Positions 1 through 40,339 of a stretch of 40,339 bases of DNA are shown here, piece by piece. A program made the translations under genes and the position numbers. The stretch comes from Escherichia coli. Its GTDB lineage: Bacteria; Pseudomonadota; Gammaproteobacteria; Enterobacterales; Enterobacteriaceae. The notes under the pieces are model-generated. The model was not told where the DNA came from and did not search any database. It saw only the letters and a list, made by a program, of their open reading frames with translations. The stretch lies in assembly GCF_003334815.1 (NCBI RefSeq), contig NZ_QOWO01000034.1. One strand, given 5' to 3'. Position 1 is the stretch's first letter, and every line of letters begins with the position of its first letter.

Positions 1-157
1 AGCAGGGGATTGACCGGATGGCCGGACGTCACTCCGCCGGGGCACACCGAACAGGCCACGCCGGTGGGGGCACCAATGCGCACCCCGGCTGAACCCTGAA
101 CAATGCTACCGCCATACTGCGTCATGTCGCCCTGACGCGCTGCCGGTTTTCCGCTCA
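1..157 (-). CDS. rhsA: N-terminal fragment (first ~52 codons) of Rhs-family protein RhsA; PAAR-like Cys/Gly-rich start. The gene continues beyond the left edge.
   Basis: Complement of 1..157 translates to MSGKPAARQGDMTQYGGSIVQGSAGVRIGAPTGVACSVCPGG..., matching the remembered RhsA N-terminus. ATG is the complement of 155-157. Divergent from yibF, as in K-12. Confidence 0.8.
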
Positions 158-191
158 TTTCTCATCCTTGTTTTATCGGGTTATTTGTCTG

Positions 192-220
192 CTGACAGGC
201 GAAACCCTACAGATTTATAA
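192..220 (+). promoter_or_regulatory. Candidate sigma70 promoter for yibF: -35 CTGACA (192-197), 17-bp spacer, -10 TTATAA (215-220).
   Basis: Read directly in the AT-rich divergent rhsA/yibF region. Spacing and hexamers are close to consensus. Not verified experimentally. Confidence 0.3.
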
Positions 221-385
221 GAAAGCCTGAAGTGAGATATCCATCAGAGTGAAATAATTAGGAAAATATTTATATCACCATGATAAATATGTGATTTATT
301 TGGAAGTAACAAACCATCAACATTTTCTGCCCTTTTTCCCATCACCAGGCCATACTGATATTTTTCCTCGCACAAAGGACTCGGC

Positions 386-994
386 ATGAAACTCGTCGGT
401 AGCTACACCAGCCCGTTTGTACGCAAACTTTCTATTCTGTTGTTAGAAAAGGGCATAACTTTCGAATTTATTAATGAACTGCCCTATAACGCGGACAACG
501 GCGTGGCGCAATTTAACCCGTTAGGAAAAGTGCCGGTGCTGGTGACCGAAGAGGGCGAATGCTGGTTTGATTCGCCGATCATCGCTGAATATATTGAATT
601 AATGAATGTCGCTCCGGCGATGTTGCCGCGCGATCCGCTGGAGTCGTTGCGGGTGCGCAAAATTGAGGCACTGGCGGATGGCATTATGGATGCCGGGCTG
701 GTATCGGTGCGTGAACAGGCGCGTCCAGCGGCGCAGCAGTCTGAAGATGAATTGTTACGCCAGCGGGAGAAAATCAACCGCAGTCTGGATGTGCTGGAAG
801 GATATCTGGTCGATGGCACACTCAAAACCGATACGGTCAATCTGGCGACTATCGCCATTGCCTGTGCCGTCGGATATCTCAATTTCCGCCGCGTTGCGCC
901 AGGTTGGTGTGTCGACCGCCCACACTTAGTCAAACTGGTCGAAAACCTGTTTAGCCGCGAAAGTTTTGCTCGCACCGAACCGCCAAAGGCTTGA
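386..994 (+). CDS. yibF: Glutathione S-transferase-like protein YibF (202 aa)
   Basis: [31 protein letters not shown]... has a GST N-terminal thioredoxin-like fold motif. Length and sequence match remembered K-12 YibF. Confidence 0.9.
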
Positions 995-1091
995 TGCGCG
1001 ATATGTCCTCCTGACCCATCTCACGTTACAATCCGTGGTTATGTTAAACGCCCTTCTCCGTGTGAGAGGGCCTTGATCAGCCAGGTTTCCT

Positions 1092-2483
1092 ATGACAACC
1101 GAAACGCGTTCCCTCTATAGTCAACTTCCGGCTATTGATCGCTTATTGCGCGATAGCTCCTTCCTTTCTTTGCGTGATACTTATGGTCACACCCGCGTGG
1201 TGGAATTGTTGCGTCAGATGCTCGACGAAGCGCGAGAAGTGATTCGTGGCAGCCAGACGCTGCCTGCGTGGTGTGAAAACTGGGCGCAAGAAGTCGATGC
1301 CCGGTTGACGAAAGAAGCGCAGAGCGCGCTGCGTCCGGTGATCAACCTGACGGGAACCGTGCTGCATACCAACCTTGGGCGAGCTTTACAGGCGGAAGCC
1401 GCGGTGGAAGCCGTTGCGCAGGCTATGCGTTCGCCAGTGACCCTCGAGTATGATCTGGACGACGCCGGACGCGGACATCGCGATCGGGCGCTGGCGCAGC
1501 TGCTGTGCCGTATTACGGGGGCGGAAGATGCCTGTATCGTCAATAACAATGCGGCGGCGGTGTTATTGATGTTGGCGGCCACTGCCAGCGGAAAAGAGGT
1601 GGTGGTATCTCGCGGCGAACTGGTGGAGATTGGCGGCGCGTTTCGTATTCCCGATGTTATGCGTCAGGCAGGCTGCACCCTACACGAAGTAGGGACCACC
1701 AACCGCACGCACGCGAATGATTATCGTCAGGCGGTGAATGAAAATACCGCACTGTTGATGAAAGTACATACCAGTAACTACAGCATTCAGGGGTTCACCA
1801 AAGCGATAGATGAAGCGGAACTGGTGGCGCTCGGCAAAGAGCTGGATGTTCCCGTAGTGACTGATTTAGGCAGTGGCTCGCTGGTCGATCTTAGCCAGTA
1901 CGGTTTGCCGAAAGAGCCAATGCCGCAGGAGTTGATTGCGGCGGGCGTCAGTCTGGTGAGTTTCTCCGGCGACAAGTTGTTAGGCGGGCCGCAGGCAGGA
2001 ATTATTGTTGGTAAAAAAGAGATGATCGCCCGCCTGCAAAGCCACCCGCTGAAGCGTGCATTACGCGCGGATAAAATGACCCTCGCGGCGCTGGAAGCCA
2101 CGTTGCGTCTTTATTTACACCCTGAAGCTCTGAGTGAAAAATTACCGACCCTGCGCCTGCTTACCCGCAGCGCAGAGGTCATTCAAATCCAGGCACAACG
2201 TTTACAGGCCCCCCTTGCCGCACATTACGGCGCGGAGTTTGCGGTACAGGTTATGCCATGTCTTTCGCAGATTGGCAGTGGTTCGCTGCCGGTTGATCGC
2301 CTGCCGAGCGCGGCATTAACGTTTACACCCCATGATGGACGCGGTAGCCACCTTGAGTCATTAGCCGCCCGCTGGCGTGAATTGCCAGTGCCGGTGATTG
2401 GTCGTATTTATGACGGACGATTGTGGCTGGATTTACGCTGCCTTGAAGATGAGCAACGGTTTTTGGAGATGTTGTTGAAATGA
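1092..2483 (+). CDS. selA: L-seryl-tRNA(Sec) selenium transferase (selenocysteine synthase), 463 aa
   Basis: [22 protein letters not shown]... contains a PLP-enzyme K-containing motif and is 463 aa. It overlaps selB by 4 nt (ATGA). Confidence 0.95.
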
Positions 2484-4324
2484 TTATTGCGACTGCCGGA
2501 CACGTTGACCACGGCAAAACAACCTTATTGCAGGCGATTACTGGCGTAAATGCTGACCGTCTGCCGGAAGAAAAAAAGCGCGGCATGACCATCGATCTCG
2601 GCTATGCCTACTGGCCGCAGCCGGATGGTCGCGTGCCTGGTTTTATCGACGTTCCCGGTCATGAAAAGTTTCTTTCCAACATGCTGGCGGGCGTTGGTGG
2701 TATCGATCACGCGCTGTTGGTGGTGGCGTGCGATGACGGCGTGATGGCACAGACCCGTGAGCATCTGGCGATTTTGCAGCTGACCGGTAACCCGATGCTG
2801 ACAGTGGCGCTGACCAAAGCCGATCGCGTGGACGAAGCGCGTGTTGATGAGGTTGAACGCCAGGTAAAGGAGGTTCTGCGGGAATACGGTTTTGCTGAGG
2901 CAAAACTGTTTATCACCGCAGCAACCGAAGGTCGGGGAATGGATGCCCTGCGCGAGCATCTGCTTCAGTTGCCGGAACGCGAGCACGCCAGCCAACATAG
3001 TTTCCGCCTCGCGATTGACCGCGCATTTACCGTAAAAGGTGCCGGGCTGGTCGTCACCGGTACGGCGTTAAGCGGGGAAGTGAAGGTAGGCGATTCACTC
3101 TGGCTGACTGGTGTAAATAAACCGATGCGTGTACGTGCGCTGCATGCGCAAAACCAGCCAACAGAAACCGCCAATGCCGGGCAGCGTATCGCGCTTAACA
3201 TCGCGGGTGATGCGGAAAAAGAGCAGATTAACCGTGGCGACTGGCTGCTTGCCGATGTGCCGCCAGAGCCGTTCACACGGGTGATTGTCGAGCTTCAAAC
3301 CCATACACCGCTGACCCAGTGGCAGCCGCTGCATATTCACCACGCCGCCAGCCACGTCACGGGACGCGTTTCACTGCTGGAAGATAACCTTGCTGAACTG
3401 GTCTTCGACACCCCGTTATGGCTGGCAGATAACGACCGCCTGGTATTGCGCGATATCTCTGCCCGCAACACGCTGGCCGGAGCGCGCGTCGTGATGCTTA
3501 ACCCGCCGCGTCGCGGTAAACGTAAGCCGGAATATCTGCAATGGCTGGCGTCTCTTGCACGGGCGCAGAGCGATGCCGATGCGTTATCTGTTCATCTGGA
3601 ACGCGGCGCGGTTAACCTTGCGGATTTCGCCTGGGCGCGCCAGCTCAACGGCGAAGGGATGCGCGAATTGCTGCAACAGCCTGGTTATATTCAGGCTGGT
3701 TATAGCTTGTTGAATGCGCCGGTTGCCGCCCGCTGGCAGCGGAAAATTCTCGACACATTAGCGACTTATCATGAGCAACATCGCGATGAACCTGGCCCTG
3801 GGCGCGAACGTCTGCGACGTATGGCGTTGCCAATGGAAGATGAAGCGCTGGTACTGTTGCTGATTGAAAAGATGCGCGAAAGCGGCGACATCCACAGCCA
3901 TCACGGCTGGCTGCATCTGCCAGATCACAAAGCGGGCTTCAGCGAAGAGCAGCAGGCCATCTGGCAAAAAGCAGAGCCACTGTTTGGTGACGAACCGTGG
4001 TGGGTGCGTGACCTGGCAAAAGAGACGGGAACCGACGAGCAGGCAATGCGCCTGACTCTACGCCAGGCGGCGCAGCAAGGAATAATTACCGCGATCGTTA
4101 AAGATCGTTATTACCGTAACGATCGGATTGTCGAGTTTGCCAATATGATCCGCGATCTCGATCAGGAGTGTGGTTCAACCTGCGCGGCGGATTTCCGCGA
4201 TCGCTTAGGCGTAGGCCGAAAGCTGGCAATTCAGATTCTGGAATATTTTGACCGCATTGGCTTTACGCGTCGTCGTGGAAATGATCATTTATTGCGCGAC
4301 GCATTATTATTTCCGGAAAAATAA
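2480..4324 (+). CDS. selB: Selenocysteine-specific translation elongation factor SelB (614 aa)
   Basis: N-terminus has the GTPase P-loop [10 protein letters not shown], followed by EF-Tu-like domains and a long C-terminal winged-helix extension. 614 aa. Confidence 0.95.
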
Positions 4325-4384
4325 GGAAATGATTAATTAAGTTTTAAAATAAATTAATACAAAATTCTTATGAATTTAAAAAAA

Positions 4385-4419
4385 GCACATTGTTTAATGA
4401 ATACAATGTGCTTTTTATT
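4385..4419. terminator. Bidirectional rho-independent terminator after selAB: stem GCACATTGT / ACAATGTGC (9 bp, extendable with the flanking A/T runs), loop TTAATGAAT, flanked by AAAAA upstream and TTTTTATT downstream.
   Basis: Perfect inverted repeat at 4385-4393 and 4403-4411 with an A-run before and a T-run after. It lies in an approximately 190-bp AT-rich spacer. Confidence 0.75.
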
Positions 4420-4513
4420 AGATTAATTTTGATAATCAATAATACTGATCATATTTTCGAATGAAAATCCTCAGTAAGCTGCCCGCCCTTTTTTACACTT
4501 TCAGGAGTGTGTT

Positions 4514-5665
4514 ATGGCAGCTTCAACGTTCTTTATTCCTTCTGTGAATGTCATCGGCGCTGATTCATTGACTGATGCAATGAATATGATGGCAGATTAT
4601 GGATTTACCCGTACCTTAATTGTCACTGACAATATGTTAACGAAATTAGGTATGGCGGGCGATGTGCAAAAAGCACTGGAAGAACGCAATATTTTTAGCG
4701 TTATTTATGATGGCACCCAACCTAACCCCACCACGGAAAACGTCGCCGCAGGTTTGAAATTACTTAAAGAGAATAATTGCGATAGCGTGATCTCCTTAGG
4801 CGGTGGTTCTCCACACGACTGCGCAAAAGGTATTGCGCTGGTGGCAGCCAATGGCGGCGATATTCGCGATTACGAAGGCGTTGACCGCTCTGCAAAACCG
4901 CAGCTGCCGATGATCGCCATCAATACCACGGCGGGTACGGCCTCTGAAATGACCCGTTTCTGCATCATCACTGACGAAGCGCGTCATATCAAAATGGCGA
5001 TTGTTGATAAACATGTCACTCCGCTGCTTTCTGTCAATGACTCCTCTCTGATGATTGGTATGCCGAAGTCACTGACCGCCGCAACGGGTATGGATGCCTT
5101 AACGCACGCTATCGAAGCATATGTTTCTATTGCCGCCACGCCGATCACTGACGCTTGTGCACTGAAAGCCGTGACCATGATTGCCGAAAACCTGCCGTTA
5201 GCCGTTGAAGATGGCAGTAATGCGAAAGCGCGTGAAGCAATGGCTTATGCCCAGTTCCTCGCCGGTATGGCGTTCAATAATGCTTCTCTGGGTTATGTTC
5301 ATGCGATGGCGCACCAGCTGGGCGGTTTCTACAACCTGCCACACGGTGTATGTAACGCCGTTTTGCTGCCGCACGTTCAGGTATTCAACAGCAAAGTCGC
5401 CGCTGCACGTCTGCGTGACTGTGCCGCTGCAATGGGCGTGAACGTGACAGGTAAAAACGACGCGGAAGGTGCTGAAGCCTGCATTAACGCCATCCGTGAA
5501 CTGGCGAAGAAAGTGGATATCCCGGCAGGCCTACGCGACCTGAACGTGAAAGAAGAAGATTTCGCGGTATTGGCGACTAATGCCCTGAAAGATGCCTGTG
5601 GCTTTACTAACCCGATCCAGGCAACTCACGAAGAAATTGTGGCGATTTATCGCGCAGCGATGTAA
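4514..5665 (+). CDS. yiaY: Iron-containing (group III) alcohol dehydrogenase YiaY, 383 aa
   Basis: [22 protein letters not shown]... carries Fe-ADH signature motifs (GGGSPHD, histidine metal ligands). RBS AGGAG at 4503-4507. Confidence 0.9.
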
Positions 5666-5680
5666 TCATCATTTCCACAA

Positions 5681-5708
5681 CGGCTGGCAAATTGTCAGCC
5701 GCTTTTTC
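5681..5708 (+). terminator. Weak intrinsic terminator after yiaY: CGGCTG ... CAGCCG 6-bp stem plus TTTTT.
   Basis: Stem 5681-5686 / 5696-5701, T-run 5703-5707. It lies inside the ORF-track 5' extension of aldB, which argues that the extension is not coding. Confidence 0.35.
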
Positions 5709-5829
5709 AACTATCTCTGTAACCCTTGCCCGTAAATTCGTGATAGCTGTCGTAAAGCTGTTACCGACTGGCGAAGATTTCGCCAGTCACGTCTACCCTT
5801 GTTATACCTCACACCGCAAGGAGACGATC

Positions 5830-7368
5830 ATGACCAATAATCCCCCTTCAGCACAGATTAAGCCCGGCGAGTATGGTTTCCCCCTCAAGTTAAAAGCCCG
5901 CTATGACAACTTTATTGGCGGCGAATGGGTAGCCCCTGCCGACGGCGAGTATTACCAGAATCTGACGCCGGTGACCGGGCAGCTGCTGTGCGAAGTGGCG
6001 TCTTCGGGCAAACGAGACATCGATCTGGCGCTGGATGCTGCGCACAAAGTGAAAGATAAATGGGCGCACACCTCGGTGCAGGATCGTGCGGCGATTCTGT
6101 TTAAGATTGCCGATCGAATGGAACAAAACCTCGAGCTGTTAGCGACAGCTGAAACCTGGGATAACGGCAAACCCATTCGCGAAACCAGTGCTGCGGATGT
6201 ACCGCTGGCGATTGACCATTTCCGCTATTTCGCCTCGTGTATTCGGGCGCAGGAAGGTGGGATCAGTGAAGTTGATAGCGAAACCGTGGCCTATCATTTC
6301 CATGAACCGTTAGGCGTGGTGGGGCAGATTATCCCGTGGAACTTCCCGCTGCTGATGGCGAGCTGGAAAATGGCTCCCGCGCTGGCGGCGGGCAACTGTG
6401 TGGTGCTGAAACCCGCACGTCTTACCCCGCTTTCTGTACTGCTGCTAATGGAAATTGTCGGTGATTTACTGCCGCCGGGCGTGGTGAACGTGGTCAATGG
6501 CGCAGGTGGGGTAATTGGCGAATATCTGGCGACCTCGAAACGCATCGCCAAAGTGGCGTTTACCGGCTCAACGGAAGTGGGCCAACAAATTATGCAATAC
6601 GCAACGCAAAACATTATTCCGGTGACGCTGGAGTTGGGCGGTAAGTCGCCAAATATCTTCTTTGCTGATGTGATGGATGAAGAAGATGCCTTTTTCGATA
6701 AAGCGCTGGAAGGCTTTGCACTGTTTGCCTTTAACCAGGGCGAAGTTTGCACCTGTCCGAGTCGTGCTTTAGTGCAGGAATCTATCTACGAACGCTTTAT
6801 GGAACGCGCCATCCGCCGTGTCGAAAGCATTCGTAGCGGTAACCCGCTCGACAGCGTGACGCAAATGGGCGCGCAGGTTTCTCACGGGCAACTGGAAACC
6901 ATCCTCAACTACATTGATATCGGTAAAAAAGAGGGCGCTGACGTGCTCACAGGCGGGCGGCGCAAGCTGCTGGAAGGTGAACTGAAAGACGGCTACTACC
7001 TCGAACCGACGATTCTGTTTGGTCAGAACAATATGCGGGTGTTCCAGGAGGAGATTTTTGGCCCGGTGCTGGCGGTGACCACCTTCAAAACGATGGAAGA
7101 AGCGCTGGAGCTGGCGAACGATACGCAATATGGCCTGGGCGCGGGCGTCTGGAGCCGCAACGGTAATCTGGCCTATAAGATGGGGCGCGGCATACAGGCT
7201 GGGCGCGTGTGGACCAACTGTTATCACGCTTACCCGGCACATGCGGCGTTTGGTGGCTACAAACAATCAGGTATCGGTCGCGAAACCCACAAGATGATGC
7301 TGGAGCATTACCAGCAAACCAAGTGCCTGCTGGTGAGCTACTCGGATAAACCGTTGGGGCTGTTCTGA
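5830..7368 (+). CDS. aldB: Aldehyde dehydrogenase B (NADP-dependent), 512 aa
   Basis: ALDH-family catalytic motifs ([19 protein letters not shown]). True start [15 protein letters not shown] at 5830, preceded by RBS AAGGAG at 5817-5822. The ORF-track start at 5692 is an in-frame upstream extension. Confidence 0.9.
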
Positions 7369-7399
7369 TATAAGAAGCTGGTCGCATTGGGTATTCATT

Positions 7400-7481
7400 G
7401 CCTGATGCGACGCTTACGCGTCTTATCATGCCTACGGGAACCTGACCGTAGGCCGGATAAGGCGTACACGCCGCATCCGGC
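7400..7481. repeat. BIME: two inverted REP elements (7400-7435 and 7448-7481)
   Basis: GCCTGATGCGACGCTTACGCGTCTTATCATGCCTAC and GTAGGCCGGATAAGGCGTACACGCCGCATCCGGC match the enterobacterial REP consensus (GCCKGATGCGRCG...CTTATCMGGCCTAC). Confidence 0.85.
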
Positions 7482-7912
7482 ATAAACAAAGCGCACGTTG
7501 TTACAATTTACGTTTTAAACCTACGTGCGCAATAACCCAGACTACGCCAACAGAAGTACGTTTCTGGGGCGTGTTTTGTCAGGAGTTTAATCTCGCGTTT
7601 CGATGGTGAGCGGGCGAACCAGGCCGTAAATCACCATTGGTGATCCGAGGCCAATCAGCAATAAACGGTAGATAATTGAAGGTTTAATACGCTTAATCTG
7701 TACTGTGGATGTTTTACTGGAGTTATTCATTAGTTTGGCCAATAGTTCCACTATTTCAATATGATAAACCTCGTCCTGTTGAAAAACCAGACAGCACATT
7801 TAAGAAAGTATATAAAAAACAATATGTCGTTATATAAATAAGGAAATTGCACTGCATCATGGCATTTCATAATATGCGTTAATTGTTCTTTTTTATATTC
7901 TTTGAGGGAAAT

Positions 7913-8236
7913 ATGTTCCTGGACTATTTTGCACTGGGAGTGCTTATTTTTGTATTTCTGGTGATCTTCTATGGGATCATTATTTTACATGATATTCCCT
8001 ACCTGATTGCCAAAAAACGTAATCATCCTCATGCCGACGCCATTCATGTTGCTGGTTGGGTGAGTCTTTTTACGTTACATGTTATCTGGCCGTTTTTGTG
8101 GATTTGGGCCACGCTTTACCGCCCGGAGCGGGGATGGGGAATGCAAAGCCATGATTCATCCGTTATGCAACTGCAACAGCGCATTGCCGGGCTGGAGAAA
8201 CAGCTCGCCGACATCAAATCCTCTTCTGCCGAGTAA
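7913..8236 (+). CDS. yiaW: DUF3302 small inner-membrane protein YiaW (107 aa)
   Basis: [30 protein letters not shown]... has two predicted TM helices. RBS GAGGGA at 7904-7909. The ORF-track start at 7883 is a TTG-initiated extension. Confidence 0.85.
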
Positions 8237-8241
8237 TACTT

Positions 8242-9378
8242 ATGGATTTACTGATTATTTTGACCTATGTGGCTTTTGCATGGGCAATGTTTAAGATCTT
8301 CAAAATTCCCGTAAATAAATGGACCATTCCCACAGCGGCCCTGGGTGGAATATTTATTGTCAGCGGTCTAATTCTGTTAATGAACTATAACCATCCGTAT
8401 ACCTTTAAAGCGCAAAAAGCGGTTATTTCTATTCCTGTTGTCCCACAGGTGACTGGTGTGGTGATTGAAGTGACGGATAAGAAAAATACGCTGATTAAAA
8501 AAGGTGAGGTGCTATTTCGACTGGACCCGACGCGTTATCAGGCGCGGGTGGATCGGCTGATGGCGGATATCGTTACCGCAGAACATAAACAGCGGGCGTT
8601 GGGCGCAGAGTTAGATGAGATGGCGGCGAATACTCAGCAGGCAAAGGCCACGCGGGATAAATTCGCTAAAGAGTATCAGCGTTACGCACGTGGCAGCCAG
8701 GCGAAAGTAAACCCGTTTTCAGAACGCGATATCGATGTGGCGCGGCAAAATTATCTGGCGCAGGAAGCCTCCGTGAAGTCATCGGCGGCGGAACAAAAAC
8801 AGATCCAGAGCCAGCTGGATAGCCTGGTGTTGGGTGAACATTCTCAAATCGCCAGCCTGAAAGCACAGCTCGCGGAAGCAAAATATAACCTTGAGCAGAC
8901 GATAGTGCGTGCGCCGAGCGATGGTTATGTGACCCAGGTACTGATTCGTCCGGGTACCTATGCCGCGTCGCTGCCGCTACGTCCGGTGATGGTGTTTATA
9001 CCCGATCAGAAACGACAAATCGTGGCGCAGTTCCGTCAGAACTCCTTGCTGCGACTGGCTCCTGGCGACGATGCGGAAGTGGTGTTTAATGCTCTGCCAG
9101 GTAAGGTATTCAGCGGTAAGCTGGCAGCCATTAGTCCAGCCGTTCCCGGCGGAGCTTATCAGTCGACCGGCACCTTACAGACGTTAAACACAGCGCCGGG
9201 TTCAGATGGCGTTATCGCGACCATTGAACTGGATGAGCACACTGATTTGAGCGCTTTACCAGACGGTATTTACGCCCAGGTGGCGGTTTACTCTGATCAT
9301 TTCAGCCATGTCTCGGTGATGCGCAAAGTGCTATTACGCATGACCAGCTGGGTGCATTACCTTTATCTCGATCATTAA
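8242..9378 (+). CDS. yiaV: HlyD/AaeA-family membrane-fusion (periplasmic adaptor) protein YiaV, 378 aa
   Basis: N-terminal TM segment, long coiled-coil region ([16 protein letters not shown]... QIQSQLDSL) and a beta-barrel C-terminal domain typical of HlyD/EmrA adaptors. 5 nt downstream of yiaW. Confidence 0.85.
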
Positions 9379-10349
9379 TCTTCGCTTTCCGCCGCTTGTT
9401 CAGGCCGCAGTTGCTGCGACTGAGCAAGCTGGTGGCGAATTTCACGCAGCATTTCATCCAGCACATACTGGACCCGCCAGGGCTGGTATTCCCGTTTACG
9501 GAAGATAGCCACCAGATCCAGCCACCATTCATAGGGTTGCTGAAAGCAGGGCACCAGCGTGCCGTCTTGCAGGTCGCTCTGCACACTTTTGTCTGGCGCA
9601 AACACAATCCCCAGGTGATTTCGTGCCAGCTCCAGCGCAGATTGCGTGTTGTCGCAAACGTAATTTCCCTTCACGCGATAATCCCGCACCTCTTTACTCC
9701 CGGCGACGTTGAAGCGCCAGATATTCGCGTCGTCGATCATCATCGAGTCGATCAAAATACAGGAGTGATGTTCGAGTTCGTCAGGACGGCTAATGGGATG
9801 TTTCTCAAGATAGCGCTGGCTGGCATAAGCGGTTACGGCATATTGGGTAATAAAACTGGCAACCAGCGATTCATCTTTTGGTGGAGCGTAGCTGATTAAA
9901 ACATCACAATCATCAGGAAATTCGACGCCTTCATAAAAGGCATTACGCTCAAGATTGCAGGTTTTTAGCGATAAGGTGATATCACCGATATCTTTAATTT
10001 TATCGATTACATGTTTGGATAAATAGGTAATTATGCCGGTTGGGGCGTAGATGGTGACCCGACCACGTTTCTCATGCTTATAATCTGCAATAAAATTATT
10101 AAGTTGCTCGTTTCTGTCCAGCATGTCGTTGATGTACGGTAACAGCGCGGTGCCAAAAGGTGTGAGCATCAGCTGCCGGGTGGTTCGGTCAAAGACTTTT
10201 AAACCCACTTTTGATTCAAAATCAGCAAGATATTTGCTGACGTTGGCCTGTGCGATGCCAAGTACAGTCGCGGCATGGCTGATATTTTCACTGGCAGCGA
10301 TTACCGAGATAATTTTTAACTCCCGGTACTTAAGTTGTAATTTTGTCAT
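9375..10349 (-). CDS. yiaU: LysR-family transcriptional regulator YiaU, 324 aa
   Basis: N-terminal HTH ([41 protein letters not shown]) and LysR substrate-binding domain. Its stop overlaps the yiaV stop (TTAA at 9375-9378). Confidence 0.9.
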
Positions 10350-10360
10350 CGCAACAGCCC

Positions 10361-10374
10361 AATTATATATAATT
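10361..10374. promoter_or_regulatory. Perfect 14-bp palindrome AATTATATATAATT in the yiaU/yiaT divergent region; candidate LysR-type operator.
   Basis: Read directly. It sits 12-25 nt upstream of the yiaU start codon inside an approximately 120-bp, >80% AT spacer. Confidence 0.35.
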
Positions 10375-10472
10375 TTATATATTACTATATAAATATGAAT
10401 CTTGCACCGGAGAAATTGTAAGCATTATTATGCCGACTCTTTTTTATCTTATTTTAAAATGGAATACCGGAC

Positions 10473-11213
10473 ATGTTAATTAATCGCAATATTGTGGCGT
10501 TATTTGCGTTGCCTTTTATGGCAAGCGCAACTGCTTCTGAATTATCCATTGGTGCTGGTGCGGCTTATAATGAATCGCCTAATCGCGGTTATAATGAAAA
10601 TACGAAGGCAATTCCGCTGATTAGTTATGAAGGTGATACTTTTTATGTTCGTCAGACCACGTTAGGTTTTATTCTGTCGCAAAGTGAAAAAAATGAACTT
10701 AGCCTGACCGCATCCTGGATGCCGCTGGAATTTGACCCTACCGATAATGACGATTATGCCATGCAACAGCTTGATAAGCGTGATAGTACGGCTATGGCGG
10801 GGGTTGCCTGGTATCACCACGAGCGTTGGGGAACCGTGAAAGCCTCTGCAGCTGCGGACGTTCTGGATAACAGCAACGGCTGGGTGGGGGAGCTATCGGT
10901 ATTCCACAAAATGCAGATAGGTCGTCTGTCGCTGACACCTGCGCTGGGCGTTCTCTATTATGACGAGAATTTCAGTGACTATTACTATGGCATTTCAGAG
11001 AGTGAGTCCCGTCGTAGCGGTCTGGCAAGTTATTCCGCGCAGGATGCCTGGGTGCCCTATGTCAGCCTGACGGCAAAATACCCGATAGGAGAGCACGTCG
11101 TATTGATGGCGAGCGCAGGATACAGCGAGCTGCCGGAAGAGATTACCGACAGCCCGATGATTGATCGTAATGAGAGTTTTACCTTTGTCACCGGGGTGAG
11201 CTGGCGTTTTTAA
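10473..11213 (+). CDS. yiaT: MipA/OmpV-family outer-membrane protein YiaT, 246 aa
   Basis: Signal peptide MLINRNIVALFALPFMASATA, alternating beta-strand pattern and C-terminal aromatic residue (…GVSWRF). Confidence 0.85.
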   Translation: MLINRNIVALFALPFMASATASELSIGAGAAYNESPNRGYNENTKAIPLISYEGDTFYVRQTTLGFILSQSEKNELSLTASWMPLEFDPTDNDDYAMQQLDKRDSTAMAGVAWYHHERWGTVKASAAADVLDNSNGWVGELSVFHKMQIGRLSLTPALGVLYYDENFSDYYYGISESESRRSGLASYSAQDAWVPYVSLTAKYPIGEHVVLMASAGYSELPEEITDSPMIDRNESFTFVTGVSWRF

Positions 11214-11559
11214 TTCACCGGTGGATGTCGGTGCGGCTGGTGCTCCGTCGTAATGCCACAAAGGTTGTTGCTCTGGATTGCTCTGTTCATACCGGGAACC
11301 TGGCGTCTGAATCAGGATCTTATGGCTGAACAATCCCTTGCCTTCAAATGTCGTAAATGGCGCATCGGCGGGCAGCAACAGGTTATGCAGTGACTCGACG
11401 TTGTCGGCCTGCTCCATGCAATACGGTTTAATGACGTTGGCTATTTCCGGCAGATTTTTCAGAAACATACTGGTTTAACGCCAGCAGCGTGGAAGCGGCG
11501 TTACAGCAAGGAACATATCAATTCGTAGTGCCGGGGCGATGAAGCCCCGGCGTGAGGGA

Positions 11560-12255
11560 TTACTGCCCGTAATAGGCATTGGCCCCATGCTTACGCAGGT
11601 AGTGCTTATCCAGCAGTTCGTTTTGCATCGCAGGGAGCTGCGGCGCAAGCTGGCGCGAGAATAGACCCATATAGGCGCATTCTTCGAGTACTACGGCGTT
11701 ATGCACGGCATCGGCGGCGTTTTTACCCCATGCGAACGGGCCGTGAGAATGCACCAGCACCGCCGGGATTTGTGCCGGACTCCTGCCACGTTCTTCGAAG
11801 GTTTCAATGATCACTTCGCCGGTCTGATATTCATATTCGCCGTTAATCTCCTCTGCGGTCATCTGTCGCGTGCAGGGGATGGCACCGTAAAAATAATCGG
11901 CGTGGGTGGTGCCCCAGGCGGGGAGATCCAGCCCGGCCTGTGACCAGATGGTGGCGTGGCGCGAGTGGGTATGCACAATACCGCCAATTTCGGCATAGCG
12001 ACGGTAGAGCGCCAGATGCGTTGGTGTATCGGAAGAGGGTTTTTTGCTGCCTTCCACCACCTTACCGCTGGCTATCTCAACCACCACCATATCGTCGGCG
12101 GTCATCACGTCGTACTCGACGCCGGAAGGTTTGATTACCATCCATTGCCGCGTTTCGTCTACCGCGCTGACATTGCCCCAGGTGAACGTCACCAGATGGT
12201 GAGCGGGAAGCGCCAGATTCGCCGCCAGCACGTCGGCTTTCAGTTGCTCTAACAT
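11560..12255 (-). CDS. sgbE: L-ribulose-5-phosphate 4-epimerase SgbE, 231 aa
   Basis: Class II aldolase/epimerase fold (AraD/UlaF paralog): [33 protein letters not shown]... It overlaps sgbU by 7 nt. Confidence 0.9.
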
Positions 12256-13109
12256 ATAAATCCAGCCTCCTGCATACGCGCTTCAATCCAACGCCGCGCC
12301 TGAATAATCTCCAGCACCGGCTCTTTGGCTTTTTCGGTCCACATCTCAATCAGGAAAGAACCGCGATAGTTCAGTTTATGCAGCGTTTTGAAGATGCCAA
12401 CGAAATCGACGCAGCCTTCGCCAAACGGCACGTCGCGGAACTGTCCGGGACTTTGCCCGGTGACTGGCTGGGTGTCTTTCAGGTGGATCGCGGCGATACG
12501 GTCAATGCCCAGTTTCAGTTCGGCGGGAACATCATTGCCCCAGGCGCTGAGGTTGCCGACGTCCGGGTAGACGGTGAACCACGGTGAGGCGAGCATCTCG
12601 TCCCATTTTTTCCATTTGCTGATGGAGTTCATAAACGCGGTATCCATAATCTCCACCGCCAGCATTACTTGTGATGCCGCCGCCTGTTCGACTGCCCACG
12701 CCAGCCCTTCAGCAAAACGTTGCCGGGTGCCTTCGTCGTGGTCTTCGTAATAGACGTCATAACCTGCCAGCTGGATGGTGCGAATGCCGAGATCGCGCGC
12801 CAGGCGAATCGCTTTACTCATGATTTCCCGCGCCCGTTCGCGCACTGCCTCGTCACGGCTACCAAAGGGAAAGCGACGATGTGCGGACAGGCACATCGAC
12901 GGGATCCCAACACCTGTTTCGATCATCGCGGCAACCAGCGAAGTCCTTTGTGCGGCGCTCCAGTCAAGACGTGAGAGCCGTTCGTCGGTTTCATCCACCG
13001 ACATTTCGACAAAATCAAAACCGCAGCTTTTTGCCAGCACCAGCCGCTCCGGCCAGGAGAGATCTTTCGCCAGCGCTTTTTCATAAATCCCTAACGGATG
13101 ATTACGCAC
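12249..13109 (-). CDS. sgbU: L-xylulose-5-phosphate 3-epimerase SgbU (286 aa), GTG start
   Basis: TIM-barrel sugar-phosphate epimerase (UlaE paralog). The true start is the GTG whose complement is 13107-13109 ([14 protein letters not shown]...), with GGAGG 6 nt upstream (complement of 13116-13120). The ORF-track start at 13199 is over-extended. Confidence 0.85.
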
Positions 13110-13764
13110 GCGCACCTCCCCAGATAGCGTCGATTTGCGCATGGAAATCGCCAGCCACTTGCGCCGGATTTGCCGCGCCTGCCAGTGCCCGCCCGGCAAT
13201 AAACGCTTTCACGCGGATATCTTTAAACAGCGGCAGGTCAGCAGGGGTAATCCCGCCAGTAATGGAAAGCTCAAGGCCGATATCTGAAAGCGCCTTCATG
13301 CGTGCCAGATCGGCTTCGCCCCACTGTTGCCCGCTGGCCTGTGCATCACGACCGCGATGATAAATGGCCTGCCGCACGCCAATACGATGCCAGTCGCGGG
13401 CGTCGTCCAGCGTCCAGTTACCGAACAGCTCTATCTGAATTTCACCCCCGCAGCGTTGTGCCATTGCGTGGCCTTTTTCTACCGTCGCGAGCGGCGCGGC
13501 GCAGATGATGGTCATCCAGTTAGCGCCTGCGCCAAACGCCTGTTGCGCGAGCGTTTCACCAGCGTCGGCGACCTTCCAGTCAGCAACGATGATTTTGTCC
13601 GGGCACTGTTCGCGCAAGGCTTTCACCGCGCCAAGCCCTTCGTTTAAACAGAGAATGGTGCCCGCTTCGACGATATCGACGCTGTCTTTTAACAGCGTCA
13701 CGTCGCGCTGCGCGGCTTCAAGTGATGAGTGGTCGAGGGCCAGTTGCAGAAGTGGTCGGCTCAT
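13102..13764 (-). CDS. sgbH: 3-keto-L-gulonate-6-phosphate decarboxylase SgbH, 220 aa
   Basis: OMP-decarboxylase-like fold (UlaD paralog): [22 protein letters not shown]... It overlaps sgbU by 8 nt and lyxK by 4 nt. Confidence 0.9.
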
Positions 13765-15257
13765 AATGTGTGCTCCTTAATGCGGGCGTGAAAGCCCTGA
13801 AGTGCGGCAATGAGATGCTGATAACGTTGATATTTTTTTTGGTAAAGCTGATGGGCGGTCATATCTGGCAGCAGGGTGCGCACCGGGTGTCGCAAGTCAC
13901 GTTGGGCTTCGCTGAAGTTGTGATAAACCCCGGTGCCGACGCGGGCGGCAAGGGCCGCACCAAAGCAGCCGGTTTCTTCCACCTGCGGCAGCTCGATACG
14001 CAGACCGCTGACGTCCGCCAGCATTTGCATCCAGACATCGGAGTGCGCCGGGCCGCCAGTGACGCGTAGGGTGTGAACATCAGTAAAACGTTCGCGCATT
14101 CGGTTGAGGTGGGTCATATGGCTGAACACCACCCCTTCATAGATGGCCTGCAACAGGTGCGCGCGGGTGTGAATGGCCTGCATCCCGTAGAAACCACTGG
14201 TCATCTCGAGTCCGGCGTTGCTGCCGTACAGGAACGGCAGGAAAAAGAGATCGCCCCCAGCCTTCGGCAAGCTGGCAACGGCCTGATTGATCTCATCAAA
14301 CGAGATTTCTCCCCACTGTGCGGTAAACCATTCGAGGTTGCCGGAAGAGGTAGGGCTGGCTTCGTGAACGATAAATTCACCATCGTTAACGTAGCGACCA
14401 TAGACATACGGATGCGCTTCACCGTCACGTAAACCGCGGGTTATGCCGCTGGTCACCGCCCAGGTCCCCATCACCGCATTGAGGGTAAATTCGTCTTCGA
14501 TCCCGGCGCAGAGTGCGGTGGAAACCACATCAAACAGGCCGCCAACAACGGGCGTACCCGCTTTCAGACCGGTCAGGGCGGCTGTCTGAGCGGTGATCTC
14601 CCCGCAGATTTCGGCAGATCCGACAACAGGCGGCAGGGCGTGATTGATTTCAGCGATCCCCAGCCAGTCGGTGAGGCACGGGTCATATTCCCCAAGACTC
14701 ATGTTGTAGAGGTTGGACTCGGAAATATTGCTCTCTTCACAGCCTTTGACGCCAGTTAAACACCAGCGCAGGTAGTCGTGCGTCATCATCACGCAGCCAA
14801 TTTGCGCGTAGCGTTCTGGTTCGTGCTCTTTCAGCCAGCGTAACAGCGACACCGGATGCCCGGTCCACAAGGTTTGTCGGGTCAGCGGGTAGAGTTTTTC
14901 CGGGATGCCATCTTCCTGCCAGCGACGAACGATTTCCATCGCCCGGCGGTCCGAGGACAAAATAGCATTCCCGAGCGGTTTGTCGTTTTTATCCAGCAAA
15001 AACAAGCCCTTTCCCTGTGCGGAGATGCCGATACCGACAATTTGTTCCCCGCTAACACCAGAATGAGTAAGCAGGGCGCGAATGACAGCCATGCAGCATT
15101 GCCACAGTTCTGCCATATCGCGCTCTGCCCAGCCTGGCTGCGGGCTTAATGCGCACAGCGGCAGGCGCTGCACGCCTGCCTCCCGGCCTTCGCGGTCATA
15201 CAGCCCGGCTTTCAGCCAGCTACCGCCACAATCTAACCCCAGCCAGTATTGCGTCAT
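13761..15257 (-). CDS. lyxK: L-xylulose/3-keto-L-gulonate kinase LyxK, 498 aa
   Basis: FGGY carbohydrate-kinase family: MTQYWLGLDCGGSWLKAGLYD... Confidence 0.9.
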   Translation of the reverse strand: MTQYWLGLDCGGSWLKAGLYDREGREAGVQRLPLCALSPQPGWAERDMAELWQCCMAVIRALLTHSGVSGEQIVGIGISAQGKGLFLLDKNDKPLGNAILSSDRRAMEIVRRWQEDGIPEKLYPLTRQTLWTGHPVSLLRWLKEHEPERYAQIGCVMMTHDYLRWCLTGVKGCEESNISESNLYNMSLGEYDPCLTDWLGIAEINHALPPVVGSAEICGEITAQTAALTGLKAGTPVVGGLFDVVSTALCAGIEDEFTLNAVMGTWAVTSGITRGLRDGEAHPYVYGRYVNDGEFIVHEASPTSSGNLEWFTAQWGEISFDEINQAVASLPKAGGDLFFLPFLYGSNAGLEMTSGFYGMQAIHTRAHLLQAIYEGVVFSHMTHLNRMRERFTDVHTLRVTGGPAHSDVWMQMLADVSGLRIELPQVEETGCFGAALAARVGTGVYHNFSEAQRDLRHPVRTLLPDMTAHQLYQKKYQRYQHLIAALQGFHARIKEHTL

Positions 15258-15260
15258 GGT

Positions 15261-16247
15261 TTATTGCACCTCATCCACGGCTTTCAGCAGATCAGCTCCC
15301 TGCGGCACATCTTTAACAAACATGTCGCGAACCTGATTCCCCAGTGCGTCGCTAAAGGCTTTGCGGTCGAGATCGGTGATGACTTCCACGCCCGCTTCTT
15401 TCATGCCGTCGATGATTTTTTGCTGATCTTCAGCAACCAGTTTGCGCTGATAGTTACCCGCTTCTTGTGCAGATGAAACTAGCGCCTGCTGGAACTCCGG
15501 ACTTAAGCCATCAAACTTCGCTTTGTTGATCACCACCAGAAGCGGGGAATAGGCGTGGTGCGTCAGAGAAAGGAACTTCTGCACTTCGAAAAATTTTGCT
15601 GACCAGACGACGTTGATCGGGTGTTCCTGAGCGTCGATAGTGCGGGTTTCCAGCCCGGTATAGACTTCGGCAAACGGCATCGGGATCGGGTTAGCGCCAA
15701 AGACTTTGAATGCGGCGATATTCATCGGGCTATTGTTGGTGCGGATTTTCAGCCCTTTCAGGTCGGCGGGGGTTTTAACCGGTGCGCGCGAGTTGGTGAC
15801 ATCGCGCCAGCCGTTTTCCCAGTAGGCCAGTACTTTCAGTCCTTTACCTTCAAGTGAGGCTTTCAGATCATCACCGACTTTGCCGTCGAGCGTTTTATGC
15901 GCGTGAGCGGTATCGCGGAACAGGAAAGGGACATCAAGCAAGTTCATCACTGGTGATAACCCGGCAAAGTTATTCGAGCCGGACATTTCCATATCGATGG
16001 TGCCGCCACGTACGCCGCTGATCATCGCCTGCGCGTTACCGAGAGTGCTGTCCGGGAACAGTTTTAATTTCAGCTCGCCTTTGGTTCTCTCCTGCAATAA
16101 ATCATTGAATTTTTTCGCCGCAATATGTTGCGAGTCGGTTTGTGATGTTTCATAACCGAAACGTAAAGATTGTGCCGCCAGAGAAGATGTGCTGAATGCA
16201 GCCAGGCCAGCAATGAATAATGCGTAGGTTACAGAGCGTAATTTCAT
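15261..16247 (-). CDS. yiaO: TRAP transporter periplasmic solute-binding protein YiaO (DctP family), 328 aa
   Basis: Signal peptide MKLRSVTYALFIAGLAAFSTSSLAA plus DctP-family body. Confidence 0.9.
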   Translation of the reverse strand: MKLRSVTYALFIAGLAAFSTSSLAAQSLRFGYETSQTDSQHIAAKKFNDLLQERTKGELKLKLFPDSTLGNAQAMISGVRGGTIDMEMSGSNNFAGLSPVMNLLDVPFLFRDTAHAHKTLDGKVGDDLKASLEGKGLKVLAYWENGWRDVTNSRAPVKTPADLKGLKIRTNNSPMNIAAFKVFGANPIPMPFAEVYTGLETRTIDAQEHPINVVWSAKFFEVQKFLSLTHHAYSPLLVVINKAKFDGLSPEFQQALVSSAQEAGNYQRKLVAEDQQKIIDGMKEAGVEVITDLDRKAFSDALGNQVRDMFVKDVPQGADLLKAVDEVQ

Positions 16248-16259
16248 AATATTTTCCTT

Positions 16260-17537
16260 TTAATTAATCCATTTCAAAGGGAGGATGATGAGATCGGGAA
16301 TAAAAACAAATACGACTAATAATGAATATAAAACCAGGACGTAAGGGAAAACGCCTCTGACTGCATCATCGAATTTGAGTTTTGCCACCCCTGAAATAAC
16401 GTTAAGTACATTACCGATAGGCGGTGTAATTAAGCCGATTGAGCAGTTAATGATAAACATGACACCGAAATAAATCGGATCGATTCCTGCCTCTTTAACT
16501 AAAGGCATTAATACCGGGGTAAGAATTAATACCGTCGGCGTTAAATCCATGACCATGCCGACAATCAGGATAGCCACCATAATGACGATAAACAGCAGAC
16601 GCGGTGAATCGACCAACGGTTGCAGTAAATCAGAAACCATCATCGGCAGTTCAGCAATGGTAATCAGCCAGGCGGAAACTTGTGCCGAGGCCACCAGAAA
16701 CATAACCACTGAGGTGGTTTTCGCCGCGCCAATGAGTACATGCCAAAGTGTGGCGAAGGTCATTTCACGGTAAATAACTGTGGCGACAAACAGCGCATAG
16801 AAAGCAGCAACGGCCCCGGCTTCGGTAGGGGTAAACAGACCGGAGCGAAACCCGCCAATAATGATGACTGGAAGAAACAGCGCCCAGATACCGGAGACAA
16901 AAGAGTGCCAGATTTCCTGCATCGTTGCTTTTTGCTGGCGGGGTAAATTAAGGCGACTGGCCTGCCACCACCAGGTAAGCATCAGCGTTGCGCCCATCAT
17001 CATGCCAGGGGCAATGCCCGCCATAAACAGCTTACTGATGGATAATCCGCTGGAAACGCCGAAGATAATAAACGGAATGGAAGGGGGAATAATTGGCGCG
17101 ATAATGCCGCCAGAGGCAATCAGCCCCGCCGCCCGGTTGACCGGATAGTTGGCGCTGCGCATCATCGGCACCAGTAGAGCGGCAACGGCGGCGGTATCCG
17201 CAACGGCAGAACCAGAAAGGCTCGCCATAATCATAGCTGCCAGCACGCCGACGTAGCCCAGCCCGCCTGGTTTATGCCCCACCAGTTTCATCGGCAGGTC
17301 AACAATGCGTTTTGACAAGCCGCCCGCATTCATGATTTCACCCGCCAGCACAAAGAACGGAATCGCCAGCAGGGAGAAGCTATCGGCTCCGTTCACCAGC
17401 GTTTGTGCCATGATCTGGACATCAAACATGTCCAGCCAGAACATTAACGCCGCCCCGCACAACAACAGTGCCCAGGCAATAGGCAAACCGATAGCAATAC
17501 CACCCAACAGACAGCCCAGAAAAATCAGCACAGCCAT
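16260..17537 (-). CDS. yiaN: TRAP transporter large permease YiaN (DctM family), 425 aa
   Basis: Polytopic membrane protein of 425 aa, DctM-like. Confidence 0.9.
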   Translation of the reverse strand: MAVLIFLGCLLGGIAIGLPIAWALLLCGAALMFWLDMFDVQIMAQTLVNGADSFSLLAIPFFVLAGEIMNAGGLSKRIVDLPMKLVGHKPGGLGYVGVLAAMIMASLSGSAVADTAAVAALLVPMMRSANYPVNRAAGLIASGGIIAPIIPPSIPFIIFGVSSGLSISKLFMAGIAPGMMMGATLMLTWWWQASRLNLPRQQKATMQEIWHSFVSGIWALFLPVIIIGGFRSGLFTPTEAGAVAAFYALFVATVIYREMTFATLWHVLIGAAKTTSVVMFLVASAQVSAWLITIAELPMMVSDLLQPLVDSPRLLFIVIMVAILIVGMVMDLTPTVLILTPVLMPLVKEAGIDPIYFGVMFIINCSIGLITPPIGNVLNVISGVAKLKFDDAVRGVFPYVLVLYSLLVVFVFIPDLIILPLKWIN

Positions 17538-17539
17538 GA

Positions 17540-18013
17540 TTAAGCTCCTTGCGGTGGCGACGTTAGAGAATTGCTACGCGTGATGAGTTGATATAAATGA
17601 CGCAGTTCAAAGAATGCGATAACGAGGCTGGTGGGCAGACAAGCGGCATACATCAGGCCGATGGGTAAACCGAGGATCGGTGAATAATCGCTCCAGTCCT
17701 GAATTGTTTTTAGCGTTGCGCCCCAGGCCAGTGCGCCACAAATAAATAAGATTAAGGAATGGGTAACCAGAGCGACTCGTCGCTGCCATGCGGGGGAGAG
17801 TTTCTCCACCAGAAAGGTGACCTGAACGTGGGCGTTATCCATAAAAGCTACAATCGCGCCAATAAACGTTAACCAGACAAATAAATAACGTGACAATTCA
17901 TCAACAGATAAAATGCTTGTCTGAAAACCATATCTTAAAATAATGTTTATAAATACAATACAGGAAAGTACGGCGAGATTAATCGCCAGTATTGCTTCGA
18001 GTATTTTTTTCAT
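17540..18013 (-). CDS. yiaM: TRAP transporter small permease YiaM (DctQ family), 157 aa
   Basis: Four-TM small subunit. 2-nt gap to yiaN. Confidence 0.9.
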
Positions 18014-18130
18014 AGCTATTCCTTGAGGCTATGTCTGTCATAATTCAAGTCGCATGTGCAGCAACCTGAATTATTAATATAGTTAGAGCAATAACATTAC
18101 CCAGGCGTTCTGGCGTAGACGATTATTCGA

Positions 18131-18601
<471 letters not shown>

Positions 18602-18609
18602 TTATCTCC

Positions 18610-19608
18610 TCATAACGCCTGGATTTTGGCCCACACGCTGTCATCAACAGTGATGCCGTTACGGCGGTTTTCGGCCAGCAGGGTAGTAAATTCATGGCCG
18701 GGTAAGCGAATGGCCTGATTTTCGTCAGCACGCTCGGCACTAGTAACGTAATCCATGATGCGTTGCAGCTTGGCATCGCGGGTGGGACCGTCGATAAGCT
18801 TGTCCACTTCAATGGCAATAAAAATTTGTGAAATGCCGTATTCGTCGCTGTTGTCCTGGGTGACTTCGGCAACGGATGCGCCGTCGGAAAGGAGAGTAGC
18901 GATCATATCCAGCACAATCGACATGCCAGAACCTTTCCAGTAGCCCATCGGCAAAATGCGGCGATTCTTCTCGATAACGCCAGGTTCTTTGGTCAAATTG
19001 CCCTCATCATCAAAGCCACCATCGACCGGGAGCTGACGACCTGCCAGACGGTTAACTTCTAACATGCCGTAAGAGAACATCGACATCGACATATCGACCA
19101 TGGTGATCGGCGTGGAAGGAATGGCGACGATCAGCGGGTTAGTGCCGATGCGACACTCTTTTGCGCCCCACGGCGGCATTACGGCGATGGAGTTGGTCCA
19201 GCAAATGCCAATATAGCCTTTTTCCGCCGCCTGCCAGCCGTAGCTGCCGCCGCGCATCCAGTGGTTGGCATTACGTAGTGCCACCAGACCAATACCGTGA
19301 TCGGCAGCCAGTTCAATGGCGCGATCCATCATCTTTTTCGCTGTCAGGTTACCGATCGAACGCTGGGCGTCCCACTGTTCAATTGCGCCGAGGCTGGTTA
19401 TACGTTTGGGTTGGGCATCAGGAATGATATCGCCGTTTTCCAGTTGTTGAATGAAACGAGGGAAACGATTAACGCCGTGAGAATAAACGCCGGATTCGGT
19501 GGTGCGGGCGAACATCTCTGCACAGGCGTCAGCCGTTTCGCTGTCAACGCCGCGTGAAATTAAGACCCGATTAAAGGCTGCTTTTAACTGCTCAAATGTC
19601 ACTTTCAT
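18610..19608 (-). CDS. yiaK: 2,3-diketo-L-gulonate reductase YiaK (Ldh2/malate-lactate dehydrogenase family), 332 aa
   Basis: [22 protein letters not shown]... First gene of the operon. Confidence 0.9.
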
Positions 19609-19808
19609 CCCAGGCTTCCTTGTTTTTTTGATCGCTTTTTTGGCTTAAAATTTCAATATGCGAAACTTGATTTCAAATATATCGATCACTTTTTAACAAA
19701 GCAATCTGATTGATGAATTTCAAAAGACATAAAAATCAATTGGTTATAAATTATCTGTCGAGATCGTGAACTACGGCACACTTTGCGCTACCATCAGGAC
19801 GCGACAAA
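19609..19808. promoter_or_regulatory. Divergent yiaK / yiaJ control region. It holds three TTTCAA(A/T)AT repeats (19641, 19661, 19708), the palindrome GAAACTTGATTTC (19652-19664) and a CRP-like site cGTGAactacgGCACA (19746-19761).
   Basis: Motifs read directly. The yiaK operon is known to be repressed by YiaJ (IclR family) and activated by cAMP-CRP. Site assignments are inferred. Confidence 0.45.
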
Positions 19809-20657
19809 ATGGGGAAAGAAGTGATGGGAAAAAAAGAGAACGAGATGGCGCAGGAAAAAGAGCGTCCAGCCGGAAGCCAGAGTCTGTTTCGCGGGTTGAT
19901 GCTGATTGAGATTTTGAGCAACTATCCAAACGGTTGTCCGTTGGCGCATCTTTCGGAGCTGGCTGGTTTAAATAAGAGTACCGTCCATCGCTTATTGCAG
20001 GGATTACAGTCCTGCGGCTATGTGACCACCGCGCCTGCCGCAGGGAGTTATCGCCTGACCACCAAATTTATTGCCGTCGGGCAGAAGGCGCTGTCTTCGC
20101 TGAATATCATTCATATCGCCGCTCCGCATCTTGAGGCACTGAACATCGCCACTGGTGAAACCATTAACTTCTCCAGCCGCGAAGACGATCACGCTATTTT
20201 GATTTATAAGCTGGAACCCACAACCGGGATGCTGCGAACCCGTGCCTATATTGGCCAGCATATGCCGCTCTACTGTTCCGCAATGGGCAAGATCTACATG
20301 GCGTTTGGTCACCCGGACTACGTGAAGTCATACTGGGAAAGCCATCAGCATGAGATCCAGCCGTTAACCCGCAATACCATTACCGAGCTGCCCGCGATGT
20401 TCGACGAACTGGCGCACATTCGTGAAAGCGGAGCGGCGATGGACAGAGAAGAAAACGAACTCGGCGTCTCCTGTATTGCTGTTCCGGTGTTTGATATTCA
20501 TGGGCGGGTGCCGTACGCCGTGTCGATTTCGCTTTCGACATCACGTCTGAAACAGGTGGGAGAGAAAAATCTCCTGAAACCACTGCGTGAAACCGCGCAG
20601 GCTATTTCTAATGAACTGGGATTTACTGTCAGGGATGACCTGGGCGCGATCACATAA
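19809..20657 (+). CDS. yiaJ: IclR-family repressor YiaJ, 282 aa
   Basis: N-terminal IclR HTH (LFRGLMLIEILSNYPNGCPLAHLSELAGLNKSTVHRLLQGL) and C-terminal effector domain. Confidence 0.9.
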   Translation: MGKEVMGKKENEMAQEKERPAGSQSLFRGLMLIEILSNYPNGCPLAHLSELAGLNKSTVHRLLQGLQSCGYVTTAPAAGSYRLTTKFIAVGQKALSSLNIIHIAAPHLEALNIATGETINFSSREDDHAILIYKLEPTTGMLRTRAYIGQHMPLYCSAMGKIYMAFGHPDYVKSYWESHQHEIQPLTRNTITELPAMFDELAHIRESGAAMDREENELGVSCIAVPVFDIHGRVPYAVSISLSTSRLKQVGEKNLLKPLRETAQAISNELGFTVRDDLGAIT

Positions 20658-20758
20658 CGCTTTGGACAAGTGCCAAAACTTTAACATTTCCTTCGTTGGA
20701 TCAAAGCAGTAGGGACGCGCTCTCTGGCACTCTGCTGTTTTAGTGCAAAGGAGTGATC

Positions 20759-21232
20759 ATGAACCGGTTTATTATTGCGGATGCGACGAAATGTATCGGT
20801 TGCCGTACCTGTGAAGTGGCTTGCGCAGTGTCGCATCATGAGAATCAGGATTGCGCTGCGTTGTCACCAGACGAGTTTATTTCCCGTATTCGTGTCATTA
20901 AAGACCACTGCTGGACCACGGCAGTAGCCTGTCATCAGTGTGAAGATGCACCGTGCGCGAATGTCTGCCCTGTTGACGCGATAAGCCGCGAACATGGGCA
21001 TATTTTCGTTGAACAAACACGTTGCATTGGCTGTAAAAGCTGTATGCTGGCTTGCCCGTTTGGTGCGATGGAGGTCGTTTCTTCGCGCAAAAAGGCGAGG
21101 GCGATTAAGTGCGATCTGTGCTGGCATCGGGAGACGGGACCGGCCTGTGTTGAAGCCTGCCCGACAAAGGCGTTGCAGTGCATGGATGTCGAGAAAGTGC
21201 AGCGGCATCGGCTACGGCAGCAGCCTGTTTGA
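20759..21232 (+). CDS. ysaA: Ferredoxin-like protein YsaA with four [4Fe-4S] cluster motifs (HycB/NrfC-like), 157 aa
   Basis: Four Cys clusters: CIGCRTCEVAC, CHQCEDAPCANVCP, CIGCKSCMLACP, CDLCWHRETGPACVEACP. ATG at 20759 (MNRFIIADATK...) preceded by AGGAG. The ORF track began at the GTG at 20753. Confidence 0.85.
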   Translation: MNRFIIADATKCIGCRTCEVACAVSHHENQDCAALSPDEFISRIRVIKDHCWTTAVACHQCEDAPCANVCPVDAISREHGHIFVEQTRCIGCKSCMLACPFGAMEVVSSRKKARAIKCDLCWHRETGPACVEACPTKALQCMDVEKVQRHRLRQQPV

Positions 21233-21240
21233 AACGTTTT

Positions 21241-21260
21241 CCGGCGTTTCTCAACGCCGG
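21241..21260 (+). terminator. Hairpin CCGGCGTT-tctc-AACGCCGG immediately after ysaA
   Basis: 8-bp perfect stem. The downstream T-run is weak (…CTTTGTTT), so termination function is uncertain. Confidence 0.3.
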
Positions 21261-21279
21261 AACAGTGCGCTTTGTTTAT

Positions 21280-21377
21280 GCCAGATGCGGCGTAAACGCC
21301 TTATCCGGCCTACAAATTCTTCCAAATTCAATATATTGCAGAAATCATGTAGGCCTGATAAGCGTAGCGCATCAGGC
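21280..21377. repeat. BIME: inverted REP pair (21280-21312 and 21349-21377)
   Basis: GCCAGATGCGGCGTAAACGCCTTATCCGGCCTAC and GTAGGCCTGATAAGCGTAGCGCATCAGGC. Confidence 0.85.
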
Positions 21378-21382
21378 AATTT

Positions 21383-22636
21383 TTAGTGACTTTCAGCCCA
21401 GGCTCTTTCTATCTCTTCCGCCAGAATCTTCACCCCCGCCTCAATTTTCTCCGGCTCTGGTACGTAGTTCATGCGCATACATTGATGCGTATGCGGCCAC
21501 GGTTTATCCAGCCCTGGGAAGAAGTTGTGCCCCGGCACCATCAGCACGCCGCGTGCTTTCAGGCGCTGATAGAGCTGCTCGGTCGTAATGGGCAAATCCT
21601 TAAACCATAGCCAGAGGAAAATGGCTCCTTCCGGTTTATGAATCAGGCAGCGATTTTCCGGTAAATAGCGGCGAATGATGGCGATAGTTTCCTGAACACG
21701 CTGGTAGTAAAACGGTTTGATGACTGTTTCAGACAGGCGCAGCAGATCGTTACGCTTAATCATTTCACACATCATCGCCGGACCAATACCGCCAGGTGCC
21801 AGGCTGATAATGCCGTTCATATTGGTGATGGCGGTGATGATTTTTTCATTGGCGATGATAATGCCGCAGCGGGAGCCAGGTAGACCCAGCTTGGAAAGAC
21901 TCATGCACAGCACGATATTCGGATTCCATAGCGGGCGCGCTTCACTGAAGATGATACCCGGGAACGGGACGCCATAAGCGTTATCAATCACCAGCGGAAT
22001 GCCGTGTTGATTCGCCAGCGCGTCAAGCTTCAGCAACTCTTCGTCAGTAATCACATTGCCTGTTGGATTCGTCGGCCGGGAGACGCAAATCATCCCGGTT
22101 TCTTCGCCAATATGCAGATGCTCAAAATCGACGTGGTATTTAAACTGGCCTTCCGGCAGCAGTTCAATATTCGGACGCGCAGAGACAAACAGATCTTCTT
22201 CCAGTCCGGCGTCAGCATAGCCAATGTATTCCGGTGCAAGCGGGAACAGCACTTTTTTGACCCGACCATCGGCACGGCGTCCGGCAAACAGGTTAAATAA
22301 GTAGAAAAACGCGCTCTGGCTGCCGTTTGTTAGTGCAATATTCTGTGGTTCGATATCCCAACCCAACTTCTCGCGCAGCATTCCGGCAAGCAGTGTGAGT
22401 AGCTCCGTTTTCCCCTGTGGACCGTCGTAGTTACACAGTGCATCAGTCGCTTTGCCACTTTCCAGCATGTCGGTCAGTAGCGTCTGGAAGTAGTCCTGCA
22501 TTTCCGGGATCTGCGCCGGATTACCGCCGCCGAGCATAATCGCGCCAGGCGTGCGTAAACCGTCGTTCAGATCTTCCATCAACAGCGTAATGCCGGAGTG
22601 GCGGGTAAATTTGTCACCAAAAAGGGAGAATGTCAT
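21383..22636 (-). CDS. avtA: Valine-pyruvate aminotransferase (transaminase C) AvtA, 417 aa
   Basis: Class I PLP aminotransferase with start MTFSLFGDKFTRHSG... (ATG complement at 22634-22636). The ORF-track start at 22741 is over-extended. Confidence 0.9.
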   Translation of the reverse strand: MTFSLFGDKFTRHSGITLLMEDLNDGLRTPGAIMLGGGNPAQIPEMQDYFQTLLTDMLESGKATDALCNYDGPQGKTELLTLLAGMLREKLGWDIEPQNIALTNGSQSAFFYLFNLFAGRRADGRVKKVLFPLAPEYIGYADAGLEEDLFVSARPNIELLPEGQFKYHVDFEHLHIGEETGMICVSRPTNPTGNVITDEELLKLDALANQHGIPLVIDNAYGVPFPGIIFSEARPLWNPNIVLCMSLSKLGLPGSRCGIIIANEKIITAITNMNGIISLAPGGIGPAMMCEMIKRNDLLRLSETVIKPFYYQRVQETIAIIRRYLPENRCLIHKPEGAIFLWLWFKDLPITTEQLYQRLKARGVLMVPGHNFFPGLDKPWPHTHQCMRMNYVPEPEKIEAGVKILAEEIERAWAESH

Positions 22637-22774
22637 AGCGGGATATCTGTCGAACTCTGTAGCAAGGAAGGTAACAATAACGCTACATTTGCTGGGGTGC
22701 AAATCGGTCTGTTGAAGAGTGAGCGGTGCTTTATCCTGCAACGCTGATTAGGGCTGACATTTTATCCTGGTTGG

Positions 22775-22807
22775 CGGCTTCCCGAGGTACTGACGAACGG
22801 GAAGCCG
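22775..22807 (-). other. Strong 10-bp hairpin CGGCTTCCCG...CGGGAAGCCG just downstream of the malS stop
   Basis: Perfect inverted repeat with a 13-nt loop. There is no U-tract on either strand. It may be a processing/stability element or a rho-dependent stop for malS. Confidence 0.3.
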
Positions 22808-22813
22808 GAAAAG

Positions 22814-24844
22814 TTACTGTTGCCCTGCCCAGACGACCAGCACTTTATCGTCGCCATGCTCACGAACAAAGCCGTAGCCCTGCTTCAGCAAAAGTGTCGT
22901 TTGTTTGCCCGCGCCAATTGCGGGATGGCGGGCGCGGAACTGGCTGATTTTCTGCCAGTGCGCGACGCTGGCGGCAGATTTACCGCTAACATCCTGCCAG
23001 TTCATATCCGAACGTGTACCTTGCAGCGGATCAGAACCTGTAGGACCGAACGGACGCGAGGATTCATCACCATAAAAGATTTGTACCGCGCCTGGCGCTA
23101 ATAGTAATAACTCTGCTGCTTTGTCGCCCCCTTCACGGAACAGGCGGGTATCATGCGACGAGAGGTAGCTCAACACGTTGAAACCCTGCAATTTCTCCGC
23201 CATTTGCTGCCAGGTCGTATCCATCTGCGCCAGACAGTCGACTGCTTTCGCCGCCTGCTCCTGATAATCGAAATTGATCATCGCATCGAAGCCGTGGCGA
23301 TAGTAGTCACTTTGCATCACGCCGTGGCCCCAGGCTTCACCGGTCATCCAGAAAGGTTTGTCATCTAATGCTTTGTCGGGGTTAGCTTTTTTCCATTCGC
23401 GAAGCGCGGCGCTGGCTTCGGTTTTCAGTTGCTGCCAGGCGGGCAACTCAACATGTTTGGCGGTATCGACCCGAAAACCATCAATCCCATAGTCGCGGAC
23501 CCACTGACTTAACCAGTGGGTTAAGTAATCGCGCGGCGTATAGCCGTCAATGGCTTTGGCGTGGGTATCCATTTTGTTTTTATAGAACACCGGCAGACCA
23601 GAAGCGGTAGTTGATTCGGTTTTGATATCCGGCAAAAAGGCTAGCGACATAGTGAGATCGTCGAATCCAGGATTGTCGTAATCGCCGATATCCGTTCTGA
23701 TCCAGTTTTTTCCCCACCATTTATCCCAGCCTGTTTTGTCGCTGAAATTAATGTAATCGTTAAAGCTATGCCAGGTTTGCCCGGCGGCAGGTTTCCAGTC
23801 GCTCCAGCGTTCACCCAGCGATTTTTTCACTTCGTCACCAGAAAGATATAACGCGCCAAACTGATACTCCTGCATATCCGCCAGCGTGGCATAGCCGGTG
23901 TGGTTCATCACGACATCAAAGAGAATACGAATACCGCGCTGATGTGCGCTATCAACCAGCGTCCGTAGATCGGCTTCGTTGCCCATATTGGCATCAAGAT
24001 TCGTCCAGTCCTGTGTGTAATAACCGTGGTAGGCATAATGCGGGAAATCGCCTTTTGTACCGCCGCCGACCCAGCCGTGAATTTGCTCAAATGGGGCGCT
24101 TATCCATAAAGCATTAACGCCCAACTGCTGGAGGTAATCCAGTTTGTTGGTCAGGCCGCGTAAATCGCCGCCGTGAAAAGTGCCAATTTCCGCCATACCG
24201 TCTTTATGACGTCCGTAACTCTGGTCATTACTGGGATCGCCGTTTTCGAAACGATCTGTCAGCACAAAGTAAACCGTGGCGTTATGCCAGTCGAAAGGGG
24301 CGGATGTGTCAGTTTCTGCCCGTTCCAGCAGGAGTAAACCGTTGCTGGTGGCAGCGGGTTGTAACATTATTTGACCGTTCTTCACTATCGCAATTTGCTG
24401 GCTGTAATAATCCCGTACGGCGGCTCCTTCCGGGAAAGTGGCGCTGACATCCACTGTGAGCGGTAATCCATCCCATTTCGGGCATTCACGGACCAGGCTT
24501 GCTACCGGTTCGGCGGCGTTCTGGATGGAAATCATCAATGTTGGCGTACCGGAGCGGGTGTCTATTTGCAGCGTATATTCGCCGTCCCTGAACAATCGCC
24601 ATTGAGGCGGCGTGTTGCTACAAGGTTGCAGGGAAAGCATCTGATTGAGTTTTATCGCATCCGCAGGCTGCCAGCACTGTTGGTCAAAATTTAGCGTTAG
24701 TGGACGCGTACCTTTGGGCAACTGCGCGTGGCTGACAAATGTTCCTGTCCCCTGTTCGCTAAAGGCGGGAAACCCCGGAGAAGTCCAGCTGGCGGCAACG
24801 GCGAAGCCAGGAAGGAGTGTCAGAAAACAGGCGGCGAGTTTCAT
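22814..24844 (-). CDS. malS: Periplasmic alpha-amylase MalS, 676 aa
   Basis: Signal peptide MKLAACFLTLLPGFAVAAS. GH13 motifs (GFRVDTAKH, FDVVMNH). Confidence 0.95.
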   Translation of the reverse strand: MKLAACFLTLLPGFAVAASWTSPGFPAFSEQGTGTFVSHAQLPKGTRPLTLNFDQQCWQPADAIKLNQMLSLQPCSNTPPQWRLFRDGEYTLQIDTRSGTPTLMISIQNAAEPVASLVRECPKWDGLPLTVDVSATFPEGAAVRDYYSQQIAIVKNGQIMLQPAATSNGLLLLERAETDTSAPFDWHNATVYFVLTDRFENGDPSNDQSYGRHKDGMAEIGTFHGGDLRGLTNKLDYLQQLGVNALWISAPFEQIHGWVGGGTKGDFPHYAYHGYYTQDWTNLDANMGNEADLRTLVDSAHQRGIRILFDVVMNHTGYATLADMQEYQFGALYLSGDEVKKSLGERWSDWKPAAGQTWHSFNDYINFSDKTGWDKWWGKNWIRTDIGDYDNPGFDDLTMSLAFLPDIKTESTTASGLPVFYKNKMDTHAKAIDGYTPRDYLTHWLSQWVRDYGIDGFRVDTAKHVELPAWQQLKTEASAALREWKKANPDKALDDKPFWMTGEAWGHGVMQSDYYRHGFDAMINFDYQEQAAKAVDCLAQMDTTWQQMAEKLQGFNVLSYLSSHDTRLFREGGDKAAELLLLAPGAVQIFYGDESSRPFGPTGSDPLQGTRSDMNWQDVSGKSAASVAHWQKISQFRARHPAIGAGKQTTLLLKQGYGFVREHGDDKVLVVWAGQQ

Positions 24845-24906
24845 GGCGGATGAGTCCTTATTGCTGCGATTTCAGACAGTTTGCCAGCGATAAGCCAAAC
24901 AAAACT

Positions 24907-24935
24907 CATCCCTGAGCGGTAAGTCCACAGGATGA
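24907..24935. promoter_or_regulatory. Two MalT-box hexamers (GGATGA; complement at 24907-24912 and direct at 24930-24935) about 60-90 nt upstream of the malS start
   Basis: MalT box consensus is GGA(T/G)GA and malS is a MalT-regulon member. Exact functional sites were not verified. Confidence 0.35.
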
Positions 24936-25163
24936 GAAGCAAGGGTGAGCGATCTCGCGCAAAAAACGGCTGAATTTTGCGATAACCCCCACATTTTCTG
25001 CGATTTAGCGCCAATCTGAATCGTTAACACGTGACATAGTTTCAGATTTGGACTATTCCTTGGGGTGCTCTTGACAGCTATTTTTGATATGATTTGAGAT
25101 TCAACTCTCAAATTTGTGAAAAATATAAGGTGTTGGAATGATTAAATCCGACCAGGAGACCTG

Positions 25164-25988
25164 ATGATTTTGACTCCCATACGACGATATGGGGCGATGA
25201 TTCTTATGTTACTCACTCTGGTGTTTTCGAGTGAGGTGTTAGCGAAGACGCACACAACAACAGCGAGTCAAAAGTCCCACTTAACTAAAGCTAGTAATAA
25301 ACAGGTAAGCAGTAAACAAGAGTATTCTCGCAATAGTGCAAAGAGTAGTTCACTTCCTGATTTGCGAAAATACCCTTCCGGAACACCAAGGAAAAAGGCG
25401 TTTCTCCGGACCGTAATGCCTTACATTACCAGCCAAAATGCGGCCATTACTGCGGAACGTAACTGGCTCATTTCAAAACAGTATCAGGGCCAATGGTCAC
25501 CTGCTGAGCGTGCGCGTCTGAAAGACATCGCCAAACGCTACAAGGTGAAGTGGTCCGGTAATACGCGAAAAATCCCGTGGAATACCTTGCTTGAACGCGT
25601 AGACATTATCCCCACCAGTATGGTGGCGACGATGGCTGCAGCAGAAAGCGGTTGGGGAACGTCGAAGCTGGCGCGCAACAACAACAACCTGTTCGGCATG
25701 AAATGCATGAAAGGACGTTGTACCAATGCGCCAGGTAAAGTGAAAGGGTACTCACAGTTTAGTTCTGTCAAAGAATCGGTGAGCGCCTATGTCACTAACC
25801 TGAATACGCACCCGGCTTACTCTTCGTTCCGTAAATCGCGTGCGCAGCTGCGTAAAGCGGATCAGGAAGTGACTGCCACAGCGATGATTCACAAGCTGAA
25901 GGGCTACTCGACCAAAGGGAAGAGTTATAACAACTACCTGTTCGCAATGTACCAGGATAACCAACGGTTAATCGCGGCGCATATGTAA
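25164..25988 (+). CDS. bax: Bax protein (SH3b + glucosaminidase-like domain), 274 aa
   Basis: Signal/TM N-terminus MILTPIRRYGAMILMLLTLVFSSEVLA. The C-terminal domain resembles FlgJ-type glucosaminidase. Confidence 0.85.
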   Translation: MILTPIRRYGAMILMLLTLVFSSEVLAKTHTTTASQKSHLTKASNKQVSSKQEYSRNSAKSSSLPDLRKYPSGTPRKKAFLRTVMPYITSQNAAITAERNWLISKQYQGQWSPAERARLKDIAKRYKVKWSGNTRKIPWNTLLERVDIIPTSMVATMAAAESGWGTSKLARNNNNLFGMKCMKGRCTNAPGKVKGYSQFSSVKESVSAYVTNLNTHPAYSSFRKSRAQLRKADQEVTATAMIHKLKGYSTKGKSYNNYLFAMYQDNQRLIAAHM

Positions 25989-26001
25989 TTGCATTTCCTT
26001 G

Positions 26002-26038
26002 AGCCTTATCCGACTTGTCAGTCGGATAAGGCTTTTTA
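26002..26038 (+). terminator. Rho-independent terminator of bax: 14-bp stem AGCCTTATCCGACT / AGTCGGATAAGGCT, loop TGTC, then TTTTT
   Basis: Perfect inverted repeat plus T-run. The stem sequence is itself REP-like (CGGATAAGGC). Confidence 0.75.
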
Positions 26039-26082
26039 CTTTGTCTCAGGCAGTTGAGCTACGAGCCTGAAGCGTTGTTGGT

Positions 26083-26139
<57 letters not shown>

Positions 26140-26183
26140 CCACGCAGCGTTACCTGATGTGACGCCGACAATTCTCATCATCG

Positions 26184-27362
26184 CTACAACATGACCTCGC
26201 TATTTACATCGCGATACTCTTTTGGCGTCGTGTCATATGCTTTTTTAAAAACAGAGTAGAAATATTGCAGCGATGGATAACCGCACATTTGCGATATCTC
26301 ATTGATCGACAAGGTGGTTGAAATCAGCAGACTGCGCGCTTTCTCCAGCTTCTCGGCATGAATCATGGCATGGATGGTTTCACCCACCTCTTCTTTAAAA
26401 CGCTTCTCAAGATTGGAGCGCGAGATCCCGACCGCATCCAGTACCTGATCCACTTTAATCCCTTTACAGGCGTGATTACGAATGTAATGCATGGCCTGAA
26501 TAACGGCGGGATCGGTCAGCGAGCGATAATCTGTTGAGCGCCGTTCAATGACGCGAACTGGTGGGACCAAAATTCGCTGTAGCGGCATTTCTTCTTTATC
26601 TAATAATCGATGCAACAGTTTTGCCGCCTGATAGCCCATTTGCCGCGCGCCCTGAGCGACCGAAGAAAGGGCGACACGCGACAGATAGCGGGTCAGTTCT
26701 TCGTTATCGATGCCAATCACGCATAATTTTTCCGGTACGGGAATATGTAGATGTTCACATACTTGCAGAATATGCCGCGCTCGGGCGTCAGTAACGGCAA
26801 TAATCCCGGTTTGCGGTGGTAGCGTTTGTAGCCAGTCTGCCAGCCGATTTTGCGCGTGTTGCCAGTTCTCTGGCGCGGTTTCTAACCCCTGATAAACCAC
26901 TCCGCGATACTTTTCTTCGGCGACAAGCTGACGAAATGCATATTCGCGCTCAGTGGCCCAACGTTTGCCGCTTGATTCCGGAAGACCATAAAAAGCAAAG
27001 CGGTTAACGCCTTTCTCTTTTAAATGCAAAAATGCGCTTTCAACCAGCGCATAGTTATCGGTGGCAATGTAATGAACGGGTGGGTAACTTTCTGCAAGGT
27101 GATACGAGCCGCCAACCCCAACAATGGGGACGTCGACATCAGCCAGCGCTTGCTCGATCTGTTTGTCGTCGAAGTCGGCAATGACGCCATCTCCTAACCA
27201 GTCCTTGATTTTATCAATGCGGGCGCGGAAATCTTCTTCAATGAAAATATCCCATTCCGATTGTGACGCCTGTAAATATTCCCCTACGCCTTCTACTACC
27301 TGCCGGTCATAGGCTTTATTGGCATTGAACAGTAATGTGATGCGGTGACGTTTAGTAAACAT
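26184..27362 (-). CDS. xylR: Xylose operon activator XylR (periplasmic-binding-like sensor domain + AraC HTH), 392 aa
   Basis: MFTKRHRITLLFNANKAYDRQVVEGVGEYL... with C-terminal AraC-type HTH. Confidence 0.95.
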   Translation of the reverse strand: MFTKRHRITLLFNANKAYDRQVVEGVGEYLQASQSEWDIFIEEDFRARIDKIKDWLGDGVIADFDDKQIEQALADVDVPIVGVGGSYHLAESYPPVHYIATDNYALVESAFLHLKEKGVNRFAFYGLPESSGKRWATEREYAFRQLVAEEKYRGVVYQGLETAPENWQHAQNRLADWLQTLPPQTGIIAVTDARARHILQVCEHLHIPVPEKLCVIGIDNEELTRYLSRVALSSVAQGARQMGYQAAKLLHRLLDKEEMPLQRILVPPVRVIERRSTDYRSLTDPAVIQAMHYIRNHACKGIKVDQVLDAVGISRSNLEKRFKEEVGETIHAMIHAEKLEKARSLLISTTLSINEISQMCGYPSLQYFYSVFKKAYDTTPKEYRDVNSEVML

Positions 27363-27384
27363 GGTTCTTTTCCTGCTGAATCAT

Positions 27385-27423
27385 GCAAAAACTCAAAACC
27401 GGTAATACGTAACCGGCTTTGAG
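27385..27423 (-). terminator. Imperfect hairpin (CTCAAA..ACCGG / CCGGT..TTTGAG) followed on the minus strand by UUUUU. Partial terminator between xylH and xylR.
   Basis: Read directly. This is consistent with the known architecture, in which xylR is transcribed both by read-through from xylF and from its own weak promoter. Confidence 0.5.
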
Positions 27424-27439
27424 AAAATTTTTATCAAAA

Positions 27440-28621
27440 TCAAGAACGGCGTTTGGTTGCGGAGTCCATCCATACTGCCAGCAACAGAATCGCACCTTTA
27501 ACGATATACTGCCAGAAGGTCGGTACATCCATCATACTCATGCCGTTATCCAGTGAAGCCATGATAAATGCCCCCATTACTGCTCCGGCAACGCTTCCCA
27601 CACCGCCAGCCAGGCTGGTGCCGCCAATCACGCATGCTGCAATTGCGTCCAGTTCGGCGATATTTCCCGCAGAAGGTGAACCAGCGCCAAGTCGAGAACT
27701 AAGGATTAATCCGGCGATGGCTACCATTAATCCGTTAATCGCGAACACGGCAAGTTTGGTGCGTTCAACGTTAATCCCGGAGAGACGTGCTGCTTCCAGA
27801 TTGCCGCCGATGGCATAAATGCGTCGTCCAAATGCCGTCCGCGTTGCCATAAACATTCCGCCGAGTAACAGCAACGTCAGCAGCAGAACAGGAGTGGGAA
27901 CGCCACGGTAATCATTCAACAGCCAGATTGCGCCTAATACGATGATAGCGGTTAAAGCCTGGCGACCGACTACTGCGGTAGAGGCCGGAGACTGTAAACC
28001 CAAAGCCTGACGGCGCATTCTTCCGCGCCATTGCCAACCAACAAAAGCCATTAAGCCAAGCGCGCCAATGATGAAGCCGGTACTGGCGGGGAGATAGCTT
28101 TGCCCAATTTGTGACATCGCGGCGCTGGTGGGGGATACAGTCGTGCCGTTGGTGATGCCAATGAGTATGCCGCGAAATGCCAACATGCCCGCGAGGGTGA
28201 CAATAAATGAAGGGACTTTACGGTACGCGACCCACCATCCGTTCCAGGCACCGAGAAGCAGTCCCAGAACCAGCGTCACAATGATGGTAAGTGGCAAAGG
28301 CCAGCCTAACCAGACGTCACAAATCGCCGCGACGCCACCTAACAGCCCCATCATTGAGCCGACGGAAAGGTCGATTTCAGCAGAAATTATGACGAACACC
28401 ATTCCTACCGCGAGGATGCCGGTAATCGCGGTCTGGCGTAACAGGTTGGAGACGTTACGGGCGCTTAAGTAGGCACCATCGGTGGTCCAGGTAAAGAACA
28501 GCATGATTGCGATGATAGCTGCAATCATCACGAAGACCTGCAAATTCAGTGATTTCAGCCCGGAGAAGCCACCGGATGTCGGTACGGCCAATTTCACTTC
28601 AGACGGATTGCTTTTCGACAT
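27440..28621 (-). CDS. xylH: Xylose ABC transporter permease XylH, 393 aa
   Basis: Polytopic membrane protein [25 protein letters not shown]... Its start lies 23 nt inside the 3' end of xylG. Confidence 0.95.
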
Positions 28622-30140
28622 GATGTTCGCTCCTCAATGCGGCTTCCATCACCTGCTCCTGAGTCAGGTTATGATTTATCAGGTTGGCTTTTAGTTTCCC
28701 TTCATGCATCACCAGTACACGATCGCTAAGGCCGAGCACTTCAGGTAATTCGGAAGAGATGACAATAACGGCAATACCCTGCTGGACGAGTTGGTTAATT
28801 AATTTGTAGATCTCGTATTTCGCGCCAATATCGATACCCCTGGTGGGTTCATCAAGAATGAGAATGCGCGGGTTAAGTAACAGACAGCGAGCGAGGATCG
28901 CTTTTTGCTGATTGCCGCCGCTCAAACGTCCAATAGCAAGGTCGGGGGACGACGTTTTAACTTTGAGTTGCTGGATTGATTCCAGAATACATTTTTGCTC
29001 TGCCGCGTCATCAAGCTGGCTAATGCCACCGGTAAATTTATTGAGTGCGGCGAGGGTAATATTTTTACCAACCGCCATTACCGGAACGATGCCGTCGCGC
29101 TTTCTGTCTTCGGGGACCATCGCAATCCCCTGGGCGATGGCTTGCTGACAGTTACGAATATCTACCTGTTTGCCATCAATATAAATTTTTCCTTCCCATT
29201 GTCCGGGCCACACACCAAACAGGCACTGAATGGTCTCGGTACGTCCGGCACCAACGAGTCCGGCAATACCCAATATTTCGCCACGTTTCAGGGAAAACGA
29301 GACATCATTAACTCGTTTAATATGACGATTAACCGGATGCCATGCCGTCAGATGTTCAATACGTAATATTTCATCTCCGGTGGTATGTGGTTCATTAGGG
29401 TAAAGCGCGGTTAACTCTCGCCCGACCATCATGGTGATAATATCGTCTTCACTCATTCCGGCAGCATCACGCGTACCAATGTGCTGTCCGTCGCGAATAA
29501 CGCAAATCGTATCGGAAATCGCTTTGACTTCGTTGAGTTTGTGCGAAATATAAATACAGGCGATACCGTGCTGTTGTAGATCGCGAATAATATCCAGTAA
29601 AACCGACGTTTCCTGCTCAGTTAATGAGGCTGTCGGTTCATCGAGAATTAACAAGCGCACCTGTTTATTAAGTGCCTTGGCAATTTCAACCAGTTGTTGT
29701 TGCCCAAGCCCTAAATCGCCAACGCGGGTATCAGGTGAAATGGATAAACTGACCTGTGCGAGCAGCTTCTGACAGCGTAGCGTCATCAGGTCATAATCCA
29801 TAATGCCATTGTGGGTTATTTCGTTACCCAGGAAGATATTTTCCAGCACGGTCAATTCTTTCACCAGGGCCAATTCCTGATGAATGATGGCGATACCTTT
29901 GCGTTCGGTATCGCGGATGTGACTCGCCTGAATCTCTTCTCCCGCAAAAATAATTTCGCCTTCGTAGGAGCCATGGGGATAAATACCACACAGCACTTTC
30001 ATCAGCGTTGATTTACCAGACCCATTTTCCCCACAAAGTGAGACGATTTCGCCAGCATTCAACCGCAAGCAGACGTTATCAATCGCCTTCACACTGCCGA
30101 AGGTTTTGGTAATGTTCTTCATTTCAAGTAGATAAGGCAT
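28599..30140 (-). CDS. xylG: Xylose ABC transporter ATP-binding protein XylG (tandem ABC domains), 513 aa
   Basis: Two Walker A motifs (GENGSGKST; GLVGAGRTE) and two ABC signature motifs. Confidence 0.95.
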
Positions 30141-30188
30141 AACGACTCCACCTAAGCCAATTCATTCACGCGGCATGGAGAGAAATCA

Positions 30189-30211
30189 CGCCCCCGCTCC
30201 GCGCTGGGGCG
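30189..30211 (-). other. GC-rich intercistronic hairpin (CGCCCC...GGGGCG) between xylF and xylG
   Basis: Read directly in the 77-nt xylF-xylG spacer. It could act as a 3' stabiliser of the upstream xylF segment. Confidence 0.35.
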
Positions 30212-30217
30212 TAACGC

Positions 30218-31210
30218 TTACAGCTCGCTCTCTTTGTGGAATCCGTCTTTAATTACCGTATCTTTGATGTTGTTTTTATTCACATCGATCGGTGTCAGGA
30301 GGCGGGAGGGGACATCTTTCAGGCCATTATTCAGTGTGGTATCTGCTTTTGGTTCCTGACCATTGCCCAACTCAACGGCAATTTCTGCGGCAGTATTTGC
30401 CAACAACGTAATAGGTTTATACACCGTCATAGTTTGCGTACCGGCAGCAATACGTTTAATACCTGCGAGATCCGCATCCTGGCCGGAGATTGCTACTTTC
30501 CCTGATAAACCTTGCGCGCTTAATGCCTGAATTGCCCCACCTGCGGTGGCATCGTTTGAGGCAACTACAGCATCAATTTTGTTATTATTGGCGGTTAGCG
30601 CGTTTTCCATAATTTTCAATGCGTTTTCCGGTAACCAGCCATCAACCCATTGGTCACCAACGACTTTAATTTTTCCGGAATCAACGTAAGGTTTTAACAC
30701 TTTCATTTGTCCGGCGCGGAACAGCTTGGCGTTGTTATCTACCGGCGAGCCGCCCATCAGGAAGTAATTACCTTGCGGAACAATATCGACCAGGGCTTTT
30801 GCCTGCAGTTCACCGACTTTTTCGTTATCGAAAGAAATATAAAAATCGATATCCGCATCGTTAATCATACGGTCGTAAGCTAATACTTTAATGCCTTCTT
30901 GTTTGGCTTCTTTTACAACGTTACTTAATACCTGACCGTTATACGGAATAATGACAAGAACATCGACACCCCGGTTTATCATGTTTTCAATCTGCGACAT
31001 TTGTGTTTCTTCATTGCCATTTGCAGACTGTACAAATACTTTCGCGCCGAGAGATTCTGCCTTTTTCACAAAGATATCTCGATCTTTTTGCCAGCGTTCA
31101 AGACGGAGATCATCAATCGCCATACCTATTTTGACTTCTTTGGCGTGTGCAGCAACGTTGGTAAGCAGGAGTGAGGTGCAAAGGGTGAGTAGAATGTTCT
31201 TTATTTTCAT
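30218..31210 (-). CDS. xylF: D-xylose ABC transporter periplasmic binding protein XylF, 330 aa
   Basis: True start MKIKNILLTLCTSLLLTNVAAHA (signal peptide; ATG complement at 31208-31210). The ORF-track start at 31288 is over-extended. Confidence 0.95.
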   Translation of the reverse strand: MKIKNILLTLCTSLLLTNVAAHAKEVKIGMAIDDLRLERWQKDRDIFVKKAESLGAKVFVQSANGNEETQMSQIENMINRGVDVLVIIPYNGQVLSNVVKEAKQEGIKVLAYDRMINDADIDFYISFDNEKVGELQAKALVDIVPQGNYFLMGGSPVDNNAKLFRAGQMKVLKPYVDSGKIKVVGDQWVDGWLPENALKIMENALTANNNKIDAVVASNDATAGGAIQALSAQGLSGKVAISGQDADLAGIKRIAAGTQTMTVYKPITLLANTAAEIAVELGNGQEPKADTTLNNGLKDVPSRLLTPIDVNKNNIKDTVIKDGFHKESEL

Positions 31211-31462
31211 GGTGTAGGGCCTTCTGTAGTTAGAGGACAGTTTTAATAAGTAACAATCACCGCGATAAACGTAACCAATTTTTAGCAACTAAACAGGGGA
31301 AAACAATTACAGATTTTTATCTTTCGATTACGATTTTTGGTTTATTTCTTGATTTATGACCGAGATCTTACTTTTGTTGCGCAATTGTACTTATTGCATT
31401 TTTCTCTTCGAGGAATTACCCAGTTTCATCATTCCATTTTATTTTGCGAGCGAGCGCACACT

Positions 31463-31478
31463 TGTGAATTATCTCAAT
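31463..31478. promoter_or_regulatory. CRP-like site TGTGAattatcTCAat in the xylF/xylA divergent control region (31211-31575). A weaker second half-site lies at TGTGAaataacATAat (31484-31499).
   Basis: Partial match to TGTGA-N6-TCACA. AT-rich direct repeats at 31334-31360 (TTTGGTTTATTTC / TTGATTTATGACC) are candidate XylR half-sites. The xyl promoters are known to be CRP- and XylR-dependent. Confidence 0.4.
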
Positions 31479-31575
31479 AGCAGTGTGAAATAACATAATT
31501 GAGCAACTGAAAGGGAGTGCCCAATATTACGACATCATCCATCACCCGCGGCATTACCTGATTATGGAGTTCAAT

Positions 31576-32898
31576 ATGCAAGCCTATTTTGACCAGCTCG
31601 ATCGCGTTCGTTATGAAGGCTCAAAATCCTCAAACCCGTTAGCATTCCGTCACTACAATCCCGACGAACTGGTGTTGGGTAAGCGTATGGAAGAGCACTT
31701 GCGTTTTGCCGCCTGCTACTGGCACACCTTCTGCTGGAACGGGGCGGATATGTTTGGTGTGGGGGCGTTTAATCGTCCGTGGCAGCAGCCTGGTGAGGCA
31801 CTGGCGTTGGCGAAGCGTAAAGCAGATGTCGCATTTGAGTTTTTCCACAAGTTACATGTGCCATTTTATTGCTTCCACGATGTGGATGTTTCCCCTGAGG
31901 GCGCGTCGTTAAAAGAGTACATCAATAATTTTGCGCAAATGGTTGATGTCCTGGCAGGCAAGCAAGAAGAGAGCGGCGTGAAGCTGCTGTGGGGAACCGC
32001 CAACTGCTTTACAAACCCTCGCTACGGCGCGGGTGCGGCGACGAACCCAGATCCTGAAGTCTTCAGCTGGGCGGCAACGCAAGTTGTTACAGCGATGGAA
32101 GCAACCCATAAATTGGGCGGTGAAAACTATGTCCTGTGGGGCGGTCGTGAAGGTTACGAAACGCTGTTAAATACCGACTTGCGTCAGGAGCGTGAACAAC
32201 TGGGCCGCTTTATGCAGATGGTGGTTGAGCATAAACATAAAATCGGTTTCCAGGGCACGTTGCTTATCGAACCGAAACCGCAAGAACCGACCAAACATCA
32301 ATATGATTACGATGCCGCGACGGTCTATGGCTTCCTGAAACAGTTTGGTCTGGAAAAAGAGATTAAACTGAACATTGAAGCTAACCACGCGACGCTGGCA
32401 GGTCACTCTTTCCATCATGAAATAGCCACCGCCATTGCGCTTGGCCTGTTCGGTTCTGTCGACGCCAACCGTGGCGATGCGCAACTGGGCTGGGACACCG
32501 ACCAGTTCCCGAACAGTGTGGAAGAGAATGCGCTGGTGATGTATGAAATTCTCAAAGCAGGCGGTTTCACCACCGGTGGTCTGAACTTCGATGCCAAAGT
32601 ACGTCGTCAAAGTACTGATAAATATGATCTGTTTTACGGTCATATCGGCGCGATGGATACGATGGCACTGGCGCTGAAAATTGCAGCGCGCATGATTGAA
32701 GATGGCGAGCTGGATAAACGCATCGCGCAGCGTTATTCCGGCTGGAATAGCGAATTGGGCCAGCAAATCCTGAAAGGCCAAATGTCACTGGCAGATTTAG
32801 CCAAATATGCTCAGGAACATCATTTGTCTCCGGTGCATCAGAGTGGTCGCCAGGAACAACTGGAAAATCTGGTAAACCATTATCTGTTCGACAAATAA
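31576..32898 (+). CDS. xylA: Xylose isomerase XylA, 440 aa
   Basis: True start [18 protein letters not shown]... at 31576, with GGAG 5 nt upstream. The ORF track began at an upstream in-frame ATG (31564). Confidence 0.95.
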
Positions 32899-32919
32899 CG
32901 GCTAACTGTGCAGTCCGTT

Positions 32920-32955
32920 GGCCCGGTTATCGGTAGCGATACCGGGCATTTTTTT
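32920..32955 (+). terminator. Terminator-like hairpin GCCCGGTTATCG...CGATACCGGGC followed by TTTTTTT, between xylA and xylB inside the xylAB operon
   Basis: Near-perfect 11-bp stem (one bulged T) with a 7-T run at 32949-32955. It lies 14 nt upstream of the xylB start. Confidence 0.5.
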
Positions 32956-32969
32956 AAGGAACGATCGAT

Positions 32970-34424
32970 ATGTATATCGGGATAGATCTTGGCACCTCGG
33001 GCGTAAAAGTTATTTTGCTCAACGAGCAGGGTGAGGTGGTTGCTGCGCAAACGGAAAAGCTGACCGTTTCGCGCCCGCATCCACTCTGGTCGGAACAAGA
33101 CCCGGAACAGTGGTGGCAGGCAACTGATCGCGCAATGAAAGCTCTGGGCGATCAGCATTCTCTGCAGGACGTTAAAGCATTGGGTATTGCCGGCCAGATG
33201 CACGGAGCAACCTTGCTGGATGCTCAGCAACGGGTGTTACGCCCTGCCATTTTGTGGAACGACGGGCGCTGTGCGCAAGAGTGCACTTTGCTGGAAGCGC
33301 GAGTTCCGCAATCGCGGGTGATTACCGGCAACCTGATGATGCCCGGATTTACTGCGCCTAAATTGCTATGGGTTCAGCGGCATGAGCCGGAGATATTCCG
33401 TCAAATCGACAAAGTATTATTACCGAAAGATTACTTGCGTCTGCGTATGACGGGGGAGTTTGCCAGCGATATGTCTGACGCAGCTGGCACCATGTGGCTG
33501 GATGTCGCAAAGCGTGACTGGAGTGACGTCATGCTGCAGGCTTGCGACTTATCTCGTGACCAGATGCCCGCATTATACGAAGGCAGCGAAATTACTGGTG
33601 CTTTGTTACCTGAAGTTGCGAAAGCGTGGGGTATGGCGACGGTGCCAGTTGTCGCAGGCGGTGGCGACAATGCAGCTGGTGCAGTTGGTGTGGGAATGGT
33701 TGATGCTAATCAGGCAATGTTATCGCTGGGGACGTCGGGGGTCTATTTTGCTGTCAGCGAAGGGTTCTTAAGCAAGCCAGAAAGCGCCGTACATAGCTTT
33801 TGCCATGCGCTACCGCAACGTTGGCATTTAATGTCTGTGATGCTGAGTGCAGCGTCGTGTCTGGATTGGGCCGCGAAATTAACCGGCCTGAGCAATGTCC
33901 CAGCTTTAATCGCTGCAGCTCAACAGGCTGATGAAAGTGCCGAGCCAGTTTGGTTTCTGCCTTATCTTTCCGGCGAGCGTACGCCACACAATAATCCCCA
34001 GGCGAAGGGGGTTTTCTTTGGTTTGACTCATCAACATGGCCCCAATGAACTGGCGCGAGCAGTGCTGGAAGGCGTGGGTTATGCGCTGGCAGATGGCATG
34101 GATGTCGTGCATGCCTGCGGTATTAAACCGCAAAGTGTTACGTTGATTGGGGGCGGGGCGCGTAGTGAGTACTGGCGTCAGATGCTGGCGGATATCAGCG
34201 GTCAGCAGCTCGATTACCGTACGGGGGGGGATGTGGGGCCAGCACTGGGCGCAGCAAGGCTGGCGCAGATCGCGGCGAATCCAGAGAAATCGCTCATTGA
34301 ATTGTTGCCGCAACTACCGTTAGAACAGTCGCATCTACCAGATGCGCAGCGTTATGCCGCTTATCAGCCACGACGAGAAACGTTCCGTCGCCTCTATCAG
34401 CAACTTCTGCCATTAATGGCGTAA
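32970..34424 (+). CDS. xylB: Xylulokinase XylB, 484 aa
   Basis: FGGY kinase: MYIGIDLGTSGVKVILLNEQGEV... Confidence 0.95.
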   Translation: MYIGIDLGTSGVKVILLNEQGEVVAAQTEKLTVSRPHPLWSEQDPEQWWQATDRAMKALGDQHSLQDVKALGIAGQMHGATLLDAQQRVLRPAILWNDGRCAQECTLLEARVPQSRVITGNLMMPGFTAPKLLWVQRHEPEIFRQIDKVLLPKDYLRLRMTGEFASDMSDAAGTMWLDVAKRDWSDVMLQACDLSRDQMPALYEGSEITGALLPEVAKAWGMATVPVVAGGGDNAAGAVGVGMVDANQAMLSLGTSGVYFAVSEGFLSKPESAVHSFCHALPQRWHLMSVMLSAASCLDWAAKLTGLSNVPALIAAAQQADESAEPVWFLPYLSGERTPHNNPQAKGVFFGLTHQHGPNELARAVLEGVGYALADGMDVVHACGIKPQSVTLIGGGARSEYWRQMLADISGQQLDYRTGGDVGPALGAARLAQIAANPEKSLIELLPQLPLEQSHLPDAQRYAAYQPRRETFRRLYQQLLPLMA

Positions 34425-34427
34425 ACG

Positions 34428-34457
34428 TTATCCCCTGCCTGACCGGGTGGGGGATAA
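34428..34457 (+). other. 8-bp hairpin TTATCCCC...GGGGATAA just after the xylB stop; no U-tract
   Basis: Read directly. Possible operon-end structure. Confidence 0.3.
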
Positions 34458-34592
34458 TTCACATCTATATATCTCAGTAATTAATTAATATTTAGTATGA
34501 ATTTATTCTGAAAATCATTTGTTAATGGCATTTTTCAGTTTTGTCTTTCGTTGGTTACTCGTAATGTATCGCTGGTAGATATGGAGATCGTT

Positions 34593-34934
34593 ATGAAAAC
34601 CTCAAAGACTGTGGCAAAACTATTATTTGTTGTCGGGGCGCTGGTTTATCTGGTTGGGCTATGGATCTCATGCCCATTGTTAAGTGGAAAAGGCTATTTT
34701 CTTGGCGTGTTAATGACAGCAACTTTTGGCAACTATGCATATCTTCGCGCAGAAAAACTCGGGCAACTGGATGATTTTTTTACCCATATCTGCCAGTTAG
34801 TTGCGTTAATCACTATCGGTCTCTTGTTTATCGGTGTTTTAAACGCACCTATCAATACTTATGAAATGGTGATCTATCCCATCGCCTTTTTTGTCTGCTT
34901 GTTTGGTCAAATGCGTTTGTTTCGCTCGGCATGA
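34593..34934 (+). CDS. yiaB: YiaAB-family small inner-membrane protein YiaB, 113 aa
   Basis: Start MKTSKTVAKLLFVVGALVYLVGLW... at 34593, with GGAG at 34583-34586. Four predicted TM helices arranged as two repeated modules. Confidence 0.85.
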   Translation: MKTSKTVAKLLFVVGALVYLVGLWISCPLLSGKGYFLGVLMTATFGNYAYLRAEKLGQLDDFFTHICQLVALITIGLLFIGVLNAPINTYEMVIYPIAFFVCLFGQMRLFRSA

Positions 34935-34979
34935 GCAACATAAAGCTCTTACATATTCAGGAATGAAAGGAATACTGTG

Positions 34980-35417
34980 ATGGACAACAAAATATCAACC
35001 TATTCACCGGCCTTTAGTATTGTGTCATGGATAGCTCTCGTTGGTGGTATCGTTACCTATCTGTTAGGGCTATGGAATGCAGAGATGCAGTTAAATGAAA
35101 AAGGATATTATTTTGCCGTACTGGTATTAGGACTGTTTTCTGCGGCGTCTTATCAAAAGACCGTTCGGGACAAGTATGAAGGCATACCGACCACTTCCAT
35201 TTATTATATGACCTGCCTGACTGTCTTTATTATCTCTGTTGCATTACTGATGGTAGGTCTGTGGAATGCGACATTATTACTCAGCGAAAAAGGTTTTTAT
35301 GGACTGGCTTTCTTCTTAAGCTTGTTTGGTGCAGTAGCGGTGCAGAAAAATATTCGTGATGCCGGAATAAACCCACCAAAAGAAACACAGGTTACCCAGG
35401 AAGAATACAGCGAATAA
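34980..35417 (+). CDS. yiaA: YiaAB-family small inner-membrane protein YiaA, 145 aa
   Basis: Start [17 protein letters not shown]... Two copies of a GLWNA..L.EKG(Y/F)Y...LFGA...QK..RD module at codons 30-64 and 93-127. Confidence 0.85.
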
Positions 35418-35458
35418 CTCACGTAAGCCCGGTCAGTCCAATGTGACCGGGCTTTTAC

Positions 35459-36454
35459 TTAACTCACTAATCTGTTTCTGTCGATTCGTTGTACCAGCAT
35501 AGAAAGTAACAAACTCGCTGCCAACGTCGCGCAAAAGATCCAAATAATATCCAGTATTGGCCAATTTTTAAGCTCAATTCCCCGGGTGCGCAGCGCATGG
35601 ATAATCAAGGCGTGGAATCCGTATATACCCAATGAATGGCGGGAGATTAAGCCAAGTCCGCGAATGGTACGCGTATCCAGCGTGTTTTTAACCAGAGTCA
35701 ATAGCGCGATTGCGCAGATAAAAACCATCGGCCCACAGTAAAGATACCAGGTATCGGCAAAATTTCCGCGCCACTGCAATTCATATAATGTCCCGCGAGA
35801 GATAATAAAAACCCCCGTCGCAAACAGCGCGGCGCTCACCCACGACAGTGCTTTATGCTGTGTGTCCATCATCCCTATAGCGCGGCCCAACATGCCATAC
35901 AGAATGTAGTAAAAAGTATCGCCATTGATATATAAGTTAATTGGCAGCCATTCAAAACCGTCAATTTTCTGCGGCACTGTGTTTGGGTTAGCGATAATGC
36001 CAATCACCGCCATTAGCACCAGCAACATTTTTCCGCCGACGTTCTTCACCTGAATCAGCGGTGAAACCAGATAAATCACCGCAATCGCGAAGAAAAACCA
36101 CAAGTGGTAAAACACTGGCTTTTGCAGCAGGTTTTTCAGCGCTAACTCCATATTGATGGAGGTAAACAGCGCAATGTAGAGCAGTGCGATTGCGCTATAA
36201 AAAATCAGACATAAGCCGATACGCAAGAAATGGCGCGGCTGGGCGCTGCGTTCGCCAAAAAAGAGATAGCCGGAAATCATGAAAAATAGCGGCACGCTGA
36301 CACGAGAGGCAGAATTCAGAACATTGGCGATATCCCATGTGACGGGGCTAACACTATGAGCATTGGTCACATACCAGGTAGTGGTGTGAATCATCACCAC
36401 CATTAAACACGCTATCCCTCGCAGGTTATCAATCCAGTAAATTTTGGGCTGCAT
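35459..36454 (-). CDS. wecH: Membrane O-acetyltransferase WecH (acyltransferase-3 family; ECA O-acetylation), 331 aa
   Basis: [27 protein letters not shown]... Ten-TM acyltransferase-3 topology. Confidence 0.9.
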
Positions 36455-36628
36455 CTGTGTCTCTGTATCTGGTTAAAAAAAGTCTGACCGATAAATCATT
36501 TGGTTGGCGCACTGGAATAATCTGAGTTTTATCACTACAGCTTATAGAGGCTTAAGGAAATTCGTAAGATATCAGCCACTATACCGATATAAATAATAAG
36601 ACTCACCTGCAAACCAGACGGTAATTTA

Positions 36629-36928
36629 ATGATGATGAACGCTTTCTTTCCGGCAATGGCGCTTATGGTGCTAGTGGGTTGTTCTATACCGTCACCCGTG
36701 CAGAAAGCACAACGGGTAAAGGTTGATCCTCTGCGTTCGTTGAATATGGAAGCGTTATGCAAGGATCAGGCGGCAAAACGTTATAACACCGGCGAGCAAA
36801 AAATCGACGTCACCGCCTTCGAACAGTTCCAGGGAAGCTATGAAATGCGCGGTTATACCTTCCGTAAAGAGCAGTTTGTCTGTTCTTTTGACGCGGATGG
36901 CCATTTTTTGCATCTTTCCATGCGTTAA
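36629..36928 (+). CDS. ysaB: Small lipoprotein YsaB, 99 aa
   Basis: Signal peptide with lipobox MMMNAFFPAMALMVLVGC|S. Confidence 0.8.
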   Translation: MMMNAFFPAMALMVLVGCSIPSPVQKAQRVKVDPLRSLNMEALCKDQAAKRYNTGEQKIDVTAFEQFQGSYEMRGYTFRKEQFVCSFDADGHFLHLSMR

Positions 36929-37022
36929 GCCCTGCTTTTTCCCGTTTCGTACTGTATATCTTCCATCCAGCGGGTATACTGATCCCTTCCTTTAAATCCA
37001 CACGTATCCAGCACGAAATAAT

Positions 37023-37934
37023 ATGCAAAAGTTTGATACCAGGACCTTCCAGGGCTTGATCCTGACCTTACAGGATTACTGGGCTCGCCAGGGCTGCACC
37101 ATTGTTCAACCATTGGACATGGAAGTCGGCGCGGGAACCTCTCACCCAATGACCTGTCTGCGCGCGCTGGGGCCAGAACCGATGGCGGCTGCTTATGTTC
37201 AGCCTTCTCGTCGCCCGACCGATGGTCGCTACGGCGAAAACCCCAACCGTTTACAGCACTACTATCAGTTCCAGGTGGTCATTAAGCCATCGCCGGACAA
37301 TATTCAGGAGCTGTACCTCGGTTCTCTGAAAGAGCTGGGCATGGACCCGACTATTCACGACATCCGTTTCGTGGAAGATAACTGGGAAAACCCGACGCTG
37401 GGTGCCTGGGGACTGGGCTGGGAAGTGTGGCTGAACGGCATGGAAGTGACGCAGTTCACTTACTTCCAGCAGGTTGGTGGTCTGGAGTGTAAACCGGTTA
37501 CCGGCGAGATCACCTACGGTCTGGAACGTCTGGCCATGTACATTCAGGGCGTAGACAGCGTTTACGACCTGGTCTGGAGCGACGGCCCGCTGGGTAAAAC
37601 CACCTACGGCGACGTGTTCCATCAGAACGAAGTGGAGCAGTCCACTTACAACTTCGAATACGCGGATGTGGACTTCCTGTTCACCTGCTTCGAGCAGTAC
37701 GAGAAAGAAGCGCAGCAGCTGCTGGCGCTGGAAAATCCGCTGCCGCTGCCAGCCTACGAGCGTATTCTGAAAGCCGCCCACAGCTTCAACCTGCTGGATG
37801 CGCGTAAAGCCATCTCCGTCACCGAGCGTCAGCGCTACATTCTGCGCATTCGCACCCTGACCAAAGCAGTGGCAGAAGCATACTACGCTTCCCGTGAAGC
37901 CCTCGGCTTCCCGATGTGCAACAAAGATAAGTAA
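37023..37934 (+). CDS. glyQ: Glycyl-tRNA synthetase alpha subunit, 303 aa
   Basis: [32 protein letters not shown]... Class II aaRS catalytic core. Confidence 0.95.
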
Positions 37935-37943
37935 GAGGCGGCT

Positions 37944-40013
37944 ATGTCTGAGAAAACTTTTCTGGTGGAAATCGGCACTGAAGAGCTGCCACCAAAAGCA
38001 CTGCGCAGCCTGGCTGAGTCCTTTGCTGCGAACTTTACTGCGGAGCTGGATAACGCTGGCCTCGCACACGGCACCGTTCAATGGTTTGCTGCTCCGCGTC
38101 GTCTGGCGCTGAAAGTAGCTAACCTGGCGGAAGCGCAACCGGATCGTGAAATCGAAAAACGCGGCCCGGCGATTGCCCAGGCGTTCGACGCTGAAGGCAA
38201 ACCGAGCAAAGCGGCAGAAGGTTGGGCGCGTGGTTGCGGTATTACCGTTGACCAGGCTGAGCGTCTGACTACCGATAAAGGCGAATGGCTGCTGTATCGC
38301 GCCCATGTGAAGGGCGAAAGCACCGAAGCACTGCTGCCGAATATGGTTGCGACTTCTCTGGCGAAACTGCCGATCCCGAAACTGATGCGTTGGGGCGCAA
38401 GCGACGTGCACTTCGTGCGTCCGGTGCACACCGTGACCCTGCTGCTGGGCGACAAAGTCATTCCGGCAACCATTCTGGGCATTCAGTCCGATCGCGTGAT
38501 TCGCGGCCACCGCTTTATGGGCGAGCCGGAATTCACCATCGATAACGCCGATCAGTATCCGGAAATTCTGCGTGAGCGTGGGAAAGTCATCGCCGATTAC
38601 GAAGAACGTAAGGCGAAGATTAAAGCCGATGCCGAAGAAGCAGCGCGTAAGATTGGCGGTAACGCTGACTTAAGCGAAAGCCTGCTGGAAGAAGTGGCTT
38701 CGCTGGTGGAGTGGCCGGTCGTTCTGACCGCAAAATTCGAAGAGAAATTCCTCGCGGTGCCGGCTGAAGCGCTGGTTTACACCATGAAAGGTGACCAGAA
38801 ATACTTCCCGGTGTATGCGAACGACGGCAAACTGCTGCCGAACTTTATCTTCGTTGCCAACATCGAATCGAAAGATCCGCAGCAGATTATCTCCGGTAAC
38901 GAGAAAGTCGTTCGTCCGCGTCTGGCGGATGCCGAGTTCTTCTTCAACACCGACCGTAAAAAACGTCTTGAAGATAACCTGCCGCGCCTGCAAACCGTGT
39001 TGTTCCAGCAACAGTTGGGGACGCTGCGCGACAAAACTGACCGCATCCAGGCGCTGGCTGGCTGGATTGCTGAACAGATTGGCGCTGACGTTAACCACGC
39101 TACCCGTGCGGGTCTGCTGTCTAAGTGCGACCTGATGACCAACATGGTCTTCGAGTTCACCGACACCCAGGGCGTTATGGGGATGCACTATGCGCGTCAC
39201 GATGGCGAAGCGGAAGATGTCGCGGTGGCGCTGAATGAGCAGTATCAGCCGCGTTTTGCTGGTGATGACCTGCCGTCCAACCCAGTAGCTTGTGCGCTGG
39301 CGATTGCTGACAAGATGGATACCCTGGCGGGTATCTTCGGTATCGGTCAGCATCCGAAAGGCGACAAAGACCCGTTTGCGCTGCGTCGTGCCGCGCTTGG
39401 CGTGCTGCGAATTATCGTTGAGAAGAACCTCAACCTTGATCTGCAAACGCTGACCGAAGAAGCGGTGCGTCTGTATGGCGATAAGCTGACTAATGCCAAC
39501 GTAGTTGATGATATTATCGACTTTATGCTCGGTCGCTTCCGCGCCTGGTATCAGGACGAAGGTTATACCGTTGACACCATCCAGGCGGTACTGGCGCGTC
39601 GTCCGACTCGTCCGGCTGATTTCGATGCCCGTATGAAAGCGGTATCGCATTTCCGTACCCTGGATGCAGCTGCTGCACTGGCGGCGGCGAACAAACGTGT
39701 ATCTAACATTCTGGCGAAATCTGACGAAGTGCTGAGCGACCGCGTGAATGCCTCTACCCTGAAAGAGCCGGAAGAAATTAAACTGGCGATGCAGGTTGTG
39801 GTGCTACGTGACAAGCTGGAGCCGTACTTTACGGAAGGTCGTTACCAGGATGCGCTGGTCGAACTGGCTGAGCTGCGTGAACCGGTTGATGCTTTCTTCG
39901 ATAAAGTGATGGTCATGGTTGATGACAAAGAATTGCGTATCAACCGTCTGACCATGCTGGAGAAACTGCGCGAACTGTTCCTGCGCGTTGCGGATATTTC
40001 GCTGTTGCAATAA
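37944..40013 (+). CDS. glyS: Glycyl-tRNA synthetase beta subunit, 689 aa
   Basis: [31 protein letters not shown]... It starts 9 nt after the glyQ stop. Confidence 0.95.
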
Positions 40014-40020
40014 TAACGCC

Positions 40021-40048
40021 GTTATTAAATAGCCTGCCATCTGGCAGG
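40021..40048 (+). terminator. Rho-independent terminator of glyQS: AGCCTGCC-atct-GGCAGGCT followed by TTTTTTT
   Basis: Perfect 8-bp stem, 4-nt loop, 7-T run. Confidence 0.85.
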
Positions 40049-40151
40049 CTTTTTTTATCGCTAAATAATACAGCAACCTTTAATAATCTTCTGCTGAATA
40101 AAGATTATCTCATATATTAATTTTATGAGATTTTTTTAGGATTATATCAAG

Positions 40152-40186
40152 GAGAAGAAACAAACTTATTAAGCTAGAATAGCCAC
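40152..40186 (+). promoter_or_regulatory. Candidate promoter of the hokA toxin mRNA (-10 TAGAAT at 40175-40180; predicted start near 40187)
   Basis: A -10 hexamer lies 6 nt before a G-run that aligns with the 5' end of plasmid R1 hok mRNA (GGCGCUUGAG...). The -35 hexamer is poor. Confidence 0.35.
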
Positions 40187-40265
40187 GGGTGCTTGAGACT
40201 GTTTGTCTCAGGTATTCACCGAAAGGCAGACAGAGAAAAGCCCCACCTGACTATAAATCAAAGTT
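40187..40265 (+). other. hokA: Truncated 5' leader (approximately 79 nt) of hokA (hok/gef type I toxin) mRNA, cut by the IS insertion at 40266
   Basis: GGGTGCTTGAGACTGTTTGTCTCAGG...GGCAGACAGAGAAAAGCCCCAC parallels the remembered R1 hok mRNA 5' end (GGCGCTTGAGGCTTTCTGCCTCATG...GGCAGAAAGAAGATAGCCCCGTAG), including the 5' stem-loop (40192-40212). No mok/hok ORF follows before the IS. Confidence 0.5.
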
Positions 40266-40339
40266 TGTACTGACCCCAAAAAGTTGGACAGTTAAACACG
40301 AGGCATATAGGTCTGATTCCGATATTCAATTGGAGTCAG
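40266..40339. mobile_element. Terminal inverted repeat and first approximately 74 bp of an IS3-family element (IS150-like); partial, continuing beyond the window
   Basis: It starts TGTACTGACCCCAAAAAGTTGGACAG..., matching the IS150 end as remembered and the IS3-family TG... terminus. In K-12 an IS150 copy lies next to glyS and interrupts the hokA locus. Confidence 0.65.

Follow-up and report, generated by a model that had tools for sequence, protein, structure and literature searches.

The Escherichia coli yiaW-yiaV locus is a complete copy of a widespread DUF3302-adaptor gene pair with no linked pump gene

To our knowledge, the well-studied tripartite efflux and type I secretion machines of Gram-negative bacteria are all built on an energised inner-membrane transporter. 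In E. coli, the genes downstream of the adaptor gene mdtN encode the FUSC-like MdtO and the outer-membrane factor MdtP, unlike those downstream of yiaV. Transporters that E. coli could supply from other loci are the FUSC/ArAE-family proteins YccS, YhfK and YeeA, which have no known adjacent adaptor, as well as AaeB, YdhK, MdtO and EmrB. Our literature search found no functional study of the yiaW-yiaV pair or of the paralogous yibI-yibH pair. Mentions of yiaV were limited to lists of orphan transporters (PMC10971958), a list of transcripts that converge and overlap (PMC12288877) and a GWAS of Vibrio vulnificus (PMC10485832).

The window analysed here is a stretch of 40,339 nucleotides of E. coli DNA (contig NZ_QOWO01000034.1), and it matches E. 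coli K-12 MG1655 and relatives at 100% identity. The locus under study carries four genes (Table 1), and the RefSeq annotation has the same four. The original prediction, made from the sequence alone, had described these genes with their order, spacing and convergent overlap, and the description proved correct to the base. The yiaW stop codon is separated from the yiaV ATG by 5 nt, which confirms the arrangement that had been likened to aaeX-aaeA. Neither the window ORFs nor the RefSeq annotation contain an AaeB-type or other pump gene at the yiaWVUT locus, as had been noted for the region after yiaV. The genes yiaV and yiaU are convergent and share 4 nt (CAT-TAA read against TTA-ATC), so that the stop codons of both overlap. 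The divergent orientation of yiaU and yiaT, with a spacer of 123 nt, was also recovered, and the two are a known regulator-target pair (PMC9068703).

Table 1. Coordinates of the genes and conserved elements at the yiaWVUT locus (positions of the window)
Feature	Position	Strand	Description
yiaW	7913-8236	+	107 aa, DUF3302 inner-membrane protein
yiaV	8242-9378	+	378 aa, EmrA-type periplasmic adaptor, HlyD family
yiaU (published names LpsR, CsuR)	9375-10349	-	324 aa, LysR-family regulator
yiaT	10473-11213	+	246 aa, MipA/OmpV-family outer-membrane beta-barrel, N-terminal signal peptide
Conserved element TATATAAATAAGGAAATTGCAC	7831..7852	+	~60 nt upstream of yiaW ATG; candidate YiaU/CsuR site
Conserved element copy 2 TATATAAATATGAATCTTGCAC	10386..10407	+	yiaU-yiaT spacer, ~65 nt upstream of yiaT ATG

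YiaU is LysR-type, with HTH_1 (PF00126, 48.8 bits) and LysR_substrate (PF03466, 57 bits) both above the Pfam cut-offs, and it reaches no equivalog in the NCBIfam scan. YiaT matches the whole MipA profile (PF06629, positions 1-221 of 221, 174.7 bits against a cut-off of 24.2, E 4e-51) and stays below the NCBIfam equivalog for Vibrio OmpV (90 bits, cut-off 400). It has been employed as a surface-display anchor (PMC9985530, PMC10741084). The dN/dS ratios between E. coli and Citrobacter, which are approximate because dS is saturated, are ~0.02-0.09 across the four genes, indicating that all four are under purifying selection. None of the four proteins matched the PADLOC anti-phage defence models, no Rfam family of structured RNA matched positions 7000-12000, and a generic terminator and promoter scan of the region barely exceeded the shuffled expectation.

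YiaW is a member of DUF3302 (PF11742, 146.7 bits against a Pfam cut-off of 32, profile positions 1-76 of 77). It has two hydrophobic segments (residues 7-25 and 46-64) with ambiguous topology by the positive-inside rule, and the loop connecting them is rich in His and Asp and very conserved (HD...HPHxD...H). The second helix is Trp-rich, and the C-terminal tail is variable with a heptad-like L/R pattern. Relatives comprised 881 cluster representatives at E<=1e-3 (1.84 billion searched), and the core is more than 50% identical throughout the family. We found no NCBIfam model for YiaW and no PDB relative by sequence, the matches being weak and composition-driven. The proposal that YiaW is AaeX-like failed in every comparison. 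At E<=0.1, the Pfam scan returned DUF3302 and a sub-threshold DUF3810 but no DUF1656; BLASTP gave no match to AaeX and a chance match of 12 residues to YdhI (E 0.38); and hhalign of DUF3302 (40 sequences) against DUF1656 (8 sequences) gave a probability of 0.1% (E 0.5). A protein of 107 residues with two transmembrane segments has no obvious way to energise transport.

YiaV is a member of the HlyD/membrane-fusion (periplasmic adaptor) protein superfamily, with three Pfam domains above cut-off: CusB_dom_1 (PF00529, 56.3 bits against 26.5), HlyD_D23 (PF16576, 44.5 against 30) and HlyD_3 (PF13437, 27.4 against 22.2). From the N-terminus it consists of a two-helix membrane hairpin (2-19, 29-50), an NYNHP motif, a lipoyl domain, a long alpha-hairpin (97-153, 161-218), a beta-barrel and a conserved amphipathic helix (355-377). 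Conservation within the adaptor family is highest in the two membrane-end segments. YiaV was modelled with AlphaFold2 as a monomer alone. The first model, from 44 close homologues, had a pLDDT of 63.6; with distant homologues added it reached 76 (pTM 0.56), the beta-barrel and residues 302-320 being of low confidence. The best Foldseek match of the model was EmrA in the EmrAB-TolC structure 8ZAR (E 4e-21, TM 0.65), and the matches also included MacA, AcrA and MexA. Like EmrA, modelled YiaV lacks a membrane-proximal domain. The sequence alignment with EmrA (E 7.5e-12) is one matched stretch of near-equal length, residues 53-298 of YiaV against 51-293 of EmrA, and the alpha-hairpin equals that of EmrA in length.

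By BLASTP, YiaV is related to AaeA (E 1e-13) and YdhJ (E 5e-18) at 21-25% identity, and a C-terminal tail motif is common to YiaV and AaeA. Among the NCBIfam models MdtN scored highest (NF007785, E 2e-32, 112.2 bits, cut-off 376), followed by the EmrA/EmrK subfamily (TIGR00998, 112.0 bits, cut-off 390.8), and both are nearer than AaeA (NF007850, 63.4 bits, cut-off 400); none of the three cut-offs was reached. The suggestion that YiaV is AaeA-like is therefore right in part: homology, the tail motif and the missing membrane-proximal domain agree with it, but YiaV does not score as an AaeA, EmrA or MdtN equivalog. We place YiaV among the adaptors of the EmrA/MdtN/AaeA class.

We then compared gene neighbourhoods. 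The 166 loci fetched, many of them from Enterobacteriaceae and not phylogenetically independent, held 148 DUF3302 ORFs, 133 with a called downstream ORF; a YiaV-type adaptor follows directly (<60 nt, same strand) in 125 of these 133, the remainder being mostly ORF-calling artefacts. In Enterobacterales the two genes are mostly 1-5 nt apart, and 67 loci have an adaptor of 378 aa. In the reverse search from the adaptor, DUF3302 lay immediately upstream in all three distant homologues. The pair occurs in Enterobacterales, Aeromonas, Vibrio, Alphaproteobacteria and uncultured soil and marine bacteria. Three long ORFs that resembled YiaW-YiaV fusions (L115, L118, L132) were rejected, since in this high-GC DNA they read through the DUF3302 gene out of frame.

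Pump genes were sought at these loci and not found. A phmmer search with AaeB against all ORFs found no AaeB/FUSC gene in the 166 DUF3302 loci, and AaeB was a singleton in both ORF clusterings, whereas the FUSC pump gene is adjacent in 8/8 control DUF1656 loci. The 150 distinct neighbour clusters match 138 Pfam families, none of them enriched; RND, MacB-type and FUSC families are absent among those matched by at least two clusters. MFS_1 occurs in three of the 150 clusters; the case that we inspected (L047) is two genes downstream and does not adjoin the pair. In all, none of the 125 pairs has a linked dedicated inner-membrane transporter of the RND, MFS, ABC or FUSC type. A 618-aa Aeromonas gene 7 nt downstream of the adaptor was considered as a pump and rejected as a helicase. 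The original prediction held that yiaWV is incomplete and has lost its permease, and named pairs without a cognate pump gene in other genomes as grounds for giving this up; such pairs are what the other genomes carry. We conclude that nothing is missing from yiaW-yiaV, which represents a widespread two-gene module and not a remnant of an AaeXAB-type system.

Other neighbours vary. In eight loci, all from an uncultured marine/sediment clade, the pair has a TolC-family (OEP) gene beside it, which lies upstream in four (L086-88, L133) and downstream in the other four (L093, L108, L112, L113); no outer-membrane factor gene is present at the E. coli yiaWV locus. Among envelope genes beside the pair, Escherichia and Citrobacter have yiaT (MipA), Serratia has a gene for a DUF3313 lipoprotein, and Aeromonadaceae have one for a small outer-membrane beta-barrel. 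YiaU-like LysR genes (175-180 bits) adjoin DUF3302-adaptor pairs in three other arrangements. Genes for a Na+/H+ exchanger and for PPK2 were each seen twice beside the pair, too few to interpret.

E. coli has a second such pair, yibI-yibH, with 75% and 77% amino-acid identity to yiaWV. The two pairs are alike in gene order, in an adaptor of 378 aa and in having no pump gene, and differ in distribution and context. The yibIH pair is core (5407/5426 genomes, 99.6%) and lies next to mtlA and yibF-selAB, whereas yiaWV is accessory (3801/5426 genomes, about 70%) and lies beside yiaU-yiaT. Across E. coli genomes, the four genes yiaWVUT occur together or are missing together. In most genera the DUF3302-adaptor pair occurs without yiaU or yiaT, and in Enterobacter and Lelliottia yiaU directly follows aldB with no pair in between. 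The idea of a self-contained four-gene system is thus upheld within E. coli, where the genes are gained and lost jointly and yiaW and yiaT have a promoter element in common, but it does not extend to these other genera. In a uropathogen, yibI is urine-induced and its deletion cuts fitness in urine and reduces adhesion to bladder cells (PMC5404293). Both yiaW and yibH are up at stationary-phase entry (PMC2241611). A yiaW insertion alone gave no phenotype in a macrophage assay (PMC5495878), a yiaW deletion reportedly gave higher Ca2+-mediated transformation efficiency (as cited in PMC12844161), and yibH serves as a neutral integration site (PMC5852967).

Upstream of both yiaW and yiaT we found a conserved element, TATATAAATA-N6-TTGCAC. 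The two copies match at 19/24 positions, a score equalled by one of 200 block shuffles, and the 40-kb window contains no further match. The yiaW-side copy is kept with 0-4 mismatches in Escherichia and most Citrobacter loci of yiaWVUT order, and the yiaT-side copy with 0-2 mismatches in all Escherichia and Citrobacter loci examined; the element is absent upstream of K-12 yibI. On the yiaW side, the 3' hexamer TTGCAC (7847-7852) is followed by 17 nt and TAATAT (7870-7875), which would form a sigma-70-like promoter, and the element itself may be a site for YiaU/CsuR. The common element suggests co-regulation of yiaW and yiaT, a new lead from the sequence. In genomic SELEX, an RpoD promoter and H-NS binding were located in the aldB-yiaW spacer, with yiaWV as an operon (PMC3946193). 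YiaU, named CsuR in Shimada 2022 (as cited in PMC9308461), has been credited with control over cell-surface properties and LPS genes (PMC9068703, PMC9308461). Deletion of yiaU raised yiaT (log2 +2.8) and lowered waa genes, and the table of changed genes has neither yiaW nor yiaV (PMC9068703).

We tentatively favour a reading in which YiaW and YiaV form a self-contained inner-membrane/periplasmic assembly that docks TolC, the two genes being the complete module; we rate it just short of an even chance. YiaV would oligomerise in the manner of EmrA into a periplasmic tube, and its hairpin, having the length of EmrA's, could reach TolC with its tips. The membrane end of the tube would consist of the YiaV helical hairpin and YiaW, so that YiaW would occupy the usual position of an MFS, FUSC or ABC pump. 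The assembly may be a TolC-linked envelope conduit for a substrate, or a way to handle one, and the conserved His/Asp loop of YiaW is a candidate functional site. In Escherichia and Citrobacter, yiaWV may have arisen as a duplicate of the core yibIH beside an older yiaU-yiaT pair. With a promoter element in common with yiaT, yiaWV is probably under the joint control of YiaU/CsuR and, in laboratory culture, kept silent by H-NS. A bolder form of the proposal, which we consider rather unlikely, makes DUF3302 a minimal inner-membrane subunit that builds a transporter-less conduit with an EmrA-like adaptor and TolC or another factor, the His/Asp loop being a gating, ion-coupling or substrate (possibly metal) site.

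A somewhat less likely explanation is that YiaV and YibH serve a transporter encoded elsewhere and that YiaW is a mere accessory, as presumed for AaeX. The relatives of YiaV by homology (AaeA, YdhJ), by profile score (MdtN, EmrA) and by fold (EmrA) all work with pumps, the AaeA tail motif is retained, and a small membrane-protein gene before the adaptor mimics aaeX-aaeA and ydhI-ydhJ. However, the 125 pairs come from very different bacteria and have no linked transporter gene, whereas the DUF1656 systems keep theirs adjacent, and lineages that link an outer-membrane factor gene still have no pump gene. The extra membrane helix and the conservation of the membrane-end segments of the adaptor also argue against a remote pump, and YiaW is conserved far above what is expected of a dispensable accessory. 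We give a lower probability still to a role outside transport, in which the proteins form a periplasm-spanning or organising assembly with a structural or stress function (a tether, a sensor, or a partner of peptidoglycan or YiaT-like factors) and not a conduit. The missing pump gene, the lineage-specific envelope proteins beside the pair, the cell-surface and LPS functions of YiaU/CsuR, the transformation phenotype cited for yiaW in PMC12844161 and the adhesion phenotype of yibI (PMC5404293) fit such a role, but the EmrA-like fold with its EmrA-length hairpin and the TolC-family genes in eight loci point to a TolC-type tube, and the envelope neighbours differ between lineages. That yiaWV is what remains, silent and without function, of an efflux operon that was duplicated or broken, and is now being lost, is hardly credible: about 30% of E. 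coli genomes lack the cassette, several strains carry IS elements in it (our own comparison; PMC5495878) and the region is AT-rich and H-NS-bound (PMC3946193), but the selection data (dN/dS ~0.02-0.07 for yiaW and yiaV) largely refute this, the frames are intact, 67 loci agree on an adaptor length of exactly 378 aa, the promoter element shows conservation and distant bacteria keep the same pair.

Across much of the Proteobacteria, an adaptor family has kept a single partner, the two-TM DUF3302 protein; some lineages supply a TolC-like gene as well, but none a pump gene. Such a family would either depend on an unlinked pump, in a way not known from any other adaptor family, or show that a TolC-linked assembly works without a classical pump. 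The question bears on four 'y-ome' genes. As E. coli has two copies, the core one affecting urine fitness and adhesion (PMC5404293), it lends itself to direct tests in the best model organism. Nor should the annotation 'HlyD family secretion protein / component of efflux pump' be taken to mean that part of a pump is missing.

Compared with AaeXAB and YdhIJK, the locus likewise has a small two-TM gene immediately before an adaptor without a membrane-proximal domain, and a LysR regulator is also near the aae locus. The small protein is DUF1656 in those systems and DUF3302 here, and they have an adjacent FUSC pump gene that yiaWV lacks. AaeA and YdhJ have one N-terminal membrane helix and YiaV has two, with a much longer alpha-hairpin. 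MdtN of MdtNOP (YjcRQP) gives YiaV its best NCBIfam score, yet far below the equivalog cut-off. EmrAB-TolC (8ZAR, 8ZAL) is closest to YiaV by both sequence and fold. EmrA and YiaV have the same domain order (membrane anchor, lipoyl domain, long hairpin, beta-barrel, no membrane-proximal domain), but YiaV carries one more helix at the N-terminus and a conserved one at the C-terminus, and its gene has DUF3302 as obligate neighbour in place of an EmrB-like MFS gene. The known YiaU (LpsR/CsuR)-yiaT pair consists of the same genes as here, YiaT being a clear MipA-family member. The published work did not tie yiaWV to YiaU (PMC9068703), and the promoter element common to yiaW and yiaT is an addition of the present analysis.

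The RefSeq annotation places yiaW, yiaV, yiaU, and yiaT exactly where the original prediction had them, and the region 7500-11700 of the window is 100% identical to MG1655 and its relatives (E. coli K-12). The yiaV start lies 5 nt after the yiaW stop, yiaV and yiaU converge and share 4 nt, so that their stop codons overlap, and yiaU and yiaT diverge across a 123-nt spacer. All four Pfam assignments (DUF3302, HlyD family, LysR, and MipA) exceed the curated cut-offs, and the predicted four-gene locus is confirmed. The dN/dS values against Citrobacter orthologues are ~0.02-0.09 for all four; these are functional genes. The spacer between aldB and yiaW starts with REP-like palindromes (GCCGGATAAGGCG... 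/ ...CGCATCCGGC), then drops to 37% G+C, and RefSeq annotates a hypothetical ORF in it. Between yiaT and sgbE, RefSeq lists two pseudogene fragments, one from a hypothetical protein and the other from the C-terminus of an AraC-family regulator, which resemble relics of an earlier gene order at the cassette edge.

Coordinates of features in the window and in related loci (L-numbers, fetched loci; H-numbers, E. coli genome matches)
Feature	Location	Strand	Remark
aldB-yiaW spacer	7369-7912		544 nt
Hypothetical ORF	~7587-7730	-	47 aa
TATATAAATA-N6-TTGCAC, copy 1	7831-7852		~60 nt upstream of yiaW
yiaW	7913-8236	+	DUF3302
YiaW inter-helix loop	~7988-8047		residues 26-45
yiaV	8242-9378	+	HlyD-family adaptor
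yiaU	9375-10349	-	LysR
TATATAAATA-N6-TTGCAC, copy 2	10386-10407		~65 nt upstream of yiaT
yiaT	10473-11213	+	MipA/OmpV
Pseudogene fragments	~11235-11528
Cassette with frequent insertion sequences	7913-11213		compared with H1-H4, H41, H53, L181
UTI89 locus lacking yiaWVUT	L182 31782-36746
Outer-envelope neighbor genes of the pair (Serratia, Aeromonadaceae)	L078 7289-7960, L082 7150-7959, L084 7322-7918
Na+/H+ exchanger-family genes	L085 9451-10635, L108 4251-5453
PPK2 genes	L177 7144-7971, L180 7197-8009
Metagenome adaptor ORF	L132 571-2031

Related loci came from three sources. Scanning with a DUF3302 alignment gave 80 genome loci, a second scan with distant members aligned gave 80 metagenome loci, and further distant representatives were looked up singly; the ORFs of all these loci were called and clustered afresh. 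A downstream ORF was called for 133 of the 148 DUF3302 ORFs. In 125 of these 133 a YiaV-type gene lies directly downstream, usually 1-5 nt away, and most of the exceptions are ORF-calling artefacts. No AaeB homologue was present among all collected related loci. Pfam analysis of 150 distinct neighbor gene clusters matched 138 families without enrichment, and FUSC, RND, and MacB-type pumps were absent from the recurrent neighbor families. As a control, a FUSC gene adjoins the small protein and adaptor genes in all eight DUF1656 loci. Individual pump candidates among the neighbors proved to be unrelated enzymes. The original prediction had proposed an orphan, incomplete AaeX/AaeA module that may have lost its permease. 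The observation that it named as refuting is the one made here: other genomes carry the pair without a cognate pump gene. The two-gene unit is therefore the conserved state, not a degraded one, and the module reading is only partly supported.

The only recurrent partner of the pair is a TolC-family (OEP) gene, which immediately precedes or follows it in eight loci, all from an uncultured marine/sediment clade; the adaptors of this clade have a short hairpin and measure ~317 aa. In most genera the neighbors are unrelated. The outer-envelope proteins accompanying the pair vary by lineage: in Serratia the pair is separated from a YiaU-like LysR gene by a DUF3313 lipoprotein gene, and on a contig from Aeromonadaceae the gene upstream of the pair encodes a small OMP beta-barrel. 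A Na+/H+ exchanger-family gene adjoins the pair in two unrelated loci, in one of which it directly follows the outer-membrane factor gene, and a PPK2 polyphosphate kinase gene does so in two soil contigs.

By sequence, the best solved relative of YiaV is EmrA (E 7.5e-12; YiaV 53-298 aligned to EmrA 51-293). An AlphaFold2 model of YiaV (75-sequence input, pLDDT 76) has as its top structural match EmrA from the cryo-EM structure of EmrAB-TolC (TM 0.65, E 4e-21). YiaV nevertheless scores below all curated cut-offs for AaeA (63 vs 400 bits), EmrA/EmrK (112 vs 391), and MdtN (112 vs 376). The most conserved parts of the YiaV family are the membrane-end segments, including an NYNHP motif directly after the N-terminal membrane helices; the hairpin varies. 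In one metagenome adaptor ORF, a thioredoxin/DsbA-like sequence takes the place of the barrel end and C-terminal helix typical of the family, which reflects either a genuine fusion or a chimeric assembly.

A gene for a conserved two-TM protein and one for an EmrA-like adaptor form an obligate, closely spaced pair, without a pump gene and, in some lineages, with an outer-membrane factor gene. We tentatively favor, at a little under an even chance, a model in which YiaV would form an EmrA-like tube reaching TolC, its inner-membrane end being made by the YiaV helical hairpin and YiaW. The His/Asp-rich loop of YiaW is the obvious candidate for the functional site. It is unlikely that the adaptor, a homologue of AaeA, works instead with an unlinked pump, and a non-transport envelope role of the pair is also unlikely. 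That yiaWV is a decaying remnant is contradicted by the selection data and hardly credible.

The upstream element shared by yiaW and yiaT also bears on whether the four genes are one system. Its two copies are identical at 19 of 24 positions; just one shuffle in 200 scored as high, and the window contains no further match. Among the yiaWVUT loci, the element is conserved ahead of yiaW in Escherichia and in most of Citrobacter, and ahead of yiaT wherever that gene was called, with a variable spacer; the region upstream of K-12 yibI lacks it. YiaU-type LysR genes (175-180 bits vs ~45 for generic LysR) adjoin pairs in Serratia, Pluralibacter, and two metagenome contigs, in arrangements different from that of E. 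coli. Repression of yiaT and an effect on LPS genes have been published for YiaU, also named LpsR or CsuR (PMC9068703; the name CsuR is taken from PMC9308461). Genomic SELEX lists the yiaWV operon promoter and H-NS binding, with the aldB-yiaW spacer as H-NS-bound (PMC3946193). No paper connecting YiaU to yiaWV was found in the accessible literature.

The E. coli paralogue pair yibI-yibH (75% and 77% identity) occurs in 5407 of 5426 complete genomes, compared with 3801 for yiaWV and 3784 for yiaUT. Within E. coli, yiaWVUT is present or missing as a block. In UTI89 it is wholly absent, yibIH alone remains, and only 46 nt separate aldB from the sgbE/araD gene; between yiaY and aldB, UTI89 has a Fic-family gene not present in K-12. 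The shared element, the YiaU-like regulators near pairs, and this block behavior still tie yiaWV to yiaU-yiaT. In Enterobacter and Lelliottia, yiaU directly follows aldB with no pair between; together with the unrelated neighbors that the pair has in most genera, this makes the pair and the yiaU-yiaT unit separable modules. The predicted single system therefore holds only in part. yiaWV looks like a yibIH duplicate that came to lie next to yiaU in the lineage of Escherichia and Citrobacter. In Citrobacter/Pseudocitrobacter (L008, L009, L012, L013, L063) yibH and yiaWVUT flank yibF-selAB-yiaY-aldB and are only ~8 kb apart, which fits local duplication. In K-12 the distance from yibH to yiaW is ~15 kb, the extra DNA between yibH and yibF containing the rhsA/yibA/yibJ/yibG region (PMC11551758). 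Insertion sequences are often found in the cassette (IS5 in HB101, IS903B and IS1A in strain GD33, IS1A in several others), and in one strain a deletion bounded by IS1 extends from yiaY into yiaT.

Urine induces yibI, and its deletion reduces fitness and adhesion in UTI89 (PMC5404293). Both yiaW and yibH are up in O157:H7 at entry to stationary phase (PMC2241611). Adaptation to macrophages yielded an IS1 insertion in yiaW that had no effect alone (PMC5495878), and deletion of yiaW reportedly increases transformation efficiency (cited in PMC12844161).

YiaW belongs to DUF3302, whereas AaeX belongs to DUF1656. BLASTP found no similarity between the two, and hhalign of 40 DUF3302 sequences against an eight-sequence DUF1656 alignment (AaeX, YdhI, and six plasmid-borne homologues) gave 0.1% probability, leaving them unrelated. 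DUF3302 is a small family (881 cluster representatives in 1.84 billion proteins) with a highly conserved core, and no solved structural relative was found. The YiaW inter-helix loop conserves H26, D27, H38, P39, H40, D42, and H45; connectors of 20 residues are not usually so rich in His and Asp, which hints at a metal or proton site. P39, A43, S51, W59, P60, and W65 of YiaW are invariant. An Enterobacteriaceae-like DUF3302 gene on a 433-nt, 0.7x-coverage contig of a Myxococcus assembly (L052) is probably contamination. YiaV is homologous to AaeA (E 1e-13) and YdhJ (E 5e-18); the predicted AaeX/AaeA likeness holds broadly for the adaptor and fails for the small protein. The resemblance of YiaW-YiaV to AaeX-AaeA is one of gene arrangement, not family. 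YiaV has two N-terminal membrane helices, whereas AaeA and YdhJ have one, and its conserved C-terminal amphipathic helix, RKxLLRMxSW, is weaker in AaeA. The genes of the yiaWV locus were already annotated; the locus represents a coherent, though uncharacterised, variant among adaptor-based envelope systems, and its architecture, pump-less and dependent on DUF3302, is an oddity that can be tested in E. coli.

Follow-up and report, generated by a model that had tools for sequence, protein, structure and literature searches.

Genes and features at the end of the window

The stretch of DNA analysed here (the window; 40,339 nt of an Escherichia coli contig, NZ_QOWO01000034.1) ends, downstream of glyS, in some 190 bases that hold the promoter and the first 78–79 bases of the hokA mRNA, split from the toxin gene by the insertion sequence IS150. 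The features of this region are listed by window position and strand.

37944-40013 (+): glyS open reading frame; the stop codon ends at 40013
40031-40050 (+): intrinsic terminator of glyS, an 8-bp stem with 6 G-C pairs followed by a T run; upstream boundary of the hokA remnant
40175-40180 (+): putative hokA -10 hexamer TAGAAT in an AT-rich spacer; conserved in position, without a good -35
40187-40264 (+): first 78 nt of the hokA mRNA leader, assigned by Rfam match and identity to uninterrupted hokA
40187-40197 (+): tac element GGGTGCTTGAG, starting 6 nt after TAGAAT
40194-40210 (+): small 5' hairpin TGAGAC/GTCTCA, short and perfect, inside 40192-40212
40226-40244 (+): GGCAGACAGAGAAAAGCCCC block, read from the sequence
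40236-40244 (+): ucb/anti-SD block AAAAGCCCC, read from the sequence
40230-40264 (-): 3' 35 nt of sokA (3' arm of the terminator hairpin and U-tail), a pseudogene fragment, by mapping of b4614
40265 (no strand): lone T between the hokA homology and IS150; G in uninterrupted alleles, and in neither annotated feature
40266-40339 (-, the transposase strand): right end of IS150 (IRR, TGTACTGACCCCAAAAAGTTGG...); 74 nt of the element fall within the window
40309-40343 (T-rich end on the plus strand): 15-bp perfect hairpin inside the IS150 right end, then TTTAATTT; cut by the window end at 40339 (L001 2796-2830)

The reference annotation of E. coli K-12 MG1655 (NC_000913.3) supplies four further entries, three of which were mapped to the window scale.

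hokA: b4455, NC_000913.3 3720448-3720600; window scale 41741-41893
mokA pseudogene: b4647, NC_000913.3 3720448-3720632
IS150 (insJ/insK): NC_000913.3 3720633-3722075; window scale 40266-41708
sokA pseudogene: b4614, NC_000913.3 3722077-3722111; window 40230-40264, minus strand

A preliminary description of the window, made from its letters, had pointed to a -10-like TAGAAT and had placed the 5' hairpin within 40192-40212 and the start of the IS inverted repeat at 40266, and all of its coordinates proved correct to the base. A sigma-70 consensus promoter scan of the window called no hokA promoter, which was missed because its -35 region is poor; TAGAAT is proposed as the putative -10 hexamer by positional comparison with hokE and with the hok locus of R1-type plasmids, since the hexamers of hokA (TAGAAT), hokE (TAAGAT) and the R1-type locus (TATGAT) all lie exactly 6 nt before a conserved 5' G run. 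The predicted start at 40187 corresponds to MG1655 3,722,154 on the minus strand; a literature search for this coordinate (3722152-3722156) returned unrelated matches only. On the minus strand of the glyS terminator region, Rfam gave a sub-threshold match to STnc370 (40021-40088; 33.6 bits vs. 54), which is almost certainly not a gene, because it is driven by the terminator hairpin read in reverse.

The locus can be assigned by direct comparison with K-12 MG1655: window positions 39700-40339 are an exact reverse-complement substring of NC_000913.3 (3,722,002-3,722,641), and the last 326 nt are shared at 100% identity with many E. coli chromosomes, that of MG1655 among them. Across the last 2,826 nt, the sole difference from the MG1655-derived NZ_CP097882.1 is A instead of G at 39513, inside glyS. 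The far side of the element lies outside the window and was read from genomes identical to the window's final 640 nt; in MG1655 a 1,443-bp IS150 is followed 32 nt on by the start codon of hokA, which encodes 50 aa, and a Hok/Gef-family toxin reading frame is present beyond IS150 in the window-identical genomes. The identity to NC_000913.3 and its annotation also bear out the view, already taken in the preliminary description, that the promoter and about 80 nt of leader have been parted from the toxin frame, and they identify the separating element as IS150. We therefore read the end of the window, with a probability of about 95%, as the promoter-proximal stump of the dead, IS150-disrupted hokA/sokA locus of E. 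coli K-12-type strains. Compared with MG1655 hokA/sokA, this is the same locus with no sequence difference, and the annotated features coincide with parts of the window; the NC_000913.3 annotation has no entry for what remains of the promoter, tac and ucb, and it leaves base 3,722,076 (window 40265) unassigned. The gene that follows hokA is called cspE in several automatic annotations and cspA in NC_000913.3 (L001 4567-4779); cspA is the correct name, because the Rfam cspA thermoregulator matches here at about 500 bits (L001 4512-4939).

The hokA/sokA locus of K-12 was reportedly the subject of work by Pedersen and Gerdes that appeared in 1999 in Mol Microbiol 32:1090. PMC11551753 attributes the disruption of MG1655 sokA by IS150 to Pedersen & Gerdes (1999), and PMC7232551 reports from the same study that insertion elements, point mutations or rearrangement have left the five K-12 hok loci non-functional. 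With the 1999 literature and the reference genome annotation, the IS150 disruption of K-12 hokA/sokA is already known, a real but ordinary finding; the locus is indeed a snapshot of toxin-antitoxin inactivation by an IS, as first described, but not a new observation.

The hok leader and its uninterrupted counterparts

The preliminary description had drawn a parallel of about 79 nt between the window and the hok mRNA leader, and this parallel is real. The Rfam family RF01794, named "sok," is a 157-position model of the sense strand of the hok mRNA leader that begins at +1 and ends at the hok AUG. Its match to 40187-40326 on the plus strand reaches 70.1 bits, above the gathering score of 59 (E 1.1e-15), in an alignment that is confident for model positions 1 to about 85 only, the remainder being forced onto IS sequence. 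With this model, an uninterrupted hokA locus obtains 119.6 bits and the R1-type plasmid hok locus 87.2 bits. The Hok protein of this plasmid locus is 100% identical to the 52-aa sequence that we take to be R1 Hok. Stretch 40187-40264 aligns throughout with uninterrupted hokA loci; in some 2,800 complete E. coli genomes, the start of these loci is 98-100% identical to the 79-nt segment. The IS-free genomes match the window through 40264 and then continue into mokA/hokA, and IS150 copies on plasmids match the window from 40265/40266 on.

The RNA fold of the fragment is consistent with this assignment. In the minimum-free-energy structure (-26.7 kcal/mol), GGG.GCUU of tac pairs with AAGCCCC of ucb, the anti-SD box, and closes a long hairpin that is more stable than any of 200 shuffled sequences (z -3.88); the same tac/ucb stem has been described for the processed hok mRNA (PMC9841398). 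The pairwise alignment of the 79 nt with the R1-type leader is moderately significant (z = 4.2; one of 1000 shuffles scored higher) and draws mainly on the tac hairpin and the GGCAGA...AGCCCC block; taken alone, it would leave some room for a chance resemblance, in which an AT-rich spacer 3' of glyS mimics a hok leader. The probability of such mimicry is nevertheless negligible, given a covariance-model match above the curated threshold (E 1e-15), the continuation of the same sequence into mokA/hokA in about 2,800 genomes, and the agreement of the reference annotation with a hokA/sokA identity.

Uninterrupted alleles outline what the stump once belonged to. hokA is free of any IS in 2,813 of 5,426 complete E. 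coli genomes, about half. In the intact alleles of an O157-like locus (L002) and of B25FEP, which has a K-12-like hokA (L008), the leader continues past ...ATAAATCAAAGT as GAGGC(N8)ATG... GGTTAGCCTCTTACTCGTTGGAAATCAACACAGG(A/G)GGCTGGGAATG. The SD and start of mok (GAGG...ATG) span +83 to +92; the first ATG (+90) opens mokA, in frame with hokA (+150), and yields a 70-aa product (L002 1763-1975; L008 373-585), so that "Mok" in these alleles, where mokA and hokA share a frame, is HokA with a 20-aa N-terminal extension. Downstream of hokA, outside the window, the fbi element TTCTCATTGCACCCA pairs with tac (-18.4 kcal/mol) in intact and K-12 alleles alike. The antisense gene can be placed by homology to the annotated sokE (b4835, 60 nt), the antisense-strand promoter of which reads TTGCCT-17-TACCAT-7-start. 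By this comparison, the sokA promoter would consist of a -35 element TTGATT (hok mRNA +134 to +129) and a -10 element TAACCT (+111 to +106), and the predicted SokA RNA would extend from about +98 to +44, folding as a 5' tail and a terminator hairpin; the 3' end of sokA (+44) corresponds to the annotated 3' end of sokE (+45).

On this architecture, the intact locus would work as follows: a weak promoter (TAGAAT) would start the hok mRNA at GGGUGCUUGAG (tac), followed in the leader by the anti-SD box ucb (AGCCCC), by the ribosome-binding site and start of mokA (+90), and by hokA (+150); the 3' fbi would pair with tac and lock the full-length mRNA shut, and antisense SokA would block mok translation. 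The retained part shares this architecture with the paradigm of type I toxin-antitoxin systems, the hok/sok (parB) locus of plasmid R1 and of its IncF relatives. In R1, hok translation depends on mok translation; ucb masks the mok SD in the full-length, tac/fbi-locked mRNA until 3' processing exposes it, and Sok binds the exposed mok region and triggers decay by RNase III (PMC9841398). The window and R1 both have, 6 nt after a -10 hexamer, a 5' GG(C/G)GCUUGAG tac, together with the small 5' hairpin and the GGCAGA...AGCCCC stretch (ucb); further elements that R1 has in common with intact hokA are the SD and ATG of mok, the GGNTAGCCTCTTAC block, hok and fbi. In contrast to R1, the hokA leader is chromosomal and has about 20 nt fewer from the 5' hairpin to ucb, and the hokA of the window breaks off at +78/79, without mok, hok or Sok function. 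The intact chromosomal hokA of E. coli C reportedly does not mediate post-segregational killing (bioRxiv 10.1101/2025.08.07.668861).

The IS150 junctions and the recurrence of IS150 in hok leaders

The element belongs to IS150 by its terminal inverted repeats, which start with TGTACTG, and by its length of 1,443 bp in the identical genomes (about 1.44 kb expected), where it ends ...GGGTGCAGTACA; outside the window, the two overlapping transposase frames with a programmed frameshift that are typical of IS150 are present by annotation, as insJ/insK and as [quoted passage not shown] The K-12-type junctions read ...ATCAAAGTT/TGTACTGACCCC (IRR) ... (IRL) GGGTGCAGTACA/TACTCGTTGG..., with a slash at each boundary. 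The hokA homology ends at 40264; a T at 40265 replaces the G of other alleles, and the right inverted repeat TGTACTGACCCC follows from 40266. Relative to intact alleles, about 39 nt are absent (GAGGC...AGCCTCT, +79 to +117), and the 3-bp direct repeat characteristic of IS3-family insertions is missing: the element is flanked by aaagtt and tactcg (gtt vs. tac). Since other insertions in hokA and hokE show 3-bp duplications (AAG, CCC), the K-12 copy must have undergone additional rearrangement.

The missing piece held the SD (GAGG) and ATG of mokA as well as the Sok target; to judge from the homology with annotated sokE, it probably also held the -10 element, the start and the 5' half of sokA. 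Neither the window nor the far flank in the identical K-12 genomes contains the mok ribosome-binding site, its start or the Sok target, and because these fell within the 39-nt loss, the locus is a pseudogene remnant and not a functional family member. mokA survives only as a start-less fragment (b4647), and instead of a Sok gene with its own promoter, 35 nt of the sokA 3' end remain on the window side. The -35 element TTGATT would have been kept on the far side, and TAACCT and the 5' half would have been deleted; a promoter scan of the K-12 locus listed no sokA promoter, as expected where the -10 is gone. These results modify the preliminary description, which had located the mok/hok frame and the Sok target beyond the IS: hokA does lie there, 32 nt past IS150, but the mok start and the Sok target have been deleted, and what is left of sokA is found on the near side (40230-40264, minus strand). 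The homology to hok does resume beyond the element, as had been predicted, but 39 nt further on and without the expected 3-bp duplication.

The left junction occurs in 1,644 and the right junction, deletion included, in 1,663 of the 5,426 genomes; as these counts agree, insertion and deletion represent a single widespread allele. A simple IS150 insertion with a 3-bp duplication and intact mok/hok and Sok target beyond, from which precise excision could restore the locus, is thus refuted for K-12-type genomes and very improbable for the window. Such alleles do exist: in NR3838, IS150 has the K-12 orientation and is flanked by a clean AAG duplication, with nothing deleted, and 23AR0303 and VE-T9 carry it at the same AAG, likewise duplicated, in the opposite orientation. 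The window junction, however, is of the K-12 type (aaagtt/TGTACTGACC and not aaag/TGTACTGACC), and the right flank of window-identical genomes (tactcg) lacks both the duplication and the 39 nt with the SD and ATG of mokA. A single-step origin of the K-12 allele from the clean AAG insertions was also considered, and neither an adjacent deletion nor an IS-mediated inversion fits. The most economical account of the allele would be an insertion at GTG, a later deletion beside IRL, and a G-to-T change at 40265.

One genome, PO06021 (L006 380-420), has K-12-type flanks and K-12 glyS and hokA proteins but no IS150, and reads AAAGTTCGTTGG; either an imprecise loss of the IS together with 4 nt (TACT) or an assembly artefact or collapse could account for this sequence.

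Across the 5,426 complete genomes, a collection heavily biased towards laboratory and clinical lineages, about 52% of hokA alleles are intact, about 30% are K-12-type and about 17% carry IS150 in the opposite orientation, so that IS150-bearing alleles amount to about 48% in total. In MS 115-1, an oppositely oriented IS150 lies 2 nt further right and is itself interrupted by an ISEc15-family element. The IS150 sites homologous to window 40262-40266 fall at L004 2060/3502, L007 1939/3381, L012 2254/3696 and L003 1753. Decay has proceeded in some IS-bearing alleles: NR3838 has a mutated -10 (TGGAAT) and a mokA frameshift caused by a 1-nt deletion, and in VE-T9 hokA is frameshifted.

A comparable insertion is found in a paralog. 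The hokE locus of W60 (L011 359-1801; MG1655 equivalent L009 765-768) carries IS150 at ...ATCAACCC/.../CCCTGGGGC with a CCC duplication; its junction ATCAACCC/TGGGGC is homologous in position to the hokA site, just 5' of the mok SD-like TG(A/G)GGC and inside the SokE hairpin. This insertion matches the sokE::IS150 allele that, according to PMC11551753, is carried by XL1-Blue as well as by over 400 natural isolates of E. coli. The two loci share the element and the homologous place in the leader, in hokE the 3 nt directly 5' of the mok SD-like motif; in contrast to the window allele, IS150 has inserted cleanly in sokE::IS150, with CCC duplicated and nothing deleted, and in the opposite orientation (IRL towards the promoter). 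The IS186 at K-12 hokE is likewise an insertion element at a K-12 hok locus, but a different one and in a different place: IS186B starts 18 nt after the hokE stop in MG1655 (L009 1008; MG1655 608007), 3' of the toxin reading frame, where it removes the 3' fold-back (fbi) region and leaves the 5' leader untouched.

At least three independent IS150-hokA alleles fall within the same 3–5 nt (AAG in both orientations, MS 115-1, and the K-12 type); by another count, the AAG insertions and MS 115-1 make up at least three independent events in addition to the K-12 allele. Over hok-family leaders as a whole, IS150 has struck these few bases at least three or four times. Taken together with hokE, the hokA alleles tentatively suggest that IS150 strongly prefers the 3–5 nt just 5' of the mok SD, inside the Sok terminator hairpin and in either orientation, and that in nature it repeatedly disarms chromosomal hok/sok loci, a reading to which we give slightly less than even odds. 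Alternatively, the apparent hot spot could go back to a small number of old insertions that have spread through descent, in a region that tolerates or favours insertions. IS3-family elements can target sequences that resemble their inverted repeats, and such a target was considered as the cause of the hot spot: hokA +91 to +119 and IRR agree in 20 of 29 positions (z 3.2; empirical p 0.012 before correcting for 16 comparisons). The likeness to IRR was not reproduced at that place in hokA of B25FEP, in hokE or in R1-type hok, and this explanation was rejected as unsupported. Insertions of IS150 in hokB/sokB are said to have arisen in long-term evolution lines; a literature search on IS150 and hokB returned no match.

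Consequences for toxin, antitoxin and a possible stump RNA

In the K-12-type allele, IS150 lies after +78/79 with its right inverted repeat facing the promoter, leaving the hokA promoter, tac and ucb 1.44 kb away from the hokA reading frame, and fbi, hokA and a start-less mokA on the other side. As mokA has neither SD nor ATG, the translational coupling that hok needs is gone; sokA, in turn, would be left without its -10, its start and the 5' half that recognizes the target. Toxin and antitoxin are thus lost together, and the event is therefore tolerated.

TAGAAT may still be firing. If so, its product would be a non-coding chimeric RNA of 79 nt of hok leader and antisense IS150, which may stop at the hairpin at 40309-40343; the same hairpin may act as a barrier to read-through transcription entering IS150 from outside. 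It appears unlikely that the surviving promoter drives a stable structured RNA with a role of its own, either in antisense damping of the single K-12 IS150 or as an independent small RNA. Several observations would suit such an RNA: the -10 hexamer and start region are the same as in intact alleles, the 79-nt fragment is more stable than any shuffle (z -3.88), transcription from 40187 runs into the IS antisense to the transposase, the 15-bp hairpin with its T-rich tail follows about 120–155 nt downstream, and K-12 has a single IS150 copy (PMC3032704, Table 3). The stable fold, however, is merely the inherited tac/ucb structure, and recent common descent explains the sequence identity among K-12-type alleles; moreover, the mutated -10 (TGGAAT) of the IS-bearing NR3838 suggests that there is no selection to retain the promoter.

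For K-12, the reading as a disrupted hokA/sokA stump means that hokA has no native promoter, no coupling to mok and no SokA, and that the "intergenic" region after glyS holds an orphan promoter, possibly still active and aimed at IS150; this has little significance beyond correct annotation. The apparent IS150 hot spot in hok leaders is the only mildly novel thread, and the recurrent landing of IS150 on these leaders would be of modest interest for the target choice of the element and for the loss of chromosomal type I toxins.
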